Positions 1 through 9,508 of a stretch of DNA of 9,508 bases are shown here, piece by piece. The stretch lies in contig DAOOON010000023.1 of assembly GCA_035387745.1 (NCBI GenBank), positions 1 to 9,508 of the forward strand, in the 5' to 3' direction. The DNA comes from an archaeon (lineage in GTDB: Archaea; Iainarchaeota; Iainarchaeia; Iainarchaeales; CSSED10-239). A model generated the notes under the pieces. It did no database searches, had not been told where the DNA came from, and saw only the letters and a program-made list of their open reading frames with translations. Positions within the stretch are counted from its first letter, which is position 1, and every line of letters starts with the position of its first letter. The position numbers were made by a program, and so were the translations under genes.

Positions 1-14
1 ATATATATATATAT
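1..14. repeat. (AT)7 dinucleotide microsatellite at the window edge
   Basis: Direct reading: atatatatatatat at 1-14. Confidence 0.9.
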
Positions 15-73
15 CGGTTCTCTTTTTTTATATTTATTTAATTAATTAACTTAAAAAAGGAGATGAAATCAAA

Positions 74-373
74 ATGAAAAAAGAAAATACAAAAATAATG
101 CTTTGGGCAGTAGTTGCTTTAGTTCTTGGTATAGTTATTGGTGCGGTAATTACAAATGCAACAATTGGAAATGCTAAATCAATTTATACACAGGATAAAA
201 ATATAACTGCTAAAACATTAAATCCCAATCCAGAGTTTTATAATCTAAGTTATGAGGATTGTTTAGAAGTTGGTCTTCCCGCCTTTGATCCTCCAAATGG
301 CGGTGCAGAAGGGCCCTGGAATTATGTAGGGTGTGTGATTGATGGTTTTTTTGATGAGATAGAGATAGACTAA
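74..373 (+). CDS. Small membrane-anchored or secreted hypothetical protein (99 aa)
   Basis: ORF preceded by aaaaggagatgaa (55-67), with GGAG 15 nt upstream of the ATG. The N-terminus MKKENTK is followed by a roughly 20-residue hydrophobic helix (IMLWAVVALVLGIVIGAVI). There are three N-x-S/T sequons (NAT, NIT, NLS), two Cys and an acidic C-terminus. A hairpin follows at 387-409. I recognise no family. Confidence 0.55.
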   Translation: MKKENTKIMLWAVVALVLGIVIGAVITNATIGNAKSIYTQDKNITAKTLNPNPEFYNLSYEDCLEVGLPAFDPPNGGAEGPWNYVGCVIDGFFDEIEID

Positions 374-386
374 AATATATATAACT

Positions 387-409
387 AGAAGAGAATTTCA
401 TTCTCTTTT
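387..409 (+). terminator. Stem-loop after the 99-aa ORF, followed by a T-rich tract
   Basis: agaagagaat (387-396) pairs with attctctttt (400-409), giving a 10-bp stem with one G.U and a 3-nt loop ttc, followed by T-rich sequence. Archaeal termination mainly uses oligo-T, so the role of the hairpin is uncertain. Confidence 0.35.
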
Positions 410-546
410 ATAAACTTTTCTTTTCATTAAGATATTTATGATATACAAAATAGTTTTAGAGGATTCTGATTATAAATCAAAGTTTTGTATAATTATCAAT
501 AACTTTAATGGCCAGTAGGCCACTACTTTATCTATTCGCATTGTAA

Positions 547-571
547 CTTATTGTCAAAATCTTGACATAAG
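547..571. promoter_or_regulatory. Imperfect inverted repeat just upstream of a TATA-like box for asnS
   Basis: cttattgtcaa (547-557) and ttgacataag (562-571) form 10 bp with one bulged T and a 4-nt spacer. A TATA-like tttttaatatat lies at 579-590, an SD-like ggaagtga at 619-626, and the asnS ATG at 636. Confidence 0.3.
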
Positions 572-635
572 TGGTTTATTTTTAATATATTTGTTTATCA
601 TTATTTAATAATTAAAATGGAAGTGAATTAAAAAA

Positions 636-1940
636 ATGGAAAAAAAATATTTAAGTGTTAAAGGGGTTTTAGAAAGTAAAACAGAAGATATATCTATTCG
701 AGGATGGGTATATAGAATTAGAGATCAAAAAGATAATATCTTTGTAACAATTAGAGATGAAACCGGAATTATACAGCTTGTTGCTTCAAAAGACAAGTTA
801 AAACCAGAAGAGTTTCAAACAGCAAAAGCATTAGGAATAGAATCTTCAATAATAGTTCATGGAAAACTAAGAAAAGAAGAAAGGTCTCCTCAAGGTTATG
901 AAGTTGATATTGATTCAATAGAGCTTGTTGGAAAATCAGAGAACTATCCAATCTCTAAAGACTTCTCTGAGGAGTTTCTTCTAGATGTTAGACATCTCTG
1001 GCTTAGAAGTAGAAAAATGACAAGCATCCTAAAGATAAGATCAACAGTAATTGGAGCGATTCATGAATATTTTAGAAAAGAAGGATTCTATGAATATCAA
1101 TCACCAATACTTCAATCAGTCCAATGCGAAGGAGGTTCTTCTCTTTTTAAAGTTGATTACTTTGGAGAAGAAGGAGTTTTCTTAGCTCAGACCTGGCAAC
1201 TATATGCTGAGCCAGCAATCTTTTCTTTAGGAAAGATTTATACCATTGCTCCATCTTTTAGAGCAGAGAAATCAAAGACCTCAAGACACCTTACAGAATA
1301 CTGGCATGCAGAGATGGAAGGGGTTTGGATTGATTTTGAAATGCTTCAAGATTATGGTGAAGGGCTAATCAAACATGTAATCAAAACAGTACTTTCAAAA
1401 CATAAAGAAGATCTTGATATCCTTAAAAGAGACACAAAGTTATTAGAAACAGCAATCTCTAAACCATTCATAAGAATGACATATACTGAAGTTCTAAAAC
1501 TTCTTAAAGAAAAAGCAGATATGGAAGTTGAATGGGGAAAAGATCTAAGAACAATTGAGGAAGACAAGTTAAGTAAAATGCACGATACCTTTACAATAGT
1601 TACAAGATATCCAAAAGTTGTTAAGGCCTTTTACATGAAAGAAGACCCAAAAGACTCAAGTGTCGTTCTTGGCTTTGATTGTATTGGCCCAGAAGGTTAT
1701 GGAGAAATTATTGGTGCAAGTGAAAGAGAGCCAGACTTAGAAAAGATAAAGCAAAGATTACTAGATGATGGCGAAGACCCAAAGCATTATGAGTTTTATC
1801 TAGACACTAGAAGATATGGTTCAGTTCCACATGCAGGCTTTGGTTTAGGTGTTGAAAGATTAATTGCATACATTACTGGTGTTGACAACATAAAAGACAC
1901 AATACCATTTCCAAGAACTATGGTTCGTTTCAAACCGTAG
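636..1940 (+). CDS. asnS: Asparaginyl-tRNA synthetase (class IIb, short archaeal-type, 434 aa)
   Basis: An N-terminal OB-fold-like segment (IRGWVYRIRDQKDNIFVTIRDETG) is present. Class II motif 2 reads FRAEKSKTSRHLTEYWHAEME. Motif 3 and the C-terminus read GSVPHAGFGLGVERLIAYITGVDNIKDTIPFPRT. The PH(A/S)GFGLG and FPRT signatures match AsnRS rather than archaeal AspRS (PHGGxGLG), as I recall them. Confidence 0.88.
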   Translation: MEKKYLSVKGVLESKTEDISIRGWVYRIRDQKDNIFVTIRDETGIIQLVASKDKLKPEEFQTAKALGIESSIIVHGKLRKEERSPQGYEVDIDSIELVGKSENYPISKDFSEEFLLDVRHLWLRSRKMTSILKIRSTVIGAIHEYFRKEGFYEYQSPILQSVQCEGGSSLFKVDYFGEEGVFLAQTWQLYAEPAIFSLGKIYTIAPSFRAEKSKTSRHLTEYWHAEMEGVWIDFEMLQDYGEGLIKHVIKTVLSKHKEDLDILKRDTKLLETAISKPFIRMTYTEVLKLLKEKADMEVEWGKDLRTIEEDKLSKMHDTFTIVTRYPKVVKAFYMKEDPKDSSVVLGFDCIGPEGYGEIIGASEREPDLEKIKQRLLDDGEDPKHYEFYLDTRRYGSVPHAGFGLGVERLIAYITGVDNIKDTIPFPRTMVRFKP

Positions 1941-1950
1941 ATAAAAATAT

Positions 1951-2069
1951 AATTGGTTCGCGTTGATAATCGTGCATAAGCACGAAATCCATTGCGCACG
2001 AATCCATAAAAACCATTTGGTTTTTAGGGCACCAGAAAATATATTTTCTGGGTGCGAGCGAAACCGATT
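1951..2069 (+). ncRNA. Candidate structured RNA or tRNA-Asn leader/promoter element (unclassified)
   Basis: This is the most GC-rich non-coding stretch in the window. A closing helix pairs 1951-1961 with 2058-2069 (11 bp, one G.U, bulged A2061). Hairpin A is 1970-1975/1980-1985 with loop ataa. A near-tandem repeat gcacgaaatccat (1980-1992) and gcacgaatccat (1996-2007) follows. Hairpin B is 2008-2014/2019-2025. Hairpin C is 2029-2039/2044-2055 (11 bp, bulged G2050). The element ends 2 nt before the tRNA 5' end. Confidence 0.3.
2029..2055 (+). promoter_or_regulatory. Putative tRNA-Asn promoter: palindromic TATA-like core flanked by GC-rich inverted arms
   Basis: The sequence is ggcaccag-aaaatatatttt-ctgggtgc. 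The AT core is centred near 2041-2042, about 26-30 nt upstream of the tRNA 5' end at 2072. That is the usual archaeal spacing from TATA box to start site with a very short leader. Confidence 0.4.
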
Positions 2070-2071
2070 CT

Positions 2072-2144
2072 GCCTCAGTAGCTCAGTGGTTGGAGCAATC
2101 GACTGTTAATCGATAGGTCGTAGGTTCAAATCCTACCTGGGGCG
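2072..2144 (+). tRNA. tRNA-Asn (anticodon GTT), 73 nt, no encoded CCA, no intron
   Basis: Manual cloverleaf. Acceptor stem is gcctcag (2072-2078) with ctggggc (2137-2143), one U.G, and discriminator G2144. The D arm is gctc/gagc. The anticodon stem is atcga (2098-2102) with tcgat (2110-2114), and the loop is ctGTTaa with anticodon at 2105-2107. The variable loop is aggtc. The T arm is gtagg-ttcaaat-cctac (2120-2136). Confidence 0.93.
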
Positions 2145-2166
2145 TTTAAAAGGAGATGAATAACTT

Positions 2167-2193
2167 ATGAAAAAGTATCTACCCAACATATAA
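2167..2193 (+). promoter_or_regulatory. 8-codon upstream ORF (MKKYLPNI-stop) with a strong SD, ending 7 nt before the asnA TTG start
   Basis: aaaaggagatgaa (2148-2160) is identical to the SD context of the ORF at 74, with the same 15-nt GGAG-to-ATG spacing. The ATG is at 2167 and the TAA at 2191-2193. Codon 7 is AAC (Asn). The reading frame differs from that of asnA. Confidence 0.35.
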
Positions 2194-2200
2194 ATCGAAA

Positions 2201-3190
2201 TTGGATTATTTTCAAACACAAGAAGCAATTCAATTTATAAAAACTGATTTTGAAAAAAACTTATCAAAAAAACTAAACCTTTTGCGTGTAAGCGCACCGA
2301 AATTTTTAATTGCAAACACTGGGCTGCTTGATGATCTTGCGGGAACTCAAAAACCTGTTTCTTTTAAAGTTAAATTTTTAAAAGAAGATATAGAAATTGT
2401 ACATTCTCTTGCAAAATGGAAAAGATTAATACTTGGAGAATTTAAATTTCCAATAGGTGTGGGACTATATACAGATATGGACGCCATAAGAAAAGATGAA
2501 GATGTTGATTCCACACATAGTGTTTATGTTGATCAATGGGACTGGGAAAAAGTAATTACAAAAGAACAAAGAAATATAAAATTCTTAAAAAAAATAGTAA
2601 AACAAATTTATTCAAGCATGTATAAAACAAAATTAAAGTTAAATAAAAAATATAAACAATTAGAATATACAATTCCAAAAGATATACATTTTATACATTC
2701 AGTAGATTTACAAAAGTTATATCCGAAACTAACCCCAAAAGAAAGAGAAGACAAGATTACAGAACAACATGGTGCAGTTTTTATTATTGGTATTGGTGCA
2801 GATTTATCTGACAATAAGCCACACGATATAAGAGCAACTGACTATGATGATTGGTCAACAATAGAAAACGGAAAACCAGGATTAAACGGAGACATTTTAG
2901 TTTGGGATAAAGTTAGTGGTAAAGCATTAGAGTTATCCTCTATGGGAATAAGAGTTGATAAAGATGCATTATTGTTTCAACTAAAAGAAAAGAATGAAAT
3001 ACACAAGTTGAAATTGGATTATCACAAAAAGATTATTTCAAATAAAATCCCTCTTTCAATTGGTGGTGGTATCGGGCAATCAAGACTTTCTATGTTTATA
3101 TTAGAGAAAGCACACATTGGAGAAGTTCAATCCTGTGTTTGGCCTAAAGGCTTAATAACTAAATTTAAAAATAAAGGGGTTATTTTATAA
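2201..3190 (+). CDS. asnA: Aspartate-ammonia ligase (asparagine synthetase A, AsnA type), 329 aa, TTG start
   Basis: Collinear with E. coli AsnA as I remember it. Shared motifs are VHSLAKWKR, HSVYVDQWDWE, IHFIHS, GAVFIIGIG, HDIRATDYDDWST, GLNGDILVW, ELSSMGIRVD, IGGGIGQSRL and HIGEVQ..VWP. The first canonical start in frame is TTG at 2201. Starting there, the N-terminus (MDYFQTQEAIQFIK) aligns with E. coli residues about 3-16. Confidence 0.9.
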   Translation: MDYFQTQEAIQFIKTDFEKNLSKKLNLLRVSAPKFLIANTGLLDDLAGTQKPVSFKVKFLKEDIEIVHSLAKWKRLILGEFKFPIGVGLYTDMDAIRKDEDVDSTHSVYVDQWDWEKVITKEQRNIKFLKKIVKQIYSSMYKTKLKLNKKYKQLEYTIPKDIHFIHSVDLQKLYPKLTPKEREDKITEQHGAVFIIGIGADLSDNKPHDIRATDYDDWSTIENGKPGLNGDILVWDKVSGKALELSSMGIRVDKDALLFQLKEKNEIHKLKLDYHKKIISNKIPLSIGGGIGQSRLSMFILEKAHIGEVQSCVWPKGLITKFKNKGVIL

Positions 3191-3254
3191 TTTGAATTTC
3201 TTTTTAAATTTATAGGTTTATAATATTATTATAAAAACTAAAAAAGGTGATAAT

Positions 3255-3740
3255 ATGCCAGCAATTGCAGCAAGAAAACCGATTTCCAGAAAACCAATGG
3301 AAATTAAGAATTCAATTTTAAGACAAAGAGAATTAGCAAAAGTGTCTACAAAAAAAAGAGAATTAAAAAGAGAAAACTTATCAAAAGAAATTTCAGAATT
3401 TGATAAAAAAGTTAATAGACTTCCAGAAAACAAAAGACCTATTGTACAAAAGCAGCTTTTAAGAAAACTAGAAGCAAGGCACAATTATATTCAAGCAAAT
3501 ATTGAAAAAATAAGTCAAAATCTACACAGGTATAAATTTAATGAAAAGAATATAACGTTTTTAGAAACCCTAAGAAAACAAGAAGTAAAAAGAACAAACA
3601 ATAACCAATATCAAATGTGGGATTACGCAGAGCAGAAACTAAAAGCGGGATATAAGCCAATAGAACTTTTAAAAGCAGGATATAATGTAGGAGAAGTAAC
3701 TGCTGGAGTTTTTAGACTAGAAACAAAAAGAAAAGCATGA
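3255..3740 (+). CDS. Hypothetical, very basic, probably coiled-coil protein (161 aa) with a C-terminal LKAGY decapeptide repeat
   Basis: SD ggtga at 3246-3250 and ATG at 3255. A TATA-like ctttttaaatttata lies at 3200-3214. The protein is rich in K, R and E. DNA repeats aaaagcgggatataa (3641-3655) and aaaagcaggatataa (3671-3685) lie 30 nt apart and encode LKAGYKPIEL/LKAGYNVGEV. I recognise no family. Confidence 0.6.
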   Translation: MPAIAARKPISRKPMEIKNSILRQRELAKVSTKKRELKRENLSKEISEFDKKVNRLPENKRPIVQKQLLRKLEARHNYIQANIEKISQNLHRYKFNEKNITFLETLRKQEVKRTNNNQYQMWDYAEQKLKAGYKPIELLKAGYNVGEVTAGVFRLETKRKA

Positions 3741-4048
3741 ACAAAGCAATATGTTATTCCAATCTGACACTAAGTCACAAGAAACACCCATTACAGTTTA
3801 CTGTTGGTATTGGTTTTCAAGGTAAACTAATAAATGGCAGAGTTAAAGGCATTGATCTAAACAAAGAAAGAAAAACTCTAGAAGACTTTAATGCAAAGAT
3901 TAGAGATAAAGAATTATTTGTTTTGATTAAAGGCTATAAGGGCATGGAATCTCTTGCTAATTTTTATTTTAAGGAATTAAAAAATAAAAAAATAGATTTT
4001 ATAATTATTAAAGAAAGCAACACAGAAGAAATAATAATTGAAAAATAA
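3737..4048 (+). CDS. Hypothetical protein (103 aa), translationally coupled to the upstream ORF
   Basis: ATGA start/stop overlap at 3737-3740. No recognisable motif. Confidence 0.5.
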   Translation: MNKAICYSNLTLSHKKHPLQFTVGIGFQGKLINGRVKGIDLNKERKTLEDFNAKIRDKELFVLIKGYKGMESLANFYFKELKNKKIDFIIIKESNTEEIIIEK

Positions 4049-4050
4049 AC

Positions 4051-4090
4051 GTATTACAAAAAGCGACTATTTTTAAACATTTTGTAATAC
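4051..4090. promoter_or_regulatory. Perfect 11-bp inverted repeat bracketing a TATA-like box: putative operator/promoter of the PIN-antitoxin operon
   Basis: gtattacaaaa (4051-4061) and ttttgtaatac (4080-4090) are perfect reverse complements. The 18-nt spacer agcgactatttttaaaca contains ctatttttaaac (4067-4078). The box centre is about 26 nt upstream of ATG 4100 and there is no SD, which suggests a leaderless mRNA. The element could alternatively act as a hairpin terminator for the 3255-4048 unit. Confidence 0.45.
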
Positions 4091-4099
4091 ATTATATTT

Positions 4100-4600
4100 A
4101 TGGTTAAACTAAAAGCAGTAGTTGATTCTTCATTTTGGATTAATCTTAATAAAACAGATTTAGTCAAATATTTATTTGATTATTTCGATTTGTATTTTAC
4201 AGAGAAAGTAGAAGATGAGCTTTATGATTATAAAGACACAAGAGCAAGTGTTCCAAAAGATCTAGATTCTTTTATACAATTAAAAAAATTAGATTTTGTA
4301 CAAGTAAAAAACCCTAAAACCGTTTCAAAAAAACTTTTTGATACTCTTTCCAACTACTCCGGAGAAATATATACAATAGCATTAGCCGAAGAATTGAATG
4401 CAATAGTTTTAACAGACGATTCTGGGCCATTAAAATATTGTAATAGGTACGGAATTATATCAATAACAACTCCCACATTTATTTTAAAACTTTTTAAAGA
4501 TAGAATAATTACAAAAGAAATAGCAAAGCAGAAGATTAATTTGATAAAGAAAAGCATAAGAAAAGAAATAATAGGAGAGGCATTAAAACAATTAAAATAG
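4100..4600 (+). CDS. PIN-domain protein (DUF3368/COG2405-like), putative toxin ribonuclease, 166 aa
   Basis: Acidic residues sit in a PIN-like pattern: D9 (VVDSSFW), E38-D39-E40 (VEDEL), E89 (SGEIYTIALAEE) and D106-D107 (VLTDD). The C-terminal helical segment (YGIISITTPTFILKLFKDRIIT) is typical of the DUF3368 type, as I recall it. A UPF0175-like partner is adjacent. Confidence 0.72.
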   Translation: MVKLKAVVDSSFWINLNKTDLVKYLFDYFDLYFTEKVEDELYDYKDTRASVPKDLDSFIQLKKLDFVQVKNPKTVSKKLFDTLSNYSGEIYTIALAEELNAIVLTDDSGPLKYCNRYGIISITTPTFILKLFKDRIITKEIAKQKINLIKKSIRKEIIGEALKQLK

Positions 4601-4608
4601 GTGAAAAA

Positions 4609-4959
4609 ATGAAAAAATATAATGTTAAGAAAGTAAAATCTTTTAGATTATCAGATAATGCATTAGCATCTATAAGCTATATTTCAAAAGCAGAAAACAT
4701 TAATGAATCAGAAGTGACAAGGATTGTTATTGATAAAGGAATTAAAGAATATCTTTTTGAATCAGCAGTTAACGAATACAATACAAAGAAGATCTGTTTA
4801 AGTGAAGCAGCAAAGATTGCAGGACTTTCAAAAAGAGACTTTATGAAAGAACTAGAAAAAAGAGGAATTCCATTAAATATGGATCTGGAAGATTTTAGAT
4901 ATTCATTTGAAAGTATGGAAAGGATATTAAAAAAAATTGATGGAAAAAGTAAGAAATAA
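4609..4959 (+). CDS. Putative antitoxin: UPF0175/COG2886-like HTH domain with an N-terminal ribbon-helix-helix-like segment, 116 aa
   Basis: The C-terminal half (LSEAAKIAGLSKRDFMKELEKRGIPLNMDLEDF) matches the UPF0175 pattern of an HTH followed by GIP. Residues about 9-47 (VKSFRLSDNALASISYISKAENINESEVTRIVIDKGIKEY) have a CopG/RHH-like strand-helix-helix pattern. SD ggtga (4600-4604) overlaps the PIN stop codon. Confidence 0.68.
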   Translation: MKKYNVKKVKSFRLSDNALASISYISKAENINESEVTRIVIDKGIKEYLFESAVNEYNTKKICLSEAAKIAGLSKRDFMKELEKRGIPLNMDLEDFRYSFESMERILKKIDGKSKK

Positions 4960-4961
4960 AA

Positions 4962-6407
4962 CTACTCATAATGCCAAGTGGTTCCTGTCGGGGTATCGCT
5001 TAAGACGACGCCTTTCTTTTCTAGATTTAAACGTATCTGATCAGATTCTTCCCACTTTTTTTCTTTTCGCAACTGATTTCGTTTATTTATTTGTTCTTCA
5101 ATTTCTTTTCTTTGAATTACTTGTTTTTCTTTAGGCACTTCCTGCTCAAAATTAAATACTTTAAATACTTGATTTACTTTTTGTAAGAAATCTAAGATTT
5201 TATGCGATTCTTCTTCTGTTAATTGTTGTAAATCCATTAATCTGTTTGCTTCTTTAACTAAAAACCAGATGCTTGCCCAAGCAGAAGGAGTATTTAAATC
5301 ATCATTCATTGAGTTTTTAAAATTTTCAATAGCGTTTTCTATAATTTCTTTTCCAAAGTTTGTGTTTTTATTATTAGTTACTGCTTGTAGTCTTTTAATA
5401 TATTTATTTAGTCTATCAATTGCAATTTCTGAATCTTCAATTGCTTTTTCTGTATAATTCTGTGGCTTTCTGTAATTTCCTGTTGAGAAAAGATATCTTA
5501 GTGATTCTGCAGAGTGTTTCTTTAAAAAATCCTCTACTGTTATGAAATTTCCAAGAGACTTGCCCATCTTCTTTCCTTCAACCATAAGCATTGCTGTGTG
5601 CACCCAATAGTTTACAACATCGTGTCCGTAATATCCATAGTTTTGTGCAATCTCGTTTTGATGATGTGGGAAAAGATGTTCTATTCCTCCACCATGTATA
5701 TCAAATCTTTCTCCTAGGTATTTAGTGCCCATAACAGAACACTCAAGATGCCAGCCAGGGTAGCCCTCTCCCCAAGGCGATGGCCATTTAAGTATGTGCT
5801 CTGGTTTTGCTTTTATCCACAAAGCAAAGTCTCCAATATTTCTTTTGTTTGGGTCGTTTTCAAATCTTGTGTTTTTATCAAGTTCTTCTAGATTTTTGTT
5901 TGCGAATTTACCATAGTCTTTAAACTTAGAAATATCATAATAAACATTTCCATTTACTTCGTATGCGAATCCATTCTTTAACATTTTCTTTATCCATTCT
6001 TGCATCTCAAGGATGTGTGCAGAAGCAGTTGGTTCTAGATTAGGCCTTGATATCTTTAAAGCATCAAAATGTTTCCACATTCTATGTGAATATTTGTAAA
6101 CCAACTCCATTGGATGAACTTTTCTTTCGCTTGCGCGCTTTTGTATCTTGTCTTCTCCTGTATCAGATAGGCCGTCGTCTGTTAGATGCCCAACATCAGT
6201 AATGTTTCTAACATATAAAATATCATAATCTAAGAAATACTTAAAATAGTTTATTAGAATATCATAATTAATATATGAAAAAGCATGACCTAAATGCACG
6301 TCATCATAAATTGTAACACCACAAACATATATCTTTAGTTGGTTAGGATTAACTGATTTAAAAACTTCTTTTTTCTTAGTTGCGGTATTATACAGTTTTA
6401 TTGCCAT
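4962..6407 (-). CDS. cysS: Cysteinyl-tRNA synthetase (class I), 481 aa
   Basis: YVCGVTIYDDVHLGHA carries the zinc Cys and the HIGH motif. WHLECSVM and FPHHQNEIAQ are zinc ligands. KMGKSLGNF is the KMSKS motif. The C-terminus GVVLSDTPTGTTW is typical of CysRS. SD-like aagtga lies 6 nt upstream (complement of 6414-6419). Confidence 0.93.
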   Translation of the reverse strand: MAIKLYNTATKKKEVFKSVNPNQLKIYVCGVTIYDDVHLGHAFSYINYDILINYFKYFLDYDILYVRNITDVGHLTDDGLSDTGEDKIQKRASERKVHPMELVYKYSHRMWKHFDALKISRPNLEPTASAHILEMQEWIKKMLKNGFAYEVNGNVYYDISKFKDYGKFANKNLEELDKNTRFENDPNKRNIGDFALWIKAKPEHILKWPSPWGEGYPGWHLECSVMGTKYLGERFDIHGGGIEHLFPHHQNEIAQNYGYYGHDVVNYWVHTAMLMVEGKKMGKSLGNFITVEDFLKKHSAESLRYLFSTGNYRKPQNYTEKAIEDSEIAIDRLNKYIKRLQAVTNNKNTNFGKEIIENAIENFKNSMNDDLNTPSAWASIWFLVKEANRLMDLQQLTEEESHKILDFLQKVNQVFKVFNFEQEVPKEKQVIQRKEIEEQINKRNQLRKEKKWEESDQIRLNLEKKGVVLSDTPTGTTWHYE

Positions 6408-6477
6408 ATTCTTTCACTTTCTAATATAGAAATTAAACTATATAGTTATTAAAAATATATCTTAATTAGATATATTT
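6408..6477. promoter_or_regulatory. 70-nt divergent cysS/kae1 control region with one central AT-rich TATA-like element
   Basis: ttattaaaaatatatc (6446-6461) is the only strong TATA-like block. It lies about 26 nt from the kae1 ATG at 6478, which has no SD and so may be leaderless. It lies about 45 nt from the cysS ATG at 6407, which has an SD and a short leader. Confidence 0.4.
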
Positions 6478-7491
6478 ATGGTTAAAGCAAAAATTTGTCT
6501 TGGAATAGAAAGCACAGCTCACACCTTAGGTGTTGGTATTATTGATTCTAATGGTAAGATTCTAGCAAACCGTAAAAGACAGTTTGTGGCTAAACCAGGT
6601 AGTGCTACTGGACTAAAGCCATTTGATGTTTCAATACACCATTATTCTTGTGCTGTTGATGTTGTTAAAGAAGCTTTAGAGGAATCAAAACTAAAAATTA
6701 AAGACATTGATGTTATTTCTTTTTCACAAGGTCCTGGTCTTGCGCCATGTTTAACAGTTTCTGCAACTTTAGCACGGGCTTTAGCAGACAAATATAATAA
6801 ACCAATAATTGGGGTCAATCATTGCGTTTCGCATATCGAGATTGGGAAAACCATTCTGAAATGTAAAGACCCTTTAGTGATTTATACATCAGGAGCAAAC
6901 ACTCAAATTATTGCAAAAGACAATGGTTACTATAAGATACTTGGAGAGACACTTGACATCGGAATTGGAAATCTTTTCGATTCTTTTGCTAGAGACATTG
7001 GTTATGGCTTTCCTGGTGGGCCAGTTCTTGATAAAATCTATATGGAAAATAAAGAAAGGCATTACATTGAACTACCATATTCTGTTAAAGGAATGGACTT
7101 AGCATTCTCTGGATTACAAACCGCTGCAAGAAAAAAGATTGCAACAGAAAAAAAAGAAGACCTTGTTTATTCTTTTATGCACACAGCTTATGCAATGCTA
7201 TTAGAAGTAACAGACAGAGCTTTATCTTACACAAAGAAAAAAGAAGTAATTGTTATTGGTGGAGTTGCTGCTAGTAAAGCCTTAAAAGAGATGCTAGAAA
7301 AATTATGTAAGCAAAACAAAGTTAAGCTTTATATCCCTCCAGCAATTGTGTGCCTTGACAATGGTTTATTGATAGCGGATCTTGGAGTCAAGCATTTTAT
7401 TAATACTTACAAAGGTAAAGGCGGAATGAAACTAGAAGAAACTCTTATCAACCCAAAGTTTAGAACAGACCAAGTAAAGATAGACTGGTGA
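6478..7491 (+). CDS. kae1: Kae1, the tRNA N6-threonylcarbamoyladenosine (t6A) transferase subunit of KEOPS; stand-alone, 337 aa
   Basis: Archaeal Kae1 pattern: ICLGIESTAHTLGVGI, SFSQGPGLAPCL, GVNHCVSHIEIG (metal-binding His), YTSGANTQIIA, GETLDIGIGN, FPGGP, LPYSVKGMDLAFSGL, GGVAAS and CLDNG. It lacks the bacterial TsaD N-terminal GIETSCDET motif. Confidence 0.9.
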   Translation: MVKAKICLGIESTAHTLGVGIIDSNGKILANRKRQFVAKPGSATGLKPFDVSIHHYSCAVDVVKEALEESKLKIKDIDVISFSQGPGLAPCLTVSATLARALADKYNKPIIGVNHCVSHIEIGKTILKCKDPLVIYTSGANTQIIAKDNGYYKILGETLDIGIGNLFDSFARDIGYGFPGGPVLDKIYMENKERHYIELPYSVKGMDLAFSGLQTAARKKIATEKKEDLVYSFMHTAYAMLLEVTDRALSYTKKKEVIVIGGVAASKALKEMLEKLCKQNKVKLYIPPAIVCLDNGLLIADLGVKHFINTYKGKGGMKLEETLINPKFRTDQVKIDW

Positions 7492-7495
7492 AAAA

Positions 7496-8503
7496 ATGGA
7501 AAACAAAGATTTAGTTTATTATTTTTTTAAAAAAAAACTAAATGAAAATAAATATAATTTAAAATATGGTACAAAACCTGATCTTTTTTTTAACTTGGAT
7601 ATAGATTCTGCAAAACCTTATTTATCAAAAGTAGATATAAAAGAACAAAAAGAAATTGTTCGAATTATTGAAAACTTTAATATTACTCAGCTTTCTTCGG
7701 TTTTAGAAAATATTAGATATAATCTAGAGCACAAACGAGAATTTAATAGTTTTTTAAGAGACACAAGAGATATACAAAAAGGCAGATTTCTTAAAAAGCC
7801 AAGAGCAAGAGTAGATTCGCCAGTTTGTATAGACACTTATATTGGATTTATGAGGGCACTAAAGGAAGGCACACTATATACTGCAAAACTAAAGATTGAT
7901 GGCAAATTAAAAAGAGTATTTATTAAAACGCCAATAGGAAATGCAAACGACTTAAATTTAGATTTTGGATTTTCAAGACTTGCAATCGATCCTGAGACTC
8001 TAAATGTTTATTCTTTTATAAATAATAGAGCTGGCAGAATAAATGAAACAAAAATAAAGAAGGTTTTTTCTAAAACAGATTTAGACCGCTTGGCTTTAGA
8101 ATATGAAAATCAAAAAACGGCAGGTATTGCTAGAGAAAGTTATTTAAATTTTAGAAAAGAGCTTTTAGAGAAAATGGATGCAGTATATGGTATTGAAAGA
8201 ATTATTGATACCTATTTAAGAATGGGCGGCAAAATCGACTCTCAAAAATACAAGAACAAAGACTTTAAAGAAGAACTAATAAGGCATCTTGAAGAAAGAT
8301 TTGGAACTGAAAAATTATTAAATTGGGTCTCAAAAATCAAAAATCCAAAAGAAGCAGCAAAATTAAAGCTTGAAATATTAGAAAGCCTAGGAAAATATCA
8401 TGGACAAGAATATAGAGCACATTATAGCGCAGAATACAATCGCGCAAAACATCAAAAAATCCAAAAATTAAGACCAAAAAAGGCTATAAAACGCCTCATC
8501 TAA
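7496..8503 (+). CDS. Hypothetical lysine-rich protein (335 aa), translationally coupled to kae1
   Basis: SD ggtga (7487-7491) contains the kae1 TGA stop, and the ATG follows at 7496. It is a long ORF with coding-like composition, a helical K/E-rich C-terminal half and a basic tail. I recognise no family, and it is not a Bud32-type kinase. Confidence 0.6.
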   Translation: MENKDLVYYFFKKKLNENKYNLKYGTKPDLFFNLDIDSAKPYLSKVDIKEQKEIVRIIENFNITQLSSVLENIRYNLEHKREFNSFLRDTRDIQKGRFLKKPRARVDSPVCIDTYIGFMRALKEGTLYTAKLKIDGKLKRVFIKTPIGNANDLNLDFGFSRLAIDPETLNVYSFINNRAGRINETKIKKVFSKTDLDRLALEYENQKTAGIARESYLNFRKELLEKMDAVYGIERIIDTYLRMGGKIDSQKYKNKDFKEELIRHLEERFGTEKLLNWVSKIKNPKEAAKLKLEILESLGKYHGQEYRAHYSAEYNRAKHQKIQKLRPKKAIKRLI

Positions 8504-8590
8504 AGAAATCTATTTTTAAACCTATTTGTCTTATTTTTATTAAGGATAAATATATTTTAAAAAACCATTAAAACAAGGAGTGAAAAAGTC

Positions 8591-8938
8591 ATGAAAGCAA
8601 AATTTCATATAGTTAAAAAAGTAGCAGATATGGAACATCCAAAAAATAATTCCAAAACTGAAAAAGACATAGAAGTTGAAGTTGATGAACAATTTGAATT
8701 AGAAGGCGGAATTTATGTATTTAAATTACTTGCAGCTAGAGCAAATGGTGCACAAGTAGAATATGATAGACATTATTCTATTATGAACGAACACAGAGGA
8801 TATGAATTTAATACAATATTCTATATGGGAGAGCCAAAGATAGTTACTTCTCTGTGGGGTAAGAACCAAATAACCTATACAATAACCTATAACGGTTTTG
8901 GCTCAAGTTCAGAAGAAAATACAGAAAGTTTTGAATAG
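8591..8938 (+). CDS. Hypothetical protein (115 aa)
   Basis: SD aaggagtga at 8574-8582, 9 nt before the ATG. An upstream TATA-like ctatttttaaac lies at 8510-8521. The central region looks beta-rich and the tail is acidic and Ser-rich. I recognise no family. Confidence 0.5.
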   Translation: MKAKFHIVKKVADMEHPKNNSKTEKDIEVEVDEQFELEGGIYVFKLLAARANGAQVEYDRHYSIMNEHRGYEFNTIFYMGEPKIVTSLWGKNQITYTITYNGFGSSSEENTESFE

Positions 8939-8954
8939 AGAAATAATTCTCTAT
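8935..8954 (+). terminator. Stem-loop overlapping the stop codon of the 115-aa ORF, followed by a T-rich tract
   Basis: atagagaa (8935-8942) pairs with ttctctat (8947-8954) around the loop ataa, followed by taaacttatttttt. It shares the AGAGAA/TTCTCT core with the hairpin at 387-409. Confidence 0.3.
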
Positions 8955-8982
8955 TAAACTTATTTTTTATTAAGGAAAAAAA

Positions 8983-9330
8983 ATGTATAAACAAGTTATA
9001 ATTTTTAGAAATGATTTAAAGCTTGGGAAAGGAAAGATTGCTGGTCAAGTATCTCACGCAGCAGTCGAAGCCTATATTCTAACTTCTAAGAAAGACCCTT
9101 CTGCAGTTGATAATTGGTTGATGGAAGGGCAAAAGAAAGTTGTGTTAAAGATTGATAGCAAAAAAGAACTACTTGAATTATATCAATCAATTAAAAACAA
9201 ATTCCCTTGCGTTCTGATAAAAGACGCAGCAAAGACTCAGTTACCAGAACCAGACATCACTTGTCTAGGCATTGGTCCAATTAAAGAAACAGAGATTGAT
9301 CAATTTACAGGAAAGTATAAGCTTTTGTAA
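8983..9330 (+). CDS. pth2: Peptidyl-tRNA hydrolase, archaeal/eukaryotic Pth2 type, 115 aa
   Basis: KQVIIFRNDLKLGKGKIAGQVSHAAV, KVVLKI, IKDAAKTQLPEPDITCLGIGP and the C-terminal TGKYKLL match the PTH2 family pattern and its typical length of about 115 aa. Confidence 0.9.
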   Translation: MYKQVIIFRNDLKLGKGKIAGQVSHAAVEAYILTSKKDPSAVDNWLMEGQKKVVLKIDSKKELLELYQSIKNKFPCVLIKDAAKTQLPEPDITCLGIGPIKETEIDQFTGKYKLL

Positions 9331-9508
9331 ATTATCAACACTCGTATTGCTTTTTCTCAAAATCACAAAGAAATCAAGCAAGGGGTTTATTATTCTAAAA
9401 AAAGTCTATATTCTATGTTTAGTTTGCTAAAGGTAATAAATATAAATACTTAGTAATATGTATTATTTATTAATTAATAAATAAATGATATATATGAATA
9501 AGAAAAAA

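Follow-up and report, generated by a model that had tools for sequence, protein, structure and literature searches.

A DPANN archaeal contig was found to carry a clade-specific asparagine module, in which asnS, the gene for tRNA-Asn(GUU) and a bacterial-type asnA are arranged head to tail. The feature of greatest interest, overlooked earlier, is that the sole start codon led by a ribosome-binding site lies out of frame with asnA. The reading that we prefer, at a probability of roughly 0.5, is an asparagine module in which asnA would be transcribed through the tRNA and translated by way of a programmed +1 frameshift; this would fall at CCC_AAC or, in one lineage, at GCC_AAT, and the supply of Asn-tRNA would feed back on enzyme synthesis. 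From comparative sequence we infer that asnA is co-transcribed with the tRNA, that its translation works by frameshifting, where exactly the shift falls, and that asparagine is sensed. If this reading is true, asnA would be a built-in asparagine sensor in a small DPANN group.

Organisation and transcription of the asparagine locus

The window, a stretch of 9,508 nucleotides, belongs to an archaeon and represents a DPANN contig. Genes near the locus encode thermosome, Hjc, Pth2 and Kae1; the AsnRS relatives carry the labels DPANN or 'Ca. ainarchaeum', and relatives are labelled Iainarchaeota-like. The earlier note had described asnS, tRNA-Asn, a Shine-Dalgarno site and asnA on the plus strand, and all of these features were present as given; every coordinate below refers to that strand. 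asnS (636-1940, stop TAG) was assigned from its ORF and profile matches and encodes an asparaginyl-tRNA synthetase of 434 aa, which scored 482 bits against NF003037 (cut-off 414) and 424 bits against TIGR00457 (cut-off 343). Both the Pfam tRNA-synt_2 core (PF00152, class IIb) and the OB anticodon domain (PF01336) were matched, and an identical copy of the protein occurs on seven contigs.

The spacer between asnS and tRNA-Asn (1941-2071) opens with a conserved ATAAAAATATAA box at 1941-1952 and continues as a GC-rich multi-hairpin structure (about 1951-2069; fold -43.9 kcal/mol, z = -5.3), with strain-specific hairpin insertions in which a TATA-like loop occupies 2036-2047 and a T5 run is located at 2021. 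Its length varies, being 51 nt shorter in L180 and L176 and 119 nt longer in L005, and all three variants are structured (z = -2.2, -2.9 and -6.0, respectively); comparison of the spacer with Rfam gave no match. The tRNA-Asn gene (2072-2144), with anticodon GTT, was detected by Rfam (RF00005, 74 bits, cut-off 29, at 2072-2144) and by ARAGORN (2071-2145). It folds as a cloverleaf from a single exon, has G2144 as discriminator G73, does not encode CCA, and is identical in sequence across the window, L176, L180, L181, L187 and L188. An A/T-rich trailer, TTTAAAA (2145-2151), leads from the tRNA to the Shine-Dalgarno site GGAGATGA (2152-2159), which is 100% conserved in seven lineages and is located 7 nt 5' of ATG 2167, itself 22 nt past the tRNA 3' end.

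The asnA coding sequence (2186-3190, stop TAA 3188-3190), which lies in the +1 frame relative to this ATG, specifies an aspartate-ammonia ligase recognised by the Pfam and NCBIfam AsnA profiles. The mechanically called ORF, from TTG 2201 to 3190, covered the full domain (PF03590, 5e-97; TIGR00669, 376 bits, cut-off 292.8) and matched the solved structures 9v83 (4e-106) and 11AS/12AS (5e-89); both the HSVYVDQWDWE and the GGGIGQSRL motif align there. A T5 run found by the T-run scan after the asnA stop (3201-3205) is a likely archaeal terminator signal.

The clustering of the three genes is more than chance, since it recurs in 7/7 distinct related lineages recovered and occurs neither at 160 bacterial asnA loci nor at other DPANN ones. 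The order asnS/tRNA-Asn/asnA is kept in every relative whose AsnA is at least 75% identical, and the synteny check proposed by the earlier note found both co-orientation and linkage conserved in close relatives. The same note knew of no standard arrangement joining a synthetase, its cognate tRNA and the enzyme that makes the amino acid; this has to be qualified for the two enzyme genes, as linkage of an asparagine synthetase gene with asnS has precedents in Lactobacillus bulgaricus (asnA/asnS co-regulation; Kim et al., 1996, J Bacteriol 178:2459, as cited in PMC3412718) and in a Nanoarchaeota MAG arranged asnC<>asnA-asnS. The outgroup L189 links asnS to tRNA-Asn but has no asnA beside them; the linkage of these two is thus older, and asnA came to the tRNA afterwards. 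Other DPANN asnA loci (L182-L186) have a divergent AsnC-family gene beside asnA and an in-frame asnA start. No HTH_AsnC or AsnC_trans_reg match was obtained among the ORFs of the 9.5-kb window, and the relatives' loci contain no AsnC-family gene.

The first genes of transcription units in this genome are leaderless and have a TTTAAA box at -27 to -30; internal cistrons carry GGAGATGA followed by 7 nt and ATG, the same 8-mer and spacing being found before two other genes. At asnA, this internal-cistron ribosome-binding site starts 7 nt past the tRNA 3' end, which makes transcription through the tRNA the likeliest route to an asnA mRNA; the gene has no promoter-like spacing of its own. The T-run scan found no run of at least four T between tRNA-Asn and asnA in any lineage, nor between asnS and asnA in L176 or L180. 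With a ribosome-binding site of the internal-cistron type, a gap of only 7-33 nt from the tRNA 3' end to the Shine-Dalgarno site across lineages, and no T-run, co-transcription of the tRNA and asnA would be the most economical reading, on indirect support. The asnA mRNA would then be freed by tRNA 3' processing, to which RNase Z and CCA addition would apply in an archaeal host, and the trailer, which differs between lineages in sequence and length (7, 13 or 33 nt), would be both the RNase Z trailer and the 5' end of the asnA mRNA.

The co-transcript put forward in the earlier note therefore keeps its ribosome-binding site and the missing T-run in its favour, and has against it an A/T-rich, TATA-like box 3' of tRNA-Asn in every lineage, into which the trailer could equally be read. 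On that reading asnA would be driven by its own promoter in the A/T box, the three genes would belong to more than one transcription unit, and their clustering would stem from asnA having inserted at a tRNA gene, not from co-regulation. We consider this rather unlikely, though a minority reading to be taken seriously. In five lineages the box starts some 26 nt ahead of ATG 2167, a distance comparable to the -27 to -30 of the leaderless genes and one that also fits a leaderless transcript, and the tRNA-Asn of L189, which has no asnA beside it, fits insertion next to the tRNA. However, the perfectly conserved Shine-Dalgarno site would fall outside a leaderless transcript; the distance from box to ATG varies (22, 26 or 46 nt, the window having the shortest and L178 the longest); and the terminator T-run that does follow the tRNA in L189 is missing here.

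A conserved frame break at the start of asnA

Comparison of the lineages established that the frame is discontinuous at the start of asnA, that this break persists under purifying selection, and that no canonical in-frame start is present. ATG 2167 and the ORF from 2201, which the earlier note had placed together behind the tRNA, do not form one gene, as their frames differ (2201 - 2167 = 34 = 3 x 11 + 1). The frame of ATG 2167 (frame 0) ends at TAA 2191-2193 after eight codons, giving the leader ORF MKKYLPNI* (2167-2193; ATG AAA AAG TAT CTA CCC AAC ATA TAA), and the asnA frame (+1) is blocked upstream by TGA 2168-2170. ATG 2167 has the genome-standard Shine-Dalgarno site, and TTG 2201 has none. 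No canonical in-frame start (ATG, GTG or TTG) was found upstream of YKSKLD in L176, L187 or L178. The codon at 2201 is TTG, TTA or CTA depending on the lineage, always Leu, so these same three lineages have no start there either; TTG 2201 is best read as an internal Leu codon.

The asnA frame upstream of this codon behaves as coding sequence. The YKSK codons from 2189 vary only synonymously (TCG/TCT/TCA), and in the first 31 codons from 2189, six synonymous and no nonsynonymous differences were counted against L180, and seven and three against L176; within the subclade, dN over these N-terminal codons is 0-0.05 and dS 0.13-0.79. YKSKLD aligns to residues 9 onward of structure 9v83, and the AsnA N-terminus aligns to the DPANN consensus MK(K/Q/E)-ILP-x-D-YK-(P/S)-KLDFF. 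The leader also resembles the enzyme: its first residues, MKK, agree with the consensus N-terminus of DPANN AsnA proteins that start in frame, and its codons 1-7 read M-(K/R/I)-K-Y-(L/Q/V)-(P/A)-N in the seven lineages. For asnA as a whole, dS is 0.4-1.1 and dN/dS 0.07-0.19 across the seven diverged lineages that keep the frame layout, which is represented by seven distinct junction sequences in more than 15 assemblies. The 27-nt block surrounding the start is not much better conserved than other intergenic regions near starts (84-89%).

Candidate +1 frameshift site and competing readings of the start

The shift between the two frames is bracketed to codons 6-8 by the +1-frame stops upstream (TGA in all lineages, plus TAA in L188 and TAG in L178-type sequences) and by the zero-frame TAA downstream. 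Within these codons, NCC_AAY with the +1 codon CCA is invariant, and CCC_AAC is the sole position that allows the P-site tRNA to re-pair in the +1 frame. At the candidate site, CCC_AAC_A (2182-2188), the P site would hold a rare Pro codon and the A site an Asn codon. CCC makes up 11/192 Pro codons (5.7%), and GCC, its counterpart in L178, 5.9% of Ala codons; CCC_A can re-pair as CCA in six lineages, and GCC_A in L178 re-pairs at 2/3 positions. The A-site codon is Asn in 7/7 lineages (AAC in six, AAT in one), and the change from AAC to AAT is synonymous in frame 0 only. Asn codons are common (4.9% of codons), neither AAC nor AAT being rare. Given the +1-frame constraint, Asn would occupy the A site by coincidence with a chance of roughly 0.16 per lineage. 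A second in-frame CCC_AAT is present in a neighbouring ORF of 99 aa. A Shine-Dalgarno-like stimulator 3 nt 5' of the shift site, as in prfB, was not found, the sequence at that place being AAAAAGTATCTA, and folding of the junction gave no significant downstream stimulatory structure (z = -1.1, -0.4 and +0.3).

In the proposed mechanism, translation would begin at the RBS-led ATG 2167, matching the ancestral MKK start of DPANN AsnA, and after six codons the frame of the enzyme would continue in +1. Unshifted ribosomes would stop at the TAA after eight codons, and +1-shifted ribosomes would complete full-length AsnA (MKKYLP/TYKSKLDYFQ..., the slash marking the shift). The likeliest slip would be re-pairing of peptidyl-tRNA-Pro from the rare CCC to CCA with the A site waiting on AAC. 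Since the codon kept waiting is one for Asn, a shortage of charged tRNA-Asn should make slipping more frequent, which would provide feedback control of asparagine synthesis; such Asn-tRNA feedback may have replaced the AsnC regulator that flanks asnA in other DPANN archaea.

It seems unlikely that no frameshift takes place, with the eight-codon ORF acting as a true leader peptide and AsnA being started separately. Reinitiation after termination could use TTG 2201, or the start could be a near-cognate ATC/ATT codon (2177), in line with the annotation by gene callers and NCBI PGAP. TTG 2201 is the first in-frame table-11 start codon, is 8 nt past the leader stop, and occurs in the window as well as in L180, L181 and L188. 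Its replacement by TTA in L176 and L187 and by CTA in L178, the absence of a Shine-Dalgarno site of its own, and the purifying selection still acting on the codons upstream all speak against its use. An ATY codon, by comparison, is available in all lineages and is the PGAP start in two MAGs (P0258, MNPTYK; P0265, MYPEDY), but ATC 2177 is 17 nt and the ATT of L178 26 nt from the Shine-Dalgarno site, against the 5-9 nt usual in the genome, and the L178 codon homologous to ATC is an ATG with TAG immediately after it.

A +1 shift at the zero-frame stop itself (ATA_TAA_A here, TTA_TAA_A in L178), brought about by slow termination of the prfB or antizyme kind, would make expression constitutive or release-factor-sensing instead of Asn-responsive. 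The sequence (A/T)TA TAA A is found in 7/7 lineages, as is AAA as the +1 codon after the skipped T, and no other A-site codon triggers +1 shifts as effectively as a stop (PMC5009743). We nevertheless judge this reading quite improbable: the P-site tRNA could not re-pair (AUA to UAU, UUA to UAU), TATAAA is already accounted for by the conserved +1-frame Tyr-Lys codons, and a shift at this point would skip the +1-frame IYPEDY of L178, though these residues fit the (I/L)(L)P(E/K)DY motif of the family.

ATG 2156, inside GGAGATGA, is conserved and in frame with asnA, and AsnA could begin there (MNNL...) if TGA 2168-2170 were read through or recoded. A variant protein, P0250 (four Logan contigs), known from its protein sequence, is a continuous MNNLCKSIYPTYK ORF that opens at this ATG and has Cys at the TGA position; TGA is rare as a stop (2/24 genes), and IMG called one contig of the clade (P0263) with TGA as Trp. 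Such a start is very doubtful all the same, as L188 has a tandem TGA TAA, L178-type sequences (at least three assemblies) have an extra in-frame TAG, the ATG abuts GGAG with zero spacer, and TGA terminates ileS and another gene, with no large gene requiring a sense TGA. Finally, a decaying pseudogene or a sequencing or assembly artefact, suggested by the A5 run (2170-2174) adjoining the frame break, is effectively refuted by an identical junction in at least 11 independent assemblies, the persistence of the frame offset where the A-run is broken (AGAAAG in L176, ATAAAG in L188), dN/dS values of 0.07-0.19 at dS up to 1.1, and catalytic motifs intact in the alignment to 12AS and 9v83.

Relation to known systems

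According to a 2021 review, no +1 programmed frameshifting had been reported in a cellular archaeal gene (PMC8211752). The closest parallels to the predicted shift are prfB, which encodes bacterial RF2, and antizyme. As in these, a short zero-frame ORF runs from a real ribosome-binding site to an early stop and the functional protein continues in +1 without a start of its own, and a slow A-site event reports on the output of the gene, namely RF2 activity for prfB, polyamines for antizyme and presumably Asn-tRNA(Asn) for asnA. Unlike prfB and antizyme, the putative trigger here is a sense Asn codon rather than a stop, the shift would occur only six codons from the start, the host is an archaeon, and the case is built from sequence; the locus also has no Shine-Dalgarno-like stimulator 3 nt upstream. 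Shifts of +1 at slow or hungry codons are known from Ty1 (CUU_AGG_C), Ty3 (GCG_AGU_U) and the CCC_UGA and CCC_N sites of Listeria phages and enterobacteria (PMC5009743). The candidate site shares with them a rare or weak P-site codon (CCC, or GCC in L178, cf. GCG in Ty3), a shift frequency that would be set by the rate of A-site decoding, and a possible re-pairing from CCC to CCA. In Ty1/Ty3-type sites, a rare tRNA makes the codon slow, whereas AAC and AAT are ordinary here and slowness would require low charging of tRNA-Asn.

The asnA/asnS pair of Lactobacillus bulgaricus resembles the locus in that the AsnA and AsnRS genes are linked and control by tRNA-Asn charging has been proposed. It differs in being bacterial, in the transcription antitermination proposed by the title of that study, and in having no known tRNA gene between the two genes. 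Neither a T-box nor any other Rfam cis-regulator was found at the locus, the tRNA being the sole Rfam match at E <= 1 in the region. The asnC-asnA pair, in the arrangement of E. coli, involves the same enzyme family (PF03590) and the same need to match AsnA to asparagine supply, but here asnS and tRNA-Asn hold the upstream side in place of an AsnC gene.

The thrU-tyrU-glyT-thrT-tufB operon of E. coli is a tRNA-mRNA co-transcript. Like the asparagine locus, it has a tRNA directly 5' of a translation-related gene, with the 5' end of the mRNA generated by tRNA 3' processing, a step that is putative for asnA; in contrast to that operon, the tRNA here is cognate to both flanking enzymes, and the host is an archaeon.

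Gene content and host of the locus

The coordinates assigned in the earlier note proved correct: AsnRS (asnS, 636-1940, plus strand) and AsnA (coding sequence ending at 3190, plus strand) both matched Pfam and scored above the NCBIfam equivalog cut-offs, and tRNA-Asn(GUU) (2072-2144, plus strand) reached 74 bits in Rfam. A plus-strand spacer of 131 nt (1941-2071) separates asnS from the tRNA gene; on the same strand, a 7-nt A/T trailer follows the tRNA 3' end, and then come a Shine-Dalgarno site (GGAGATGA, 2152-2159) and an ATG at 2167. The locus is more interesting than first reported, because asnA appears to need translational recoding.

The host is a low-GC DPANN archaeon. The neighbouring genes are archaeal (thermosome, Hjc, Pth2, and Kae1), AsnRS relatives with 63-97% identity are labelled archaeon, 'Candidatus ainarchaeum', Woesearchaeota, or Nanoarchaeota, and AsnRS and AsnA proteins of the window type are present on NCBI, ENA, JGI, and Logan contigs, one of them a 93-kb contig of GCA_964645375.1. 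Three conserved ORFs without a Pfam or NCBIfam match lie at 3255-4048 and 7496-8503: ORFs of 161 aa and 103 aa immediately 3' of asnA, the first with its own Shine-Dalgarno site (AGGTGAT) and the second 90% identical in the close relatives L176 and L180, and a 335-aa ORF 4 nt 3' of kae1. On the same sequence, kae1 and the next ORF (contig positions 15843-17868 in both L001 and L002) measure 266 and 302 aa in the NCBI assembly (L001) versus 337 and 335 aa in the ENA version (L002), likely a local assembly or annotation difference. Two small genes side by side at 4100-4959, PIN_5/DUF3368 (166 aa) and UPF0175 (116 aa), look like a toxin-antitoxin module, and the outgroup locus L189 keeps them in this position (45% and 41% identity).

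Gene order and probable transcription through the tRNA

The linkage of asnS, tRNA-Asn, and asnA holds in all relatives whose AsnA is at least 75% identical and is absent from the other asnA loci surveyed. tRNA-Asn stands directly 5' of asnA in every such relative (L176-L181, L187, and L188), with asnS 5' of the tRNA wherever the contig extends far enough (L176 and L180). A general asnA-asnS-tRNA synteny was ruled out by a survey of the 80 most similar asnA loci from each of two sets, GTDB species representatives and metagenome contigs (Bacteroidota-like almost throughout, 50-57% identity): tRNA-Asn adjoined asnA in none of the 160, and asnS lay within 5-6 kb of asnA only in L080 and L169. At the other DPANN asnA loci, L182-L186 (58-62% AsnA identity), a divergent gene for an AsnC-family regulator adjoins asnA, which is the classical E. 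coli arrangement; in L185 and L186, asnS follows 68 nt after asnA, with no tRNA present.

The outgroup L189 (AsnRS 75% identical) shares the neighbourhood (ileS ... asnS ... DUF3368/UPF0175 ... cysS), and its interval 5001-7056 holds asnS, a thymidylate-kinase-like (tmk-like) gene, and tRNA-Asn, followed by T-run terminators and an unrelated gene, with no asnA beside the tRNA. Because L189 carries asnS and tRNA-Asn without asnA, it shows that these two were linked first and that asnA joined the tRNA 3' end later in one clade, or was lost in L189. The clade with asnA at the tRNA 3' end is without asnC, and the locus documents the stepwise assembly of a module: asnS with tRNA-Asn, then asnA at the tRNA 3' end, with asnC lost. 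The earlier note had read the locus as a co-transcribed module and knew of no standard arrangement of this kind; that reading is partly supported, and partial precedents exist.

An unusual anticodon, UAU ('tat'), marks a tRNA-Ile gene that stands just 5' of ileS in the outgroup (L189 783-858 and 1170-4061) and also close to ileS in the window strain (L001 3440-3516 and 5102-7954), a second cognate tRNA-synthetase adjacency in a region that also holds asnS, cysS, kae1, and pth2. In several samples, Logan contigs are interrupted at two shared positions in tRNA-Asn (L007 ends at window position 2098; L010-L015 start at 2115). These breaks fit co-occurring strains, for example of the L005 and L180 types, that carry one and the same tRNA sequence (about 2069-2145) between different flanks, and need not require a second tRNA-Asn copy.

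In the 21 kb available of the window genome, gene starts fall into two classes: leaderless starts, which have no Shine-Dalgarno site and whose TTTAAA-type box begins 27-30 nt before the ATG, and starts that follow GGAGATGA, GGTGA, or GGAGTGA at a spacing of 5-9 nt. The ATG at 2167 has GGAGATGA plus 7 nt, a spacing common to two other genes of the genome. Its Shine-Dalgarno site begins 7 nt after tRNA-Asn, so any transcript holding that site starts inside or upstream of the tRNA. Runs of at least four T are absent between tRNA-Asn and asnA in every lineage and between asnS and tRNA-Asn in L176 and L180; a T5 run follows asnA. The A/T-rich trailer could act as a TATA box, and its distance to the ATG varies by lineage (22, 26, or 46 nt). 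The position of the Shine-Dalgarno site, the lack of intervening T-runs, and the variable box-ATG distance make it the best model that asnA would be co-transcribed with tRNA-Asn and its mRNA released by tRNA 3' processing. A scan for sigma-70 promoters and intrinsic terminators was uninformative (47 sites versus 44.8 expected), the model being bacterial and the host archaeal, and Rfam at E <= 1 matched only the tRNA, with no riboswitch, T-box, or known leader.

Between asnS and the tRNA gene, the GC-rich spacer forms a strong fold of several hairpins and has no Rfam match (z = -5.3 in the window, 1941-2071; -2.2 in L180, 1536-1616; -2.9 in L176, 5706-5786; -6.0 in L005, 1465-1714). L176 and L180 have a short form (80 nt), the window a longer one (131 nt), and L005 the longest (250 nt), the steps being whole A/T-looped hairpins; within the window-specific insert of 51 nt there are a T5 run and, about 28 nt 5' of tRNA-Asn, a TATA-like loop. 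The spacer might serve as a pre-tRNA leader, as an insulator, or as a terminator-promoter cassette.

Reading frame at the start of asnA

The ATG at 2167 lies outside the asnA frame. Its own frame reads ATG AAA AAG TAT CTA CCC AAC ATA TAA (2167-2193), and asnA occupies the +1 frame, which is closed by a TGA at 2168-2170. The mechanical start of asnA, TTG 2201, is without a Shine-Dalgarno site; because it is replaced by TTA in L176 and L187 and by CTA in L178, this alignment identifies it as a Leu codon that varies synonymously. Only synonymous variation is seen in the four preceding codons (TAT AAA TCN AAA). Over the first 31 codons from 2189, the window differs from L180 by six synonymous and no nonsynonymous changes (dN 0.0, dS 0.49) and from L176 by seven and three (dN 0.04, dS 0.79). 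The residues encoded from 2189 align to residues 9 onward of a solved AsnA and also fit the N-terminal consensus of 39 in-frame DPANN AsnA proteins, MK(K/Q/E)-ILP-x-D-YK-(P/S)-KLDFF. Across the whole gene, dN/dS is 0.07-0.19 at dS 0.4-1.1. Judged by these substitution patterns, asnA is functional and the out-of-frame arrangement is old.

At least 11 assemblies of the window strain share an identical junction, and seven distinct versions of the junction exist across lineages. None of the seven alters the Shine-Dalgarno site, the spacer, the ATG, or codons 3-4; AAA, AGA, or ATA stands at codon 2, CTA, CAA, or GTA at codon 5, CCC or GCC at codon 6, and AAC or AAT at codon 7. Between the window and L176, conservation of 84-89% is usual for intergenic sequence near gene starts, so the conserved block at the start is not exceptional by itself. 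We consider it rather probable that asnA requires translational recoding, for which a +1 frameshift at an Asn codon, kept over substantial divergence, is the most likely mechanism.

A shift driven by the stop codon, at ATA_TAA_A, is a serious alternative. Stops in the +1 frame (TGA at codon 1/2 in all lineages, TAA at codon 2/3 in L188, TAG just before CCA in the L178 type) and in the zero frame (codon 9; codon 13 in L178) place a site common to all lineages at codons 6-8. Non-canonical initiation, at TTG by reinitiation or at an ATY codon, may operate in some lineages and does not account for all of them. Public annotations of the asnA start conflict (TTG, another TTG farther downstream that yields only 302 aa, ATC/ATT, TGA as Trp, TAG as Gln); such mis-calling in DPANN MAGs can distort reconstructions of asparagine auxotrophy. 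In the variant protein P0250 (four Logan contigs), which reads MNNLCKSIYPTYK..., the ORF is open from an ATG inside the Shine-Dalgarno site and Cys replaces the TGA; a TGC codon would keep the zero frame (CAA) open and the frameshift model intact, and a TGT codon would mean that the lineage has given up the zero-frame start. That ATG opens a mini-ORF in the asnA frame (ATG AAT AAC TTA TGA, MNNL*, 2156-2170) with two Asn codons and a stop overlapping the ATG at 2167 (ATGA). It is 100% conserved in seven lineages, is fused in frame to AsnA in P0250, and probably represents nothing more than the Shine-Dalgarno site and its spacer.

The readings predict different N-terminal or junction peptides: KYLPTYK or YLPTYKSK for the CCC_AAC shift, YLPNIK for the stop shift, MDYFQTQEAIQFIK for the TTG start, M(I)YPTYK for the ATC start, and MNNLxK for readthrough.

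Three further explanations were ruled out. A BHB-type mini-intron restoring the frame would remove codons (TAT AAA TCN AAA) that vary synonymously in the +1 frame; genome-wide TGA reassignment conflicts with TGA ending 2 of 24 genes and with large genes intact in table 11; and an artefact at the A5 run (sequencing error or slippage) fails on the same junction in at least 11 assemblies and on the broken run in L176 and L188.

Candidate shift site and known +1 sites

Within codons 6-8, CCC_A is the sole position at which the P-site tRNA can pair anew after a +1 shift (with CCA), and the +1 codon CCA is invariant across lineages. CCC and GCC are rare in the window genome (5.7% and 5.9% of their codon families). 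The A-site codon specifies Asn in 7 of 7 lineages (chance about 0.16 per independent lineage), and its single AAC to AAT change is synonymous in frame 0 and nonsynonymous in +1. The predicted products, MKKYLP|TYKSKLDYFQ... in the window and MKKYVA|IYPEDYKPKLDYYQ... in L178, both match the AsnA family consensus. Neither a Shine-Dalgarno-like stimulator nor a frameshift-stimulating downstream structure was found at the junction, an in-frame CCC_AAT also occurs in a neighbouring 99-aa ORF, and the conserved 27-mer had no match in viral contigs. Asn-responsive shifting at CCC_AAC is put forward tentatively.

Under the full model, to which we assign a probability of roughly 0.35, a slip at CCC_AAC or GCC_AAT, triggered by an empty A site at the Asn codon, would gate AsnA synthesis. 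The ribosome itself would gauge charged tRNA-Asn and turn on asparagine synthesis, the Asn-codon frameshift would have replaced the AsnC transcription factor, and the asnA mRNA would be cut from a transcript that also carries the sensed tRNA and probably its synthetase.

Hungry-codon frameshifting is known chiefly from the laboratory and from mobile elements; RF2 and antizyme provide known regulatory +1 shifts. To our knowledge, the list of archaeal recoding events is very short, and +1 recoding would be added to it. If the model is true, frame maintenance by the ribosome would be a direct sensor of one specific aminoacyl-tRNA, in a conserved case where the awaited codon encodes the amino acid made by the downstream enzyme, and asnA would be the first natural amino-acid biosynthesis gene under hungry-codon frameshifting. 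It would also be the first cellular archaeal gene with a +1 PRF, none being listed in a 2021 review (PMC8211752). CCC_AAC matches the logic of known +1 sites, in which a weak or rare P-site codon is paired with a slow A-site codon (PMC5009743); the novel feature here would be slowness caused by scarce charged tRNA-Asn, the product pathway of AsnA.

Follow-up and report, generated by a model that had tools for sequence, protein, structure and literature searches.

A strain-variable hairpin module between asnS and tRNA-Asn in an archaeal genome: a candidate dispensable structured spacer

Intergenic, imperfect, GC-containing palindromes that lie 3' of genes, occur in either orientation and vary between strains are represented by the REP/BIME sequences of enterobacteria and by the Correia elements. 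Correia elements of Neisseria have long and short forms, distinguished by an internal block of about 50 bp. The ends are GTAG for REP, and terminal inverted repeats with a TA duplication for Correia. REP and MITE families reach tens to hundreds of copies per genome and have a known or suspected mobilising enzyme, and hairpins of the REP/BIME type can stabilise the 3' end of an upstream mRNA. The GC clusters of yeast mitochondria are strain-polymorphic, occur in either orientation and are often found beside tRNA genes; they are multi-copy and clearly mobile, and belong to an organelle genome. These clusters (PMC4478555) are short GC-rich palindromic modules in extremely AT-rich spacers. The element reported here resembles REP/BIME and Correia sequences in lying just 3' of a gene, in occurring in either orientation, in varying between strains and in having long and short forms. 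A literature search returned no description of such an element.

The element occupies the spacer between asnS and tRNA-Asn (Table 1) in the window, by which we mean the whole 9508-base stretch of DNA that was analysed; AsnRS homologues of 97-60% identity are found in DPANN archaea. The minimum-free-energy RNA fold of positions 1941-2070 (+) has an energy of -43.9 kcal/mol, compared to -24.6 +/- 3.4 kcal/mol for dinucleotide shuffles (z = -5.7). None of 200 shuffles matched this energy, and the segment ranks first in fold stability among 130-nt segments across all 9508 bases (mean -18.1, sd 6.3). The minus strand of the same segment folds almost equally well (z = -5.2), as palindromes would be expected to. 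The proposal of the sequence-only reading that this is an unusually stable, structured element was therefore upheld by the shuffles, and all of the helices it described were located where it had placed them: a closing helix (1951-1961/2058-2069), hairpin A, hairpin B (about 2007-2026, with one predicted G-U pair in the window fold) and hairpin C (2032-2051). A further inner helix joins CGCAC at 1995-1999 to GUGCG at 2052-2056. Palindromes B (2007-2026, UAAAAACC AUUU GGUUUUUA) and C (20 nt, 2032-2051, CCAGAAAATATATTTTCTGG) are both perfect. The near-tandem repeat GCACGAAATCCAT / GCACGAATCCAT was found at 1980-1992 / 1996-2007, as was the duplicate of tggttcg at 1921-1927, which corresponds to the asnS codons Met-Val-Arg. 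The closing helix does end 2 nt before the mature tRNA, stopping at 2069 with tRNA-Asn beginning at G2072 (by Rfam, and in all relatives; ARAGORN places the 5' end one base earlier, at 2071). The description of the spacer as GC-rich stands only in part: its GC content of 0.38, against 0.12-0.25 in the ten other spacers of the window, makes it GC-enriched, not GC-rich in the strict sense.

Table 1. Features of the asnS/tRNA-Asn/asnA locus, in window coordinates
Feature	Position	Strand	Evidence or remark
asnS, asparaginyl-tRNA synthetase, 434 aa	636..1940	+	Pfam tRNA-synt_2 and anticodon OB domain; stop TAG at 1938-1940
AT-rich box GTAGATAAAAATATAATT, overlapping the asnS stop codon	1938..1954	+	Putative BRE/TATA-type promoter for the element and tRNA-Asn
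5' arm AAUUGGUUCGCGUUGAUAA, 5' strand of the closing helix; outside the conserved core	1951..1969	+	Pairs with 2058-2069 in the window fold
Hairpin A (P1), UCGUGC / GCACGA, loop AUAA; conserved core helix	1970..1985	+	Compensatory changes
Linker AAUCCAUUGCGCAC, with conserved block UUGCGCAC (1992-1999)	1986..1999	+	UGCGC invariant in 7/7 alleles
P2 5' strand, GAAUC	2000..2004	+	Pairs with 2066-2070; covariation
Lineage-specific insertion in the P2 loop, palindromes B and C	2005..2057	+	Missing from direct short alleles
P2-loop motif GCGAAAC	2058..2064	+	Same in 7/7 element-bearing alleles, both orientations
P2 3' strand, GAUUC, followed by U2071 at -1	2066..2070	+	P2 covariation
tRNA-Asn (GUU), CCA end unencoded	2072..2144	+	Rfam RF00005, 74 bits; ARAGORN
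asnA, aspartate-ammonia ligase	2156..3190	+	Pfam AsnA, E = 5e-97; best solved-structure match 9v83_A

Membership of an Rfam 15 family is judged by a covariance-model score at or near the gathering score of that family. At gathering and at E <= 10, only tRNA passed in the window, in the short direct allele L001 and in the inverted allele L167. Models overlapping 1941-2070 scored 13-18 bits against thresholds of 31-50 (E = 1.8-6.7), in agreement with the earlier impression, by eye, that no recognisable family is represented; the families so covered include 5S rRNA, SRP RNA, RNase P RNA, C/D and H/ACA sRNAs, ribozymes, riboswitches and the T-box. A C/D box sRNA was rejected, as box C (RUGAUGA) and box D (CUGA), which such RNAs carry near their ends, are missing from both strands of 1941-2070, and Rfam snoRNA matches reached 16 bits against thresholds of 50. 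Inspection by eye showed that the defining motifs of the hammerhead ribozyme (CUGAUGA...GAAA), of a bulge-helix-bulge splice site at the leader/tRNA junction, of a split or degenerate tRNA, of integron attC core sites and of archaeal dif are missing, and that the TAGCGA of CS-6 from plasmid single-strand origins occurs only in the b-type P2 loop. Elsewhere in the window, no sequence able to pair with the element in the manner of an rRNA-processing stem was found. Downstream, tRNA-Asn and asnA are probably co-transcribed, since there is no oligo-T between them. The start region of asnA is unusual and is conserved in five assemblies; reassignment of TGA as an explanation was ruled out, because TGA serves as the asnS stop codon in L166 and L167.

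Strains with AsnRS 92-97% identical yielded nine distinct alleles of the spacer. The element is present in direct form in the window allele (131 nt) and in four others (about 80 nt), is reverse-complemented in L166 and L167 (57 and 113 nt, respectively), and is absent from the remaining two (L161/162 and L197/198), where the spacer is T-rich and 33-39 nt long. On the inverted alleles L166 and L167, a covariance model of the core (model R1) scored 73 and 48 bits on the minus strand, and 16 bits or nothing on the plus strand. The strand is thus not fixed, nor is presence stable across the clade. Internal blocks of about 50 nt distinguish long forms from short ones; the insertion at 2005..2057 is absent from the direct short alleles (L001, L002, L163-165 and L169). 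Hairpin B was found in the window allele only, and the sole homologue of hairpin C is in L167 (CAGAAAC AAA GUUUCUG), without the TATA-like centre. Despite their inversion, L166 and L167 retain UGCGCACGAAU, GCGAAACCGAU and both hairpins, and hairpin A lies 6 nt from the tRNA gene. In every direct allele (5/5), P2 ends at -2 and a U occupies -1 relative to the tRNA. The empty alleles have T8/T5/T4 or T6/T6/T4 runs in place of the element, and hold about 22 nt of T-rich sequence that is missing from filled alleles. The element-less L161 keeps asnA, and L167 has the element without asnA. The neighbourhood is variable in relatives, where genes of mobile elements (Bro-N, ORF6N) and further arrays of palindromes occur.

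The conserved core of the element is hairpin A, the linker block UUGCGCAC and P2 with its loop GCGAAAC. P2 is a fifth helix, overlooked by the sequence-only reading, and it is the best-supported helix of the locus. Compensatory changes were found in 8 of the 12 core pairs, 96% of core cells are paired compared to 25-39% in slid controls (which contained 0-1 compensatory pairs), and none of 500 shuffles reached the observed covariation score; these figures come from only seven alleles, and from a structure derived from these same sequences. DNA-level template switching could imitate the signal. Four of six pairs are compensatory in hairpin A (UCGUGC/GCACGA, UUGCAG/CUGCAA, UUGCAG/CUGCGA and UCGCAG/CUGCGA), which encloses a near-invariant AUAA(A) loop, and four of six in P2 (GAAUC/GAUUC, CAGCCU/AGGCUG and UAGCCU/AGGCUA). 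Both wobble pairs in the core alignment (L169, L167) are G-U on the '+' strand of the window. P2 pairing holds as its loop grows from 8 nt to 61 nt in the window or about 60 nt in L167, which is consistent with a folded single strand and not with a double-stranded protein-binding site. The core stems change more quickly than the unpaired positions while their pairing is kept, and unpaired core columns are 69-97% identical compared to 66-78% for four-fold sites of asnS, being better conserved in most allele pairs. Hairpin A and P2 have two stem types each, and every one of the four possible combinations is represented.

Outside the core, the helices did not fare as well. Compensatory change upholds hairpin A of the original fold, but the closing helix lacks its 5' strand in both inverted alleles (L166 and L167), and in the five direct alleles 7 of its 11 pairs are invariant, two are broken in 4/5 and its covariation does not exceed that of shuffles. 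The closing helix and P2 compete with each other, and in L001 and L002 the 5' arm has the linker as its pairing partner instead. The alternative pairing of the cgtgc strand with the second repeat copy, which had suggested mutually exclusive structures, failed because that copy is missing from L001, L169 and L166. Nor could we retain the idea of a discrete, conserved RNA of about 120 nt, as the element is 57, 80, 113 or 131 nt long, or absent, and lies on either strand. A leader acting as a riboswitch or attenuator, such as one that senses tRNA-Asn in the manner of a T-box and controls tRNA-Asn and asnA through mutually exclusive folds, would suit a locus that joins AsnRS, tRNA-Asn and asparagine synthetase, particularly given the Asn codon AAC within the invariant loop and the two pairing partners open to the 5' arm of direct alleles, namely the linker or the loop plus 3' strand of P2, in competition with P2. 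Yet the alternative pairing is not kept between alleles, the closing helix lacks covariation throughout and its 5' strand in inverted alleles, and no T-box or other riboswitch matched at E <= 10. Some close strains that retain asnA (L161 is one) have the element flipped or lack it, and it is present in strains without asnA (such as L167). A leader of this type is expected 5' of the gene it regulates; the element lies 3' of asnS, and the tRNA stands between it and asnA. Comparative data have already largely refuted this reading, which we regard as very improbable indeed.

The mark of an archaeal BRE/TATA promoter is an AT-rich TATA box whose centre lies about 26-27 nt 5' of the start, at a position conserved in homologues. 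It had been suggested that hairpin C, with its AT-rich centre TATATTTT (2040-2047, or -32..-25 from the tRNA 5' end), is the promoter of the tRNA. More generally, the element could be a DNA-level part of the tRNA-Asn promoter, in which an AT-rich segment about 25-36 nt upstream serves as the TATA box (hairpin C in the window, the linker between hairpin A and P2 in other alleles) and the GC palindromes clamp or regulate it. An AT-rich 8-9-mer is indeed found near -25 to -36 in most alleles: besides TATATTTT in the window, there are plausible boxes in three others, AAATATATT at -36..-28 in L163, GTAGTTTT at -32..-25 in L166, and ATAGATTT at -32..-25 in L167, the last of which has AATAGATTTC in common with the promoter box of tRNA-Ile in that genome. 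Inversion also leaves the linker at about the same distance from the tRNA. However, the segments of L001 and L169 (AAAACCCAUU / AAAACCAUU) make poor TATA boxes when the clear promoters of the genome read TTTAAATA, and at -32..-25 both alleles have CCAUUGCG, without an AT-rich TATA box. Hairpin C itself is at the right distance in this window only; its homologue in L167, with the loop CAAAG, does not resemble a TATA box and is some 60 nt away from the tRNA, on the opposite strand. The P2 arms stand 8 to about 60 nt apart, a range that a dimeric operator could not accommodate and that points to a folded single strand, which requires transcription from upstream of P2; operator half-sites would moreover keep their sequence, without covariation. 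We consider a promoter role improbable, although hairpin C may play one in this single allele.

The reading that we prefer, tentatively and at rather less than an even chance, is that the element is a dispensable structured spacer, which would share a transcript with tRNA-Asn and be removed by an RNase P cut one nucleotide past P2. That it is shortened, flipped or missing in close relatives suggests a dispensable hairpin spacer, and neither a riboswitch nor a stand-alone RNA gene under conservation. The AT-rich box at the asnS stop codon persists in every direct and every empty allele (as CCTTAAATAAAG in L001 and CCTTAGAAGATAAAGA in L161) and is similar to the box upstream of tRNA-Ile in relatives (aaCCTTTAAATAgatttc), a likeness on which we base its status as a putative promoter. 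Transcription from it would start about 25 nt downstream, around 1965, so that the RNA would have hairpin A at its 5' end. The element and tRNA-Asn would be transcribed together, either from this TATA-like box or by read-through from asnS, and RNase P would then cleave after U2071, one nucleotide 3' of P2. Cleavage would free the tRNA and leave an upstream RNA (a free leader or the asnS 3' UTR) ending in GC-rich hairpins. We propose that the hairpins would act by folding, both preventing the spacer from interfering with folding of the tRNA and capping the new 3' end against 3'-to-5' decay. In alleles without the element, the asnS transcript appears to end at the T-rich tract instead. A role based on folding would explain the tolerance of inversion, of gain and loss of internal hairpins, and of complete absence; the co-transcription, the RNase P cleavage and the capping role are each put forward here as predictions.

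Several observations stand against a dispensable hairpin spacer. If the element had an RNA role that depends on its sequence on the asnS/tRNA strand, that role could not be identical in the two orientations, and a model in which any hairpin will do does not explain the invariant loop and linker sequences. The four combinations of hairpin A and P2 stems are easier to explain by recombination or repeated insertion. Close strains lack any element (L161, L197), and the putative promoter box is missing from the inverted alleles. The first oligo-T 3' of the asnS stop is the T5 at 2021-2025, with which the window-specific hairpin B ends, and this could terminate asnS read-through in this allele.

The unpaired motifs of the core could alternatively belong to a small regulatory RNA of about 55-105 nt, stand-alone or derived from a leader, with its 3' end set by RNase P and with UUGCGCAC and GCGAAAC pairing with targets in trans. 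These motifs are conserved between terminal hairpins able to stabilise a freed leader, a TATA-like box lies about 25 nt 5' of hairpin A in direct alleles, and a function independent of the orientation of its neighbours would suit an autonomous gene. In inverted alleles, though, hairpin A is so close to the tRNA gene, at 6 nt, that a promoter cannot fit. The element is also missing from close strains and is restricted to a very narrow clade, and no target complementarity was found within the window. Such an RNA is quite improbable.

The main rival to the structured spacer is a small non-autonomous palindromic mobile element, similar to REP/BIME sequences, MITEs or yeast GC clusters, that occupies a harmless site 5' of a tRNA and has no host function. 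Hairpins and unpaired motifs would then be recognised by a mobilising enzyme, for example as single-stranded DNA by transposases of the IS200/IS605 type. Presence, absence and both orientations among similarly diverged strains are consistent with mobility, as are the internal blocks of about 50 nt that separate long from short forms, GC enrichment within an AT-rich genome, short conserved motifs combined with fast-changing stems, and all four combinations of stem types. The spot is variable, with Bro-N and ORF6N genes and palindrome arrays in relatives, and template switching can yield compensatory changes in DNA palindromes without selection on RNA.

Other observations speak against mobility. 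Model R1 recovered only the training alleles from 99 sources, which amount to 648 kb of asnS neighbourhoods from DPANN archaea and cover, for each of several close relatives, about 20 kb at this one locus; within that sequence a single site is known, and exact and degenerate motif searches of the collected loci gave no further copy. No distant homologue was found 3' of asnS in 160 genome and metagenome loci, among which the asnS/tRNA-Asn arrangement itself is confined to the closest relatives and to L006 and L032, whose spacers are plain and short. Viral contigs and plasmids hold nothing comparable: scans of viral contigs with the 5' half of the tRNA gave no match, those with TGCGCACGAAT...GCGAAAC gave 19 matches, all by chance in phage contigs of higher GC (0.41-0.69), no AsnRS relative was found in viral contigs, and a plasmid collection contained no match. 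There are no terminal inverted repeats common to all alleles and no target-site duplication (the window arms AATTGGTTCGC / GCGAAACCGATT were not found in short or inverted alleles), and no transposase gene lies nearby. The 'empty' alleles do not show a clean excision site but have a T-rich sequence of their own. Finally, an inactive, fixed copy should drift neutrally, whereas the loops and linker mostly exceed the conservation of synonymous sites. On balance, we judge a mobile element to be somewhat unlikely.

It is also conceivable, although unlikely, that the core is a previously undescribed archaeal element specific to the tRNA-Asn 5' flank: either a small mobile hairpin homing, in either orientation, to a 'safe harbour' 5' of a tRNA gene, or a means of RNase P-dependent mRNA 3'-end formation, in which a module of hairpins would stand in for the oligo-T terminator that asnS usually has. 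Behaviour of either kind, if true, would be new for DPANN archaea. If functional, the element would be among the few structured cis-elements described in these organisms, and would exemplify a co-transcript of mRNA and tRNA in which RNase P sets the upstream 3' end and hairpins cap it. If it is mobile, archaea would have in it a very small element with the flank of a tRNA gene as its target. Either way, hairpin modules are quickly gained, lost and flipped in a reduced, AT-rich genome, and the locus carries the caution that a striking single-sequence fold (z = -5.7) can be mostly lineage-specific.

Compared to known systems, the element is unlike REP/BIME and Correia sequences in having one known site, no common terminal repeats or duplication, no nearby transposase and an archaeal host, and it has no sequence similarity to the yeast GC clusters. 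It shares with archaeal BRE/TATA tRNA promoters, including those of the leaderless tRNAs of Nanoarchaeum equitans, the presence of TATATTTT at -32..-25 in the window. The leaderless tRNAs of N. equitans have promoters at a fixed distance. Here, by contrast, the L167 hairpin is neither AT-rich at its centre nor at that distance, other alleles are GC-rich at -25..-32, and the helices behave as folded single strands. T-box and other leaders linked to aminoacyl-tRNA synthetases are likewise structured RNAs at a synthetase and amino-acid biosynthesis locus, with possible competing helices; the element differs in lying 3' of asnS, in lacking Stem I, a specifier and T-box sequence, and in being archaeal, invertible and dispensable. 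The last comparison concerns mechanism only, and is with MALAT1 and MEN-beta with mascRNA. These are eukaryotic, protection is by a triple helix, and the downstream fold is a tRNA mimic and not, as here, a real tRNA. As at this locus, a stable structure nevertheless lies directly 5' of a tRNA or tRNA-like fold, and RNase P, by cutting just past that structure, gives the upstream RNA its 3' end, as we propose for the asnS/tRNA-Asn spacer.

The spacer between asnS and tRNA-Asn is a real, unclassified structured element confined to a narrow clade. All helices listed in the sequence-only reading were found where it had placed them, and the RNA fold of positions 1941-2070 reached -43.9 kcal/mol, against -24.6 +/- 3.4 for dinucleotide-shuffled controls (z = -5.7), ranking first in stability among the 130-nt segments of the entire window. 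The minus-strand fold was almost equally stable (z = -5.2). The GC enrichment was likewise borne out (0.38 versus 0.12-0.25 in all other window spacers), and an Rfam search of the window matched tRNA only, even at E <= 10, in keeping with the earlier failure to recognize a known family. The element is more ordinary than its single-sequence fold suggests: two conserved hairpins form a small core, the palindromic additions to it are lineage-specific, and the element as a whole is dispensable and invertible.

Coordinates of the locus and of the parts of the element, with the spacer states seen among relatives (L numbers are related loci fetched via AsnRS)
Feature	Window position	Length	Detail
asnS	636-1940		first in local order
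Element	1941-2071		between asnS and tRNA-Asn
tRNA-Asn(GUU)	2072-2144		after element
asnA	about 2156-3190		after tRNA-Asn
Hairpin A	1970-1985		core helix; loop AUAA
Core linker			ends in UUGCGCAC (1992-1999)
P2	2000-2004 with 2066-2070		loop always includes GCGAAAC (2058-2064)
Palindrome B	2007-2026		
Palindrome C	2032-2051		CCAGAAAATATATTTTCTGG
Short stem beside B and C	1995-1999/2052-2056		
Empty, T-rich spacer		33-39 nt	L161/162, L197/198
Direct short spacer		about 80 nt	L001, L002, L163-165, L169/170
Direct long spacer		131 nt	window only
Inverted short spacer		57 nt	L166
Inverted long spacer		113 nt	L167/168

The host is an AT-rich (30% GC) DPANN archaeon near Iainarchaeota/Diapherotrites MAGs; the window codes for archaeal Kae1, PTH2, CysRS and AsnRS, and the best relatives of the last are labelled 'archaeon', 'Candidatus ainarchaeum' and 'Diapherotrites'. 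At 4100-4959, a PIN-domain ORF (PIN_5, weak Pfam match; DUF3368 in relatives) precedes a UPF0175 ORF; the pair resembles a toxin-antitoxin module and is not present in L161, L163 or L171.

Alleles were compared with AsnRS as the anchor: genome and metagenome collections supplied 160 loci, and contigs belonging to twelve close AsnRS clusters were fetched in addition. Among the 160 loci, the asnS/tRNA-Asn arrangement was limited to the closest relatives (AsnRS 92-97% identical), which are by no means near-clones, since their asnS genes agree at only 0.66-0.78 of four-fold degenerate sites. The spacer occurs in five states, and L171-L176 have no tRNA-Asn at all downstream of asnS. Inversion of the element in some alleles is unambiguous: R1, the covariance model built on the conserved core, gave L166 73 bits on its minus strand and 16 bits on its plus strand, and blocks such as TGCGCACGAATC and GCGAAACCGAT match the window exactly once reverse-complemented. 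The tRNA-Asn of empty allele L161 (after 6305) shows about seven differences from the window's in its 5' two-thirds (GCCCTAGTAGCTTAGCTGG...) and matches it in its 3' third, while the tRNA of empty allele L197 has the window's sequence, a pattern that suggests patchy recombination spanning the spacer-tRNA boundary. In L169 (11389-11470) and L170, tRNA-Asn carries additional T residues (GCTTTTGTGGTTTGG, GTCGAAAGGTTTC) and is not called by ARAGORN; either the gene is damaged or the assembly contains a homopolymer error.

With all alleles placed in one orientation, the core consists of hairpin A, a linker and P2, which the sequence-only reading missed because the P2 loop is widened to 61 nt in the window. 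Hairpin A occurs as UCGUGC/GCACGA, UUGCAG/CUGCAA, UUGCAG/CUGCGA and UCGCAG/CUGCGA, and P2 as GAAUC/GAUUC, CAGCCU/AGGCUG and UAGCCU/AGGCUA. Covariation across homologous spacers, sought as a mark of a functional RNA, was found in these two helices (compensatory changes in 8 of 12 pairs) but not in the proposed closing helix. Core helices were paired in 96% of cells, versus 25-39% with the partner slid, and none of 500 shuffles reached the covariation score, a result obtained from seven alleles with a structure derived from those very sequences. Stem positions are 33-88% identical between alleles, pairing nonetheless being kept; unpaired core positions are 69-97% identical, exceeding asnS synonymous sites (0.66-0.78) in most allele pairs. 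As read from these seven alleles and the structure they supplied, the pattern is the one expected of a single strand that folds and has sequence-specific loops. Template switching at DNA palindromes can likewise yield 'compensatory' changes.

The closing helix (1951-1961/2058-2069) is present in the window's minimum-energy fold but shows neither conservation nor covariation in relatives. Because the invariant GCGAAAC motif, C2065 and most of the P2 3' strand together make up its 3' strand, the helix competes with P2. Across the five direct alleles, 82% of cells are able to pair, 7 of 11 pairs are invariant, two pairs fail to form in four alleles, and covariation stays at the level expected from shuffling. 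The 5' strand is wholly missing in inverted alleles, and for L001, L002 and L169 the predicted partner of the 5' arm is the linker. A leader-derived or stand-alone small RNA is, in our judgement, quite unlikely. A riboswitch or attenuator is scarcely credible: the switch pairing of cgtgc with the second GCACGAA copy is impossible in L001, L169 and L166, the tggttcg copy inside asnS exists but is nothing beyond Met-Val-Arg codons, and no riboswitch-like feature is kept among alleles.

Positions 2005-2057 are a 53 nt insertion in the P2 loop that holds two perfect palindromes, B and C. Inverted long allele L167 has a homologue of hairpin C (CAGAAAC-AAA-GUUUCUG), none of B, and another extra hairpin instead (AAAUCGC-UAAU-GCGAUUU); hairpin modules therefore come and go within the P2 loop. 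A palindromic mobile element, similar to REP, MITE or GC-cluster sequences, is the main rival explanation, although a doubtful one. It would account for presence and absence, both orientations, long and short forms, conserved motifs beside variable stems, and the finding that the stem types of hairpin A and P2 are combined in all four ways. However, all copies found sit at one site, with no further copy in the 648 kb searched with the core covariance model; they have no terminal repeats in common, no target duplication and no transposase gene close by, and empty alleles hold different sequence rather than a clean empty site.

The region 3' of asnS (window 1941-3190 compared with L161, L163, L167, L169, L171-L176 and L197; AsnRS 85-97% identical) is a gene-content hot spot with four arrangements: tRNA-Asn with asnA, tRNA-Asn alone, a SAM-methyltransferase gene without tRNA, or unrelated small ORFs. 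In relatives, the stretch upstream of asnS carries Bro-N or ORF6N genes, which are characteristic of mobile elements. L161 carries at 2915-3125, upstream of a Bro-N gene, six short palindromes in a row (GAGTTG-[5-7 bp stem]-AATTT-[stem]-CAGCTG, stem sequences differing); this array also lies in the variable region, and its sequence is not related to that of the element. Relatives further have isolated GC-containing hairpins within AT-rich spacers (L169 18960-19020, L167 18470-18580), such as GUGCAC-UGAAA-GUGCAC followed by GAAAAAGCC, and UAGCCGC-UUCG-GCGGCUA; they resemble hairpin A in style and are not picked up by R1.

Clear promoters of the lineage resemble aaCCTTTAAATAga, for example upstream of tRNA-Ile in L167, L169 and L171. 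Direct and empty alleles have a comparable box across the asnS stop codon (L001, CCTTAAATAAAG; window, CCGTAGATAAAAATATAA). Empty allele L161 has it at about -31..-24 relative to the tRNA, and direct alleles have it 80-130 nt upstream. Transcription starting about 25 nt past this box would begin shortly ahead of hairpin A, and the core would then be a 5' leader of pre-tRNA-Asn. The centre of hairpin C (TATATTTT) lies at -32..-25 from the tRNA, which would allow the window allele a second, proximal promoter. The distance in the window fits the suggestion that hairpin C is the tRNA promoter, but the L167 homologue argues against a conserved role of this kind: it lies on the opposite strand, at a distance of about 60 nt from the tRNA, and its centre is not AT-rich. 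In short and inverted alleles, the linker at -36..-25 is moderately AT-rich, but reads AAAACCCAUU in L001. We consider a promoter or operator role at the DNA level unlikely; the strongest argument against a purely DNA-level role is that the P2 arms stay complementary while their spacing goes from 8 to about 60 nt.

The start of asnA (2150-2203) is odd, with the same layout in five independent assemblies, including L161, L002, L163 and L169. A Shine-Dalgarno-like AAGGAG precedes a tiny ORF, ATGAATAACTTATGA (M-N-N-L-stop, 2156-2170), with two Asn codons, whose stop codon is overlapped by a second small ORF (MKKYLPNI-stop, ATG 2167 to TAA 2193). AsnA is read in the frame of the first small ORF, and its coding sequence extends 5' of the annotated TTG 2201. 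KSIYPTYKSKLD can be aligned to residues 5-15 of AsnA structure 9v83_A; a Ser codon shows synonymous variation (TCG/TCA/TCT), and L002 has TTA in place of TTG. AsnA therefore seems to depend on read-through of the TGA, a +1 shift following ATG 2167, or a start at the non-AUG codon ATC 2177. One possible reading is a leader peptide for asparagine synthetase that senses Asn.

We tentatively favour the view that the element serves the tRNA-Asn transcription unit as a structured spacer that can be dispensed with. Its transcription would be driven by the box overlapping the asnS stop codon, by read-through from asnS, or by both. No oligo-T directly follows the asnS stop codon; the window's T5 (2021-2025) sits in window-specific hairpin B, filled alleles otherwise have at most T4, and empty alleles have T8/T5/T4 or T6/T6/T4 runs. 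RNase P cleavage after U2071 would part the element from the tRNA; in every direct allele P2 ends at -2, with U at -1. The upstream remainder would end in GC-rich hairpins, shielding it from 3'-to-5' decay, and the hairpins may also stop the spacer disturbing tRNA folding. We propose that the element tolerates inversion because hairpins arise in both orientations. The structured-spacer reading accounts poorly for loop and linker conservation in both orientations.

Among known systems, the element fails the defining tests of T-box leaders and C/D sRNAs and gives a mixed match to MITE criteria. In behaviour it is most like REP/BIME and Correia-type palindromic elements and yeast mitochondrial GC clusters, and the mechanism proposed here would be analogous to MALAT1/mascRNA, in which an RNase P-defined 3' end is capped by upstream structure. 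We file it with intergenic hairpin/palindromic elements and structured tRNA leaders.
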